64,000 bases of DNA from an uncultured Chroococcidiopsis sp. (GTDB lineage: Bacteria > Cyanobacteriota > Cyanobacteriia > Cyanobacteriales > Chroococcidiopsidaceae). This document shows positions 1 to 64,000 of the stretch, piece after piece. How positions within the stretch are numbered: position 1 is the first letter of the stretch; each line of letters begins with the position of its first letter. A model generated the notes under the pieces. The model was not told the origin of the DNA and searched no databases. It was given only the letters and a program-made list of their open reading frames with translations. The stretch spans positions 1 through 64,000 of the forward strand of contig CAXTYC010000017.1 of the NCBI GenBank assembly GCA_964248365.1. The letters are read 5' to 3'. A program made the translations under genes and the position numbers.

Positions 1-126
1 CAGTCCTGTTTACAGGACTTTCGCTATTGGAACACAAATTGATTTGTGGGCGAGTTATTGGGTAGGTGTAAGATTTAAGCAGGTGCAAATATTGCGGGGA
101 ATTGCTTATCAAATGAAAAATTAGTC

Positions 127-519
127 TTAGTAATTATAACATACAGCTTTATAAATTATTTCTCCTTTAGTGCCAGGGATTATTGTTTGTGGCGGTGATT
201 GTTTTTCGGTAAAATTCCCATCAACAATTACTTTTCTTGCAACATTGTATGCAATTACTCGATGAGTACGGTAGATTCGATTTTGACAATTAACAGATAG
301 GTAACCTGTCTGGCTTTTCATGGAACCCCTTTGAGGCACTGTAAAAATACTTTGTTGCCAGTAGAAAATTGTGTCGCCACGTCTTTCAATCGTACTATCG
401 TCAATAAAGTACTGTCTTTCGCTTGAATTGGTGAGATTCACCCAGTCAGCACGAGCAACACCAGGAATTAGAGTGAGTGCAGATGAAATGAAAGCAGCAG
501 GCAAAAACTTATGGTTCAT
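127..519 (-). CDS. Small secreted protein, surface-adhesin E-like
   Basis: Signal peptide ending ARA-DW, then W-x-N...YFIDDSTI and a C...C pair typical of this family. Confidence 0.55.
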   Translation of the reverse strand: MNHKFLPAAFISSALTLIPGVARADWVNLTNSSERQYFIDDSTIERRGDTIFYWQQSIFTVPQRGSMKSQTGYLSVNCQNRIYRTHRVIAYNVARKVIVDGNFTEKQSPPQTIIPGTKGEIIYKAVCYNY

Positions 520-726
520 AGTAAGCTTGGGTTAGAGTTCGGTTTTTTGGAGAAATACGATCGCGCTTTTGTAGAGAACGCGATCAGATTGTCAGTTTGA
601 TTGTCGGCTGAGATTTCCAGCAACGTCGTGCGAGGGATTACTGGGAAGTACTCGAATTTGCAGAATCATCAATACCTATCTTTGATAAGACCGATCCTTT
701 TTAAACCTTTTTAGAAGTAACCAAAA

Positions 727-2262
727 ATGAGCATTTCAACCGAATTACCCACACTACCCGCACTGCCAGAACTTATCGACGCAATGCCAAATATTTCAGG
801 TTGGGAAGCCCAAGTTAGTGCAGTTACCTTGCAAAATAATTTGGTATTTTTACCTCACACTAATATTCGGTTGGAGGACGTGACAGCAGGCTTTGCGATC
901 GCACTCCATATGCATCAGCCGACAATCCCAGCAGGACATCACGGCGAACTAATCGGCAACCTGCAATATATGTTCGAGCATCCCCACGAAGGTGACAATC
1001 ATAATGCAGAACCTTTCGCATATTGCTACAGCCGAATGGCTGATTTCATTCCCGAATTGGTGAGTCAAGGCTGTAATCCTCGCATCATGTTGGATTACTC
1101 CGGTAATCTCTTGTGGGGACTGCGACAAATGGGACGGGGAGACATTCTCGAAAATCTCAAGCGCATTACCTGCGACCCTACTTACCAACCTTATGTAGAG
1201 TGGCTTGGTACTATGTGGGGTCATGCTGTTGTTCCCTCTACTCCAATTCCAGATATCAAACTGCATATTCAAGCATGGCAACATCACTTTGCTGCTACCT
1301 TTGGGTGGGATGCTTTGGCGCGGGTGAAAGGGTTTTCTTTGCCAGAGATGCATTTACCCAATCATCCAGATACGCTATACGAATTTGTCAAAGCTTTGCT
1401 CCAGTGTGGATATCGTTGGCTAATGGTGCAGGAGCATTCCGTCGAAACATTGAATGGTCAACCGTTGCAATATAAACATCTTCCCCATCGTTTGATTGCT
1501 CGTAATTCTTCGGGGGAAGAGCTAAGCATTACAGTTTTAATTAAAACTCAAGGCTCAGATACCAAATTAGTCGGTCAAATGCAGCCTTACTATGAAGCTA
1601 AAACCCTATCGAGGCAAAATCTCGGTCAAGTTTCTGTCCCGCCTTTGGTAACTCAGATTGGCGATGGGGAAAACGGCGGGGTAATGATGAATGAGTTTCC
1701 CAGCGCATTTAAACAAGCTTGGCACGAGATGGATGCGAATGGTGGTGGTAAGTCGGGAGTTGTCGGATTAACAGGGACAGAATATTTAGAACTAATCCAG
1801 GCTGCTGGTTGTCAACCGAGTGACTATCCAACTTGTCAAGCAGCGGGTCAACATCAGATTTGGCAGCTTGTTGCACCAGATAATTGTAAACCGGAGACAG
1901 TTGCAAATGCGATCGCATCCTTGCAGCAAACAAATCCAAATTTTCACATGGATGGAGCCTCTTGGACTAATCATATTAGTTGGGTAAAAGGTTACGAAAA
2001 TGTCTTAAATCCCATGAATCAATTGAGCGCTTTATTCCATCAAAAAATAGATCCGTTACTTCCAACACAATCAGAATTATCCGCTGAGGGTAACAATTCA
2101 TTAGTACATTCTGTCACCAAGCAAACTCAATATCGCATAGCGCTGATGTACAACTTATTGCTGCAAACAAGTTGCTTTCGCTACTGGGGACAAGGAGTGT
2201 GGACGGACTATGCAGAGCAAATTTATCAGCGAGGCGAACATATACTTCATACTAATTTTTAA
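727..2262 (+). CDS. Glycoside hydrolase family 57-like protein
   Basis: HMHQP N-terminal motif, GFSLPE motif, GDGENGG motif. Confidence 0.8.
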   Translation: MSISTELPTLPALPELIDAMPNISGWEAQVSAVTLQNNLVFLPHTNIRLEDVTAGFAIALHMHQPTIPAGHHGELIGNLQYMFEHPHEGDNHNAEPFAYCYSRMADFIPELVSQGCNPRIMLDYSGNLLWGLRQMGRGDILENLKRITCDPTYQPYVEWLGTMWGHAVVPSTPIPDIKLHIQAWQHHFAATFGWDALARVKGFSLPEMHLPNHPDTLYEFVKALLQCGYRWLMVQEHSVETLNGQPLQYKHLPHRLIARNSSGEELSITVLIKTQGSDTKLVGQMQPYYEAKTLSRQNLGQVSVPPLVTQIGDGENGGVMMNEFPSAFKQAWHEMDANGGGKSGVVGLTGTEYLELIQAAGCQPSDYPTCQAAGQHQIWQLVAPDNCKPETVANAIASLQQTNPNFHMDGASWTNHISWVKGYENVLNPMNQLSALFHQKIDPLLPTQSELSAEGNNSLVHSVTKQTQYRIALMYNLLLQTSCFRYWGQGVWTDYAEQIYQRGEHILHTNF

Positions 2263-2344
2263 TTAGCTATTAGCTGTTAGCTATTAGCGGTTAGTTCTTC
2301 CTCTTTGGATCTAGGTTTTGGGATCTTTAATTCACATATTGCAC

Positions 2345-2473
2345 CAGTTTCAATCACCGTCCCTTACTTGAGTTTTGGGCGAATAGCTCAAGTCCATTTC
2401 AATGGACTGCAACCGTATGTTAGTCTTCTTAAGAAGACTTTGGCTATTAGCCTGTTAATTAATTAACAGGCGG
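2345..2473. repeat. Multi-hairpin dispersed repeat of about 130 bp (copy A)
   Basis: Aligns as the reverse complement of 28393-28520; stems cctgttaattaattaacagg, agtcttcttaagaagact, agtccatttcaatggact. Confidence 0.8.
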
Positions 2474-2562
2474 ACTATGGGAATTGTGCAAGATCTAAGT
2501 TAACACGAGGGCGCGTCAATCATTTGCTAATCGCTAAAAGCTAAAAGCTAATAGCTTATTGT

Positions 2563-4836
2563 TCATTGACAATTATTAATTCTTAATTGTTCATTGATAG
2601 TTGATAATTGATAATTGACAAGGATTACCTGACCTTTATCACCGATTACCCAACCTTGGGCTTCTACTAAAGGTGTGGGAGCAGGACTAAGAGAATTGTT
2701 GATACTAGTAGCAATAGGACGATTTTTTTGACTTGAAACCGACCTACCCAAATCTGCTAAAGGTGATTCACTAGCAAAAGCTTCCCTGGGAGTAGGAGGT
2801 AAGCCACCACGTCCAGTCACTACAAACTTGCTAGGTGCTGCTCCTATCGAGCCAGGACAACCTGATGCAACCAGCCCTGAGACATCTACTACCTCTGCTG
2901 GTAAGCTAGCTAAAGCGCTATTAAATTCTAAATCTGGCGTATTGATTTCTACTACGCCGTTAAACTGGGTTCCCCGTTCAGAAGTAGCGGTAATTTGGCT
3001 ATTGGGAGAAGGAGAAATAAACAACCCTTGAGCGTTAATTCGGACATTTCCGCCCTTACCAGCAACAGCATCCGCTTTTAAAGTGCTATTTTCTGTTGCT
3101 GCAAGCAAATTCGTGTCTATTGTCAGATTACCACCATCGCCGCCAGATTTGGCAGTAATTTCACTGTTGCCTTGTAGTAGCAGTAAGTCTTGCACTTGTA
3201 GCTGAATATTTCCGCCACTACCTACACCACCCGCAGCGGTGACAGAACTACCCTTGTCTAGTTTAATCGAGCCAGCTGTAAGCTGAAGGTTGCCTGCTTG
3301 CCCTGAATTACTACTAGCAACAGAAACTCTTGCCTTATTCTGAATAGTCAAATCATTTGTTTCAATCTTTAAATTACCAGCTTTGCCGACATTTTTGGTT
3401 GCAGCTGACAAGAAGCTGCTGTTGCTGATTTGCACATTGGCAGCTTTGATATCTAAATTACCTGACATTCCTTTGCTTGTGGTAGCAGCTACTACTACAG
3501 CTCCATTCTGAACGAATAATCGATTTGTTTCTATATTTAGATTCCCGCCTGCACCTGTTGCTTGTAACTCGGTTGTAGTAAATAAGCCGCTGGGAATTTG
3601 ACCGTTGGCTGAGATACCGCTCACTTGTGTTAAATCTCTGGCTTTCACCGTCAAATTTCCCCCCTGTCCGTCGCCACGAGTAGAAGTTGCTATTATTCCC
3701 CCATCGCGGACGGTTAACCTACCTGTTTCTATGTTTAAATTCCCCCCAGCACCTGTTGCTTGTGGAGCTACTCTAGCAATCAAGCCGCTGAAGTACATAC
3801 CATTATTTGAGGTTCCTGTCAACTCTAAAGATTCGGATGCATTGACATTCAATGTACCTCCTGGTTCTGATCCCAAGGTACTCGCTTCAATCTGGGAACC
3901 ATCTGCGATCGCTACTCGTCTACCCCAAACTTCAATATTACCACCACCAGATCCACTAGCATCTACGGCTGCTTGCTGGGATAGATTTATGTCCTTGAAA
4001 GCTGACACACCTTGATAACCAAGAGCATAGCCTTTGTCTACCTGAGCCAAGTTGACAAAACTGGAATCTCCTACACTACCTAATTCAATTCTTCCTCCTG
4101 ATGCTTTGAGCGTTCCACCCTCCAGCACCACATCACCACCTACCAAAGCTAAAGTTTGATTAGGCTTTACACGCAAACCAGTTGAGGTTTGATTGGGTGG
4201 AACAGATGAACCAACAGTAGAAGCTTTACCATAAAGAGCGCCGATATCAATATAATCAGTAGTTGTCCTTAAACCTTGCCCATCTCCCTGTACACGAATA
4301 CTCTGTGCAGTTTGCCCAAACTGCAAGCCAATAGGAACACTTACAGTTAGCACAGGTGTGGCTTGAGGAGTAGTTGCACTAAACTGTTTGCCATCAGCAA
4401 AGTTTAGGCTACTTGCCGTACTCGCTACAAATGAACCACCGATGTTGAGTGTTGCGTGAGAACCAAAAATAATGCCATTGGGATTGAGCAAAAATAAATT
4501 CGCCGTGCCATTAGCCCCGATTGCGCCATCAATATTAGAAACAGAGCTACCTGTTACACGGCTAATAATGTTCTGAATGTCTGGGGCGTTGTTGAAGTAG
4601 GCTGTGCCTCCAGTGGGTAGAGAAAACACATCAAAACTGTGAAATAGGTTGCCTCCTGCTTGGGTTCCTCCGGTAATAATATTAGTATCGCCTTGGGTTG
4701 TGATCTTGGAATTTTCAGGCAAAGTTGCATCTGGAACTATTTGAGCTAATATTGGGCTGGCTGTGGCTAGACAGCAAAGAATAATCCCGCTAGCACTCCA
4801 GATTTGAATGATCCTTGTTCCTAAAGGCTTTATCAT
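2563..4836 (-). CDS. Filamentous haemagglutinin N-terminal (TPS) domain protein, TpsA-like
   Basis: Signal peptide, NLFHSF, NIISRVTG, NLFLLNPNGIIFG, repeated GGNL beta-helix units, C-terminal TGRGGLP and EAQGW. Confidence 0.9.
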   Translation of the reverse strand: MIKPLGTRIIQIWSASGIILCCLATASPILAQIVPDATLPENSKITTQGDTNIITGGTQAGGNLFHSFDVFSLPTGGTAYFNNAPDIQNIISRVTGSSVSNIDGAIGANGTANLFLLNPNGIIFGSHATLNIGGSFVASTASSLNFADGKQFSATTPQATPVLTVSVPIGLQFGQTAQSIRVQGDGQGLRTTTDYIDIGALYGKASTVGSSVPPNQTSTGLRVKPNQTLALVGGDVVLEGGTLKASGGRIELGSVGDSSFVNLAQVDKGYALGYQGVSAFKDINLSQQAAVDASGSGGGNIEVWGRRVAIADGSQIEASTLGSEPGGTLNVNASESLELTGTSNNGMYFSGLIARVAPQATGAGGNLNIETGRLTVRDGGIIATSTRGDGQGGNLTVKARDLTQVSGISANGQIPSGLFTTTELQATGAGGNLNIETNRLFVQNGAVVVAATTSKGMSGNLDIKAANVQISNSSFLSAATKNVGKAGNLKIETNDLTIQNKARVSVASSNSGQAGNLQLTAGSIKLDKGSSVTAAGGVGSGGNIQLQVQDLLLLQGNSEITAKSGGDGGNLTIDTNLLAATENSTLKADAVAGKGGNVRINAQGLFISPSPNSQITATSERGTQFNGVVEINTPDLEFNSALASLPAEVVDVSGLVASGCPGSIGAAPSKFVVTGRGGLPPTPREAFASESPLADLGRSVSSQKNRPIATSINNSLSPAPTPLVEAQGWVIGDKGQVILVNYQLSTINEQLRINNCQ

Positions 4837-5040
4837 ACACTTGCCATGCCAACTACTTATTTATGTTAGATAACAAGTAACAACACTCTGAAAATTCACA
4901 TCGCCCCATTCTGGATGCATCTTCCAGGCTAGTAGGGTGGGCGAAGTGTGGTATTACCACATTGGGTCGGGATTGCCCACCCTCAATAATTTGGTGGGCA
5001 TGGGTGGCAAATTTAGCCTGGGAACGAAAGAGATAATTTA

Positions 5041-6588
5041 TCACTTACCTTGAGTCATAGTGACTTTAAAAGGCTTGTCAGTTGGCGGGATGTTGCGGTG
5101 AAGGATTTCAGATAAATTGTCAGTTGTATTAATGATTTTCCAACCAACAGGTGAAAAAGTTTCTGCTTTGAAAACATTTTCAGCCAATAAAGGATTTGTT
5201 AATGCTTGGGAAAAAGCATCTATACCCACCAATCTGCCAATTAGGGGACTTAGAGCAGAATTTTCACGCGGGTCTTCTGCAAATAGTCCCACATAGAATT
5301 CTATATTATCTACATGACCATACAAACGCTTAAGCTCTTTTTGAACTTCCTCATTTTCCGTTATTTGGTCGAAATCTGTAACTTTGGGAAACTGACACAT
5401 TTCGCGGTATTCGTTATAGCTGCGTAACTTTGCATCCCTACCCAATTGAATACTTTTTTTCTCAGTTTCTATTAAAAAAGGAGGCGTGTTAAATAGACCA
5501 ATTTCCCCAGCAGCTTGCAAAGAAGCATCTTCAAATAAGCGTCCCAGTCCTTGATCGATGACTATATCATTGTTCCATAATGTTTGTGACATCGGGACTT
5601 CTTGACCTTCTATACAAGCTATATCAGGGATGAGACTATGCCAGCGATACAATAAATTAAATTCTATGCTCATCCAATTCTGACGATACCACTTTTCATT
5701 GGTAAAAGGTGTTGGATCAGCAGAAAATTTGAAATGATAGGGTGCAATGTGGTTGATATACTCTTGAATGACGATTTTGAGCAGTAAGACGATGACAATA
5801 TTTCTAGCAGTTTGAAATAGTCGCTCATCATCCCAATCTTTATATTCCTGTGCCAAAAGATTGCAGATGCGGTTGTGTTCCCGCAGGAAAAGGGTGTTCA
5901 TCATTACATAACCGATTTGCACATTACTCGTTTCCTTGCCCATAGCAAATAACTTGTCTTTTTTGGCTGGTTCGACATTATTAGCTTTATCGGTGATAGG
6001 CAAATTTTTGAATTCGTCTTTCACTACTCCGTTTTGATAGTAGAAAAGGGGATATTCTTCACCATTGATAAATTGACTTTTTAATTTACCACCCTTGTGG
6101 GAACGTAAAATATCAGTAAATTCTTTTTTCAACCCGTACAAGGGACTTACATCAATCTCATGGTTGGAAGTATTCTTTAAGTTATTTTTTAGGTCGGTAC
6201 GCAAGAAACCGTCGGTAAACCATTGGGCGAAATAGGGGAATAGCAAAGTGGATTTAGAAGATAACTTTGCCTTACCTCTTCTGAAAAATAACTTCGATAC
6301 TTCATCAACTGAAGGTAGTTCTGAATACTCTTCAACGGGTGGTAAATGCCGTCCGCTATAAGTTTTATCTATCAAAGAATCCCATGAGGTGTAATTTGCC
6401 ATCGTACTCAGAGGGTACGGACGAGTTTTAGTTTTATATATCGCACTGTTAATGAGAAATTTGTTCATTTGCTGCTTTAGGTAGCTGTTGCTTTGAACAA
6501 AATCCCAAAACCACTTAAAATTAGTCAAAGCAAAAGTTTCTAACTTATTTTTCAATCCGTCGTTAACTGTGTTTCTTCCTCTTTTCAT
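5041..6588 (-). CDS. Animal-haem-peroxidase superfamily protein, cyclooxygenase-like fatty-acid dioxygenase
   Basis: FAQWFTDGF, FLREHNRIC, WDDERLFQTARNI, EFNLLYRWH (catalytic Tyr and proximal His positions as in COX), EFYVGLFAE. Confidence 0.9.
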   Translation of the reverse strand: MKRGRNTVNDGLKNKLETFALTNFKWFWDFVQSNSYLKQQMNKFLINSAIYKTKTRPYPLSTMANYTSWDSLIDKTYSGRHLPPVEEYSELPSVDEVSKLFFRRGKAKLSSKSTLLFPYFAQWFTDGFLRTDLKNNLKNTSNHEIDVSPLYGLKKEFTDILRSHKGGKLKSQFINGEEYPLFYYQNGVVKDEFKNLPITDKANNVEPAKKDKLFAMGKETSNVQIGYVMMNTLFLREHNRICNLLAQEYKDWDDERLFQTARNIVIVLLLKIVIQEYINHIAPYHFKFSADPTPFTNEKWYRQNWMSIEFNLLYRWHSLIPDIACIEGQEVPMSQTLWNNDIVIDQGLGRLFEDASLQAAGEIGLFNTPPFLIETEKKSIQLGRDAKLRSYNEYREMCQFPKVTDFDQITENEEVQKELKRLYGHVDNIEFYVGLFAEDPRENSALSPLIGRLVGIDAFSQALTNPLLAENVFKAETFSPVGWKIINTTDNLSEILHRNIPPTDKPFKVTMTQGK

Positions 6589-6802
6589 GGCTAATTCACC
6601 CTTGATTACAGCAGATTATTTTTTCTTTTGTAACTAGACACAAATAAAATACAAATACTTGTCGCAGATCCCCCCTTGCCCCCTGAAGTTCGGGGGGAAT
6701 TAAAGTGGTCATAAGTATGCCACCCATGCCCACCATTATCAGAAGGAGTGGGCATGGGTGGCATACTATCTACTGTTCACAAATGTTTTAGGATTGCTAT
6801 AG

Positions 6803-8074
6803 CTAATAGCTTTTTTGGTCGTAAGCAATTACAAAACGTTCTGGAAAAGGACTACCTTGAAAATCAATTTTTCCTGATTCACCTGGAATCAATCTAATGT
6901 TAGGTCTTAGTAGTATTCGTTTGATTACTTCAGGAATTTCTACCATGCCAATATATTTACCAAGGCAAGTGTGATGACCATAGCCAAAGTGCATATAATG
7001 ATACTTTGGTCTTTCAAGTGAAAATGTTTCTGGTTCTGTTAGTTCACTTGCATCAAACATGGCTGAAGCTGTGCAAGCAAATACTATAGTGTTTGCTTTA
7101 ATTTGTTTTGCTCTAGAAGTGCCAGATGCTAAGGTGTAATCTTGTTCACAATATCGAAATACTAAGGGATTAATTGGATTAAAACGTAAGGCTTCCCAAA
7201 CGTATTTATCAAAGCTTTCATTATCATTAGCCTTAGCTGCTTCCAAAGCTGGTTGAAAAGTTGTTGGATTAAGCAAAATTTGCTCAAGTGCCTGTACAAT
7301 TGCCTGAGATGCTGTTTCAACACTACCAACCAGCAGCCCAGCCATATTAGTAATAATTCTTTGTTCGTCAAAGGGTATATCTTTGGGGAATTGGGTTATA
7401 ATTAACCTGGTAAAAGTATCTTCTAATCTTGTGCGATCGCATTCCTGAGCAATCTTTTCTTTTTTCTGTTTTAATAATTGCGACAGATATGCCCTCATTT
7501 CCTCCCCAGCTTTCACTGACTCCTCATGCACCTGGGTATCATTTTGTAAGTTCTTAAACATATCTGACTGAGTAGCCCTTGACCACCTATACATAGATTC
7601 CATGTCGGGACCTGGAAAGCCGAAGTAGTCGCCGCATATCCGTACTGGGACATATCTTCCCAATTGACTGACTACCTCAATCTTGCCGCTACTAGCCCAT
7701 TTATCCAAGGATTCATCGGCAATTTTTCCACACATTTCCCGCACTGCTGGCAATTCTTCCCGTTGTAGCATCGTTTGCATAATCGACTTTTCTCGCCAGT
7801 TAACTTCAGTATTATCTCTGGCAAGCATGAAAGAACCACCGACAACTGGGTCCATTTTGGGAGCATAAAGCCTAACTGAAAAAACTTCTTCCCTGGATAA
7901 TACTTCTTGTACGTCTTTAAAAAGAGTTACGAATGTGAATTTTGGTGTTTCAAAAATTGGTCGATTTTCTCTCAATTCTTTGAAGAAAGGTCGCCAGTCT
8001 GTACGAATCCAGCGGGTAACAAGTTGGACTTTTTGATCGATAGAAGCGTTGTCGTATTGTTCTAGGTATGACAT
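6803..8074 (-). CDS. Cytochrome P450
   Basis: I-helix GLLVGSVET, ExxR (WEALRF), haem motif FGYGHHTCLG; ATG at 8074 preferred over the upstream start at 8113. Confidence 0.92.
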   Translation of the reverse strand: MSYLEQYDNASIDQKVQLVTRWIRTDWRPFFKELRENRPIFETPKFTFVTLFKDVQEVLSREEVFSVRLYAPKMDPVVGGSFMLARDNTEVNWREKSIMQTMLQREELPAVREMCGKIADESLDKWASSGKIEVVSQLGRYVPVRICGDYFGFPGPDMESMYRWSRATQSDMFKNLQNDTQVHEESVKAGEEMRAYLSQLLKQKKEKIAQECDRTRLEDTFTRLIITQFPKDIPFDEQRIITNMAGLLVGSVETASQAIVQALEQILLNPTTFQPALEAAKANDNESFDKYVWEALRFNPINPLVFRYCEQDYTLASGTSRAKQIKANTIVFACTASAMFDASELTEPETFSLERPKYHYMHFGYGHHTCLGKYIGMVEIPEVIKRILLRPNIRLIPGESGKIDFQGSPFPERFVIAYDQKSY

Positions 8075-8521
8075 AGAGTTCCTGATGTTTGATTGATTTT
8101 CTAGTTGACACACTAAAGTAATCTTGAGCAGCTATATCAACCAAAATTCGATAATTTTGCTCCTAAGATATACTTAATAAAGTAATTACTATCGTAGAAA
8201 AAAAATGCTATGTAATGCTTACCTGTAGGCGCAAAATCAATTGCCAATTTTGGCAAGTAAGTTACCTCACCCAAGTAGTACAATTACCCTAGCCGTCAAT
8301 CACAATTATCAATTAGTAATTGCTAATTGCTTTAATTGATTCTTCTAAGGGAAATGCAACAATTACGGACAATTTTACAAAAGTTTACCTAAATCTATAA
8401 CAGATTATTCGTAAAAGGACTTATAGAAGAGATAGTTAATTGAAACGAACCGCCTCTTACTTTACAGGCGTTAGCGTAGCGTTAGGACACCAAAGCGGAA
8501 ACTATCATTTGTACCTGCATC

Positions 8522-8638
8522 AGCCAAGAAATAAATTTCTTGGCTAATAGCTTAAGTAAGTTAAAACTTACTAAAATAGGCGTTTGAGTCCATTTCAATG
8601 GATTCAAGCTTTGGAGTGCAGAACACCTGTTCTGGACG
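8522..8638. repeat. Diverged copy of the multi-hairpin repeat family
   Basis: gccaagaaataaatttcttggc-taatagc-stem-gtccatttcaatgga, the same architecture as 28393-28520. Confidence 0.6.
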
Positions 8639-8800
8639 TGGGCGAGTATGCAATTATGTGGGATCGGGTGAGTAAAAGGATGATAAGCTTATGTGTAACG
8701 GTAGTTTTAACTAAATTGGAATAATTTTATATATGGATTTGGCAAGCGATCGCACTGGTAATTAAGCCTTATATGAAGCTCAAACAGCAGTGAATAAGTA

Positions 8801-9322
8801 TTAATTGCTACACTCACCAGATAAAATTGGGCTAAGTTTAAGTGTCATTTCAATATTGCCTCGCTCGTAATTTGGATCTCGTCCTAGACGTGTTACCTCA
8901 AATCCATATTTCTTATACAAATTTATCGCTGTTTCTAATTTAGTATTTGAGACAATAATAATTTTATTTGCTCCTTTTTGACGTGCATAATCAAGGCAAG
9001 TCTCTAGCAGTAATTTACCAAATCCTTTACCTCTAGAGCTTTTTACAACTGCCATCTTGGCAATTTCGTAGATACCAGAACCGTGATTGATTGCAGCACA
9101 CGTTCCCTTTACTTCTTGCTGTTCGACTATAAAAAAGATTTCTCCACCTTTTTTAATAATGTTTTCCACAGGATTATACAAATATTTCCTATCCATTTCC
9201 TCGACAGTAAAATATTCTTCTATCCATTCTAAATTTAAGCTAGCAAAGTCTTTCTTATAGTTATCGTTATAAGTCGTGATTTTGATATTTTCATTAAGCT
9301 GATATTTATTTGATGCATTCAT
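8801..9322 (-). CDS. GNAT family N-acetyltransferase
   Basis: EIAKMAV, RGKGFG acetyl-CoA motif, AINLYKKYGF. Confidence 0.88.
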   Translation of the reverse strand: MNASNKYQLNENIKITTYNDNYKKDFASLNLEWIEEYFTVEEMDRKYLYNPVENIIKKGGEIFFIVEQQEVKGTCAAINHGSGIYEIAKMAVVKSSRGKGFGKLLLETCLDYARQKGANKIIIVSNTKLETAINLYKKYGFEVTRLGRDPNYERGNIEMTLKLSPILSGECSN

Positions 9323-9627
9323 ATCTTAAAAAGCTGCTTATAGTTGTATACGTGGCAGGCAAGAGGCAAGGCACACAAAATATCTCTCCCTTACCTCTTC
9401 CTCTGCGCCCTGGAGTGGCGAGGCGGTTCGTTTCATTATAAAAGTTAGATTAATTAGCTATTTTTGCTGACTCAATCAAAAAATTTCTGTTTTGCTGTTG
9501 TTTTTTAGGATTTCATGGTATGATTTACTTCATAATGGAAATCTGTGCAAAAATCAAATTGTGAGTAATATTCCCATTATCAAGTAAGACAATAATACCA
9601 CGCTCGCTAAACTGAGGGAACTACTTT

Positions 9628-10463
9628 TTAAAGGCGTTGGTCGTAGTCAATCTTCATGCTGGTGCGGTAGGGCTGCATATTGATGGTGTAGTCGAGCATT
9701 TTGGCAATGAAGCTGTCAGGGATGTGGCGATCGCGCGAGGCAGCACCAGCAATCACCTCACCCATCAGCTGCTCAACCAATGCCTTAGTATATTCATCAG
9801 CCATCAACTCATCTGTCGAGGCATCGAGAACTACGGACACCCATTGTAGGGGATATTCCAAACCAGTTTTTGACGGGCGTGCGTGAAGTAAGTCTTCCGC
9901 CAGTTGAATGGGAATACCAGCTTCTTCAAAATCTAGGGCAATTTGCCGCATTCGTTGGGTAATGCCGCCAGGATGATAATTAGGAGCATATTCGCAAAAG
10001 AATAATTTCCTTGTAATTTAGGTGGCGAATGTGTCCTGGCTCTAGTTTATTTGAGCAGATAAAGCATAGTCCACCGATAACACGCTTGTGACCAACAATT
10101 TGTGCAACTTGCTCTTCTATGCCTAATCCATTTTGCAAAACAAGGACAACGCTGTCATCTTTAATTACTTGGGGTAAGAGTTGAGGCAAAAGGTGATTTT
10201 GGGTTGTTTTGAGAGCGATCGCCACGTAGTCACAACGTTGCCTCTGGGCAACATTGTGATAGGCGTTAATGGGGAGAGTAAAATTACCGTCGGGCGACTC
10301 AACAACTAAACCATGTTTGCAGACATATTCATAATCGCTGCGATCGCAAAAAATGGACATTGAAACCTGCTTTTTGCAGACAAGCGCCATAGTATCCACC
10401 ACTAGCACCACATCCCAAAATGGCGTAAGTGCGATCGCTTCTAGATTCTGGGGGTGAACTCAT
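9628..10463 (-). pseudogene. panE: 2-dehydropantoate 2-reductase (ketopantoate reductase) pseudogene
   Basis: ATG at 10463 reads YAILGCGASGGYYG; frame changes near 10340 and 9990; LKTTQN, LQNGLG and YRTSMKID lie in different frames; C-terminus truncated. Confidence 0.8.
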
Positions 10464-10705
10464 CTAAAATCCTTCCTGTTATACCATTTTAGATTTTGGG
10501 TATCTTGGATTTGAAAAGACTTACTAATAAGATGTTACTCAAATAATTTTGTCGAATCAAAAACATCATAACTGCTGCTAAAACTGGATTTTCTTATTTT
10601 GACTTTTGTACTAAGGGTTTACTAAATATATTTGTTATCAAATAGAGATTTTATATAAACCCTTGCTACGTTACCATGCACCATGAAATTGAGATTGTTC
10701 TTGGA

Positions 10706-11593
10706 CTACTGAAAAGGTACTACATCGTGGAAGCGGCTGTAGTCTATAAAGCGCTGCCCGTTTGACTTCTTGATGATGATATCGACAAAACGCACATTCG
10801 AGATAATATCTGACGCGATATATGTATGGCGGGCGTGGATCGCTTGGGAAACAGTCTCGTCGATGCCACTTAGTGTAACTATCAGCATAGTTTCTGCTGC
10901 TGCTAGCGTTTCTGGCGTGGCTCCATAGAGGGGACTATTCTCATCAATTTGATGCATCACCGTCCAAGTTAAGAAGAAAACCGGATTTTGGCTGCGTTCC
11001 AGTTTGAGATTATAAACTCGGCGCATGAATTCCCCATCGCTAGTAATTTCATCGCGCACCAACCCTACCTGCATATGCGCTTCTAGGATCTGGTTGCGGC
11101 GCTGGTTGGCTGTGCGAAACATCAACGTTGGCACACCATCATAGCGAGCAATGACAGCTACGCGGCTGAAGAGTACCCGCGCCGTAGGTCGGGAGAACCG
11201 AGCGAACATCAGCCCTGTACCCATAGCCAACCCCATTAGACCGACCAGCGCTTCGATTGTGACTAACGCATTGGCATAGCCAGTATATGGGTACATAGTG
11301 CCATAGCCGATGGATGCCATCGTCTGGACACTAAAAAAGAAAGCATCTTGGAAGTTACCAGGGCGGGCATTTGCAATGCCATCTCCTGCGGCAAGATATG
11401 CCAAACCAAATAAGGCATTAGCAAGCACAAACCCTAAAACAATCAGCGTTAGGAAAATAGACCAAGGCATGATTAGCAGCAAATGGTAAGGGTCGCGCCA
11501 GTAGGAGTACCATTGATCCATCCCCAAAACGTTGAACTGTCCGTCCCGCTTCACAATACGTACTATTTGGCGTGGACGAAGCATTCTTTTCAT
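10706..11593 (-). CDS. Inward-rectifier potassium channel (KirBac-like)
   Basis: FFFSVQTMASIGYG pore loop, FARFSRP, FFLTWTVMHQID; start at ATG 11593 preferred. Confidence 0.9.
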   Translation of the reverse strand: MKRMLRPRQIVRIVKRDGQFNVLGMDQWYSYWRDPYHLLLIMPWSIFLTLIVLGFVLANALFGLAYLAAGDGIANARPGNFQDAFFFSVQTMASIGYGTMYPYTGYANALVTIEALVGLMGLAMGTGLMFARFSRPTARVLFSRVAVIARYDGVPTLMFRTANQRRNQILEAHMQVGLVRDEITSDGEFMRRVYNLKLERSQNPVFFLTWTVMHQIDENSPLYGATPETLAAAETMLIVTLSGIDETVSQAIHARHTYIASDIISNVRFVDIIIKKSNGQRFIDYSRFHDVVPFQ

Positions 11594-11860
11594 CGATAAG
11601 TAACTCCTAGCAAAATTTCTCGAAAAAGTAGGGCAGTTGAAGTGCTTAAAAGTGAGTTCCTTCTTGCCCTGCGACCACATATTTATTAATAGATTAATCC
11701 CGAAATATAATCTAGCAGCAATTTGGGACGGCTCTGCATCGTGTTTATAAGTATAGGCTGCTACTTATATAAAGCGGTATAAAAATAACTTAAAAGGAGG
11801 CAAAGAGCCTTGTTGCTCTCGTTACCTGGCTCTCGCAGGTAACGAAAGAGATGTCTATTT

Positions 11861-12892
11861 TTATGGTTGCCGATTATTTTTTCTTTGCGCTTTTGATTGT
11901 TTAGAGGATGTCTGGCTGTCGAATATGCGACGAATAAAATTAGGTGAAGCAGGTTTAGACATCTTTGTTTGTCTTTCATTGTCATTGCTTTTCATGCCTT
12001 GTTCAGCACGGGCTGTTGCTGTTAGAGGTATGGCATTTTTAGTTGGGACAATTTGGGAACCGAATCTTATGGCATAAACTTGAGTAAATTCTGCACCGAA
12101 AAACAGAATCTGGGCGGCATAGTTAACCCAAGCGAGGATAATTACCACTGAACCAGCTGCACCATAGGTAGAACCAAAACTGCTGTTACCTAGATACATT
12201 CCTAGCAGGAACCGACCAAAGGAGAATAGTAGTGAGGTAATAATTGCACCAATCCAAACATCACTCCAGGCAATTTTGACATCTGGTAAGACTTTGTAAA
12301 TTAGTGCGAATAAGACGGTAGTGACGATAAAAGAGAGGACAAAGTTAGCAAACTGCAACAAAAAACCGATCGCTGGTAGCAAGTTGCCCAAATAATTCAC
12401 CACCGCCGCCAAAATAGCACTCAGTATCAGAGACACGAGTAGTAAAAAGCCAACACCCAGCACCATTGTGAATGATAAAAAGCGATCGCGTACAATACCC
12501 CATAAACCGCGTCCTGGCTTTGGCTGTACGTCCCAAATCGTGTTAAGTGCATCTTGCAACTGAGCAAATAAGCCTGATGCACCAAATAGTAAGACTACTA
12601 CACTGATGATCGAAGCAATCGTTCCCGCCTGGGGTTTGCTGGCATTTTCAATTGCAGTTTCAATGAATTGCGCCCCCTCCTTGCCGACTAAACCTTGAAT
12701 TTGTCCAACTATCTCGCCTCTGGCTGCTTCTTGCCCGAATACAGCACCAGCGATCGCAATCGCAATAATCAGCAGTGGAGCAAGGGAAAAAACTGTGTAA
12801 TATGCTAATGCTGCTGCTAACCGCGAAGCCTTATCATTATTCCATTGTGCAAATGTCTCTTTCAGCAGAAGCCAGATTGTTTTGATGTTCAC
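11861..12892 (-). CDS. YihY/virulence factor BrkB family membrane protein
   Basis: LAAALAYYTVFSLAP, STYGAAGS, FFGAEFT. Confidence 0.9.
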   Translation of the reverse strand: MNIKTIWLLLKETFAQWNNDKASRLAAALAYYTVFSLAPLLIIAIAIAGAVFGQEAARGEIVGQIQGLVGKEGAQFIETAIENASKPQAGTIASIISVVVLLFGASGLFAQLQDALNTIWDVQPKPGRGLWGIVRDRFLSFTMVLGVGFLLLVSLILSAILAAVVNYLGNLLPAIGFLLQFANFVLSFIVTTVLFALIYKVLPDVKIAWSDVWIGAIITSLLFSFGRFLLGMYLGNSSFGSTYGAAGSVVIILAWVNYAAQILFFGAEFTQVYAIRFGSQIVPTKNAIPLTATARAEQGMKSNDNERQTKMSKPASPNFIRRIFDSQTSSKQSKAQRKNNRQP

Positions 12893-13215
12893 AGATAAAT
12901 CTCCTTTTTGACAGATGCAGCTTTCTTCTTATTAATTACTAGCTGAATCTTTCAGATAACAATGCTTTTGTGCATCTCTATTTAGGAGTAATTTTGTATG
13001 TATTATTCCTAAATCACATAACTCGTAAACCAGATTTATCTAGTGTTAAATATGACAATTTTTCTGGTTTATTAGCCTATTTCTTAAAGCAGAAAGTGAT
13101 TTCATTGGGGTGGTAGAAGGGAGGAGAAATAGTAATAGGTACTTTGAAATGCACGCTCCTAGCAACGCCTAAAGTCAATCTTAATAGAAAAAGCGATCGC
13201 TCGAGCTATTTCTAG

Positions 13216-14433
13216 TTACGGAAGCATTGGCTTGCTTGTTAGATAGCTGTAAATGTCTAAGTGATCTCTAACAATGTTCTGCCAAGTGAAATTTTGCCCA
13301 AAGACAATACCAGCTTTACCCAGATCACTGCGTTGATTTGGGTTATTTAGTAATTGCAGCAATTGGGATGCTAAAGCAGCAATATCTGATGGTGGTATAA
13401 GTTTAACCGGATATCCTGCTGATAATGTCGGTGGCTGGGTAGCAACAACAGGTAAGCCGTGAGCTAAAAGAGTTAAAAGTGAATCGGTGTCGAGGGTATG
13501 AGGGCGATCGCCAGGTAGTACCCCGATATCTGCGCCTGTAAGATAATGGGAAGCGGTTTGAGCGCTGACACAACCTGTAAAATGAACAAGCTGTAGCAAA
13601 CCTAATTCGCTGACAAGTGCCTGAAGTTGAACTAAATATTTTTTAGCATCTTCACCATTTAAACTAAGACTGTCAAACCCACCAAGTACTAGCAAACGTG
13701 CTTGGGGTTGAGTTAAAGATACTTGTTTGAATGCAGGTAGTAGGGTTTCTAACCCTTTACCTGGGTGCAAAAAGCCGAAGCAGACAATTATTAGTGAATC
13801 ATCAGACCAGTTGCAGTTTTGACGCAACAACTGCCGTGCCACCGTATAGTCAATTGATGCCACTTCTACATTCGCAGCGATCGGGATGTGAAATACACAG
13901 TTTTTCTTCCGTCGTAGTCGATTGTGAATTACTTTTTCAGTCTGGGTCGTAGTGGCAATTATTGCGTTACTCAATGTCAGCAAAAACCCATCTTCTCGAT
14001 CCCACCACTGGAATCCCTGCATCTTTAACCATTTTACTGATGAGAGAGAAATATTTTTAGGCTGCCATTCTTGCCATTCATACTCATGGACTGTAGTTAC
14101 TATTGGCATTCGCCATCCACTCATTCTCAAAAGCATTGGCAACAGCAATATAGCACGTTCAAAACCGTATATCTGTGCAGAGTATTGGATATGTAAAACT
14201 TCAGCTTTACTAGCGTGTACTGCTCGCACTAAGGCAAAAAGGTCGGCAAGTCGCCAATCATGTACGATGCCAATAGCATTAGGATCGTAAGCAGCCTCAG
14301 CAGCATAGTAGGTAGTAAGTACTATAGGTTCAACACAATATTCACGTAAGTTAGCACACAGATGCATAGTGTAATCTGCAACACTACAACGCTCTGGCAG
14401 ATACGTACCAGCAATCAATGCAATTCGAGTCAT
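13216..14433 (-). CDS. Glycosyltransferase family 4
   Basis: TTVHE, FGFLHPGKG, LAHGLPVVAT (GT-B motifs). Confidence 0.85.
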   Translation of the reverse strand: MTRIALIAGTYLPERCSVADYTMHLCANLREYCVEPIVLTTYYAAEAAYDPNAIGIVHDWRLADLFALVRAVHASKAEVLHIQYSAQIYGFERAILLLPMLLRMSGWRMPIVTTVHEYEWQEWQPKNISLSSVKWLKMQGFQWWDREDGFLLTLSNAIIATTTQTEKVIHNRLRRKKNCVFHIPIAANVEVASIDYTVARQLLRQNCNWSDDSLIIVCFGFLHPGKGLETLLPAFKQVSLTQPQARLLVLGGFDSLSLNGEDAKKYLVQLQALVSELGLLQLVHFTGCVSAQTASHYLTGADIGVLPGDRPHTLDTDSLLTLLAHGLPVVATQPPTLSAGYPVKLIPPSDIAALASQLLQLLNNPNQRSDLGKAGIVFGQNFTWQNIVRDHLDIYSYLTSKPMLP

Positions 14434-14558
14434 AAAAGTAAAAATGTAGAAGCTAGCATCCTTATTACTTTTAACTGCTTAAGTAGGAATACTGAAAAAT
14501 TTCTCACTATAACTTAATTTTTTGTTGCATTTTATACTCTCTGATTTTAATGCCCTAC

Positions 14559-16202
14559 CTACTCCCTATTGAGTTGACAAATACGGTTTATTAGGCTAGT
14601 TGTAGAACGGTTTTCCACAAACGGCAAAATTTCCACAATACCGCCTAATTCTTCTACAACGATCGCCTCTGGCAAGGTTTGTTTGGTGTAGTCGCCACCC
14701 TTGACATAAATATCTGGGCGGATTAAACGGATGAGATCGATCGGGGTATCATCTTCAAAAGAAATCAGGCGATCGACACAGCTAAGAGCAGCAAGAACCT
14801 GAATGCGGTCTAAGAGCGGATTAATCGGACGAGTAGATCCCTTGAGGCGGCTAACACTTGTATCCGAGTTAACACCAATTATCAAGACATCTCCCAAAGC
14901 ACGAGCGCGGTTAAGATAAGAGACGTGTCCAGCATGGAGAATGTCGAAACATCCATTGGTGAAAACGATGCGCCCACCAGCAGCGCGGTAGAATGCGGTG
15001 CAGGCGCTTAGATCGCTTAGATTGGGCAAGTATTTTTCGTTAGTGGCGAGGGAATTTTGGATTTTAGATTTTAGATTTTGGTCACGCAAAGACGAGGACA
15101 CTTGCGTGCCTCTGTTCCCCCCGTTGAGCAAAGTGTCCGGTGCAAAGGCGCAAACAGATAAATTTTCTTTTTGCTTCCCAGCTTCCCTCTCTCCCCCAGC
15201 TCCCTCCATCAGCGTATGTTCGCCACAAAGAAATTCTCGTAGTTCCTGAACAGAACAGGGTGTAGTGCCGTCTTTTGCGACGACGATGGCGGCGGCGGCG
15301 GCGGCTAAGTGGGAAGCATTGGCAACAGAGGCTTTGGCAGCAAGGGCAACAGTCAAGGCGCTGACATAGGTATCGCCTGCACCACTAGTACCAGATGGAC
15401 TAGCTGCTTGACTGGCTGTGCGGTGTTGCCTGGTTCGATTGCGCTCAAACACGATCGCTCCTTGGGCATCCAGGGTAACGGCAACTATCCCAGCCCCTGT
15501 TAACTCAAGCAGTTGTTCCCTATGTGCCAAAATTTGCTCTGCTCTTGATGGAGACGGCATTATCCCTAACAGCTTAATAGCCTGGTTGTAATTCGGTTTA
15601 ACTGCGGTAACATTAAGGCTACGATAGGCAGATAAGTTCTTAGAATCAACTACGAGAACTTTGGGTGAAGCGTGTTGTAGACGCGCGATCGCTGCAATCA
15701 CAACGGGCGTTAAAATGCCATAACCGTAGTCAGCAACTATCAGCGCATCACAATCAGCAAAACTACTAGTCAGTTGCCCAATCAACCCTTGCTCAGTCTC
15801 TAAGTCAATTGGCTCGGTGCTACCCATATCAAATCTCATCAACAACTCGGACGCTGCTATCAGCCTTTGCTTACTTAGTGTTTGCCTACCTGGGCGAGTA
15901 AGTATATGTTTTGTGGAGATGCGATTTTCCTCCAGCACTTGTCGCAGCATTTTCCCTTCCCAATCATCACCAATTACTGACAGGAAAGTTACACAACCAC
16001 CTAAAGTATGAATATTAACTGCTGTGTTGGCTGCACCACCTGGAGCCTGTTGCCGTTGTGTTACTGTTAACACTGGTGCAGGTGCTTCTGGAGATAGGCG
16101 ATCGCTCTTTCCTGCCAGGTAACAATCGAGCATAGCTTCGCCAATTACAATTACCTTTAGACCAGCTATAGCATCCAGTAGCTTGAGCAATTCGGTATTC
16201 AC
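14559..16202 (-). CDS. hldE: Bifunctional heptose-phosphate kinase/adenylyltransferase (HldE/RfaE-like)
   Basis: PfkB kinase (GGAANTA, GAGDT) plus cytidylyltransferase (FTNGCFDILHAGH, YVKGGDY); linker is repeat-derived. Confidence 0.85.
   Translation of the reverse strand: MNTELLKLLDAIAGLKVIVIGEAMLDCYLAGKSDRLSPEAPAPVLTVTQRQQAPGGAANTAVNIHTLGGCVTFLSVIGDDWEGKMLRQVLEENRISTKHILTRPGRQTLSKQRLIAASELLMRFDMGSTEPIDLETEQGLIGQLTSSFADCDALIVADYGYGILTPVVIAAIARLQHASPKVLVVDSKNLSAYRSLNVTAVKPNYNQAIKLLGIMPSPSRAEQILAHREQLLELTGAGIVAVTLDAQGAIVFERNRTRQHRTASQAASPSGTSGAGDTYVSALTVALAAKASVANASHLAAAAAAIVVAKDGTTPCSVQELREFLCGEHTLMEGAGGEREAGKQKENLSVCAFAPDTLLNGGNRGTQVSSSLRDQNLKSKIQNSLATNEKYLPNLSDLSACTAFYRAAGGRIVFTNGCFDILHAGHVSYLNRARALGDVLIIGVNSDTSVSRLKGSTRPINPLLDRIQVLAALSCVDRLISFEDDTPIDLIRLIRPDIYVKGGDYTKQTLPEAIVVEELGGIVEILPFVENRSTTSLINRICQLNRE
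15081..15154 (+). repeat. Dispersed repeat of about 75 bp (GGACAC...GTGTCC family) inside hldE
   Basis: Aligns with the reverse complement of 52921-52995 and with 32023-32087. Confidence 0.8.
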
Positions 16203-16400
16203 ATCGAGTTCTTTTAAAGGGGCTGGGGGCGTAAGCGTTGCGGGACGAAGTCTGGGGCGCTCTTGCGAGGGGGAATCAGGGGAGAGTGGGAAAAGGGGAA
16301 CTCGCTAATCCCCACCTGGTGGGGATTAGGGGGCAAGGGGGAGATGGGCAGATAAATTTCTAGTTCCTCTAGTCACTAGCCACTAACCACTAGCCACTAT

Positions 16401-17432
16401 TTAAAGCCGAACCTGCTGCAAGTGAGTGCGGGGGTTAAAGCTGCGGCTATTGCGAATTTTCTCATAGTATTCCCGCTCGACTGAAGTAAGTTCTTTTGGT
16501 GCTACAATAGCAATCTTCACCAGTAAATCAGTGCGTCCACCCCCAGGCTGTGACCAACCTTTGCCACGCAAACGTAGTGATTGCCCAGAACGAATGCCAG
16601 CAGGAACGTTTAGTTTGACCATTCCATCTGGTGTAGGAATATCAATCTGCGTACCCAGAACCGCTTCATCAGGAGTAATTGGCACTTCACAAGCTAAATT
16701 GTCTCCGTCGAACTTGAAGAACGAATGCGGCTGAATTTCTACTTTTAAGTACAAATCACCCCGTTGCCCAGTTAAGGGATTAACCATACCTTTACCACGC
16801 ACACGCACTCTCGTTCCAGGTTTAGCGCCTGGGGGAATGCGTACCTCAAGAGTTTCCGTACCTAAATTTATGCGTTTTTGTACGCCTTGAAATGCTTCAG
16901 CCAGGGTAAGGGCGATCGCTGCTTCTTGATCTGGCGTAGTTCCAGGTGTAGTATTTTCAAATCCAGTCGTACTATCGCCAAAACCATCAAAGCCACTAAA
17001 CCCAGATGGTCGTCTAGACGAAGTGCTGTAACTATAGCTTTGTCTTGTCCCCCCACTGGTTCCCGCACCCGTACTACCAAAACGACCTAGCAAGTCGTTA
17101 ATGAATTCATCAAAATTGTTGTACTTACCAAACTCAAAATCTTCAAAGCCAGCGTTAGCGCCGCTACTACGCCCTGCGGTTGACCAACCCTGATCGGCTT
17201 GTTTCCAGTACTGACCAAATTGATCGTACTTCCGCCGTTTATCTGGATCTGACAACACTTCATAGGCTTCGCTAACTTCCTTGAAGCGAGCTTCTGCTTG
17301 CTTATTGCCTGGATTTACGTCGGGATGGTATTTACGGGCAAGCCTGCGAAAAGCTTGTTTAATTTCATCAGTACTGGCAGTTTTACTTACTCCTAATATG
17401 GTGTAATAGTCTTTGAAGTCTGTCGCAGCCAT
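16401..17432 (-). CDS. DnaJ class B chaperone (CbpA-like)
   Basis: J-domain with HPD, G/F-rich region, DnaJ_C domain, no Zn finger. Confidence 0.92.
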
Positions 17433-17452
17433 CCATTAGCCTCCTCTAAGCA

Positions 17453-17501
17453 GTTATCAATTATCAGTTATCAGTTATCAGTTATCAGTTATCAGTTATC
17501 A
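17453..17501. repeat. Heptamer short tandem repeat (TTATCAG)n
   Basis: Directly visible tandem array. Confidence 0.9.
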
Positions 17502-17588
17502 ATTTCACAGCAGAGGTTCACTGTTGACTAGTCACCCTAGGTGCTACAGTACCAGGTATATACATTCTGCCCTAAACTTATCAAGGGT

Positions 17589-18128
17589 TTACAAACAGTC
17601 AAGTTCGGTTATACGGGCGATCGCAATCGCAATCGCCCTACTTTGAGCAATGGCACTGTACCGAATCAGTTCATCCAATCCCTCATTTAGAGTTGGTGGA
17701 GCATCCCGTAGTCCGCGATGCATACGAAATATTACTTCTTCTGGTACAAAGCGAGTTCTTTGTCGATTTCGAGCTAGACACAGCCAAACAGGAGTATCTA
17801 CCCACAACCCAATGATATTGGTAAAGCCAGTAGCACGGGATCGGGCGATCGCTTCTCGTCGGTGTTGACGAGTAGCATTTGTGGCATCATAAATCGCTGC
17901 GTGTACTACTTTCTGGGAGATTTGCACAACAGCTTGCTCAAGTTGGCGCTGCACTTCCTGCCAAATTAGAAGCCAAGATCCCTGAATTGCTTCATCTCCA
18001 AATAGCTGTTTCCTAATCTGATCAGAAGAAATTAACTTTAGCTTTGGATCTGCTACTTGTCGCAACTGCTGCGCCAAAAAGGATTTGCCGCTACCTGGAA
18101 GCCCGATTAGTAATATAAGTTTAACCAT
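17589..18128 (-). CDS. AAA_33 family P-loop kinase
   Basis: GLPGSGKS, YDATN, RNRQR. Confidence 0.8.
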   Translation of the reverse strand: MVKLILLIGLPGSGKSFLAQQLRQVADPKLKLISSDQIRKQLFGDEAIQGSWLLIWQEVQRQLEQAVVQISQKVVHAAIYDATNATRQHRREAIARSRATGFTNIIGLWVDTPVWLCLARNRQRTRFVPEEVIFRMHRGLRDAPPTLNEGLDELIRYSAIAQSRAIAIAIARITELDCL

Positions 18129-18205
18129 TGTGATGAACACGAAAGGCAAAAAGGATGAAGGATAAAGGATAAAATTTTTAGCCTTCAGCCTTCACACTTC
18201 ATCCT

Positions 18206-19498
18206 TTAGATAATAGTGTTATCTGGAATTACAGCATTTTTCAGCACTACAACAATACCGTTGCGGATATAAAACCCTTCATCTTCGCGTTCTGCTTCTT
18301 CCACTCTGTCTTTATTAATGATTTGCACATCACAACCAATGCGGGCATTTTTGTCAATGATTGCCCGACGGATTGTAGTATTAGTAGAGATGCCTAAACA
18401 AACATTGCTGCTTTGTCCGCACTCAGATTGGCGTTCGGCAAAAGGTTGGTAGAAATCGGCTCCCATGATTAGCGAGTCTTCGATAGTGCAGCCTTCTTCG
18501 ATGCGCGATCGCACTCCCAATACTGAATGCTGAATCCGGCAATTTTTCAAAATGCAACCTTCACTAATAATCGATTCTGTCACCTGGCAGTTTAAAAGCT
18601 TGCTAGGAGGTAGGTAACGGGAGCGAGTGTAGATTGGGGCTTCTTCTTCGTAGAAGCTAAAAGGCGGCTGGGGTTGCTTTGTTAGTGCCAAGTTAGCATC
18701 ATAAAAAGCTTCAATTGTTCCAATATCTTCCCAGTAGTCATCAAACAAGTAAGCTTGAATATTGTAATCTTTGGCTGATGCTGGTATAATCTCTTTACCA
18801 AAATCAGTCCGCTCTGGCGCTTCATTCAACAGATTGATCAGCACATCTCTCTTAAAGACATAAATACCCATTGAAGCAATATATGGTTGTTGCTTTGCCT
18901 GTTCTGGCGACAACCCTAAGATAGATGTATCTACCTGCATCTTGAGTAAATCATCGCCTTTGGGTTTTTCACTAAAGTCAATCACCCGCCCCTTATTGTC
19001 AGTTTTCATCAAACCAAAATCAGAAGCGCGGCGCTGATCCATAGGCACTACAGACAGAGTGATATCTGCCTGGGTGTCGCGGTGACGTTGGACAAACTGG
19101 CGATAGTCCATCCGGTAGAGGTGATCCCCCGACAAAATCAGATATTCATCAACATTCCACTCTTCTAGCAGCCAAAGATACTGCCGCACGGCATCTGCTG
19201 TTCCCTGAAACCAGTTAGTGCTTGACGGTGTTTGCTGAGCGGCTAGCACTTCCACAAAGCCTTCGGTAAAACCAGAAAAACTGTATGTACGCGCGATGTG
19301 ACGATTGAGTGAAGCTGAATTAAATTGCGTCAGGACGTAGATTTTGTATATTTCTGAGTTAATACAGTTACTTACTGGAATATCGATTAAACGATACTTG
19401 CCTGCTAATGGTACAGCTGGTTTGGCTCGGAGCTTGGTCAGTGGATAAAGGCGCGTACCAGCCCCGCCGCCTAGAATAATCGCTAATACTCTTTTCAC
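18206..19498 (-). CDS. glgC: Glucose-1-phosphate adenylyltransferase
   Basis: [35 protein letters not shown]. Confidence 0.97.
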
Positions 19499-19635
19499 AG
19501 AAATTCCTCCTGACTGCCATTCATTCCCAAGTACAGTTTAGTGGACTGTGTGGAACAGATGGTTAAGGAGGAGGAGATTTTCAGTTACCAGTTACTAGTG
19601 CTAAAAGCTAAAAGCTAAAAGCCACTCGCTCTGAG

Positions 19636-21090
19636 TCAAAGGCTCTTGAGAAAGGGAAGACTAGGCGCAAAAAAGAACTCACCACCCTTGAGGGTGACAA
19701 ATTCACCAAAGTCAAACTGCTTCTTTTCGCTGTCTGGCTGATCCCACTCGGTAGCCCATGTTTGTGGTACAGAGTCGCCACTGCCCTTTTGTCCAATTAC
19801 TGGATCGCGTCCTGTTCCTTGGTTGACAAAATTCACATTGTTTGCCCAACTCTTTTGCATGAACCCAAATTGTCTGGGTATACTGCTCTGGAAGCACATA
19901 AACAGCAAACCAACATCCTTTGTCGGTCTTTGCTCTGGGGGAATATCTGCATTAGGATCGTCTTTGCGTATACCATAGGTGATTCCTCGCCGCACGATCC
20001 GCCGCGATCGCTCTGCTTGCTCTTCATCCAATCCAAATTTCTTCGCCACATCCCCTCGTGGGTTTGTTTTACGAATATGAGCATGAAATGGACATTTCAC
20101 CGCGTTAGGATCGTCAATGTCATACTTAAAGTTGTTGAGTGGTGGAACAGCTGGCTGCTGGGCTGCATCTTTTTGCAATACGACAGGTGTACCATCTTCA
20201 AAGCGTCCTACTACCAAAGCTCCTGCTCTTTCTGTGTCATCATCTTTCAACCCCAGTGCGTCAGCCAGATCCTGTTCACGCTGTTTAAATCCCCGCACGT
20301 TTTCTTCGAGCTTCCTAAACACAAAATAACTACCAAAACAATCCTCAGCCGTAGCCTTGGGATCTTTAATCAATGCTAGTTCCAAAGGTGCTGAAGGATT
20401 CCACTTATCAATACCGATTTGGTTTTGTTCTCGTTCTAGATCTGACTTCAAAAACAGCGGTTGACTCACGCCGTCAGCATAGCCAAATTGCTCAATTCCT
20501 TGACCCTGCTTGTTTCTCAAAGCGTGACCACGTTCCAAAGCCAAAACTTGCCCAACCGCTCTGATTTGAAACAGTACTTGACGAGCGCGACGCAGCAAGA
20601 AGTTTTCATCGTCATCAGCCAACAGAATCATCGCGTGGATTTGTCTACCTCTATATCCCTCTTCCCATGTTTCAGACGACGGATCATTTAGTTGGGCTTG
20701 GGCTGCTTCCATCCCGTTGAGGAAATTAACACCTGTATTATCTTGATCTGGTTCTGGAAAAAGATTTTTTACTTCCTCTTGTGTTAATCCCAAGATATAT
20801 TCATAGCCACGACTTGACAGGAAGAAATTACAAAACAAACCCCCAGGGATTCTAAAAGCCTTAAATTCACGGGTTTCGTCAAGCTGCTGCTTAGCTGAGG
20901 TGATAAATTGATTGGAGAAATTACGAATCCAGCCTTTAACAAAATTTGGTTGGGCGGTAAACTTCACAAAAAAGTGAATAGTAAAATCTCGTCCATGTCC
21001 CTTGAGGATGTTGCCCTGCAAGTTTTCTAGCATGGTCTTATACTTCTGAGCTTCAGAATCAATTTGAACATCTTTAAGATCAATGGGCAT
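19636..21090 (-). CDS. Dyp-type (dye-decolourising) peroxidase
   Basis: FGYADGVSQP (GxxDG), HAHIRKTNPR, RIVRRG, GGEFFF. Confidence 0.92.
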   Translation of the reverse strand: MPIDLKDVQIDSEAQKYKTMLENLQGNILKGHGRDFTIHFFVKFTAQPNFVKGWIRNFSNQFITSAKQQLDETREFKAFRIPGGLFCNFFLSSRGYEYILGLTQEEVKNLFPEPDQDNTGVNFLNGMEAAQAQLNDPSSETWEEGYRGRQIHAMILLADDDENFLLRRARQVLFQIRAVGQVLALERGHALRNKQGQGIEQFGYADGVSQPLFLKSDLEREQNQIGIDKWNPSAPLELALIKDPKATAEDCFGSYFVFRKLEENVRGFKQREQDLADALGLKDDDTERAGALVVGRFEDGTPVVLQKDAAQQPAVPPLNNFKYDIDDPNAVKCPFHAHIRKTNPRGDVAKKFGLDEEQAERSRRIVRRGITYGIRKDDPNADIPPEQRPTKDVGLLFMCFQSSIPRQFGFMQKSWANNVNFVNQGTGRDPVIGQKGSGDSVPQTWATEWDQPDSEKKQFDFGEFVTLKGGEFFFAPSLPFLKSL

Positions 21091-21651
21091 AAATTCTGCT
21101 CCTTTTGTACATTTAAAATCAAGCTGTTACAACTTACAGCTAATTGCATTCATTCCCCGTTACTACTAATTGTTTTTGCCCTATTACGGAAAGCTTAATA
21201 TTTTGTAATTAAAAGCTCTTTTAAAAGTTATGCCTTGAAACAATTATGTTGAATAGTTAGCTATCAATTATGAATCATGAATTAATAATTATTTGGTCAA
21301 TAGCAATATCTATAGCAACCCTAAATGATTTGTAAAGTCTTGCGTGATGGTTGTACGAGTTTCCATCGTCCCGCGTCATTTGTAAATACAAGGAACAAAT
21401 GACTAATAGATTTATTTGCTACTAAAATAATTCAGTATAATTACGCTAGTATAAAACTGAAATTTATGAATTAGATAAAAGTTGTTTTTTGAAAAAAATA
21501 GTAAAATAAGATACAAAAAATTTTAATTAATTAAGCTAGCAAGTTTGAAACTGCCTGCCTGAGCCAAATAAATTCACCAGATTCAATCTCAAGTTAGAAC
21601 CACAAAATGGTCAGTATTTGTACCTTGTCAATGAAGGACTAGGGAGCCATC

Positions 21652-23130
21652 ATGCAGATTCAAACTCCAGATTGGGTGAAACACGCTGTTTTCTATCAAA
21701 TTTTTCCTGATCGCTTTGCCAGAAGTAAACAACCTCGCAAGCGACTATTGCAGTCTGCCTCTTGGGAAGACTGGGAAGAAATGCCAACCCTCCAAGGCTA
21801 CAAAGGTGGAGACTTGTGGGGTGTGATGGAGCAGTTAGATTACTTGCAGGATCTGGGGATTAACGCGATTTACTTCACCCCGATCTTTCAATCAGCTAGT
21901 AATCACCGTTATCACACCCACGACTATTACAACGTCGATCCAATGTTAGGGGGAAATGGAGCTTTTAGGGAACTACTAGAAGCTTGCCACGAACGGAATA
22001 TCAAAGTTGTACTGGATGGAGTGTTTAACCATGCCAGTCGGGGATTTTTCTTTTTTCACGACATTTTAGAAAATGGACCCCACTCGCCTTGGGTAGAATG
22101 GTTCAAAATTGAAGGCTGGCCCCTATCCCCTTACAATGGTGAGTTTCCAGCCAACTACCAAGGTTGGGATGGAAATCGAGCGTTGCCAGTGTTTAATCAT
22201 GACAATCCAGAAGTGCGAGAATACATCATGGAAATCGCCGAGTACTGGATTAAATTTGGCATCGACGGTTGGCGGTTGGATGTGCCATTTGAGATCAAAA
22301 CTCCTGGTTTCTGGCAGGAGTTCCGCGATCGCGTCAAAGCACTTAACCCCGAAGCATATATTGTGGGAGAAGTTTGGGAAGACTCAAGCGAGTGGCTAGA
22401 CGGCACACAATTTGACGGAGTGATGAACTACCTATTTGCCGCGCCTACAATCGCTTTTACCGCAGGCGATCGCGTTGATATCGACCAAGTAAAAGACCGC
22501 TCCTATCATCCCTACCCGCCTTTATTTGCCCCCCAGTACGCCGAAAAAATCCAACACCTGCTGCAACTTTACCCTTGGGAAATTCAGCTAACTCAGCTCA
22601 ACTTGTTAGCTAGCCATGATACAGCACGGTTGCTGTCAATTGCTGGCGACGATCGCGCCAGTGTCGAGCTAGCAACACTGCTATTACTGACATTTCCAGG
22701 CGCTCCCAGTATTTACTACGGTGATGAAGTTGGCTTACCTGGGCGTTTAGATCCAGATTCTCGGCGTGGCTTTCCTTTGGAAGCTAACTGGGAACGGGAC
22801 GTTTTAGATTACCACCGTAAATTGATAGCCCTACGCCATAGATACCCTGCACTACGTACAGGTAGTTATCATGTTCTCTATGCTCATGCAGAAACTTATG
22901 TCTTCGCACGGATATTAGACTCAGAAGAATTAATAGTTGCTGTCAATGCTGGTACAGCACCTGCCAAAATAAGCTTTGAAGTAGCCCATCTGAAATCTCA
23001 ACCAAATAAGCTGCTGTATGGCAGCGCTGACATAGAGTGGACGAGTAAGGGACAATCTCCAAAGCTAACATTAAATCTGCCCTCTCGAACTGGCTGCATT
23101 CTAGGTTCAGGTGACAGGGCAAGCTGTTAG
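21652..23130 (+). CDS. GH13 neopullulanase/cyclomaltodextrinase-like alpha-amylase
   Basis: DGVFNH, GWRLDV, GEVW, SHD, IYYGDEVG. Confidence 0.92.
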   Translation: MQIQTPDWVKHAVFYQIFPDRFARSKQPRKRLLQSASWEDWEEMPTLQGYKGGDLWGVMEQLDYLQDLGINAIYFTPIFQSASNHRYHTHDYYNVDPMLGGNGAFRELLEACHERNIKVVLDGVFNHASRGFFFFHDILENGPHSPWVEWFKIEGWPLSPYNGEFPANYQGWDGNRALPVFNHDNPEVREYIMEIAEYWIKFGIDGWRLDVPFEIKTPGFWQEFRDRVKALNPEAYIVGEVWEDSSEWLDGTQFDGVMNYLFAAPTIAFTAGDRVDIDQVKDRSYHPYPPLFAPQYAEKIQHLLQLYPWEIQLTQLNLLASHDTARLLSIAGDDRASVELATLLLLTFPGAPSIYYGDEVGLPGRLDPDSRRGFPLEANWERDVLDYHRKLIALRHRYPALRTGSYHVLYAHAETYVFARILDSEELIVAVNAGTAPAKISFEVAHLKSQPNKLLYGSADIEWTSKGQSPKLTLNLPSRTGCILGSGDRASC

Positions 23131-23195
23131 CTGGCGCGCTATTAGCTGTTAGTTTTTAGAGCCATTGCATTTAAATTATAAACTCTCAATACTAA

Positions 23196-23375
23196 TAGAC
23201 CTCTTGCACGAATATTTTTGTAGGGGCTTACTGCGAAAATCTTTAATTTCAACAAATATCACAGGAAAACCCTTAGTAGGAGCGGGTTTACTCAAAATAT
23301 TTGTTGGAAGCGCGAGTTTGTTGTTAAACCGCCCCTACTCAAAATTGATCTAGATCGATTCATCCAAGAGGTCTA
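23196..23375. repeat. MITE-like element with TAGACCTCTTG...CAAGAGGTCTA ends enclosing a GTAG...CTAC palindrome
   Basis: Terminal inverted repeats at both ends; internal gtaggagcgggttta...aaaccgcccctac. Confidence 0.65.
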
Positions 23376-23421
23376 ATGAGTTAATCAAGCTAAAAGCTAA
23401 TCGCTAATTGCTGTAGAACAT

Positions 23422-23464
23422 AAAAAAAAGTAGAGACGTGGAATGGCACGTCTCTACTTTTTTT
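23422..23464. terminator. Palindrome with A and T tails, probable bidirectional terminator (REP-like GTAGAGACG stem)
   Basis: aaaaaaaagtagagacgtg-gaatgg-cacgtctctacttttttt between convergent genes. Confidence 0.7.
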
Positions 23465-23497
23465 GGGATGAGAAAGAGCGATCGCCTAAAATGCCCA

Positions 23498-23896
23498 TTA
23501 GGGAATTAGGACAGTATCAATTACATGAATCACACCGTTATCTGCTTCGACATCGGGTGTCACAACAGTAGCATCATTCACCTTGACACCATTAGAAGCG
23601 TCGATTTTGAGACTTGAACCTTCTACACTCGAAACTGAGTCTGTTTTTACTACATCAGCCGCCATCACTTTACCAGAGACGACATGATATTCCAGAATCT
23701 GTCTCAACTTGGGAATATCCCCCAGTAGTGACTCTACGGTTCCCGATGCAAGTTTAGAAAATGCTTCGTCGGTTGGAGCAAAGACAGTAAATGGACCCTC
23801 ACCCTTTAGTGCAGTATCAAGACCAGCTGCCGTGATAGCCGTTACTAAAGTGTTGAAAGAACCAGCGTTAATTGCAGTATCTACGATATCAGGCAT
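23498..23896 (-). CDS. Fasciclin (FAS1) domain protein
   Basis: [28 protein letters not shown]; start MPDIVDTA. Confidence 0.92.
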
Positions 23897-24124
23897 GAGT
23901 TTTCCTTGGCAACACCAATCTTGGTTATTAGAACTGGCGATCGCTTGTTCTCCCATAGATATTTATCAAGCAACCAACATTTTGTCAATTACTTTTAGCG
24001 GTTGCGAGAACGCGGGCGCGCTGTTAGCTGGAGTGCTGGCGCGTTGGAGTGCGGGCGCGAACGGGGCTGTTTCTCTTTGTTTCTAGCTTTCGCTGATCTT
24101 TGTAACGAGGCGCGTCAATCAATT

Positions 24125-24188
24125 GCTAAAAGCTAAAAGCTAATCGCTAAAAGCTAAAAGCTAAAAGCTAATCGCTAAAAGCTAATTG
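24125..24188. repeat. Heptamer tandem repeat (GCTAAAA/GCTAATC)n
   Basis: Directly visible tandem array. Confidence 0.85.
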
Positions 24189-24605
24189 CTACTCCGCAGC
24201 TACCAGAGCGGGAATCAGGACGGTATCAATCACATGAATTACACCGTTATCCGCAAGAATATCTGTTTGCAAGACATTAGCATCATTTACTTTAATTCCA
24301 TTAGATGACTCGACCGCCAAAACCGAACCCTCAACTGTTTCTGCCTCATTAATCTCCATCAAATCTTCTGCTCTGACATCCCCAAACGAAACATGATATA
24401 GTACTATCCGCTTGAGCTTGGGTATATCATCCATCAAAGATTCCAATGTCCCTGTTGGGAGTTTGGCAAACGCCTCATCAGTAGGAGCAAAAACTGTATA
24501 GGGACCAGGACTAGTGAGGATTTCTGCTAGTTCAGTCGCCCCAATTGCCTGTGTAAGAGTTTTGAAAGTCCCAGCTTGCTGGGCAGTCTCAATCAAATCA
24601 GCCAT
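24189..24605 (-). CDS. Fasciclin (FAS1) domain protein, tandem paralogue
   Basis: [24 protein letters not shown]. Confidence 0.92.
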   Translation of the reverse strand: MADLIETAQQAGTFKTLTQAIGATELAEILTSPGPYTVFAPTDEAFAKLPTGTLESLMDDIPKLKRIVLYHVSFGDVRAEDLMEINEAETVEGSVLAVESSNGIKVNDANVLQTDILADNGVIHVIDTVLIPALVAAE

Positions 24606-24810
24606 AGAATTGCCCCTGTTTCTAAAGTTATCATATTAGGAAATATCTATAGATCACAACAGATCAGCATCTATCGTAGGGGTGAGGAGCCAGGAGCGTC
24701 AAAGTGAGGTGATGTCTGAATTGTTGGGCTAGGGCGAAAGTCTGGGAATAATTGCCACAGCAGATTTGAGTCGGCTGATAAAATAGAATTATCTTTAAAA
24801 ATCAACTGCT

Positions 24811-25044
24811 ATGCTCAAGCGTTCAAAATTCGAGACGACCCAATCTCAAATCATGCACCGTGCTGAGGAACTGATTAGTGCGGCATCAAATCGCTACCGC
24901 ATTACAGTTCAGGTCGCCAATCGTGCCAAGCGCCGTCGGTATGAAGACTTTGACAGTATGGATGACCCAATGATGAAGCCAGTAATCCGGGCAATTATCG
25001 AGATGTCTGATGAGTTGACCCAGCCTGAAATTATTGGAGAGTAA
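24811..25044 (+). CDS. rpoZ: RNA polymerase omega subunit
   Basis: [28 protein letters not shown] (cyanobacterial omega). Confidence 0.9.
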
Positions 25045-25308
25045 AAGCATTTCTCACCACAAAGCCGATGCTTGAATTGCTTAAAGATGAAAGGGACTCG
25101 GGACTCGGGGGAATTAAATAATTACGCTATTCCACTTTTCGACTTCCTGTTATCTTTTTTGCCTTCTTAGTAAAGTTAAAATTTTGGCTTTAACTAACAA
25201 ACAAATTCAAATAGTGCCGCAAGTTCCATTTGTATTTGGGTGAGTAATTCTCACCCTTATTTGTTATTTTCTCACAACTTATTACAAATTATCTAGGGAG
25301 TTGGCATT

Positions 25309-26184
25309 ATGTTTTTAGTAACAGGAGCAACAGGAGGAGTAGGTCGCCGAGTAGTGCGATCGCTTCTGGGGCGACAAATGCAAGTACGTGCTTTTGTCCG
25401 CCTCAATTCTCGCTATGGTGAATTAGAACACCGAGGAGCAGAAATCTTCATTGGTGATTTACGCCTCGAAAAAGATATTCAAAAAGCTTGTCTTGGAGTA
25501 CAGTACATCATCAGCGCGCATGGCTCGGATGGCGATGCTGATTCATTGGACTTGCGTGCCAATATTGAATTAATTGACTGTGCAAAAGCAGTTGGGGTAA
25601 AGCACTTTGTTTTCATTTCCGTCTTAGGTGCTGACCGAGGGTATGAGGATGCACCAGTGTTTAAAGCCAAGCGAGCAGTGGAAAAATATCTGCAAGCTAG
25701 TGGCTTAAATTACACTATCTTGCGTCCGGCTGGGTTAGCATCAAATTTATTACCCCTGGCAGAAAGATTTCGGCAAACAGGAATTTATCTGCTCGTTGGC
25801 GATCCGAAAAATCGCACGTCAATTGTCAGTACTGACGATTTGGCTGCGATAGCAGTGGATTGTGTTACGGTTGCAGGCGCTCGTAACCAGACTCTACCAG
25901 TGGGAGGACCAGAAATTTTACAAAGAGAAGATATACCCCGCATTTTAGGTAATATCTTCAATCAAGAACCAATTATCATAAATCCACCACTACTAGTAGT
26001 TGATGGTTTGCGATCGCTTCTAGGGCTGCTCAATCCCCAAGCTCAAAAAGCTTTAGGCACTTTTCGGACATTGTTGGACAATGAATTTTTCTGCACAAGG
26101 GAAGAAATTTCCCAGCTAGAGGCAATTTTTAACCTGAAATTGGAAACCTTGGAAAGTTTTTTACGGCGTTATTTGGCAGTTTGA
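25309..26184 (+). CDS. NAD(P)-dependent SDR/NmrA-like oxidoreductase
   Basis: VTGATGGVG, YTILRP. Confidence 0.85.
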   Translation: MFLVTGATGGVGRRVVRSLLGRQMQVRAFVRLNSRYGELEHRGAEIFIGDLRLEKDIQKACLGVQYIISAHGSDGDADSLDLRANIELIDCAKAVGVKHFVFISVLGADRGYEDAPVFKAKRAVEKYLQASGLNYTILRPAGLASNLLPLAERFRQTGIYLLVGDPKNRTSIVSTDDLAAIAVDCVTVAGARNQTLPVGGPEILQREDIPRILGNIFNQEPIIINPPLLVVDGLRSLLGLLNPQAQKALGTFRTLLDNEFFCTREEISQLEAIFNLKLETLESFLRRYLAV

Positions 26185-26187
26185 AAA

Positions 26188-26982
26188 ATGATGGATCAAA
26201 ACGAGGAGGGGGGAGAGGCGCTCGTGCGCTCGTGCGAGAGGCAAGAGGCAAGAGGTTTCCCCCCCCCTGCTTCCCCTGCTACCACAGCGAACCCTGCTAT
26301 CCCTAATCGAGAAAGCTCTATACCCCTAACCGCTATAGTACTAGCGGGTGGTCTTAGTTCTCGCATGGGTCAGGATAAAGCATTGCTGACAATTGGGGGT
26401 GTACCACTGCTGCGGATAGTTTGCTCAGTGGCGCTCGCTTTGTGCGAACCGGTGTATGTGGTAACACCCTGGATAGAGCGCTACCAGCACTTACTTTCAC
26501 CCCAGTGTCAATTTATTCGAGAAGTACCACTGTCTGAGGGGCTAGAAGAGGGCAGGGGAGCAGGGAGCAACAGGAGCTGGGGGGAAAACTACCAATTACC
26601 AATTACCAATTCTCCTCTTGTGGGTTTTGCTCAAGGATTGGCGTGGGTTAAAACCGAATGGGTACTTTTGCTGGCTTGTGATTTGCCTCGGTTGCGAGTT
26701 GAGGTGTTGCGAGACTGGGCAACTACTTTGGATAGTGTAGACCCTGGGGCGATCGCTCTACTGACTCACCACGCCAAGGGCTGGGACCCGTTGTGTGGCT
26801 TTTACCGTCGCAGTTGTCTAGCTACACTAACACAATACATTAACTCTGGTGGGCGCTCATTTCAGCATTGGCTTGCACAACATTGGATCCAAGTTCTACC
26901 CGAACCCGATGCCCAAATGCTGTTTAATTGCAATACACCAGCAGACTATGAGGAAATTCGGAGTTCTTCTAAATTTTCCTAA
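26188..26982 (+). CDS. mobA: Molybdenum cofactor guanylyltransferase
   Basis: LAGGLSSRMGQDKA, ACDLP, FNCNTP; N-terminal and internal segments are repeat-derived, so the start is uncertain. Confidence 0.88.
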   Translation: MMDQNEEGGEALVRSCERQEARGFPPPASPATTANPAIPNRESSIPLTAIVLAGGLSSRMGQDKALLTIGGVPLLRIVCSVALALCEPVYVVTPWIERYQHLLSPQCQFIREVPLSEGLEEGRGAGSNRSWGENYQLPITNSPLVGFAQGLAWVKTEWVLLLACDLPRLRVEVLRDWATTLDSVDPGAIALLTHHAKGWDPLCGFYRRSCLATLTQYINSGGRSFQHWLAQHWIQVLPEPDAQMLFNCNTPADYEEIRSSSKFS

Positions 26983-27154
26983 AAGTTTAGTAGTTTCAAG
27001 GTATAGCCTATCAAATTTATATACTGGCAGGAGTTGACTTTTCTTATTTCTTAGGCTAATATGATAAGGCTGGAGGTAAGCCGCAAGGTAAATAGCTCCT
27101 AGAGGGTTATCAGAACAGCAAACGTCACAGCAAAAAAGTCTGAAAGTCCAATTT

Positions 27155-27227
<73 letters not shown>

Positions 27228-27412
27228 TTTTAAATGAATAGACTTAACAAGCCTGAAACCCTAATTTGGGCATGGTATAAATCCCCCATGCCTGTATTTT
27301 TTACCTACCCAAACTTATCAAGTAAGAATTTGTTTACTGCTTTGTACCATTGATAACACCTGGTTGCGGCAGCTCATGCATGAGCTGTTATACTTTTCCA
27401 CAGCCTTATCTC

Positions 27413-28327
27413 CTAAAGAAAAGATAAGACTATTTCTGCCAATTGTGCTGCATATTCCTCATGTAGTCCCAGAGAACCTGGAACCTTTAGCGCCTGCACT
27501 CCTGGTAAAGAGGCTAAAGCTTCCATTTCTGCTTTTGATTTAGGTGGAGATTGTTCACCAATTACTACCAGTGTGGGCGCACTTAGCGGTTGAAACCATG
27601 AGAGAAAGTCAGCCCTCGTTTGCGCGGGGTCTAAAGCACCTGTGACAAACGCTGCTGGGGCAAATCTAGCACCTGGTTGCTGTGTAATTTGCCACTTGTG
27701 CTGGATAAAATCTGGGGTTAACTTAGTTGCATCAGTATAGACATGACGCTGGTACATGAGGCGAAGGAAGGAAGGCGTGGTATTGAGCTTGTAGAGAACT
27801 TGACCGAGAAGAGGCGATCGCACAGCTTGTCTTACCGTACCAGCTATTTTCTGATTTGCACCCATGACGGTGAGAGGACCGCGCCAGGTTGGTGCTACTA
27901 AAACAATGTGGGAGAATGCGCTACCAGTTGCAGCCAGGTGCATCACATAACCAGCCGCATGACCAGCAGCTACTACTGCTATTGGAGTTTGAAAAACATT
28001 GTTGATAAAATCATGCAAGAACTGGTGATACAACACGGGTCGATAGTCTAGGGGTAGACGGTCAGATTGACCAAATCCCAGCCAATCGATCGCTACAACT
28101 TGAAACTGAGGAGATAATAATTTTGCCAAGAGTGCCATTTCCCCCCTGGTAGAAACGGTACTGAAGGCGGGAAGGAGTAATACTGGTGTTCCTTGTCCTA
28201 AAGTTTCATAGACTACCCGTAGTTGTTGCCCTTGCCAAGTCCAGAGATATTCTTTAACTTCACCACCAAAACAGCTAGCTTTTGATGCGGATAAAGGAGT
28301 AAATTTCGCAATGGCAGCCATAAGCAA
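27413..28327 (-). CDS. Alpha/beta hydrolase fold protein
   Basis: PVLLLPAFS, DWLGFGQS, LHEEY; the usual nucleophile GxSxG is not evident (AAGHAAG). Confidence 0.8.
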   Translation of the reverse strand: MLMAAIAKFTPLSASKASCFGGEVKEYLWTWQGQQLRVVYETLGQGTPVLLLPAFSTVSTRGEMALLAKLLSPQFQVVAIDWLGFGQSDRLPLDYRPVLYHQFLHDFINNVFQTPIAVVAAGHAAGYVMHLAATGSAFSHIVLVAPTWRGPLTVMGANQKIAGTVRQAVRSPLLGQVLYKLNTTPSFLRLMYQRHVYTDATKLTPDFIQHKWQITQQPGARFAPAAFVTGALDPAQTRADFLSWFQPLSAPTLVVIGEQSPPKSKAEMEALASLPGVQALKVPGSLGLHEEYAAQLAEIVLSFL

Positions 28328-28392
28328 ACCTGCTAAAAATGATTGTTCTGCTTATATTTTATCCAGCTTAGATCTTGCATCTATCCTATAGC

Positions 28393-28520
28393 CTGCCTGC
28401 TAATTAATTAGCAGGCTTATAGCCAAAGTCTTCTGAAGAAGACTAACCTATCCTTGCAGTCCATTTCAATAGACTTGAGCTATTAGACCAAAAAAGAAGT
28501 TTTGAGCGGTTATTGAAACT
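28393..28520. repeat. Multi-hairpin dispersed repeat of about 130 bp (copy B)
   Basis: Reverse complement of 2345-2473. Confidence 0.8.
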
Positions 28521-28688
28521 TTTTGTCATGATCGCGCTTGTTGGCAATTAGAATTAGTTTCAATAAATAAATTATTGCAACTATTTATTAATAAAAGGCA
28601 GGAGTAAGATATAGTTCCCAAGCGGGGTTCCTGGGAACTAGGAGAATCGCCAAATGCAATATATCAATCGCGCTACTTGGTTAAACCC

Positions 28689-29248
28689 TCAAACACACCA
28701 CGCAATGCGGCGACAGCATCTTGAGTTCTTGCCCAGGCACCCTGATCTGGGTCTTGACCTGTAAGTTCGCGTGTACCCAAAACTTCTAGAATGCCTTTGA
28801 GTTGCTCTTGATAAGCGATTGAGAAAGTTCACTTGATTGAGCAGACCGATCGCTTCTTTCACATCGTCACCTGTAACTTGAGAGGCTTTATGAATAATCA
28901 ATCCAGTCATTACAGGTTGGTGTTTGATCCGTTCGTGAGCAGATGCTTTTTGATACAAGGATAGCTCATTTCCATCCATCAAACGGTTGACCTGCGGTGG
29001 CATACTGCCTGATAGTATCTCTTGGCTGGGCTGCGCCACCACCAAATTTATTGATTACACCCTCGATAGCTGCTAAGTTTTCCTGGTCATCTCAGCAGAA
29101 AGTCATTGAGGCGATCGCTAATCTCTTGATCACCGCTCACAGCAGGTATTAATTTTTGTTCATTAGCAATTAACAACTGTTGTATTGCTTTGAGATCTGC
29201 TAGTTCGGTAGCGATCGCACTACGCTTGGTATCATCCATTACAGTCAT
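28689..29248 (-). pseudogene. Frameshifted remnant of a cyanobacterial ferritin/hemerythrin-like helical protein
   Basis: ATG at 29248 reads MTVMDDTKRSAIATELADLKAIQQLLIANEQKL; the frame breaks near 29090 and continues ELSLYQK...HERIKHQ...GLIIHKA. Confidence 0.55.
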
Positions 29249-29447
29249 TTCTAGACTTTCCTCAAATAATTCAGGGCAAAACTAACGTCTCACAAGTAAT
29301 TGGCTCTCTGAATTATTCTTGCAATAGATTATCATTAATCTACCAAAGTTATTGCAAAGTAATTCTTCTCTTCAGGGAGACAATGCCTTGATTAATGACT
29401 TTGGTAACTGGTAACTGGTAACTGATAACTGATAACTCTCCTAAAGA

Positions 29448-30011
29448 CTAGAATGTAAAACAATAAAATGACGGCGGGGGCGATGAATTATTCCTTCTTG
29501 CTCGAACAGCAGATAGCAGCCGCGTTACCGTTACTCGTGTTGTGCCGATGATTTCTGATATATCCTGATGGGTGAGACGCAAATCAATCAGGTGTCCTTG
29601 CTCAACTTTACGGGCAAACTTGCGAGCTAACCAGATCAAAAGTTGTAACAGGCGATCGTGAGTGCTGGAGGAGCGAACAATGCACAGAAGTTCTTCAGTT
29701 TGTTGAACATGACGGAGAATACTATCTAATACTTGCATCCATTCAGGTGCGCAGGATGTAGCTAGCTTCAACAATAGTTAAGCACTCAATCTGATAGGGT
29801 TGGATAGTGGATAAAGGTTGACCTACTACGTCACCAACACCCCAGTATCCCAATACACCTGCTGTTCCTTCTTCACTCCAAGTCAGGGTACGGACAACCC
29901 CCGTTCAATTCGCAACAAGAAATTAGGTTGCAGCCCAATTAGATGGTTGCGCTGGAAGGTACGCTGCATTAAAAAATTAGTGGACAAGGCTGGGGTAAGA
30001 GTTGAAACCAT
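29448..30011 (-). pseudogene. Crp/Fnr family regulator pseudogene
   Basis: RIERG, TWSEEG, YWGVGDVVGQPL and THQDISEIIGTTRVTVTR are split across frames; paralogous to intact 37529-38104. Confidence 0.8.
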
Positions 30012-30069
30012 AGCACCTAGATTTAGAAACAGCTCGCACTAGCTCAATTGCAATTGAGCAGTATAAGCT

Positions 30070-30090
30070 TATTGAAAATATATTTCAATA
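30070..30090. promoter_or_regulatory. AT-rich inverted repeat, Fur-family box-like
   Basis: TATTGAAAATATATTTCAATA about 60 bp upstream of the crp pseudogene. Confidence 0.45.
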
Positions 30091-30223
30091 GACTCAAAAA
30101 TTATTGAAATAATTTTTTAACCTACTCCCTCTCTTACGAAGAAACGAGCGGAGGAAACCACATTTCGGACGAGCGCGCTACTCCAAAACGAACTACTCCC
30201 TGTGTGCTGTAGTTAACCACCAA

Positions 30224-30604
30224 TTAGGAAATCTCACTCGTCTTGTCTCCAAGCCAGGGCAAATGTTTTTTGCTGTCTCGGCGGTTTTTGTGTTGCACGA
30301 TCAAAATTTGCGCGGCTGCCTGTTGTATTAAGGTCTGGTATAAACCTTTATGTTGGTGTTGAGTCGCCCAGTGCGTTGACATTCGGTGTTGCGGCGCACG
30401 AGAATCAATCCAGTCTCGTTGCGCCTTCGCCACCTGTTCCACTCTAGCAAGTCGCTGTTCGTCGCCAATATCTTCAGCATAGTGCATGGCAGCTGTCAGG
30501 GCGTGGTAGGCAGTTTCGTAATGTGCGCTCTCCAGAGCCTCTTCGCTGATCGCCATGAGTCGCTCGTATATATCACTGCGATCGCTGTGTGATGTCTGTT
30601 GCAT
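30224..30604 (-). CDS. Hypothetical helical protein
   Basis: 126 aa ORF with GGAG RBS; YETAYHALTAAMHYAED helical segment. Confidence 0.6.
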   Translation of the reverse strand: MQQTSHSDRSDIYERLMAISEEALESAHYETAYHALTAAMHYAEDIGDEQRLARVEQVAKAQRDWIDSRAPQHRMSTHWATQHQHKGLYQTLIQQAAAQILIVQHKNRRDSKKHLPWLGDKTSEIS

Positions 30605-30860
30605 ATACTCCTGTCGCTGCCTATTGCTGCTGGCTATTAGGTTTCACTTGTTGACTATCCGCCTAAAGCTTAAACCGCACTTGACGTGATTTAGCCGCTT
30701 TTATATTTTAGCAGTTAGCGATTAGCTTTTAGCTTTTAGCCAGAGGGCGAGTAGTAACACAATTAACTCATAAGTATTAAACACACAAGGGAAGCTAAAA
30801 ATCTCGCTACACGGTTTAGCTAACAGCGTTCTCGCAACAGCTAAAAGCTACAGTTTGAAA

Positions 30861-31937
30861 TTATTTATTTTTCAACTGATTTTTTGCTTGTTCTAAGGCA
30901 ATTTCTTTCACTGCTTGGTATGAACTGACATTTGCCGCCCCTTCAATTGCTTTCACTGCTAGATCTTGTACTTGTTTCAGGGCAGATTCAAGCTGTTTGG
31001 CAAGATTTTGAATTCGTCCTTCCTGATTTTGGATTGTTTGTTCTAGAGACTGTATTCTCTGCTCATAAAAGCGCTTTTGCCCTTCGACTTCTTTGTTATA
31101 TAAATCTGCTTTGACTTTGGCTTGATAGTGAGCAATGCCTTTGCCTTCTTCGGTTGCCTTTTTCAGGGCTAGTTCCTTTTCTTTTGGAAAGGCTTCTACC
31201 TTAGCTTTAGCTTCAGCAAATTCTTTTTCCCGCAGGGCGATCGCTTTCTCTCGTTCAGTCCACTGTTTTTCTTGTTCTTGCCGAAATTCTTCTAATTGAT
31301 TAGATAATATTTTTTGGCTTTGTTCGTATTCATCTGTATTTAGTTTTCTTTGCAGTTCTAAATCATATTTATACTCTGCTCCTTCCCGTTGGCGGGTTTT
31401 ACTTTGTGTTTCATTCCGCTCTTTAATTAATGTTTTATGTTCTTCTTGCTCCTTAATCCAAGCCTTTCTTTGTTCCAGCACCTCTTGCTCTAAGTTTTCT
31501 TGCCTTCGGTTAAATTCCTCACCAAAAGTTTTAGAACTATCTTCATAGGCTTTAACTAAACTATCCAAAGTTTCATCAGCAACTTGCAGATTATGTAAAC
31601 TTTGTAATTGTTCTAGTTGGGTAGCAACTCCTTGGCGAATTTCTTGCAATTTAGAAGCTGGCAACGTAAGTTGTTCTGATAATTCACTCACAGCACTACC
31701 AAAACCTAGCTGAATTTTTGCTAGATTTTCAATTGTTAAATTCATTGTTTGTTGTACTGGTAGCGAATAATTCATCTTTTCTCCTACGACTATTTGTTTT
31801 TCTTTAAGTGGAGATTGCTTTTCTTTAGCTAGTTGATCGAGTTGGGACTTAATTGCTGTTTTCTCCTTTGCCAACTCATCATATGCTGCTAAAATTTCAG
31901 TCTTAGTACTCTTTGCACTTGGTTTTTTTGTTACCAT
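30861..31937 (-). CDS. Coiled-coil-rich protein (paralogue 2)
   Basis: Start MVTKKPS with GGAGG RBS; E/Q/K heptads; C-terminal KQVQDLAVKA. Confidence 0.75.
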   Translation of the reverse strand: MVTKKPSAKSTKTEILAAYDELAKEKTAIKSQLDQLAKEKQSPLKEKQIVVGEKMNYSLPVQQTMNLTIENLAKIQLGFGSAVSELSEQLTLPASKLQEIRQGVATQLEQLQSLHNLQVADETLDSLVKAYEDSSKTFGEEFNRRQENLEQEVLEQRKAWIKEQEEHKTLIKERNETQSKTRQREGAEYKYDLELQRKLNTDEYEQSQKILSNQLEEFRQEQEKQWTEREKAIALREKEFAEAKAKVEAFPKEKELALKKATEEGKGIAHYQAKVKADLYNKEVEGQKRFYEQRIQSLEQTIQNQEGRIQNLAKQLESALKQVQDLAVKAIEGAANVSSYQAVKEIALEQAKNQLKNK

Positions 31938-32022
31938 AAATAACCTCCTAATATTTTGATAAGATGAAAAGACCCACGTCCCACGACAGAATAGACTTAT
32001 TGCACTCGTCTTTTTTTGTTTC

Positions 32023-32087
32023 TCGCAATAGACTTGGACACCCAGGTGGGCGGGTTTCCCGACAGGAGGCAAAGTGTCCGCGCAAAG
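32023..32087 (+). repeat. GGACAC...GTGTCC family repeat, nested in an element with ATAGACTTATTGCA...TGCAAGAAGTCTA ends
   Basis: cgggtttcccgacaggaggcaaagtgtcc is shared with the carB insert. Confidence 0.7.
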
Positions 32088-32173
32088 CCGCGATCGTTCG
32101 GACGCAAAAAGTCTCGCTAAGCTCCTTATGCAAGAAGTCTAATATTTAATTCTTTCCCTTTTCCCTTTCCTCG

Positions 32174-33175
32174 CTATTGTGCTTTTTGAGTAAATTTCCC
32201 ATTAGAATTGTCAAACGCTCTCATAGCAAGGTCTTGTGCTTGTTTGAGTGCTGCTTGTAGTTGACTTGAAAGATTGTCTATCTGTTCGGTCTGCTTGGTA
32301 ATTACTTGCTCTAGAGATTGAACTTTCAATTCATAGCTTTGTTTAGTCGCTTGCCATTCTTTTTCAAATAAGTCTGCTTTGACTTTTGCGTCTTGATTAA
32401 CGTCTCTAATTGCCTCTTCTCTGGCTTTCTTAACAGCTTCATCGAGTTCAGCATTAAAGGCGGTAATTTGCTTTTGATATTCTTCAAATACTGGTTGCTG
32501 CTCAGTTAATATCCTTTCGCGTTCTACCCAATCTTTCTCTTTTAATTGAGTTGTTTCTTGCAATTCCCTTTCTTGATTACGCTTTTTACCTTGGTAGGCA
32601 TCTGCGTTAATTTTACGTGTGAGTTCCAAACGATATTGATAGTCTTCTACTTCTTGTTGCCGCTGTTTGGCTAATAATTCGTTTTGTTCTTGCAGAAGGA
32701 TTTCATACTCAGCTTGTTCTTGTTGCCAAGTTTTTCTGGTTTGAGTTCTGTCTTTTCCGAGTGCTTCTTTTTGGCTAGTAGCGTCTTGCTCAACTGCTTT
32801 TAAGTTTTCTTGGTGTTCTTGGTTTAATATATCCAGAACATCTGCTACTACTCTTATTTGTTGTAACTCTTGCAAGTGTTGAGTTTCAAATTCTATAGCT
32901 TGCTTGATTTCGTCTAGTTTAGAATTTTCTTTGGCTAATTTTTCTGACAGTCCAATTACGATACTGCCAAACTCTAATTGCAAATCAGCCAGCCCTTTAA
33001 CAATACTATCTACAGTGTAGGTAGTTGCTGTTTCAAGGATTTGTTTGTTTTTTTCCTTTTCGGCTGACTCTTGTCGAGTTGCTATTTTTAGTTCAAGCTT
33101 TTTTCTTTGGGCAAGAATTCTTTGAAATGCTGTCATTAGCTGTTCTTTGCTGTCTTTGACTACAAGTTGATTCAT
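32174..33175 (-). CDS. Coiled-coil-rich protein (paralogue 1)
   Basis: E/Q/K heptads; LADLQLEFGS, KVKADL and KQAQDLAMRA match the neighbouring gene. Confidence 0.75.
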   Translation of the reverse strand: MNQLVVKDSKEQLMTAFQRILAQRKKLELKIATRQESAEKEKNKQILETATTYTVDSIVKGLADLQLEFGSIVIGLSEKLAKENSKLDEIKQAIEFETQHLQELQQIRVVADVLDILNQEHQENLKAVEQDATSQKEALGKDRTQTRKTWQQEQAEYEILLQEQNELLAKQRQQEVEDYQYRLELTRKINADAYQGKKRNQERELQETTQLKEKDWVERERILTEQQPVFEEYQKQITAFNAELDEAVKKAREEAIRDVNQDAKVKADLFEKEWQATKQSYELKVQSLEQVITKQTEQIDNLSSQLQAALKQAQDLAMRAFDNSNGKFTQKAQ

Positions 33176-33418
33176 GCTATTTCTCCTAGAATATGTAAAA
33201 ATGTGTAATATTTAGCTAATAGCTTTTAGCTTTTAGAACTGGTGACTGGTGACTGGTAACTGGTAACTGATAACTGGTAACAGCGCGCCAGCTAATAGCT
33301 TTCCCAGCTCAAGGGTAGCTTTCAGCTTAGCTATTTCGCCCAGATGGAAATACTGAAAAAACGACAAAAGTTAGCAAAGCAATTAGCGAGATCGCTAATT
33401 ACTTATTCATTTTTTTAT

Positions 33419-33432
33419 AGTACAAATGTACT
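33419..33432. promoter_or_regulatory. Cyanobacterial LexA box
   Basis: AGTACAAATGTACT matches RGTACNNNDGTWCB; lies in a divergent intergenic region. Confidence 0.65.
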
Positions 33433-33572
33433 GTATCAATTTAATCACCAACATGGGAGATTGTCAAGGTAGAGAGACATTAATTTATTTCCATATCTGC
33501 AATTAGAGGAATTTAGATGTCATTCAATTGGATAATAATGATGCAAGAACAGAAAAAAGCAATGCTTAAGCA

Positions 33573-34322
33573 ATGTTTACTCGTGAATTAACCAAAAGTC
33601 CTCCCCAAGCGGAAATCGGGCAGATGAGCCGCGTTTTAGTGGTCGAAGATGAAACCCTGATTCGGGAAATGCTTGTTATGGCTTTGGAGGCGGAAGGTAT
33701 GAAGATCGCCACCGCTACTGATGGACGATCAGCTCTTGCCTTACTCCAAAGTGCTGAACCTGCTTTTGGAGAGTTCCCCTTTGATCTAGTAATTCTGGAT
33801 TTAATGCTGCCGCAGATCAATGGTTTGGATATCTGCCGCTTTTTGCGTCATCAAGGAAATCCAGTCCCGATATTGATCCTTAGTGCCAAGGGTAGTGAAA
33901 CAGATCGTGTCTTGGGATTGGAAGTGGGAGCAGATGACTACCTCACCAAACCCTTTAGTATGCGTGAGTTAATCGCCCGTTGCCGTGCTTTATTGCGCCG
34001 TCAACGCTTGGGGATACCTCAAGCACCAGTACTACAGTTTAAGGATATTAGCCTTTATCCTCAAGAGTGCCGTGTCACAGTGCGAGGAGAGGAAGTTAGC
34101 CTTTCACCCAAGGAGTTCCGCCTGCTAGAGCTATTCATCACCCACCCCCGTAGAGTTTGGTCGCGCGAACACTTGCTCGATCAAGTCTGGGGAGTAGATT
34201 TTGTCGGAGATAGTAAAACCGTAGACGTTCACATCCGTTGGCTGAGGGAAAAATTAGAAAAAGACCCCAGTCATCCAGAGTATCTTGTAACTGTGCGCGG
34301 GTTTGGTTATAGATTTGGGTAG
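33573..34322 (+). CDS. sphR: OmpR-family phosphate response regulator (PhoB/SphR)
   Basis: Receiver domain (LDLMLP, DDYLTKPF), winged helix TVDVHIRWLREKLE; adjacent to the kinase and phoU. Confidence 0.85.
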   Translation: MFTRELTKSPPQAEIGQMSRVLVVEDETLIREMLVMALEAEGMKIATATDGRSALALLQSAEPAFGEFPFDLVILDLMLPQINGLDICRFLRHQGNPVPILILSAKGSETDRVLGLEVGADDYLTKPFSMRELIARCRALLRRQRLGIPQAPVLQFKDISLYPQECRVTVRGEEVSLSPKEFRLLELFITHPRRVWSREHLLDQVWGVDFVGDSKTVDVHIRWLREKLEKDPSHPEYLVTVRGFGYRFG

Positions 34323-34414
34323 GAGTTAGGGGCGCTGGGGCTAGAGGCTGGAGGCTAGGAGGTAACAGGTTAGATTAGTAATTAATTCATACTTCATCCT
34401 TTATCCTTTATCTA

Positions 34415-35689
34415 ATGACTCTGCTGGCGTTTTTGGTGGGACTAGGGATAGGAATTGGGCTGTGGTTGTGGCAATACACCCAAATTCAGAGGAAATTACG
34501 GCATTTACTCCAGTTGATGCCTGGGGATACTTCATCTGTTTCCTTATCCACTTTGCCACGCTTGCGGCGAGAAATTATTTTGCTTCAACAGCAGCAGGAA
34601 GTTTTGCTCTCCCAACTACAAACCTGGGAACAAGTGCTGCAAGTTGCGCCAGTAGGTTACTTGCAGGTCGATGAAGAAAATCAGCTTTTGTGGTGCAATC
34701 AGCAGGCGCAGCAACTATTGGGTTTAGCTAGGTGGGAACCAAAACAGGTGCGCTTGCTGTTGGAATTAGTGCGATCGTATGAACTTGATTCTTTGATTGA
34801 GCAAACCAGGGAACAACAGCAACCAGAAGTGCGAGAGTGGGTATTCCATCCAGCCAGCGCGGATGCAGCGATGATTAGTGGACTCAAAGCGCTGACTTTA
34901 AGAGCAGCTAGCTTGCCTTTACCAGAGGGACAAGTTGGTGTATTTCTAGAAAATCGGCAACCACTAGTTGATCTTACCCAAGCACGCGATCGCTCTTTTT
35001 CCGACCTAGCCCATGAACTCAAAACGCCGCTGACTTCGATTTTGTTAATAGTAGAAACTTTGCAGCAGCAAGTACAGCCACCTTTGCGTAAATGGGTTGA
35101 CCGCCTTTTGCCTGAAATTCACCGCCTGATTAACTTGGTGCAAAGCTGGCTAGAGTTGAGCCAGCTAGAAGATCCCAACCGACAACTGAATTGTCAACCT
35201 GTTGAAGTGCGATCGCTCATCAAAGGAGTTTGGCAAACCCTCGAACCTTTAGCACAACGCCAACAGCTAAGCCTGAGCTATTCTGGTTCCGAAATATGGC
35301 TTAACGCAGATAAGTCTCGCCTTACCCAAGTGTTTCTTAATTTACTGCATAATAGTATCAAATATAGCCCTTTTCAAGGAACTATCCGCGTTATAGTCAA
35401 CACTGTTGTTGAAACTAACCGCAAGCTGGTGCAGATAAATATTATTGACTCTGGTGCTGGTTTTCCAGCAGCGGATTTACCCCACGTATTTGAGCGACTT
35501 TATCGGGGAGATCCAGCCAGAGCAAACTCCTCAGAATCGTTCAATGATACCGCCTCGCTAGGTACGGGTAGTGGCTTAGGTTTGGCGATCGTTCGGCAAA
35601 TTGTGCTGGCTCACGGTGGCTCAGTCAAAGCGATGAACGATCCAGCGACTGGCGGCGCTTGGCTACAAGTTGAACTTCCTATCTTGTGA
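34415..35689 (+). CDS. sphS: Phosphate sensor histidine kinase (PhoR/SphS)
   Basis: HELKTPLT, NLLHNSIKY, GSGLGLAIV; PAS-like region. Confidence 0.85.
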   Translation: MTLLAFLVGLGIGIGLWLWQYTQIQRKLRHLLQLMPGDTSSVSLSTLPRLRREIILLQQQQEVLLSQLQTWEQVLQVAPVGYLQVDEENQLLWCNQQAQQLLGLARWEPKQVRLLLELVRSYELDSLIEQTREQQQPEVREWVFHPASADAAMISGLKALTLRAASLPLPEGQVGVFLENRQPLVDLTQARDRSFSDLAHELKTPLTSILLIVETLQQQVQPPLRKWVDRLLPEIHRLINLVQSWLELSQLEDPNRQLNCQPVEVRSLIKGVWQTLEPLAQRQQLSLSYSGSEIWLNADKSRLTQVFLNLLHNSIKYSPFQGTIRVIVNTVVETNRKLVQINIIDSGAGFPAADLPHVFERLYRGDPARANSSESFNDTASLGTGSGLGLAIVRQIVLAHGGSVKAMNDPATGGAWLQVELPIL

Positions 35690-35773
35690 CAGATTTGAAG
35701 CACAGACAATTTTTGTAAAGTAACAGTATATTAGAAAAAATTTCTATTAACACATATTAACAAAATTGTTAAG

Positions 35774-36442
35774 GTGAATTCTATCGTCTCCAATTCGCAT
35801 CCTAACCGTTCCCAATTTGAGCGCCGCCTCAAACGCTTAGAATGTGACATTCTGCGAATGGGTGCTTTGGTAGAACGATCTTTTCGTCTGTGCCACCAAT
35901 CGTTATTTGCTCGTAATTTAGAAGCAGCTAAGGAACTTCCCTCACTCGATAAACAAATCGATCAATTCTACCGCCAAATAGAAATGGAATGTGCGGCACT
36001 GCTAACCTTAGAAGCACCAGTTGCAAAAGATTTGCGTTTATTAAGTGCCTTTATGCAACTCGTGCGAGACTTAGAACGAATTGGGGATTATGCCGAGGAT
36101 TTAGGGGAAATTGCGATTAAACTTTTTCCCTATCCACCCCATAAGTGTGTACCGCAGATTGAGGTAATGTCGCACCATGCCCAAGCAATGCTAGCAGCCA
36201 GCCTAGTGGCACTTGCAGATTTGGATGCCCTTGCCGGAAAAGAAGTAAAGCGGCTGGACGATGCCGTAGACACAGCTTACGACCAGGTTTACCAAACCCT
36301 AGCGACCGAACGGGATATCAAAGGAGTAGTGGAGCCAATTATTTTATTAGCATTGGTAATTCGTCATTTAGAGCGGATGGCAGATCATGCCACTAATATT
36401 GGTCAAAGAGTAGCGTACATTGTTACAGGACAAAGGACTTGA
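35774..36442 (+). CDS. phoU: Phosphate signalling protein PhoU
   Basis: DLERIGDYA, HLERMADHATNI. Confidence 0.93.
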   Translation: MNSIVSNSHPNRSQFERRLKRLECDILRMGALVERSFRLCHQSLFARNLEAAKELPSLDKQIDQFYRQIEMECAALLTLEAPVAKDLRLLSAFMQLVRDLERIGDYAEDLGEIAIKLFPYPPHKCVPQIEVMSHHAQAMLAASLVALADLDALAGKEVKRLDDAVDTAYDQVYQTLATERDIKGVVEPIILLALVIRHLERMADHATNIGQRVAYIVTGQRT

Positions 36443-36729
36443 TAATCAGTTATCAGTTATCAGTTATCAGTTATCAGTTGTTAATTTGGGTAACTGTTCA
36501 CTGCTTGTCTGTTCTACAGCAAGTGATCGCAGTTGCAAATCATTAGTGCAATTGAAGTGCTTGGACGTATTGGCGTTAAATTATTCCACATCAATGCCCG
36601 TAATTGTCTGCCAAGTCTTCCCAAGTCCTCTTGCTCGTTTTTGACGAGACAATTTTTAAGCTACGATCGCCTTGTCTTAAACTTTTAGCTCTACCATCAA
36701 ACTGTCAAAGCTATTAGCTTTTTTGTATG

Positions 36730-37437
36730 ACCTGCATCAGCAGTATTTCGCAAACAGCAAGGGCAAGGATATATTGATGGGTTAGGCGATCGCATTATCG
36801 GTTCTTTTGCTAACTGCGCTGGGGGGATAACTCCTTGGGGAACCGTCCTTAGTGCAGAAGAAAACTTTCACTCATCAAGTACCATCTGCATATACTGCGG
36901 ATGGGGCAGCTTTCGATCCGAGTGAACTACCTTTTATTCTCGATGATGGAGAAATGGGCAGTCAAGGCAATGTATTTGGTTTAGCTGGGAATAAGTATGG
37001 TTGGATTGTGGAAGTTGATCCAGCCGATCCTAATAACTACGGCACTAAACACACTTGGCTTGGACGATATTGCCATCAAGCAGTTAGTGTGCGGGTAGAA
37101 GCAGGAAAACAACTGGCTTTTTATTCCCAGTGCGATCGCACACCCAGACACGTTTACAAATTTGTCAGCCGCGATCGTTTTGGCGATTTCAAAGACAAAG
37201 CTAATTCTAGGCTATTGCAAAATGGCATGATCTATGCTGCTGTGCATTCTGGGGAAGGAAATGGAATTTGCCAAAATAAGGCACTAGAAACTCACGCCGT
37301 GACTGTTACTACTACCAAGGGCAAACAATTTTAACAAATTCGCTCTTTGCCAATTGGTTCCAATTGGGCAAGCAAAATGCTTAACATTCCACCCAAACCC
37401 GCCATCGTTGCTATTCAACGTCACACTGGAAGTGTAT
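36730..37437 (+). pseudogene. phoX: PhoX (DUF839) alkaline phosphatase fragment
   Basis: ANCAGGITPWGTVLSAEENF, then a frameshift to KYGWIVEVDP...HTWLGR...YKFVS; no N-terminus, and much of the gene is deleted. Confidence 0.75.
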
Positions 37438-37528
37438 AAAAATAATCAGTAATTCTTATCAACATTTAAAACTAAACATATGGATTTACAAATAACAGTC
37501 CAAATGCACAACTAACGGTTTCTTATAT

Positions 37529-38104
37529 ATGGCTATTAGTACACCAATTTCCAACTTACTTCCTCCACTCTCAGGGCATATCTTTAGTCGTCATGACCTA
37601 ATTGAGCCGAAAGAAAATATCTTGTGGCGGATTGAACGTGGCGCAGTTCGTACTGTTACTTGGAGCGAACAAGGTACTTTAATTACACTAGGATACTGGG
37701 GAATAGGTGACATCGTAGGACAGCCCCTGTCGCGGATAATACCATATCAAATTGAGTGCTTAACAAGCGTAGAAATGGGTATTATACCGCCCCAAATGTG
37801 GCATCAGACAATAGAAGCAATGTTAAAGCATATACAACAATCAGAGGAATTGCTCAGTATTATCCACCGAAAACCTGTTTCTTTAAGATTGTGGCAGTTT
37901 TTAATCTGGTTGAGTCAAAAGTTCGGTAGGGATGTTGATCGAGGAAGATTAATAGATATAGCAGTGACTCATCAGGAGATGGCAGAAGTAATTAATACAA
38001 CACGGGTTTCTGTTACTCGGATGTTGCAGCAGTTTGAAAAAGAAGGAATGCTAAAAAGGCATCAACGACGGTTGATTCTTTGTTTACCAGCTAAAACAAG
38101 TTAA
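37529..38104 (+). CDS. Crp/Fnr family transcriptional regulator
   Basis: WRIERGAVRT, THQEMAEVINTTRVSVTR helix-turn-helix. Confidence 0.88.
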   Translation: MAISTPISNLLPPLSGHIFSRHDLIEPKENILWRIERGAVRTVTWSEQGTLITLGYWGIGDIVGQPLSRIIPYQIECLTSVEMGIIPPQMWHQTIEAMLKHIQQSEELLSIIHRKPVSLRLWQFLIWLSQKFGRDVDRGRLIDIAVTHQEMAEVINTTRVSVTRMLQQFEKEGMLKRHQRRLILCLPAKTS

Positions 38105-38263
38105 ACTGTAAATGAATCAATGTAATGGCGATCGCCCGTGTAATTACGGAGGTACAATTACGGTTTCAAATTGCCCAAATTAGTGCAACAATAAAAAAAC
38201 TCAGTTAATTGCTTAATGCACTTTCTCTTGAGTCAAAACATCGGTGTGAGTGAGAACAAAAAT

Positions 38264-39988
38264 ATGTCGAAACTATTCTGGAATACTTTAAAATTAAGTC
38301 CGCTCTTTCTAACAGCTACCCTAGTTGTAGCAACTCGCGCCTCTGCTGCCGAGCCAAATGCAGCTGAGCAGCACACATCTGTTTCTCAGTTGTCTAACCC
38401 AGCACCAGATAATACAATAGCGCAGGTAACATCAGTTTCTCAGCTGTCTGACGTACAGCCCACAGATTGGGCATTCCAAGCATTGCAGTCCTTGGTAGAG
38501 CGTTACGGCTGTATCGCTGGTTATCCTGATGGCACGTATCGCGGAAACAGAGCTTTGACCCGTTACGAATTTGCTGCTGGGTTAAATGCTTGTTTAGACC
38601 GAGTAAATGAACTAATTGCCACAGCAACAGCTGACAGAGTAAATAAAGAAGACTTAGCTACCCTGCAACGGCTGCAAGAAGAATTTTCCGCCGAACTTGC
38701 TACTTTGCGCGGGAGAGTCGATAGCCTAGAAGCGCAGACAGCTCAACTAGAAGCAAATCAATTCTCCACCACCACCAAGTTAACTGGGGAAGTAATTGCT
38801 GCCGTTTCTGATGTGTTTGGTGGTAACGTAGCACTTAGCTCTAATCCTAACGATCCAACCAACATTGGTAGAGTAGGTCAAAACATAGATAATACCACTA
38901 ACACTGTCTTCTCTGACCGCGTCCGCTTAAACTTTGATACCAGCTTTACTGGAAAAGACTTACTCAGAACTCGCTTGCAAGCTCGTAACGTCGTTCCGTT
39001 TACACGCACAGGAACCCCAGGTGCGCCAGGAGACACGGGTACTCCCATGACTCGCTTAGGCTTTGATGGAGATGAAGGCAACAACATTCGAATTGACAAG
39101 TTGTTCTATCGTTTCCCACTCCTTGGTGATTTCGCTGATGTCAAACTTGATTTCACCAACGCTGAGTTGCAAGAGAACGTCTACACCTTCAACCCTATTT
39201 TTGAAAGCAGCGGTCGGGGTGCTATCAGCCGCTTCGGGCGCTTCAACCCAATCTACCGCTCAGCAGATATTTCAAATTCTGCTACTTTAGGCGGTTCTGC
39301 TTTAACTGTCAACATTAATCCCAAAGGTGCGGTGGGATTGTCTTTAGCTTATGCAGCATCTAACGCTAGTAACCCTGGTAATAATTTCGGATTGTTCAAT
39401 GGTGATTATGCCGCCTTGGGTCAGCTATCTTTCCGTCCTACAGATAATATCAATTTAGGTCTAACCTACGTTCACTCTTACGATAATGCTGTATCGAACG
39501 CTGGTGTTGCCAACTCTATCGCTGTTTCGGGCGGTACGGGTAGTGTTTATGCCAACAACCCCTTCAATGGTGCAGCTACTTCCAGCAACAAATACGGAGC
39601 CGAAGCAAGTATCAAGCTCGGCTCTAAATTAACTCTCTCAGGTTGGGGTGGTTATACTGTTGCTACTGCTGAACAAGGTCCAGGTGCAGTAACTAGAGGA
39701 AATAAAGCCCAGATTTGGAACTGGGCTGCAACATTGGCTTTCCAAGATTTTATCAAAGAAGGTAGCGTACTCGGTGTAATCTTCGGTCAACCGCCAAGAG
39801 CAGGTAGCAATGACCTTGTTGGTCGTAGAGACAGAGGCACTTCCTACCACCTAGAGGGGCTATACCGCTTCCCAATTACAGACAATATTGAAGTTACTCC
39901 AGGTGTAGCTGTAATCTTCAATCCAGAACACAACAACAACAACGACACGGAATATGTAGGCACAGTTAGAACAACCTTCAGGTTCTAA
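38264..39988 (+). CDS. SLH-domain outer-membrane porin (OprB/SomA family)
   Basis: SQLSDVQPTDWAFQAL, TRYEFAAGLNACL, QFSTTTKL, C-terminal RTTFRF. Confidence 0.93.
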   Translation: MSKLFWNTLKLSPLFLTATLVVATRASAAEPNAAEQHTSVSQLSNPAPDNTIAQVTSVSQLSDVQPTDWAFQALQSLVERYGCIAGYPDGTYRGNRALTRYEFAAGLNACLDRVNELIATATADRVNKEDLATLQRLQEEFSAELATLRGRVDSLEAQTAQLEANQFSTTTKLTGEVIAAVSDVFGGNVALSSNPNDPTNIGRVGQNIDNTTNTVFSDRVRLNFDTSFTGKDLLRTRLQARNVVPFTRTGTPGAPGDTGTPMTRLGFDGDEGNNIRIDKLFYRFPLLGDFADVKLDFTNAELQENVYTFNPIFESSGRGAISRFGRFNPIYRSADISNSATLGGSALTVNINPKGAVGLSLAYAASNASNPGNNFGLFNGDYAALGQLSFRPTDNINLGLTYVHSYDNAVSNAGVANSIAVSGGTGSVYANNPFNGAATSSNKYGAEASIKLGSKLTLSGWGGYTVATAEQGPGAVTRGNKAQIWNWAATLAFQDFIKEGSVLGVIFGQPPRAGSNDLVGRRDRGTSYHLEGLYRFPITDNIEVTPGVAVIFNPEHNNNNDTEYVGTVRTTFRF

Positions 39989-40018
39989 AACTATCCTCAA
40001 AACCTACTTATTTTTGCC

Positions 40019-40044
40019 AAAGTCCGCCCCTGCGGGCTTTTTTT
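40019..40044 (+). terminator. Intrinsic terminator after the porin gene
   Basis: aaagtccgc-ccct-gcgggcttttttt. Confidence 0.75.
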
Positions 40045-40047
40045 GTC

Positions 40048-40111
40048 AGTAGGGGGGGTTTAACAAAAAACTCGCCTTGACAACAAATATTTTTCGTCAG
40101 GAGCGCCCCTA
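40048..40111. repeat. GTAGGGG...CCCCTAC REP-like element
   Basis: Same family as 23277-23338 and 59651-59716. Confidence 0.65.
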
Positions 40112-40399
40112 CTATAGCAGGGATTCGGGAGTAGCGCGAAGACAAACGCGGAGGTTTCCTCCGCGCAGAACGAGGTAAGAGAGGGAGTAGGAAGTAGGGT
40201 AAGAAGACTTGTAACAATTGTCTTCTAGTAAATTGTCTTGTCCTAATCTATCTACTTACTGCTATACCACCAAAGCTTTTTAATTTTCTGGCTCCAAATT
40301 GGGCGCTTTTTGAATTCCCTCCTGACACCTTTTTGTCACATTTGTCTAGAAAACTAGGATCGCCAATGGTTACTTCTACTCAAGCCTCACCCCCTTACC

Positions 40400-40799
40400 T
40401 CTGCTCACGATACGTAAACGACTTCAATCTACAGCAGCGAACTTATCGGGTGTATGTCCAGGCTGACGCGCATCGCTCTAATCCTGTAGATATTTGCATC
40501 TACGTGCGTTCTGCCAACAATCAGGGGATTTTCGCTGACTAAAGCGACAGTGGAAGCGGCACAAGAGCGTCTCAGACCGATTCTAATGACGGTTTTTTCT
40601 CTTATTGGGTTTTTGGCTACTGGTAATTGCCAAAGCAGGCGCACAGAGCCGACAATCTCTAGCAACTGCTGTCTTTGGTGGTTTGCTTGTCTCTACTTTC
40701 TTAAGCTTATTTGTCGTGCCAGTTTTGTATATAGTGTTTGGAAATATCCGCAAGCGCTTTGAGAGAAAGGAAGTAGGTCAAAAGTCTTGTAACAATTGA
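40400..40799 (+). pseudogene. Fragments of an HAE1-family RND efflux permease
   Basis: YVNDFNLQQRTYRVYVQADA, EAAQERLRPILMT and AVFGGLLVSTFLSLFVVPVLY in broken frames. Confidence 0.8.
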
Positions 40800-41090
40800 C
40801 TTATAGTAAATTAACTTGTCTTCATCTATCTACTTACTGCTATACAAGCTGCAAAAGTGTGTTTTTCCTTAATGCGGTTGATGGTTTGAAAAATTGAATT
40901 TTAACAGCGGCTATACAAGCAAGCTGTGCGATCGCTTTTGGTGTTGAATTGGAAAATATAATAATGTCTTGCCCTAAAAGTCACGTTTTAATACTTGTAG
41001 ATTAAAATACTACTCATCCAAGCTTAGCAATTAAGCCCAGGAAGCTGGATAACTGCACTTTTCTATAGAGAAGACTTGGAGGACAGCTAT

Positions 41091-43031
41091 ATGCCTAATG
41101 ACAAGCGTTTCCTTCGCTCCAAACGTCTTCGCGCTTTGCTATGGTACACCGCTGATGGTAAGTGCCAAAGATGCGGTTGTGAATTGCCAGATAACTTTGA
41201 TGCTGACCATATAATTCCATATTCTATTTGCAAGCAAACCAACTTTCATGAAATGCAAGTATTATGTGAAAAATGTAATAGGGAGAAAGGCGCGATGCAA
41301 TTGAGAAAACATCAAGAAGAAATGCTACAAATTTGTGACCAAATTAAAGCTGGAGTAAGTAGCGTTAAAACTATAATTGCCAGCGTCACTCCAGCAGGTG
41401 GTAAAAGCGTATTAGCAGTAATTGCTGCTGCTCGTCTAATTCCAAAAGTAGCTGATGCCATCTGTTGGATCGCACCACGTCAATCACTTCAGAAACAAGC
41501 AGAAGAGGCTTTTGCAGATGGCAGATATAGGAATTTTCTGAAGCACCATTGTGTGATTCGAGCGGCAACAAACGAATATAATCCATGTCGAGGTTATGAA
41601 GGCTACGTTACGACTTATCAAGCATTAAATGCTGATCGAAGTACTCGTATTAACGCTCAAGAATTTGCTAGAAAGCGATATATTTTATTTTTAGACGAAG
41701 TTCATCATATTGAACTGGGTAGCCCAACCCATGAAGCTATTCAGCCACTAGTAGACCACGCAGCAATTTTGATTTTAGGCAGTGGCACTTATGAACGTGG
41801 CGACGGCAAGCGGATTGCCTTTTTGCCTTATCAAGAAGTTTCGGGCGGAGTCACTCTTAACCTTGAAAATTTCAATCAGCCTGATATTGCAGTAATTCGG
41901 TATAATCGCCGCGATGCCTTGGTGGAAAAGGCTATCATTCCCTTACATTTTCAACTTTGGGATGGTCACGCCCAATGGATAGACAAGGAAGGAGAATCTC
42001 GTACAATTGAAAGTTTAGCAGAAGCTGGCGATGACACAGAGGATGGTCTGTACACAGCTCTTAATACACAGTATGCGTTTGAGTTATTGGGAGAGTGCCT
42101 CGATCACTGGAAAGCTCACAGAGAGTTTAACAGACGAGCCAAAATGTTGGTAGTAGCAGCTAACATTTCCAGTGCGAACCGTTATCTAGAGCGGTTAAAA
42201 GATCTTGGCGTTATGGCTGCGATCGCTACCAGTGCTGACAGCAAAGACGCAAAGAAAGCAATTGAGCGTTTCAAAACTCACGGTAAAGATGCAGTAGATA
42301 TTTTGGTGACAGTAGCAATGGCATACGAGGGATTGGATGTACCCGCCGTAACTCATATTGCTTGCTTAACCCATATTAGAAGCGCTCCTTGGATCGAGCA
42401 AATGGTAACGCGAGCAGCCCGTGTAGATCGTGGTAATGGCGCTTTAGACTACGATCACCAACTCGGCTTCATTTATGCTCCAGACGATCGGCTATTTCAA
42501 GAATGCATTGCTAGCATCCAAGCAGAACAAGAACCATTTTTAAAAGAACGACAGGAAAAACTGCGTAGTGAATCAAGTAGTTCTGGTAGCGAACAAAAGG
42601 AATATTCGACATTTGCTAACGCCATCATACCTTTGCTTTCTGCCGCAACTCGTGAAAGAGCAAGTGGTATAAACGGCGAAACTCTAGACTATGAAGAAAC
42701 TCAACGCATTAGGACTGCAATGGAAAGTGCTGGATTACCTGGAATTAGCCCTATCCAGTTTAAGCGAGCGTGTGAAATTTATAATTCTTATCAACCAATC
42801 AGTGACATTCCTGCCCAGTTCCGAGATCCAACCCCTAGCGAAACTGAAGATAAACTTAGGCAATATATCGAAAACCACAACCGAAAGTATGAAATACATA
42901 ATCAGCTAAAGTACGGAACCCTTAACAAAGAAATTAAGACTCGATTTGGCAAAGGTCGTGAACACATGACCATAGAGGAATTAAAGCGCGTCTGGGCATG
43001 GGTGCAAGAAAAATATCCTATCGAGGTATGA
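41091..43031 (+). CDS. HNH endonuclease-SF2 (DEAD/DEAH-like) helicase fusion
   Basis: CQRCG...DADHIIP...LCEKCNREKG; TPAGGKS, VTTYQ, DEVHH, AYEGLDVP, QMVTRAAR; GGAGGA RBS before ATG 41091. Confidence 0.85.
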   Translation: MPNDKRFLRSKRLRALLWYTADGKCQRCGCELPDNFDADHIIPYSICKQTNFHEMQVLCEKCNREKGAMQLRKHQEEMLQICDQIKAGVSSVKTIIASVTPAGGKSVLAVIAAARLIPKVADAICWIAPRQSLQKQAEEAFADGRYRNFLKHHCVIRAATNEYNPCRGYEGYVTTYQALNADRSTRINAQEFARKRYILFLDEVHHIELGSPTHEAIQPLVDHAAILILGSGTYERGDGKRIAFLPYQEVSGGVTLNLENFNQPDIAVIRYNRRDALVEKAIIPLHFQLWDGHAQWIDKEGESRTIESLAEAGDDTEDGLYTALNTQYAFELLGECLDHWKAHREFNRRAKMLVVAANISSANRYLERLKDLGVMAAIATSADSKDAKKAIERFKTHGKDAVDILVTVAMAYEGLDVPAVTHIACLTHIRSAPWIEQMVTRAARVDRGNGALDYDHQLGFIYAPDDRLFQECIASIQAEQEPFLKERQEKLRSESSSSGSEQKEYSTFANAIIPLLSAATRERASGINGETLDYEETQRIRTAMESAGLPGISPIQFKRACEIYNSYQPISDIPAQFRDPTPSETEDKLRQYIENHNRKYEIHNQLKYGTLNKEIKTRFGKGREHMTIEELKRVWAWVQEKYPIEV

Positions 43032-43052
43032 CTATAAATCAGACTCAATTAT

Positions 43053-43066
43053 AGTACAATAGTACT
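43053..43066. promoter_or_regulatory. Cyanobacterial LexA box
   Basis: AGTACAATAGTACT matches RGTACNNNDGTWCB; 22 bp after the helicase stop and upstream of the next gene. Confidence 0.6.
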
Positions 43067-43134
43067 AAATAGTTAATTCCTGACCAATATGGCTGCTGAT
43101 ACAGGGACTTGGCTGATGTAGTTAGCCTAGAAGT

Positions 43135-43905
43135 GTGATGATTTGTAGAACACTTGTGAAATCAAACATTGCCAAGGTAAGAACAGTAACGGTTGGTGAA
43201 GCAGGGGATCTCGCAGCTCCTCCAGGTTCTCAACCTTGGGCGATCGCTGTGCGACTGCAAATTCAATCTCTCCTCAAGGACAATGCTAGCAGCGTCAAAC
43301 ATCTGCAAACCTGGCTCAAAGGCATGGAGGAATATGCTGGATATCGCCAGTTAACCGATGAAAACGGTAAATTGTTTAGCTCATATGCTGCATTTTGTCA
43401 AGCTAAACCACCTTGGGGGCTTGGCTATCCTCCAGAGGTAATTGACCAGATTCTTAAGGAACTGGAGTTATTTCAAGCAGAGCAGAGTGATGAAGAAGAC
43501 AAGCAACTTAAGACTTGGGGAAATTTAGAGGGGTATTTACAGAGGTTTTCTAAGCTGGTTCAAAATTGTCCTGATAATCAGCCTATTAATGCAAGCAAAA
43601 TTAAGCAAGTATTAAATATTGGGCGCAGCAAAGCAGACCTTTGGCGAAAACGGTGGGTGGATTTGGGATGGATGGAAAAATCTGCAAATGGAGAGCGTGG
43701 CTATTACCAAATTACCGAGGAGGGGCGGAAAGTTGTAAAAGAATGGTTAGAAAAAGCGCCATCTGGTAGTACAAATGGCGAATTATGGCTAACCATTCCT
43801 CGTTGTAATTCTAAAAAGGCAGCACAGAAGCTGATTGAATCTTTAGAAGTTGACCAACTCCAAGAACTTTACAACCTAATTGGAGAATCACTCAATCAGC
43901 AGTAA
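43135..43905 (+). CDS. Uncharacterised protein with a possible C-terminal winged-helix segment
   Basis: 256 aa ORF; KIKQVLNIGRSKADLWRKRWVDLGWME...YYQITEEG resembles a wHTH; start codon uncertain. Confidence 0.65.
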   Translation: MMICRTLVKSNIAKVRTVTVGEAGDLAAPPGSQPWAIAVRLQIQSLLKDNASSVKHLQTWLKGMEEYAGYRQLTDENGKLFSSYAAFCQAKPPWGLGYPPEVIDQILKELELFQAEQSDEEDKQLKTWGNLEGYLQRFSKLVQNCPDNQPINASKIKQVLNIGRSKADLWRKRWVDLGWMEKSANGERGYYQITEEGRKVVKEWLEKAPSGSTNGELWLTIPRCNSKKAAQKLIESLEVDQLQELYNLIGESLNQQ

Positions 43906-43993
43906 CAGCAGTACTACAAAAGTAGCATCTAACCACCTGTTCAATCTTTGCGTTTCCCTGGGGTTTAAACCCCAGGCTTGCGTCGAGTGCGGT

Positions 43994-45490
43994 TCAAAAA
44001 TTCAACAACTGGGCTGTCTGCTCAGGTTTTACCAAAGTATTCGCACACAAAATACCCGACGCAGCCACAGCCGGAACCCCAATTCCTGGCATGGTGCTAT
44101 CTCCGACACGGTACAAACCAGGAATGGGAGTGTGTGAACTCGGAAACATCCCCTTACCTGCTGCAATAGCTGGACCATAAGTGCCTTGATAACGTCGCAG
44201 ATAGTAAGCATGAGTCAGCGGTGTGCCAATTAATTCCAACACGACACGCTGACGAATATCTGGAATAATGCGTTCTAAGGCACGGTATAGGGATTGCGAT
44301 CGCTCCTGTTTCTTCTGCTGATAACCCTCATCTCGTTGCCAATTGCTGTATGGTTCTAATGTATAGGCGTGAACAACATGATGACCAGGCGGTGAGAGAG
44401 TGCGATCCCAGACGGAAGGAATGGAAATCATACAGGTATTACCTGGTTCTGTAATATCCTTTTGGGCATCATGCACCACCACGTGATGTCCTGTCAAATT
44501 TTCTAAATTCTCTGCTTTTATGCCCAAATGTAGATGCATAAAACTATCAATAGCTGGTGTGGCAACAGCCTGTTGATATAATGTTGGTACTTCCGCTAGC
44601 AAATTGTTATAGGTATCCCAAATTGTGGCATTAGAAATCACAATTGGAGCTTTGAGGATTTCACCCTGACGTAACTTTACACCCGCCACCTTGCCAGATT
44701 CCAGTAAAATTTGGTCTACATGAGTGGACAATCTTAGCTCACCACCCCAACGTTGTAAACCGCGCACTAGAGCATCAACAATTGCCCCGCTTCCTCCGAT
44801 TGGGTATTCAACTCCAACATGAGAGCGTTCGCCCAACACAAAAGCAACCTCTGGGGCGATCGTACCGTGAGCTTTTAGACCTGAAAGTAAAAAGCATTCT
44901 AGATCAATCAGTCGTCGCACCCAAGGATCGCGTACTTCCCGATCCATGACTTGTCCTACTGAACCTTGGATCGTACCCAGATGAGGCAGCATTTTCACCA
45001 GCGATGGTAAATAGCTTTTGAGTAAAACCGGAATTAGTTGCCAATCTGCTCTCAAAGCTAGTGTAGGAATTCCTTGTAAAGCATCGTATAGCGGTAACAA
45101 TCGTTTGATAAATCGCTCCAGTTCGCTAGCACCTAAAGGAGTAATTTGACTGACTGCTTCTAGATAACGCTCTTGCTGACTATAAACAGGAAAAGTGCCT
45201 TCTGGAAAGTGATAATGTCCCATTGGGTCATAAGGTACAGCTGGGAGTACTTCTCCTAGTACCTCAAGCACTTGTCGCAGGGGATTGCGACTGCTGGGGT
45301 CAATCAAACCACTGTAAAAAGAGGGACCAGAATCAAATATAAATCCTCGCCGTGAGAAACTATGCGCCGCACCCCCAGCGATCGCATGGCTTTCACAAAC
45401 AATCACTCGTTTGCCATAACGAGACAACAAAGCAGCAGCGGTTAAACCACCGATTCCGCTACCAATTACAATAACGTCACTATCATACAT
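43994..45490 (-). CDS. Phytoene dehydrogenase/carotenoid isomerase family FAD oxidoreductase
   Basis: IGSGIGGL, FDSGPS, GTPLTH...GTYGP, VGDSTMPGIGVPAVAASG. Confidence 0.85.
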   Translation of the reverse strand: MYDSDVIVIGSGIGGLTAAALLSRYGKRVIVCESHAIAGGAAHSFSRRGFIFDSGPSFYSGLIDPSSRNPLRQVLEVLGEVLPAVPYDPMGHYHFPEGTFPVYSQQERYLEAVSQITPLGASELERFIKRLLPLYDALQGIPTLALRADWQLIPVLLKSYLPSLVKMLPHLGTIQGSVGQVMDREVRDPWVRRLIDLECFLLSGLKAHGTIAPEVAFVLGERSHVGVEYPIGGSGAIVDALVRGLQRWGGELRLSTHVDQILLESGKVAGVKLRQGEILKAPIVISNATIWDTYNNLLAEVPTLYQQAVATPAIDSFMHLHLGIKAENLENLTGHHVVVHDAQKDITEPGNTCMISIPSVWDRTLSPPGHHVVHAYTLEPYSNWQRDEGYQQKKQERSQSLYRALERIIPDIRQRVVLELIGTPLTHAYYLRRYQGTYGPAIAAGKGMFPSSHTPIPGLYRVGDSTMPGIGVPAVAASGILCANTLVKPEQTAQLLNF

Positions 45491-45714
45491 CGTTCATCCG
45501 CCCAAGCGTACCACTTAGTTGTATCCTTGTAACAAATAAAATTAAACTACTTCATTATCTTTGCGCTAAGGCGAGGCGTGACATAAATCTAACGGACCGA
45601 ATAAACTAATATGTCAAAAAAGCGCCCCACTCATAGCGCCCCTTACTAGCACTTAACAGTCTAGACTGTGGGAGGAAAGACAAAAACCCGCCTCTACAAA
45701 CTTACAACTTGCTG

Positions 45715-46497
45715 ATGGCTGAGCCGTTGATCGAACTAAAAAGCGTTAGTAAATCCTTTGGTAGCAATGTAGTTTTGGATCAAGTCGATCTAACAATCTA
45801 TAAAGGAGAAGCGCTGGCTATTATTGGTCCTTCTGGTACTGGAAAATCAACTATCCTACGGTTGATTGCTGGATTAATAGCTCCAGATAGTGGAGAAATT
45901 TATGTACAAGGACAACTACGACAGGGATTAATTGAAGATGCTCCAGATCCGATTGGTATTGGAATGGTGTTTCAACAGGCAGCTTTATTTGACTCGTTAA
46001 CCGTACAAGAAAATATCGGCTTTTCCTTGTACCAACACTCGAATCTAGAGCGATCGCGCATTCGGGATCTAGTAAATCATCGATTAGAAATGGTAGGCTT
46101 GCCTGGAATTGGCGATCGCTATCCATCTGAGTTATCTGGAGGAATGCGTAAGCGAGTCAGTTTTGCCAGAGCAGTTATGTATAATCCAGACGATCCCAAA
46201 GACAGGTCAGAAGTTTTACTGTACGATGAACCCACCGCAGGACTCGATCCAATTGCTTCGACTGTAATTGAAGATTTGATCCGGCGACTGCAATGTACAG
46301 AAGGGATTTGTAATACCTACGTCATTGTCACCCACCAGGATAGTACAATCCGTCGCACTGCCGATCGCGTTCTCTTTCTTTACCAAGGTAAATTTCAGTG
46401 GGGAGGAACTATAGATAAAATTGATACCACAGACAATCCCTTAGTGAGACAATTTTTTAGTGGCAATGTAGAAGGACCGATCCATGTGGCTGGCTAA
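45715..46497 (+). CDS. mlaF: MlaF/TGD3-like ABC ATPase
   Basis: GPSGTGKS, LSGGMRKRV, YDEPTAGLDP; upstream of the MlaD gene. Confidence 0.85.
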   Translation: MAEPLIELKSVSKSFGSNVVLDQVDLTIYKGEALAIIGPSGTGKSTILRLIAGLIAPDSGEIYVQGQLRQGLIEDAPDPIGIGMVFQQAALFDSLTVQENIGFSLYQHSNLERSRIRDLVNHRLEMVGLPGIGDRYPSELSGGMRKRVSFARAVMYNPDDPKDRSEVLLYDEPTAGLDPIASTVIEDLIRRLQCTEGICNTYVIVTHQDSTIRRTADRVLFLYQGKFQWGGTIDKIDTTDNPLVRQFFSGNVEGPIHVAG

Positions 46498-46583
46498 ATT
46501 AGAGGAACTAGGGGCTAGTGTGTAGAGACGAGCGCACAGGGTTCGTCGCTGCAAAAGAGGAACAGATGTAGGAGGAGAAAAAG

Positions 46584-48164
46584 ATGCGAACACGCGCAGT
46601 TCGAGAAGGCTCCGTTGGTTTATTGTTCTTGCTAGGACTGGGGCTATTTGTGGGTTTATTTCTGTGGTTGCGTGGCTTAAGCGTTGGTGAGCGTAGCTAT
46701 AAAGCAGTAATTAATTTTCCAATAGTAAACGGACTGCAAGAAGGCGGAACAGTGCGGTTTCGTGGTGTAAATGTAGGCAAGATTTCAACGATCAGACCGA
46801 AACCAAATGGCGTGGAAGTTGATGCTGAAATTAGTCCAGCTAACTTAATCATCCCGCGTGATGTGATAGTTGAAGCCAACCAGTCTGGTCTCATCAGCGA
46901 AGTCAATGTCGATATTACTCCACAACGGGAGCTACCAAGGGGGGAAGTTACAGCTTTACCACTCGATCCAAATTGCGATCGCACCTTGATCATTTGCAAT
47001 GGTTCCCAGCTACAAGGACAAATTGGCATTAGCACTGATGAACTTATTCGTAACTCGACTCGCTTTTTGCAAGTTTACAGTAACCAAGAACTATTCAACA
47101 ACGTCAATGCAGCGGCAAGAAACGCATCCATCGCCGCAAATTCCGTCTCTCAACTCACCCGCGAACTTTCCGTTTTCACAAGAGCTACAGGTCAACAACT
47201 GGGCAGCTTTGCTGCTACAACGAATTCAGTGCAAAGGGCAGCAAATCAAATCAGTGCCTCGACTACTAAAACAGCATCTTCCCTTGATGCAACTGCTGCT
47301 CAATTCAAGTTGACAGCCGTTCAAGCCAATCGTCTGATCGCTAACCTCGACAGTTTGCTAACTACAAACCGTTCCTCGCTGGTGACTGCTTTGAACAACC
47401 TCGCCCAAACCAGCCAGCAACTACGCACTACAGTTAACAACCTCACCCCTACACTTAACCGCGTTAATCAAGGACAACTGATCCAGAATTTAGAAACCCT
47501 AACAGCAAATGCTGCTCAAGCGTCGGCTAATTTGCGTGATGTTTCTAATGCTCTGAATAATCCTACCAACCTGCTGACATTGCAACAAACTCTAGACTCT
47601 GCCAGAGTGACATTTGGGAACGCGCAGAAAATCACATCTGACTTGGATGAGTTGACAGGAGATCCTGCCTTCCGCAACAATGTTCGTGACCTGATCAATG
47701 GTTTAAGTAGTTTAGTCTCGTCCACCCAGCAGATACAACAGCAAGTCCAAGTGGCTCAAACTCTAGACTCTGTAACATCTGTAGTGAACAATCCACAGGC
47801 TGATACTTTGAAGTTAGGCTCTAATGTAGCAATTTCTAAAATTCCCACTGTGGATAGGAAATTTGCTTCTAGGGAAACCCAGCAGTCGAACTATACTGCC
47901 AGTAGCAAGAAAGGGGAATTTCTAGCTAAAAAAACACAACCACAGTGGCTGCTCGATCTGAAGGCAAGTAGGAAGGGAAATTCCCAATTCGCAATAGACC
48001 CTGGCGCTACACTGCGTGAACGCAATTCAGAATTAAAAACGCACTTACCAATTACCAACTACCAACTACCAACTACCAACTACCAACTACCACTTACCGA
48101 TTACCAACTACCAATTAGTTTATTTGATAATTCGGTTAATTACTCTGGCGCAGCAAAGCGATAA
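46584..48164 (+). CDS. mlaD: MlaD/MCE family protein (Ycf22-like) with a repeat-derived C-terminal tail
   Basis: REGSVGL transmembrane anchor, GGTVRFRGVNVG MCE motif, long helical region. Confidence 0.85.
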   Translation: MRTRAVREGSVGLLFLLGLGLFVGLFLWLRGLSVGERSYKAVINFPIVNGLQEGGTVRFRGVNVGKISTIRPKPNGVEVDAEISPANLIIPRDVIVEANQSGLISEVNVDITPQRELPRGEVTALPLDPNCDRTLIICNGSQLQGQIGISTDELIRNSTRFLQVYSNQELFNNVNAAARNASIAANSVSQLTRELSVFTRATGQQLGSFAATTNSVQRAANQISASTTKTASSLDATAAQFKLTAVQANRLIANLDSLLTTNRSSLVTALNNLAQTSQQLRTTVNNLTPTLNRVNQGQLIQNLETLTANAAQASANLRDVSNALNNPTNLLTLQQTLDSARVTFGNAQKITSDLDELTGDPAFRNNVRDLINGLSSLVSSTQQIQQQVQVAQTLDSVTSVVNNPQADTLKLGSNVAISKIPTVDRKFASRETQQSNYTASSKKGEFLAKKTQPQWLLDLKASRKGNSQFAIDPGATLRERNSELKTHLPITNYQLPTTNYQLPLTDYQLPISLFDNSVNYSGAAKR

Positions 48165-48552
48165 TTTGCTCATTAGCCTTGGGGAAGGTAAAACAGTCAA
48201 GTTCATCAAGTGTTACCCACCGAATTTCGTCGCATTCAAGTAGTTGAGGAACTCCCCCAATATGGCGGCAGTGATGTACTGTGAGGGTAACACGCAAGTG
48301 GGTGTAGTCATGTTCAATAGTAATCAAATGCTTGCCCACTTCAATGGAGATTCCCAATTCCTCCCTAATTTCTCGTTCAATACACTCTTCAACAGTTTCA
48401 CCTGGTTCTATTTTCCCGCCTGGGAATTCCCATAAGCCGCCCATCATGCCCCCTGGACGACGGCGATCAATTAAAATCTGGTGATGATTGTTCCAAATTA
48501 CACCTACGCCAATAATTTTGTGTGGAGGGGAAGTAGGTAAGCTGTTGTGCAT
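48136..48552 (-). CDS. mutT: 8-oxo-dGTP diphosphatase
   Basis: WEFPGGKIEPGE...REIREELG Nudix box, FPKAN. Confidence 0.88.
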   Translation of the reverse strand: MHNSLPTSPPHKIIGVGVIWNNHHQILIDRRRPGGMMGGLWEFPGGKIEPGETVEECIEREIREELGISIEVGKHLITIEHDYTHLRVTLTVHHCRHIGGVPQLLECDEIRWVTLDELDCFTFPKANEQIIALLRQSN

Positions 48553-48601
48553 TTAAGTTGCATCGTATTGAACCGCAGGGGGCGCAGGGGGAGTATTTAT
48601 T

Positions 48602-48946
48602 CTATTGTTGCTCAGAGTTGTATACTTGAGTTGATTGCAGTGTTCTTTCAAACACCATGCGCTGTTCAGCGTTACGTAAGAAGTAGCCACTAATCATTGC
48701 TGAAGCAAGCAGTCTACCAAGATTTTCCCGGCTGGTGCTGATAGTCACGTCAAAATGTTCTGAAGGCAAATTACCCAATATGCCTACGATATTGCGCTCT
48801 ATTACCTGAAAAACTTCTGCTGAGCTAGGTTTGGATAGCTGATTGATTGTTTCTGGACTCAGGGACTGGACATATTGCCATAACGAGTCATCAGTGTGCG
48901 ACTCACCATTAAAGAATTCTGAGATTTGATTTGAAGAGTTGTTCAC
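48602..48946 (-). CDS. DUF760 family protein
   Basis: LWQYVQSL, LLASAMISGYFLRNAEQR. Confidence 0.85.
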   Translation of the reverse strand: MNNSSNQISEFFNGESHTDDSLWQYVQSLSPETINQLSKPSSAEVFQVIERNIVGILGNLPSEHFDVTISTSRENLGRLLASAMISGYFLRNAEQRMVFERTLQSTQVYNSEQQ

Positions 48947-49564
48947 GTTATTCCTCGACTAGGGATGTATCTACCAGTTTCTGATTTAATTTTTTAATTT
49001 AGCAAGTAGCTTTGGTACTTTTTCCAATAGGGCTGGCTGTTAGTGCCTTTATGCAACTTAATGTAACAACTTAATTTCCCCTCTGGCAGTTGGTGAAACC
49101 GAACTCTTTTTGGGGGATGATCTCACCTTTGGGAGGGGTGAGGAGTGGGGAGTGAGGGAAAACGCTTAATGATGAATGCAATTGCATTACCTCTGGATTA
49201 CTTCAGTCAGAGTCATACTTTTGATTTGCTTTACTATAATTATTCTATTTTTGTCAATATTTTGTTATACTTATTAATAGAACTTTGTACGAGGGCATCC
49301 ATGCGCTACACCGATAAAGAAGGGAATACCCTCAACATCAATGAATACATGACTGCCGAGAGCTTCTTTATTGAGGCTGATATATATACCTGCGAACCAC
49401 TGGAGATGCATTTTAATGCAAAAGGAGAGCTAAGAGCAGGAAAGAGACCAAACAAAGCAGTAGCTATCTCTTTATAGTCATGTCTAGGTATTGAGCTTGA
49501 TATCAAGATCTCTACCTAGCATTTACCCTTTAGTTTTCGCTCCATTTTTGCACAGGAACCAGTT

Positions 49565-49762
49565 ATGTATCAGCCCATCGAATTATCTTTAGAGCAAGAA
49601 TTTAGTCTTAGAAGCTTTGCTAACCAAGTACAGCGTATGTCCCGTGAACAAGCTCAGGAGTTTTTGATCGTGCTGCACGAGCAAATGCTTCTTAAGGATA
49701 ATATGTATAAGTCTTTTCTCAAGCACAAGTGGGAACTAGATTCAGATTCAATGTTTGTGTAA
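49565..49762 (+). CDS. nblA: Phycobilisome degradation protein NblA
   Basis: LSLEQEFSLRSFANQVQRMSREQAQEFL. Confidence 0.93.
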   Translation: MYQPIELSLEQEFSLRSFANQVQRMSREQAQEFLIVLHEQMLLKDNMYKSFLKHKWELDSDSMFV

Positions 49763-50039
49763 AGGGCGATCGCTAGACTAATGACTCGATAACAGAGGCG
49801 TTGTTAAATCAGGGGTAGTGTGACGGAAGCTATTACACTACCCCCAACCAACGCAAGTACTGGACTTGTTGGCTCAAAAGTGCGGCGTAAATCATCAGGG
49901 CAGAAGGATGCTATTTATCAATAAGCGCCTGATCAAACTCACAAGGCATTTACAGCGGAAGTTTTCGGGGGGAATAATTCCGCCCCAAACACTTCCATAT
50001 TGAACCTACATCGCCCCAGGGTCCCCAGTCTTAGTACCC

Positions 50040-50996
50040 TTAGCTAGCCAAGTATTGATCTAAGTCAGCTTTGCGCTTGCGAAGTTTGGTTAAGGCTTCG
50101 CGCTCAATTTGGCGTACTCGTTCCCGACTAATATTGAGGCGATCACCTATTTTTGCCAGAGTCATGGCTTGTCCATCGGCTAATCCAAACCGTAGAGACA
50201 AGACTTCCCGTTGCTGGGGAGTCAAATCTGCCATCAGCTTTTCTATATCTGTAGATAAACACGACTCGGTAACAAAATCTTCTGGGGAAGCTCCTGTATC
50301 TTCTAATAGTTCTCCCAATTCGGTATCCTGATTATCCCCCACTCGTAAATCTAGCGACAGTGGCAGCCTTGCTTTTTCTAGGTACTCTCGTACCTGTCTG
50401 GGGGTTAATTCTAGTTCTACTGCTAACTCGGATATTGTCGGGGCGCGTCCCAGTTGCTGAGATAGACTGCGCTGTGCTTTTTTAATTTTGTTTAGCTTCT
50501 CTGTAATATGGATCGGTAAGCGAATTGTGCGCCCTTTTTCCGCGATCGCCCGTGTTATAGCTTGCCGTATCCACCAATACGCATAAGTTGAAAACCGATA
50601 ACCCTTGGTTGGGTCAAACTTTTCTACCCCCCGCTGCATTCCGATTGTACCTTCCTGAATCAAATCCAGTAAGTCTACGTTGCGCTTAATATACTTTTTG
50701 GCAACGGAAACTACCAATCTCAGGTTTGCTTCTACCATCTTGCGCTTGGCAATTTCACCCTGATCGATCGCTCTTTTCAACTCGATCCGATCTACCTGTG
50801 AAGCGAGGCTCCACTCATCTAAAGTCGGTTCACGACCCAACTGCTCGGTTAGAGATTCTCTTACCATATACAAGGCGGTTGATCGCTGCACCTGTTTGCC
50901 ATACACTATTTCCTGCTCGTGAGTTAGTAACGGTACACGACCGATCTCACGCAAATATGTGCGTACAAGGTCAGTTGTTGTCTGAGCGGTCTTCAT
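50040..50996 (-). CDS. sigD: Group 2 RNA polymerase sigma factor (SigD-like)
   Basis: [46 protein letters not shown]; no region 1.1. Confidence 0.8.
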
Positions 50997-51629
50997 GGCG
51001 CTGGGTTCTTGTTTTGTAATAAGCAGCTGTTCGGGAATAAAAAGATTAACACTTTTGTACCTGCAACGCCTTCATAAATCCAGAAAATATTATCTTTGCG
51101 AAAGATGTGGGAATTGAAGATATGTTACAAAAATGCTAATCAAACAATATGACGGATGTTGCACAAACTCAAGCTGAAAAAGCTAATAATACAGATAAGG
51201 CAATTAGTGTATGCTTTTCTCTGTCATTAGGTTACTGAATTCATTTTTCATATTATTAACTATTGTAACATTTCTGAGAGGAGATTGCTACCTCCTACAC
51301 GTAAATGCTAAAAATACAAAGGATATTTAGCCTTTGAAGGCGTGGGCGATCGCTTTACTGACAATTGATTTTGTCTAAATAGGCTAGCACATACGAGCGT
51401 AACTGCTTAGCACAAACTAATCAGTAGTCTGCCTGACAAATGCATCTAAAAGACAGAAGACAGTAAATTTTTTAATATGCATGCACCTTAAATAATTATT
51501 GAATTTTTTCTGCAATTTTTTGTTAAATTTTCCTTAAAGTTTTTGTGAGATATGTCAGGTAGGCAATGGTGGGCTACTAGCTTAAAGTTTTTGATCTAAA
51601 GGTAAGGTGGGCATTGCCCACCCTACTGT

Positions 51630-54600
51630 TTATTTGGCTAGAGCGACAAACTCTTGAATAGCTTTCACATCAAGAGGCTGAGTTTGCAGAGAACGGATAG
51701 CGGCGGCGGTGGCTCTTGCTCCGGCGATTGTAGTGATGATGGGGATTTTGTAAGCTAACGCTGTACGACGAATTAGCCTAGCATCGGTTTGTGCTTCTGA
51801 GCCAGAGGGTGAGTTGACGATCAGTTGAATTTGCCCATTTTTCATGGCATCCAGAACATGAGGGCGACCTTCATGCAGCTTGAGGATAAGGTCAACATTT
51901 AACCCATTTTCTTGCAAAACTTTGCGTGTACCGTCTGTTGCGACAACTTTAAAGCCTAGCTGGAGGAAGTCTTTGACTACGGGAACGACCAAGGGTTTAT
52001 CGCGTTCACTCATTGAGACAAACACTGTTCCACTTAGAGGTAATACCTCCCCTGCACCTAATTCCGCCTTAGCAAAAGCAAGACCAAAAGTGCTGTCAAT
52101 GCCCATCACTTCCCCAGTCGAGCGCATTTCTGGTCCTAAAATTGTATCCGTACCAGGAAACTTCTTAAACGGTAGAACGGCTTCTTTAACAGCAATATGG
52201 TTCGGTTTGGGTTCTTCGGTAAGTCCCAAAGACTCTAAAGTTTCACCCGCCATCACCAAAGAGGCAAGTTTGGCTAATGGTACACCAGTTGCCTTAGAAA
52301 CAAACGGTACAGTTCGAGAAGCACGGGGGTTAGCCTCCAAAATGTAAACTTGAGGATTATAACCATGCGCCTCGACTACGGCAAATTGGATATTCATCAA
52401 ACCAATTACCTTCAACGCCTGTGCCAGTTGCACCGTCCAGGTACGAATTTGATCTAAAACTGCCGCAGGTAAAGAAATCGCAGGTAACGAGCAAGCCGAA
52501 TCACCTGAATGAATTCCCGCCTGTTCGATGTGTTCCATGATACCACCGATCACTACTCTTCCGGTGTGATCGGCGATCGCATCCACATCTACTTCGATCG
52601 CATTCTCCAAAAACTTATCAATCAAAATCGGATGATCTGGCTCTACCTGAACAGCAAAAGTCATGTAGCGCTCTAAATCATTATCACTGTAGACAATTTC
52701 CATTGCCCGTCCGCCCAACACATAGCTAGGACGCACCACTACGGGATAACCAATTTTTTGCGCGATCGCCAAAGCATCTTCATAACTTCTGGCAATCCCA
52801 TTCGGCGGCTGAGTAATATTCAACTGATACAGAATCTTCTCAAACCTTTCGCGGTCTTCTGCGATATCAATTGAGTCTGGCGAAGTTCCCCAAATTTTGG
52901 TAATGATTCCTGAAAACTCACTTTGCGCCTTTGCGCCGGACACTTTGCCTCCTGTCGGAAACCCGCTATCGCTTGTGTCCTCGTCTTTGCGTGACAGAAA
53001 CTCTTGAAGTGGTACAGCCAACTTTAGCGGAGTTTGCCCGCCAAACTGAACAATTACCCCAATTGGATTTTCTGCCTCAATGATGTTTAGCACATCTTCC
53101 TTGGTCAAAGGCTCAAAGTAGAGGCGATCGCTTGTGTCATAATCGGTCGAAACTGTCTCTGGATTTGAGTTAACCATAATCGTTTCAAAACCAGCTGCTT
53201 TAAGAGCATAGCTAGCGTGACAACAACAATAGTCAAACTCAATACCTTGCCCAATGCGGTTAGGTCCACCACCCAAAATCATTACTTTCTGCTTGTCAGA
53301 ACCAAGTATTTCTGATTCATCTTCGTAAGTTGAGTAGTGGTAGGGGGTAAACGCCTCAAACTCTGCCGCACAGGTATCTACTGTTTTATAAACTGGGATT
53401 ACACCTAGAGAATGGCGATAGGCACGGACAGAATCTTCTGTTGTTTTCGTAGCAAAAGCGATTTGGCGATCGCTAAATCCTTGTTTTTTCACTGCATATA
53501 ATTGCTCTTTTGTCAACTGCTCTAACGTAGTTCGTTTGAGAAACTTCTCAGTATCGAGCAAGGATTGCATCTGATCCAAGAACCAGGGATCGATACCAGT
53601 TAGCTCGTAGATTTCCTCAACACTCATCCCCAGTAGCATCGCGTGACGCAGGGCAAAAATTCGCTCTGGATTGGGTGTCCGCAGCTGGGCGCGGATTTGT
53701 TCACCACTGGGCAGCTTTTCGGTTTTGTCGCAACCCCAGCCAGCCCGACCTGTTTCTAGGGATCTGAGTGCTTTTTGAAACGATTCGTTAAACGTCCGCC
53801 CGATCGCCATTGCTTCCCCTACTGACTTCATTTGCGTCGTCAGCACTGGTTCCGAACCAGGAAACTTTTCAAACGCAAATCGGGGAACTTTTGTCACCAC
53901 ATAGTCAATAGTAGGCTCAAACGACGCTGGTGTTTTCTTAGTAATGTCGTTGCTAATTTCATCCAACGTGTAGCCGATCGCCAATTTCGCCGCAAACTTA
54001 GCAATGGGAAACCCCGTAGCTTTGGAAGCCAAAGCCGAACTACGAGAAACACGGGGGTTCATTTCAATCACAACCACATCCCCATTGACGGGATTGACAG
54101 CAAACTGGATATTAGAACCGCCAGTTTCTACACCTATCTCGCGGATGATTTTAATTGCCGCATCGCGTAGGCGCTGATATTCTTTATCTGTCAAGGTTTG
54201 GGCTGGAGCGACGGTAATTGAATCTCCGGTATGAATACCCATCGGATCGATATTTTCAATCGAGCAGATAATCACAACGTTATCTGCCAAATCACGCATT
54301 ACTTCAAGTTCGTATTCTTTCCAACCGAGCAGAGATTGATCGATCAGAATTTGTGAAACTGGACTAGCATCAATACCCGCTTGTGCCATTTCCTCAAATT
54401 CTTCTTGGTTGTAGGAAATACCGCCACCACTACCGCCCATAGTAAAGGCGGGACGGATAATTAGGGGATAAGTGCCAATTTCACGGGCGATCGCTTTGGC
54501 TTCTTCTAAAGTGGAGGCTGTACCACTGGGACACATTTTCACCCCAATTCGATCCATCGCCTCTTTAAATAGTTGCCGATCTTCGGCTTTCTCAATCGCT

Positions 54601-54962
54601 GGTAACTTAGCTCCAATTAGCTCAACATTGTACTTATCTAATACTCCATTGTGAGCCAACGCCACAGCAATATTCAGCGCTGTTTGTCCTCCCATCGTTG
54701 GCAATAATGCATCTGGTCGTTCCTTGGCAATTACCTTTTCGACCAATTCCGGTGTGAGTGGTTCGATATAAGTTCGATCTGCCGTTTCCGGATCGGTCAT
54801 AATTGTAGCGGGGTTAGAATTGACCAGCACCACTTGGTAGCCTTCTTCGCGCAGGGCTTTACAGGCTTGCGTACCTGAGTAGTCAAACTCGCAGGCTTGC
54901 CCAATTACAATAGGACCAGAACCAAGCAGCAGAATTTTGCGGATATCTTTGCGGCGGGGCAT
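51630..54962 (-). CDS. carB: Carbamoyl-phosphate synthase large subunit
   Basis: MPRRKDI...[10 protein letters not shown], two ATP-grasp domains, MGS domain. Confidence 0.98.
52921..52995 (-). repeat. GGACAC...GTGTCC family repeat inserted in frame in carB
   Basis: Encodes [25 protein letters not shown]; homologous to 15081-15154. Confidence 0.8.
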
Positions 54963-55080
54963 AGTCGTTTGTTTAGTTCTGAGTATGAGTATTCAAATCC
55001 TGACTATTGTAAGCGTCTTTCCCCACAACTAAAGTTGTCTATTTAGCAACTTTTCCAAGGATTGATCATTTATTTGAGGG

Positions 55081-55213
55081 GCTAGAGGCTAGGGGCTAGG
55101 GACTAGTAAAGAGAGCTGGGGAGGCTGGGGAGGCTGGGGGATCTGGGGGGAAATTACCTTTTCCCTTTTCCCTTTTCCCTTTTCCCTTTCCCCTAGCCTC
55201 TAGCCCCTAGCCC
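55081..55213. repeat. Composite heptamer repeats (GGCTAGG, TTTTCCC, CCCTAGC) forming a large inverted structure
   Basis: Directly visible. Confidence 0.75.
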
Positions 55214-55762
55214 CTAATGTCTGCCTCCCATGAATCCCAGTGTCAGGCTGTCATGGGCGAGGAAGTGACCGAGATGGTAAGCTCTTTCTTCGGTTTTGAT
55301 CAGGATTGTTTCGTATAGATAGCGGGTAGCGCGATCGCCTAAACTTTCTGCTTGGGCAGCTTGGCGACGAATTAGACTAATTATCGCTTGCTCGGCGGCT
55401 AAGTCATGTTCGACCATTTGGCGGCAAAGATATACACCGTCCTGTTCCTGCTCAAAGCAGCACAATTGGGCTAATTTGCTAAAGCTAGCTACTGGAACGC
55501 CACCTAGTCCATCCAAGCGTTCGCCAATATCATGGGCGTGTCCTTGAACTTGTTCGTAGCTCTCGCTAAAAAACTGATGCAGCATATAAAATTCTGCACC
55601 TTCAACCACGAAATGATGCTTTTGATATTGCAGATACAAGCCCTGAAAACTCGCAAGGGCAATGTTTAACCCTTCACACACAGGCATCGTGACACTACGA
55701 TCCAGCAGAATGGGATTGTCATATACCTGACCAAAGTTGCGTAATAAAGCGGCTTCTGACAT
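55214..55762 (-). CDS. dps: Dps family ferritin-like protein
   Basis: [18 protein letters not shown]. Confidence 0.88.
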
Positions 55763-56008
55763 AGTTTTCCTCCCTTTTTGGCAGTTTTAATTGCCGACTG
55801 CTTCAATCCACTAACATTATCCCTTTTTAGTCAATCCCCACCCTTGGGGTTAATTCATATTTTGCACCAGTCTTTAATAGAGGCTGAGTCTGGATACAGC
55901 TATTACCCAGACTTCCTCTGGCTACTAGATAGGGGAGAAAGGTGCAAGATGTCGAGTTAAGAAACGCGATCCCACTTTTCACCCTCTTTGTCTTCATAAA
56001 TTCTTATT

Positions 56009-56048
56009 AATGCAAATTTATTGCAAAAGTCTTGAGAATTATTTGCAG
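56009..56048. promoter_or_regulatory. Fur/PerR-like AT-rich boxes
   Basis: AATGCAAATTTATTGCAA and TTGAGAATTATTTGCA between divergent dps and Fe-S genes. Confidence 0.45.
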
Positions 56049-56155
56049 TTAGGATATGCTAATGGCTAGATGCTGAACTCTCACAGTTACTAAAAGTGAG
56101 AGTTGCAGCTATTCAAAGCTAGTGCGAGTTAATTTCGGCTTCGGAGGAAATTGTT

Positions 56156-56407
56156 TTGACGTTGGGTTGTCAATCAGAATTCAAGAAGATAGTTGATGTC
56201 AATAGGGCAGATCGGTGGCAAGTGTATCACCGCTTACAAGAGTTAGATATTCCTTGTTCGTGCGCCACAGAGCAGCCATTGATAGTTCACATTGCTAATG
56301 TAGTGTCGGCGGTTCAAATTTGGAGTGTTTCAAGGCAATTTACCTGTTCTCGTCAAGATTTGGTGTGGTGGCTAAAGCGCTGCTGGCAGTATAACCAGCA
56401 GCGTTAA
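56156..56407 (+). CDS. Asr1405/Asl0597 family small protein
   Basis: DRWQVYHRLQELDIPC, QIWSV, WLKRCW. Confidence 0.75.
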   Translation: MTLGCQSEFKKIVDVNRADRWQVYHRLQELDIPCSCATEQPLIVHIANVVSAVQIWSVSRQFTCSRQDLVWWLKRCWQYNQQR

Positions 56408-56444
56408 TTGTATTCATATTTAAAATCAGAGAGGTTACAAAAAG

Positions 56445-57080
56445 ATGAGTAAATTTCATTTTGGTAAAGAAGTCTCAGCCTTTAGCCTGGAAGGAAAGCT
56501 TCTAGGTTTTGAGTTTGAAGATGGCTATAAGCGCAAATATCTACGGATAGAGAGTTTAGAAGGTGAATACTACTGCATCAAACTTGCCAAATACTTAAGA
56601 TCATCCTTCGAGTTAGATTTGCAGCTAGGGGATTGGGTGCAGATTTTTGGGGAAAAGAAGTTTGACTCTAAAAAAGGCACTCTCAAACTGAAAGCCAGTC
56701 GAGTAATTTTGGCAGGTAACAAACAAACCAAAACGCCTGTTCCATCCAAACCCAAGCCTATACAAGGCAAAGCTAATATTTTGGTGTGTCAAAAGTCTGA
56801 TTGCATGAAACGCGGTGGAAAAGGAGTTTGTCAGGCTTTGCAAGCAGCTATAAGCGATCGCGGTTTAGAAAACCAGGTAGCAATCAAAGGAACTGGTTGT
56901 CTCAAACAGTGCAAAGCGGGACCAAATGTGATAATGCCAGATAAAACCCGTTACACTCGCATTCAAGCAGAGCAAATCCCCGAAGTGATTGACAGACATT
57001 TCCCAGCCCCAAGTGTCGATGAGCAGTCAGCCAGGGAAAAAGAATTAGCAACCGTCGGGATAGCACAGCATTGCGATTAA
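56445..57080 (+). CDS. Thioredoxin-like (2Fe-2S) ferredoxin domain protein
   Basis: CQKSDC...TGCLKQCKAGP. Confidence 0.82.
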   Translation: MSKFHFGKEVSAFSLEGKLLGFEFEDGYKRKYLRIESLEGEYYCIKLAKYLRSSFELDLQLGDWVQIFGEKKFDSKKGTLKLKASRVILAGNKQTKTPVPSKPKPIQGKANILVCQKSDCMKRGGKGVCQALQAAISDRGLENQVAIKGTGCLKQCKAGPNVIMPDKTRYTRIQAEQIPEVIDRHFPAPSVDEQSAREKELATVGIAQHCD

Positions 57081-57243
57081 ATGAAAATAATTGACAATAA
57101 CTTAGAGGCGGGACACTCATCTAAGTTTATGACAATCTTTTGCAATTTCTGAGCAAGAAAGGGTAATTTCGATACAAATATACACATTTGAAACAATTAT
57201 TAAATGCTTTAATATAGAAAGGCAAAAAAGAATTTTTTAAATA

Positions 57244-57567
57244 ATGAATCCGAGTATTGTAGCCGCGATCGCCTACGGTATTTTAGCGATAATTGGCGGC
57301 ATTATTGGATACATTCAAGCTCGGAGTAAAGCATCGCTCATCTCTGGGATAATCAGCGGCGTACTACTGATTATCGGCGGAGTAATGCAATTACAGGGAC
57401 AATCCTGGGGGCTGATCTTGGCATCAGTTGTTACAGTTTGTCTAATAATTGTATTTGCAATGCGGCTAACTAAAACCCGCAAATTTATGCCAGCAGGATT
57501 GATGACTGTGCTAGGTGTAGCTGCATTAGTAATTATGCTTAAAGAGGGGCTAGGGGCTAGAGGCTAG
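57244..57567 (+). CDS. TMEM14 family membrane protein
   Basis: GGIIGY...SKASLISG, KFMPAGL. Confidence 0.85.
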   Translation: MNPSIVAAIAYGILAIIGGIIGYIQARSKASLISGIISGVLLIIGGVMQLQGQSWGLILASVVTVCLIIVFAMRLTKTRKFMPAGLMTVLGVAALVIMLKEGLGARG

Positions 57568-57606
57568 GGGCTAGTGTTGAGGACAACAAGGGCAAGGGAG
57601 AATTAA

Positions 57607-57924
57607 CTATTCTAACTTCTGACTTGTGACTCCTGACTCCTGAGTGCTGACTTCTGACTCCTGTTTATACATAATCTTCAGCACCAAAATCATAGAGGCG
57701 AAAAGAAAGGTGACGATGTTTGCCGCAATAATCGGAATATTTTGAATATAAAAGCCGTATACTAACCACAAAATAATTCCTGTACACAGAACAATCAGCA
57801 TACTCCAAGAAAGATCGTGCGCTGATTTCGTTTGCCAAGTTTTGATTAGTTGGGGTAAATAGGCGATCGTTGTGAGTACTCCTGCTATTAGCCCTAGAGC
57901 GGTGATAAAATCAAATTCTTCCAT
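57607..57924 (-). CDS. SemiSWEET family transporter
   Basis: LTTIAYLPQLIKTWQTKSAHDLS (PQ-loop), LWLVYG. Confidence 0.88.
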   Translation of the reverse strand: MEEFDFITALGLIAGVLTTIAYLPQLIKTWQTKSAHDLSWSMLIVLCTGIILWLVYGFYIQNIPIIAANIVTFLFASMILVLKIMYKQESEVSTQESGVTSQKLE

Positions 57925-58387
57925 TTGAGTACCCTACCTGTTTTTTTCCAATCTCACCAGTGCCGACATTTTAGCCTTTGTTGCACACAACCACAAATAA
58001 GATCAAAAGTCATTCGTAGCTCAGCAATGCCCACAGGGGTAAAAATAATTGCAAAAATATCGAAATTTTTTAGGTTTAAGCCAACGGGATGAATTAGTTT
58101 TGTTGTACAATAGTTTTACTTAATAATGGAAATCTATGCGCTTTTGAAAATTTGGCACAGATTTCCATTATGAAATAAGCATATCAGAAAACTCCCTGCA
58201 TATCAACCCACATCTTGCCTTTTTGTCCTGACTTTTAGCTATTTTTAATGGCGTTGCACAATTAAGAGATAATATTGTTTGTTTTTCTTTGCGGCTACTC
58301 GTTTGATGCGTCGAGACGCAACACCTTTTTAATTGAATAAATTCGGGCATAATTTCTTTGTTTTTTACGGTGGGCATGGGTGGCGTA

Positions 58388-59530
58388 CTACTCCCGCAGA
58401 ATTCCCATACCAGCTTCTCTTTCGATATAATCTGCTAAATTGATAAAATCATCGCGGGGATGACATTTCCCCCCAATCAATTGAAATGCTAACTCGCTTG
58501 ATGGGTTTTCAGGATTTTCTAGAATATGAATGCCCCAGTAATAAAGTTGATCTGAGGTGCGAATACAGACTTTTTCTGGATCTATACAGTGAAACTTATC
58601 ATCAGTTTGACTGATTTCTTTGTATGTATCTAAGAAAGCATTTCTTAGCAGCTTTAGACGTTTTATACCTGGAACTTTAAAATTATTTACCAGAACAAAT
58701 AAGTGAGCAGTTTTATTGATTTCCCTGATTTTTTTTACAGTGTCTTGAATTACGATACCATGTTTGTTTATTCCTAAAGGATTTAAAGTAGTAGGGATAA
58801 CGCAATAATCAAATCGCTCAACTAGTTCTTTAGGATTGCGCTCAAGTGCAGGTGAACAATCACAAATTACTATTTTGCAATCACGGGCAGCATTTTCATC
58901 CCAGTCTCTGGCATCATATACTTCGATAGTTGTACCAACACCTTGCTTTTTGGGAACGTAAACACCATCACCTACAAGTTTTTGTAAATTTTGTTCTGGA
59001 TCTAAATCTACAATAGCAACATTGAATCCTTGCAGAGCAAATGCACCTGCTAAATGTGCTGATACTGTTGTTTTACCTACACCACCTTTGCAAGTAAAAA
59101 CGCCGAAATATATCTTTTCTTTCGGGGGTTGGGGTGATGGCTCATCTGATTCACCGTTAACCCAAATAATCTCGTTTTCGCCAGCGACTCCACAACGGAT
59201 ATTAGTATCTTTACCCCAGGATTTGATTAAAGCACGGGCTGAGCCGCTGTAATCTTTTGTTGTAACAAAAATACCATAATTAAACTGTTGCCCTGCTTTG
59301 GAATCTAAAAAATCAACAAACTTTAAAATTTGTGGTGCTGCTACATTGTTTTTTAGCCATTTTACCTGAACAGCAGCAACTACATCTCCTTTGCTGACAA
59401 CTAAATCATAGCCTGCCTGATTTTGTTGAGGAGTTACAACAGTCCAACCGTGTCTATGGAAAATTCTTGCTACGTGCTGCTCGAAGTGGGTAAAGTCTTG
59501 TATGTAGGGTGGCTCTAAGGATGAGGACAT
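58388..59530 (-). CDS. Mrr-type restriction endonuclease domain fused to a ParA/MinD ATPase
   Basis: FEQHV...GYDLV...VQVK, then KGGVGKTT, DLDPEQN, DCSP; ATG at 59530. Confidence 0.8.
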   Translation of the reverse strand: MSSSLEPPYIQDFTHFEQHVARIFHRHGWTVVTPQQNQAGYDLVVSKGDVVAAVQVKWLKNNVAAPQILKFVDFLDSKAGQQFNYGIFVTTKDYSGSARALIKSWGKDTNIRCGVAGENEIIWVNGESDEPSPQPPKEKIYFGVFTCKGGVGKTTVSAHLAGAFALQGFNVAIVDLDPEQNLQKLVGDGVYVPKKQGVGTTIEVYDARDWDENAARDCKIVICDCSPALERNPKELVERFDYCVIPTTLNPLGINKHGIVIQDTVKKIREINKTAHLFVLVNNFKVPGIKRLKLLRNAFLDTYKEISQTDDKFHCIDPEKVCIRTSDQLYYWGIHILENPENPSSELAFQLIGGKCHPRDDFINLADYIEREAGMGILRE

Positions 59531-59561
59531 AGATAGCAACCATTTTCCCAGGAGTGGGGGT

Positions 59562-59707
59562 GGGTTTAACAGACATATCTGTGAGAAAACAGACAATCTT
59601 GAAAAACTGACTCCTACTTATTAAAACCCTTATTTGATCTGATGTCTACAGGTGGGGGGCGGGTTTAACAGACATATCTGTGAGAAAACAGACAATCTTG
59701 AAAAACT
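59562..59707 (+). repeat. Two identical 47 bp direct repeats with a 99 bp period
   Basis: gggtttaacagacatatctgtgagaaaacagacaatcttgaaaaact at 59562-59608 and 59661-59707. Confidence 0.9.
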
Positions 59708-59712
59708 TGCCC

Positions 59713-60046
59713 CTACGGATTTTGGTTTTCTCCGTCTCGTCGCAGTAGATAGGAAAATAAATTTTCCAACCTTTCCACAGCAGCATTGAGACTTACTAAG
59801 TTTGCATCTGTCCTTGTTTTGTATTCCTCAAATTCTTGTCTTCTTTCTTCGGCATCTTCGCGCAGAATCTCAACTGCTCTCTCGAGTTCTACCGGAAGCT
59901 TCAGCCAAAACATTTACTGAAGCTCTAACTTCTGCAATGGCGTTGCTGTTAGCTTCAATTGCTTTAGCGTTTGAATCTATTCTGTAAGAAAGTGCTTTTA
60001 CTAATGCTTCAATTCTGTCTAAACGGTCAGAGTTATAATTGGTCAT
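59713..60046 (-). pseudogene. Small coiled-coil protein with one frameshift
   Basis: MTNYNSDRLDRIEALV...NAIAEV hits a stop; ELERAVEILREDAEERRQ continues in another frame near 59890. Confidence 0.55.
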
Positions 60047-60283
60047 TGGCTGTTGGAATGAGTAGATTTACACTAATTTTAAATGTTAGAGCTATGAGTG
60101 CGATCGCACCAGACAAAAAGGCGATCAAATAAGTGCGATCGCCTTTGCATATAGTCTGGTAAGTTAAACCCTTAGATAGGCATAGCTTAACTTTACAAAT
60201 GGGTAGCAATTGCATCGTGACTTAACTGCTATAACAGGGAAAACTAAAGTTATAGCAATTATTATCCGCCCCAGGAGATATGT

Positions 60284-61963
60284 ATGAGTCGCGTGAACAT
60301 TCATGGTGCTGAGTATCCAATTGGTAAAGTATTTAGCGATGAATTTGTCTTCACTATTCCTCTTTATCAACGTCCCTATGCTTGGAGTACTGAGCAAGCT
60401 GGGGAAATGCTTGAAGACTTTTTATCATTTTTGTCAGATAATAACGACTCGGTAGAGGAAATCAATCCCTACTTTCTAGGTAGCATAGTGCTGATCAAAG
60501 CAGATAAACCAGATGCTCAAGTCGTAGATGGACAGCAACGTTTAACTACCTTGACTATCCTGCTAGCAGCTTTACGAGCATCAGTACCTATTGAACACAC
60601 AAACGATTTAACTACATATCTTTACCAAAAAGGCAGTTCGATTGCTGGTACTCCTAACCGTTATCGTTTGACTTTACGTGAGCGAGATGCACAATTTTTT
60701 CAGCAATACATTCAGGATGAAGTAGGTATTAATCAGCTAGAAAATTTAAACTCTGCCCAGCTTTCCGATAGTCAGCAAAACATGAAAGATAATGCTCTCT
60801 TATTCCTCAAGCGCTTGCAAGAAATTTCTGAATTAGAACGACTTCGCCTTGCACAGTTCATTGTTAATCGGTGTTTCTTAGTAGTAGTTTCTACTCCTGA
60901 TTTTGAGTCGGCATATAGAATATTTTCTGTGCTGAACGACAGAGGTTTGAATCTATCTCATACTGACATTCTTAAAGCTGAAATAATCGGTCAAATACCT
61001 AGTCAGCAACAGGAAAAATACAGCGTTAAGTGGGAATATATCGAGGAGAAACTGGGACGCGAGATGTTCCAAGATCTCTTTACTCACATCAGAATGATTT
61101 ATCGCAAGGCGAAACCCCGTGAAAGCGTACTCAAAGAATTTCGTCAATATGTTCGACCTACTGATAATCCTCCTCAGTTTATAGATGAAACTTTACGTCC
61201 TCTTGCTGATGCCTTTTTTGATATTAAAAATGCCACCTATCAAAGCGCTAAGTATGCAGATGAAATTAATAAAATATTTAGGTGGTTAAATAGGATAGAT
61301 AATTTTGATTGGGTTCCTGCCGCCATTCTTTATCTATCACAAAATTACAACAAAAATGAAAATTTATTGCGTTTCTTTTACGATCTGGAACGCCTCACCG
61401 CAGGTTTATTTATTCGTCGAACCGATCTTAATGGACGAGTTGAACGTTATAGCAAACTGCTAACTGCTATTGAATGTGGGGAAGACTTATACAAAACAGA
61501 TTCACCTCTCCAACTTACGCCGAAAGAGCAAAATGATATCCTGCAAAACCTGAATGCCGATTTCTTAATTCTGAAAATTCGCCGCTATGTCTTGCTACGT
61601 CTAGATACTGCACTCTCTGAGGGTGAAGCGATGTACAACTTCCCTATCATTACTGTCGAACACGTCCTACCGCAACACCCAGCTCATAATAGTGTTTGGA
61701 TCAGGTGGTTTCCTGACAAGGAAAAACGGGAAAAATATGTACATTGTTTAGGAAACCTACTTTTACTTTCTAAGGCGAAAAACAACCAAGCGCAAAACTA
61801 TGACTTTGATGAGAAAAAGCGCCAGTATTTTACCACCGCTAAAGGTGTTTCCTCGTTTGCGCTGACTACCCAAGTGCTGCGGGAACAAAAATGGACACCT
61901 GAAGTAATCGAACGACGACAGAAGGAATTAATAGGTGTTCTTAAACAAGTTTGGCGTTTATAA
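60284..61963 (+). CDS. GmrSD-type (DUF262 + DUF1524) modification-dependent restriction protein
   Basis: IPLYQRPYAW, DGQQRLTT, FSVLNDRG, C-terminal EHVLPQ...GNLLLL...N. Confidence 0.88.
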   Translation: MSRVNIHGAEYPIGKVFSDEFVFTIPLYQRPYAWSTEQAGEMLEDFLSFLSDNNDSVEEINPYFLGSIVLIKADKPDAQVVDGQQRLTTLTILLAALRASVPIEHTNDLTTYLYQKGSSIAGTPNRYRLTLRERDAQFFQQYIQDEVGINQLENLNSAQLSDSQQNMKDNALLFLKRLQEISELERLRLAQFIVNRCFLVVVSTPDFESAYRIFSVLNDRGLNLSHTDILKAEIIGQIPSQQQEKYSVKWEYIEEKLGREMFQDLFTHIRMIYRKAKPRESVLKEFRQYVRPTDNPPQFIDETLRPLADAFFDIKNATYQSAKYADEINKIFRWLNRIDNFDWVPAAILYLSQNYNKNENLLRFFYDLERLTAGLFIRRTDLNGRVERYSKLLTAIECGEDLYKTDSPLQLTPKEQNDILQNLNADFLILKIRRYVLLRLDTALSEGEAMYNFPIITVEHVLPQHPAHNSVWIRWFPDKEKREKYVHCLGNLLLLSKAKNNQAQNYDFDEKKRQYFTTAKGVSSFALTTQVLREQKWTPEVIERRQKELIGVLKQVWRL

Positions 61964-62047
61964 GTATGAGGCTGGCGTGATGTAATTAAACCACCAATTG
62001 AGATAAGAATAAGGAAAGCCATCTCTCATCTCACATAGCTAATCATC

Positions 62048-63472
62048 ATGACAGTTGAATACGATTTAGTAGTCATTGGCGGTGGTTCGGCTGGTTTGCT
62101 GGCGGCTGCTGTAGCTGCTGCACTCAAAGCTAAGGTAGCATTGATAGAACGCGATCGCCTGGGTGGTGATTGTCTGTGGTATGGTTGCGTTCCGAGTAAA
62201 TCTCTGATCCATGCTTCCCGCGTCGCTTACGAAGTAAAACACGCTGGTAGATTTGGTATATATTGCAAAGATCCTGAAATTGATTTTGCTCTTGCGATCG
62301 GTCACGTTCAAAGTGTAATTTCCACAATTCAACCCCACGATTCACCAGAACGATTTGAAAAATTGGGTGTAGAGGTAATTTTCGGAAATGGTAAATTTAT
62401 AGATCGCAAAACTTTTGAAGTTAATAATCGCCAACTCAAAGCCCGATCTTTTATTATTTCCACTGGTTCTAGACCTGCAAAACTTCCTATCCCAGGACTT
62501 GAAGAAGCAGGATATATTACTAATGAGGAAGTATTTTCTATTACCAAACGTCCTGATTCTCTAGCGATAATTGGCGGTGGACCAATTGGATGTGAATTAG
62601 GACAAGCGTTTTCTCGGCTAGGTTCAAATGTTACTATTATTGCTAGCCGCGATCGCCTCCTTTCCAAAGAAGATCCAGAAGCAGTTGAGGTAATACACAA
62701 ACAATTTGCATCTGAGGGGATCAACTTTTTACTCAATACTAAAGTTGAGAGAGTAGAAGTTGTTGATGGTAAAAAATACGTTTATGCAGGCAAAGAGAAA
62801 ATTGCTGCTGATGAAATTTTAGTTGCAGCTGGACGACAGCCCAATGTCGAATCCCTCAATTTAGACGCGGCTGGGGTGAAAATGGGTAAAAAGGGAATTG
62901 CAGTTAACAGCAAACTCCAAACATCAAATAAGCGCATTTATGCTTGTGGTGATGTAATCGGTGGCTACCAGTTTACCCATGTTGCTGGTTATCAAGCAAA
63001 TGTAGCGCTGAAAAATGCCCTTTTCTTACCTATCTTCAAAGCTGACAATCGGGTGATTCCTTGGGCGACATTTACTGATCCTGAACTTGCGCGTGTCGGC
63101 TTAACCGAACAAGAAGCAAGAGAACGTTTTGGCAATGATATATATGTAGTAAAGCAGGAATTTGCAGACGTAGATCGCGCCCAAGCAGAAGCCGCAACAG
63201 AAGGATTTGCCAAAATTATCACCCGACGCAATGGTGAAATTCTCGGCGCACATCTAGTAGGTGCAGCAGCTGGGGAATTGATTCACGAAATCATTTTAGC
63301 AATGTCGCACAAATTGAAAATTTCTGCCCTGGGAGGGATTCACATTTATCCCACTTTGGCAGAAGTCAACAGTAAAGCAGCGTTTGCTTTGACAAGGCAG
63401 AACTATGAGAAAAACGACAAACTCCAGAACTTGTTAAAGAAGATATTTCCTCTCTTGCGGCGTTTGGGATAA
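62048..63472 (+). CDS. Pyridine nucleotide-disulphide oxidoreductase (dihydrolipoamide dehydrogenase/mercuric reductase-like)
   Basis: GGGSAG, GGDCLWYGCVPSK, HIYPTLAE; no C-terminal CC pair of a true MerA. Confidence 0.88.
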   Translation: MTVEYDLVVIGGGSAGLLAAAVAAALKAKVALIERDRLGGDCLWYGCVPSKSLIHASRVAYEVKHAGRFGIYCKDPEIDFALAIGHVQSVISTIQPHDSPERFEKLGVEVIFGNGKFIDRKTFEVNNRQLKARSFIISTGSRPAKLPIPGLEEAGYITNEEVFSITKRPDSLAIIGGGPIGCELGQAFSRLGSNVTIIASRDRLLSKEDPEAVEVIHKQFASEGINFLLNTKVERVEVVDGKKYVYAGKEKIAADEILVAAGRQPNVESLNLDAAGVKMGKKGIAVNSKLQTSNKRIYACGDVIGGYQFTHVAGYQANVALKNALFLPIFKADNRVIPWATFTDPELARVGLTEQEARERFGNDIYVVKQEFADVDRAQAEAATEGFAKIITRRNGEILGAHLVGAAAGELIHEIILAMSHKLKISALGGIHIYPTLAEVNSKAAFALTRQNYEKNDKLQNLLKKIFPLLRRLG

Positions 63473-63592
63473 CTTATACCATTTTAGATTTTAGAGCTAT
63501 CGGTGGGCAATGCCCACCCTACTGAAATATTCGGGCAAGAAGTCGAGTTTTGTTAAGCTAGATCAGCTTTTTGAGGAGTGAAGTCAAGCGGT

Positions 63593-64000
63593 ATGCACTG
63601 GCTATTAACTGGACGGTTGAGCGTGGAAAATGTGACAGTGGCGATCGCAGATCTGCCAAAATCGTTACAAGGCACAAAGTTGGTGCAGTTGTCCGATTTT
63701 CATTATGATGGCTTGCGGCTATCAGAAGAAATGTTAGAATCTGCGATCGCCACCACTAATGACGCTGAACCAGATTTAATTGTATTGACTGGCGACTATG
63801 TAACCGACGATCCTAGCCCAATTCATCAGCTAGTATTACGACTCAAACATTTGCAAAGTCGTCTAGGTGTCTATGCCATTTTAGGCAACCATGATATTTG
63901 TTATCCCAACTCCCAAGCCGAAATCACCAAAGCATTAAGCAGCATCGATATTCCTGTGCTGTGGAATGAAATCGCTTATCCTCTAGGAAAGGAATTACCT
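63593..64000 (+). CDS. Calcineurin-like metallophosphoesterase (partial, runs off the window)
   Basis: QLSDFH, TGDYV, LGNHD motifs. Confidence 0.85.
   Translation, partial: MHWLLTGRLSVENVTVAIADLPKSLQGTKLVQLSDFHYDGLRLSEEMLESAIATTNDAEPDLIVLTGDYVTDDPSPIHQLVLRLKHLQSRLGVYAILGNHDICYPNSQAEITKALSSIDIPVLWNEIAYPLGKELP

Follow-up and report, generated by a model that had tools for sequence, protein, structure and literature searches.

An HNH–SF2 helicase fusion and its predicted DNA-binding partner: a two-gene unit of cyanobacteria, phages and Streptomyces linear plasmids

Introduction

Do a gene encoding an HNH nuclease domain fused to an SF2 helicase (gene A) and the co-oriented gene that follows it (gene B, the partner) form a functional unit in an uncultured Chroococcidiopsis sp., and if so, what might such a unit do? 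The stretch of DNA analyzed here, referred to as the window, comprises 64,000 nt (GCA_964248365.1, contig CAXTYC010000017.1, positions 1 to 64,000, forward strand). An earlier note on this DNA had proposed an uncharacterised, accessory two-gene cassette with no methyltransferase, serving in defence or DNA processing. The first part of that proposal is borne out by the results described below, which do not support a defence-island setting.

Results

Organization of the locus

The features of the locus are compiled in Table 1. The fusion and its co-oriented second gene are as described in the earlier note, with all of the quoted motifs, the LRQYIE/LNKEIKTRFG/ELKRV tail among them, present in the translations and the Pfam cut-offs passed, and the flanks are likewise those that had been claimed: a decayed RND-transporter fragment, which is frameshifted and internally deleted, and on the other side a convergent flavin oxidoreductase of the Amino_oxidase family. 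The cassette has a G+C content of 41–46%, the same as its flanks, and no tRNA was found near this copy of the pair. Promoter and terminator scans gave counts near shuffle levels (10 vs 6.5 and 5 vs 3.9). The porin and oxidoreductase orthologues are non-adjacent in five genomes of the same genus, so that the comparison yielded no insertion boundary. Methylase motifs of the DPPY/NPPY/PCQ type are absent from all window reading frames of at least 150 aa, and no methylase is found among the conserved neighbours of the pair. A 70-bp direct repeat was considered as an attachment site and rejected, since it brackets the RND remnant rather than the cassette and has 19 matches in the genome.

Table 1. 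Features of the two-gene unit and its flanks (window coordinates)
Feature	Position	Strand	Basis
Gene A, HNH–SF2 helicase fusion, 646 aa from ATG	41091..43031	+	Pfam, AlphaFold, fold search
Zn-binding HNH domain, residues 5–68; four Cys, D39-H40, N51, N63	41103..41294	+	Pfam HNH_5
Shine-Dalgarno-like GGGAG (41281–41285) and in-frame ATG (41295–41297, Met69), HNH/helicase junction	41281..41297	+	sequence
SF2 motor core, residues 69–485; Walker A K105, DExH 202–205, motif VI Q437-R441-R444	41295..42545	+	
C-terminal three-helix domain, residues 580–645	42828..43025	+	
Gene B, partner, 255–256 aa; likely start ATG 43138	43135..43905	+	ORF, homologue starts
Partner N-terminal domain, residues 20–116, no named family	43192..43482	+	
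Partner winged helix, residues 131–206, central	43525..43752	+	structural comparison
Partner C-terminal helix pair, residues 226–254	43810..43896	+	
Decayed RND-transporter 3' remnant, flank outside unit	40361..40760	+	
Dispersed repeat, ~70–80 bp, copy 1, flank	40198..40267	.	
Dispersed repeat, ~70–80 bp, copy 2, flank	40776..40845	.	

Gene A and its predicted internal start

As judged from its sequence, gene A is an intact HNH nuclease domain fused to a RadD/HsdR-like SF2 motor. The protein passes the Pfam cut-offs for HNH_5 (E 9e-9), HNH, ResIII and Helicase_C, and its motifs fall at residues 25–29 (CQRCG), 39–43 (DHIIP), 59–63 (CEKCN), 100–106 (TPAGGKS), 202–206 (DEVHH) and 437–444 (QMVTRAAR). 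The HNH residues are nearly invariant in the alignment (C25 and D39 in 70/71 proteins, C28, C59 and C62 in 71/71, N51 in 68/71). The Walker A motif had been thought atypical and is in fact ordinary for the family, with K105 invariant in 85/85 aligned proteins; only the Ala at position 102 is private to this copy. The AlphaFold model has a mean pLDDT of 85.7, and its best Foldseek matches are RadD, Rad54 and HsdR. The three-helix C-terminal domain is kept in most relatives, HNH-bearing and HNH-less alike, and found no match in the ESM Atlas. Values of dN/dS are 0.12 (pooled) for the HNH domain and 0.17 (cyanobacterial pairs) for the motor core.

Initiation at Met69, at the HNH/helicase junction, would give a predicted nuclease-free short form of 578 aa. 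The retention of a start codon with a putative ribosome-binding site at this junction in the fused genes is a new observation. A Met lies within the last four linker residues in 41/48 scored proteins, against 2.1% Met overall, and ribosome-site energies of -5 kcal/mol or below occur at 23/25 junctions vs 50/263 other in-frame ATGs. The junction site also beats synonymous shuffles in 22/25 cases, a signal that follows partly from conserved Lys-Gly codons and comes from junctions that are non-independent. In the split phage forms, inspection by eye for programmed frameshifting found no common slippery motif. For McrBC, the relevant passage of one paper describes a short regulatory form of McrB made by internal initiation (PMC12707154).

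The partner protein

The partner had been taken for an orphan, and yet its profile matches 568 clusters at 50% identity (E<=0.001). Homologues start at the equivalent of the ATG at 43138. The N-terminal domain, which includes FSSYAAFCQAKPPWGLGY (residues 81–98), is the best conserved part of the protein, with a dN/dS of 0.14 for residues 20–110. Residues 20–116 gave no profile match, and the fold-search lists were filled by the winged helix; among PDB sequences the partner profile found nothing better than E 0.16, and in the ESM Atlas the homologue P0008 matched solely the cluster to which it belongs, made up of 81 hypothetical proteins. Against viral models, Foldseek returned one match, the unnamed protein A0A1B1IPQ9 (E 7e-8), which is probably a member of the family. 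No longer fused forms of the partner were present among 7991 candidates, which is weak evidence.

The winged helix anticipated in the earlier note is present, but it is central rather than C-terminal and is followed by two helices. Residues 131–206 have the MarR/PadR-type winged-helix fold, a likeness at fold level only with the sequence under the Pfam cut-offs; structural matches have VIA Z scores of 8–9 and rmsd values of 2.3–3.2 over 76–81 residues, as for MarR 5h3r_A (Z 8.8, rmsd 2.6, 76 residues). The partner is a predicted DNA-binding protein. The winged helix was seen only in cyanobacterial partners, the others carrying an unrelated helical motif. That the cyanobacterial partner has exchanged its predicted DNA-binding domain is a new observation. 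The turn, recognition helix and wing differ among close relatives, and of the parts tested the recognition helix changes most rapidly (dN/dS 0.41).

Linkage of the HNH domain and the partner

The two genes are found together in other genomes, as the proposal in the earlier note requires. After 13/156 helicases were dropped for contig ends, 143 remained, comprising 39 with both HNH domain and partner, 100 with neither, 3 with the partner only and 1 with the HNH domain only. An adjacent partner thus accompanies 39/40 HNH-bearing helicases vs 3/103 HNH-less ones; 32 of the 39 paired loci, the window's own copy included, were recovered with the helicase as sole query. In the HNH-less helicase clades a conserved downstream gene was not found. 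On a FastTree tree of the helicases the HNH and partner states change 11 and 10 times, and an independent-pairs test of one against the other gave 5:0 (p 0.06), the pairs being too few for significance. Since the HNH domain is almost always accompanied by the partner, the latter's likely role is to guard the nuclease or to direct it.

The partner itself is less strictly bound. Among N-domain loci with upstream sequence, a helicase of the gene A type is present in 19/36, and some orphan partners adjoin primases or another helicase. In genome G294 (one contig, 99% complete) the partner is intact and the helicase was not found, and locus L018 has a second partner copy. Among the cyanobacterial loci 7/23 helicases are broken vs 0/23 partner ORFs, a weak bias with a chance of about 0.1 after length weighting, and some of the breaks may be assembly errors; two decayed partner fragments occur, in G570 and G509. 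The HNH-helicase is hardly kept without the partner and the partner persists alone, which resembles a Type II toxin-antitoxin system as a pattern and not as proof.

Distribution and genomic settings

The pair occurs on the chromosomes of cyanobacteria, in uncultured phages and an actinophage, and on linear plasmids of Streptomyces; copies include those of Saccharomonospora phage PIS 136 and S. avermitilis plasmid SAP1. None of 40 relatives yielded the helicase, and the partner was recovered from 2/400 sampled genomes of the phylum and 8/400 of the order; the reading of the helicase as a conserved core gene, which would have counted against the earlier note, was rejected on the helicase count and the phylum sample. 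The cyanobacterial copies occupy about eight chromosomal sites, one of them directly behind tRNA-Ser (7/23 loci). In seven cyanobacterial pairs dN/dS is 0.12–0.27 in all six domains, indicating purifying selection in the absence of nearby phage genes. Four metatranscriptomes, drawn from three studies, contain small contig pieces of relatives that cover portions of the two genes, although contigs cannot show transcription.

A defence-island setting is not supported. No enrichment was seen among 133 neighbour families of the cyanobacterial pair, which are for the most part housekeeping and toxin-antitoxin genes; the defence-like exceptions are an Eco29kI-type R-M pair in Hormoscilla, a NACHT protein and a lone PD-(D/E)XK, and partial PADLOC matches were obtained for 2/26 hand-picked neighbours. 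In phages, the unit is co-oriented within replication/recombination clusters in 18/21 loci, near genes for an annealing protein, exonuclease, initiator, primase, DnaB or resolvase. It directly precedes an initiator or loader gene in six loci, and its insertion points vary, some lying in front of initiators, some behind annealing proteins and some in front of terminase. The HNH-less relatives have an SbcC-like ATPase alongside in about 45 loci or are stand-alone in cellular genomes.

Comparison with known systems

Among the models of Pfam, NCBIfam, PHROG and PADLOC none describes the pair, in keeping with the earlier view that it matches no described system. In PADLOC-DB 2.0.0 (2023) gene A has only partial, generic matches (REase_I at 351–445, PbeA at 59–216, and the Cas9 and PtuB HNH), and the best E for the partner is 0.002. 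The pair was not described in the literature searched; candidate-system tables in supplements, including those on bioRxiv, could list it.

Gene A matches RadD (YejH; 7r7j, E 4e-12, TM 0.40) and EcoR124I HsdR (E 3e-11) in Foldseek, and motors of this type share its ResIII and Helicase_C domains. The likeness to RadD is at fold level only (NCBIfam NF053632, with a cut-off of 720 bits, gives 23.7), and gene A differs from both in its N-terminal HNH domain, its own three-helix tail and its partner gene, with neither HsdM nor HsdS. Type I/III R-M enzymes need a cognate methyltransferase and a specificity subunit, whereas the pair has no methyltransferase in the window, and gene A scores under the curated HsdR/Res cut-offs (35.7 bits vs 729 and 26.2 vs 550). 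The Type IV enzyme SauUSI (fold match E 3e-10) and McrBC have in common with the pair a methylase-free nuclease-motor design, but SauUSI combines a PLD nuclease with SF2 and SRA domains, whereas gene A has HNH, ResIII and Helicase_C only by Pfam and no SRA; as compared with SauUSI and McrBC, the predicted DNA-binding module of the pair sits on a separate gene.

The resemblance to Rv2917-like helicases pointed out in the earlier note is borne out in the motor core but is weak in the tail. A Tsukamurella helicase, which adjoins DUF3039 and YihY and which would be the Rv2917 orthologue, served as stand-in: it matches the motor profile with E 9e-39 (positions 21–408), and in the tail region the two align in register at E 0.1, where the tail of the phage PIS 136 helicase scores 1.5e-6. 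It has neither HNH domain nor partner and lies amid housekeeping genes, unlike gene A. A table in PMC2587704 lists Rv2917 as SdrA.

ZRANB3 has, like gene A, an SF2 motor and an HNH domain in one chain; this is an analogy only, as its motor subfamily differs and its HNH lies at the opposite end. In HigBA-like Type II toxin-antitoxin pairs the toxin gene comes first, and the present pair is similar in having a nuclease gene followed by a predicted DNA-binding partner that persists alone, as well as toxin-antitoxin genes commonly nearby in cyanobacteria; its putative toxin, on the other hand, would be a 646-aa ATP motor. ZRANB3 is a eukaryotic SNF2 translocase with an HNH domain and is described as an ATP-dependent endonuclease (PMC5481773).

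Discussion

Our preferred reading, held tentatively and a little short of probable, is that the pair is an ATP-driven nuclease complete in itself, kept under guard by the partner and deployed in DNA conflict, either against rival phage or plasmid DNA or through the death of cells that lose the partner. The motor would travel along double-stranded DNA, as do the proteins that share its fold, and bring with it the HNH domain, whose predicted action is ATP-driven DNA cleavage; the partner would restrain or aim it. The N-terminal domain of the partner may touch the nuclease-motor, with the exchangeable helix-turn-helix or winged helix binding DNA as operator or target, and a short form from Met69 might dilute or tune activity as McrB-S does for McrBC. 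The cyanobacterial copies would have been acquired from a phage or plasmid in which the unit is expressed with early genes. Guarding is suggested by the asymmetry between the genes, with partners surviving alone and helicases broken in 7/23 loci vs none of the partners.

A role in replication fits at least as well with the phage units, which sit within replication/recombination clusters. According to this close and quite plausible rival, the pair is a replication/recombination accessory whose motor remodels forks, D-loops and junctions, whose HNH domain nicks them and whose partner loads it onto DNA, with cyanobacteria retaining it as an optional repair module. The 18/21 phage loci near such genes, the best structural matches (RadD, E 4e-12, and Rad54), the HNH-less relatives that have an SbcC-like ATPase (about 45 loci) or stand alone, the Tsukamurella helicase included, and the orphan partners beside primases are all consistent with it, and RadD for the motor and ZRANB3 for the motor-plus-HNH pairing provide analogues. 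However, the pair does not behave like a repair gene in cyanobacteria, where it is uncommon, patchily distributed and frequently broken, and an accessory role by itself leaves unexplained why the partner follows the HNH domain rather than the motor. The partner may also be a DNA-binding protein that mobile elements use more generally, as it is often without a gene A-type helicase and sometimes beside primases.

Homing by small HNH genes is known in phages, and the unit is optional and recurs beside like kinds of phage gene, so that a selfish cassette could be imagined in which the HNH domain cuts cassette-free alleles near initiator or recombinase genes and repair copies the unit in. The varied phage insertion points, the roughly eight unrelated chromosomal sites and the long purifying selection on chromosomes make this improbable; an empty allele was not found, the flanks being non-adjacent in the five same-genus genomes. 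A two-subunit modification-dependent (Type IV-like) restriction enzyme, with the winged helix of the partner reading methylated DNA, would agree with the missing methylase, with a weak Mrr_N match (E 0.01) and with the rapid change of the recognition helix (dN/dS 0.41), and the winged helices of DpnI/Mrr-type enzymes are described as reading 6mA in a section of PMC12707154. This too we regard as very unlikely, since the winged helix is confined to cyanobacterial partners, others having the unrelated helical motif, and its structural matches are generic MarR/PadR-type regulators.

Going beyond the conflict reading, one may speculate, with considerable doubt, that the pair represents an undescribed class of ATP-driven nuclease weapon, which temperate phages and linear plasmids would disseminate and which cyanobacteria would have captured. 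It would have armed (HNH-motor) and unarmed (motor-only) forms by way of the conserved internal start, with the partner both guarding it and giving swappable DNA recognition, and repeated joint loss of HNH domain and partner would have led to the stand-alone SdrA/Rv2917-type helicases.

The results define a compact two-gene nuclease-motor unit and a large unnamed protein family, with members as far apart as cyanobacteria and actinomycete plasmids. Given the long and short products predicted for gene A, a single mutation, at Met69, would probe regulation directly. If the unit acts on replication intermediates, it would be a missing piece of temperate-phage DNA replication as well as a lead on the poorly studied SdrA-type helicases; should the partner serve to guard or aim the nuclease, the pair would be a defence or addiction system of new design whose targeting can be exchanged.

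Organization of the gene pair

The HNH-SF2 helicase fusion (gene A) and its partner (gene B) have the same orientation and are separated by 103 bases, with an OprB-type porin and a decayed RND remnant on one side and a convergent flavin oxidoreductase on the other. In Pfam, gene A exceeds the HNH, ResIII and Helicase_C cut-offs. AlphaFold models it confidently (mean pLDDT 85.7), the closest structural matches being RadD, Rad54 and HsdR. Across 85 aligned relatives, of which 71 include the HNH domain, the zinc ligands, HNH residues, Walker A lysine, DExH motif and motif VI arginines vary little or not at all. Gene B passes no Pfam or NCBIfam cut-off and gives only weak matches to PADLOC and PHROG. 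Its model features an N-terminal domain (about residues 20–116), a winged helix (residues 131–206, Z about 8–9 against MarR-type proteins) and two terminal helices. Of the two dispersed short repeat families nearby, one brackets the RND remnant (19 blastn hits in the genome) and the other, containing a palindrome, lies between partner and oxidoreductase (31 hits). A high-depth contig from RNA run X23 matches part of the helicase and continues into unrelated sequence, probably through an insertion or as an artefact of amplification.

The pair belongs to the nuclease-motor modules. When compared with known systems, it fell outside Type I/III restriction-modification, SauUSI and the PADLOC 2.0 systems, and gene A outside RadD. 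Gene A has its motor in common with SdrA/Rv2917-type helicases, and our literature search found no description of an HNH-helicase/partner pair.

Features of the window and of related loci
Feature	Sequence	Position	Strand	Size
Gene A	window	41091-43031	+	646 aa
Gene B	window	43135-43905	+	256 aa
GGGAG at HNH/helicase junction	window	41281-41285		
ATG at HNH/helicase junction	window	41295		
Partner turn, recognition helix and wing	window	43622-43697		
Repeat family 1	window	40186-40270, 40768-40845		
Repeat family 2	window	43945-43995		
Palindrome	window	43957-43976		
X23 contig match	window	42280-42668		
Orphan-partner group	L294	3099-6843	-	
Second partner copy	L018	6656-7423		
Helicase-like protein	L018	11007-13328		774 aa
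SbcC-like ATPase	L120	3677-6058		
Unnamed family	L085	11719-12789		~350 aa
Separate tail frame	L011	10047-10289		
Separate tail frame	L052	10048-10254		
Separate tail frame	L113	9692-10372		
Internal deletion	L176	7821-8444		
Internal deletion	L068	8001-9281		

Pairing of helicase and partner

The HNH helicase and the partner form a self-sufficient unit in which the partner tracks the nuclease and not the motor. Helicase profile searches yielded 560 relatives on genome contigs, with 79 loci retained, and 68 loci on viral contigs, and with the gene A protein alone as query, 37 plasmid records and one annotated phage came up, six of these records being inspected. All loci were scanned with profiles of the HNH, motor, tail (C-terminal helical) and partner domains. 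Leaving out 13 of 156 rows too near a contig end, the 143 counted helicase rows comprised 39 with HNH and partner, 100 with neither, three with the partner only and one with HNH only; the partner had been the query for seven of the 39 paired rows and not for the other 32. The pair ranges over cyanobacteria, uncultured phages, Saccharomonospora phage PIS 136 and three Streptomyces linear plasmids. When a FastTree tree is rooted on two helicases from actinobacteria, the combination of HNH and partner turns up throughout, deepest branches included, and HNH-less clades are nested within it, which suggests repeated joint loss of HNH and partner, deep support being weak; supported independent pairs for their co-change number only 5:0 (p 0.06). 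The distances between helicases and those between their partners are correlated, with rho 0.92 over 34 loci and 0.61 over 13 loci from outside cyanobacteria, as expected of linked genes.

The link from partner to helicase is looser than that from helicase HNH to partner. An HNH lies at the expected distance in 16 of 24 viral partner-query loci with enough upstream DNA (three of the 16 being contigs already counted), and this helicase is upstream in 19 of 36 viral and metagenome loci of the partner N-terminal domain. Orphan partners adjoin primases, another helicase family or nothing recognizable, and in one complete genome (G294) the partner is intact and the helicase was not found. The partner family comprises 568 clusters at 50% identity. 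A second, divergent N-domain type is homologous to the first (HHalign 96%, E 3e-9) and in phages is likewise preceded by HNH and a long helicase-sized gene.

Several loci show other arrangements. The orphan partner of G294 is followed by a 194-aa winged-helix-like protein and a 601-aa P-loop protein, neither with a match in Pfam or PADLOC, and this group is possibly a separate unnamed module. Contig L018 has, besides the cassette, an orphan second copy of the partner just upstream of it and a helicase-like protein with weak UvrD/GajB hits directly downstream. In phage contigs L138 and L143 helicase paralogues stand in tandem, lacking both HNH and partner, and in three loci the helicase tail is repeated as a small separate frame directly after the gene. 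The unit decays through deletion, as in P0066, L176 and L068, where internal deletions have joined the start of the HNH to the end of the partner or taken out the second motor lobe.

Phage neighbourhood

We scanned 102 phage neighbour proteins against PHROGs, most of them from 137 candidate frames minus likely shadow frames, with a few added by hand and none from L145. The module lies near a RecT, Erf, Bet or Sak4 annealing protein, exonuclease, initiator, primase, DnaB or resolvase in 18 of 21 scanned loci, and an initiator, primosomal protein or loader directly follows the partner in six (L089, L106, L140, L142, L191, L196). HNH-less phage helicases pair instead with an SbcC-like ATPase (about 45 loci) and are accompanied by an unnamed family without PHROG match (about 42 loci); the three are a candidate undescribed phage recombination module.

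A putative start codon at the HNH/helicase junction

Many phages encode the HNH as a small gene of its own, the end of which overlaps the start of the helicase gene, and the fused genes, including gene A, keep the same start signal in frame. In 41 of 48 scorable proteins, a methionine lies among the four residues that end the linker. At 25 junctions chosen one per lineage (nine cyanobacterial; the lineages are related), the mean ribosome-site energy is -7.9 kcal/mol, compared with -2.7 for 263 other in-frame ATGs, and in 22 of 25 the site is stronger than in synonymous shuffles, a signal due in part to the Lys-Gly codons at the HNH end. From this conservation we predict that gene A also yields a nuclease-free short form. 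McrB-S is a precedent for regulation via internal initiation (PMC12707154).

Cyanobacterial copies

The helicase was found in none of 40 relatives searched, six in the same genus, and the partner in two of 400 genomes sampled across the phylum and eight of 400 across the order, counting one with a decayed fragment only. The window and 23 other cyanobacterial loci occupy about eight sites, seven of these loci sharing the site just behind tRNA-Ser(TGA). Neighbours are mainly housekeeping genes with scattered toxin-antitoxin genes; an integrase adjoins one locus, an Eco29kI-type R-M pair is present at one site, and the neighbour families of at least 110 aa that were scanned (133 of 150) include no phage structural genes. 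We infer a phage origin for these copies from their context and from a tree with weak support.

Purifying selection acts on all domains of both genes. Over seven pairs, pooled dN/dS is 0.12 for the HNH, 0.14 for the partner N-domain, 0.17 for the motor, 0.27 each for the helicase tail and for the winged helix and end helices of the partner, and 0.41 for the recognition helix. Of the 23 helicase genes, seven are disrupted (stops, frameshifts, an IS605 element or a deletion), whereas the partner frame is whole in all 23; by itself this bias is not significant, and decayed partner fragments are present in two other genomes.

In partners from other sources than cyanobacteria, a low-complexity linker and a conserved helical motif usually come after the N-domain; at that position cyanobacterial partners have the winged helix. 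Both modules are present in partner homologues P0056, P0059 and P0064, which suggests that the winged helix arose by insertion, followed by motif loss. Its turn, recognition helix and wing are the diverging stretch among near-identical strains in three metagenome runs, and close homologues diverge there likewise.

Proposed function

That the pair acts on replication or recombination intermediates is a serious possibility, and it accounts better for the phage context and the fold than does a guarded nuclease, although we rate it somewhat lower overall. Homing is improbable and modification-dependent restriction slightly more so, each less likely than either of these roles. We tentatively favour a partner-guarded, ATP-driven nuclease, because this accounts for the joint loss of HNH and partner, for partners that occur alone, for the patchy distribution and for persistence without phage genes; the partner would then guard gene A, which would act in DNA conflict.
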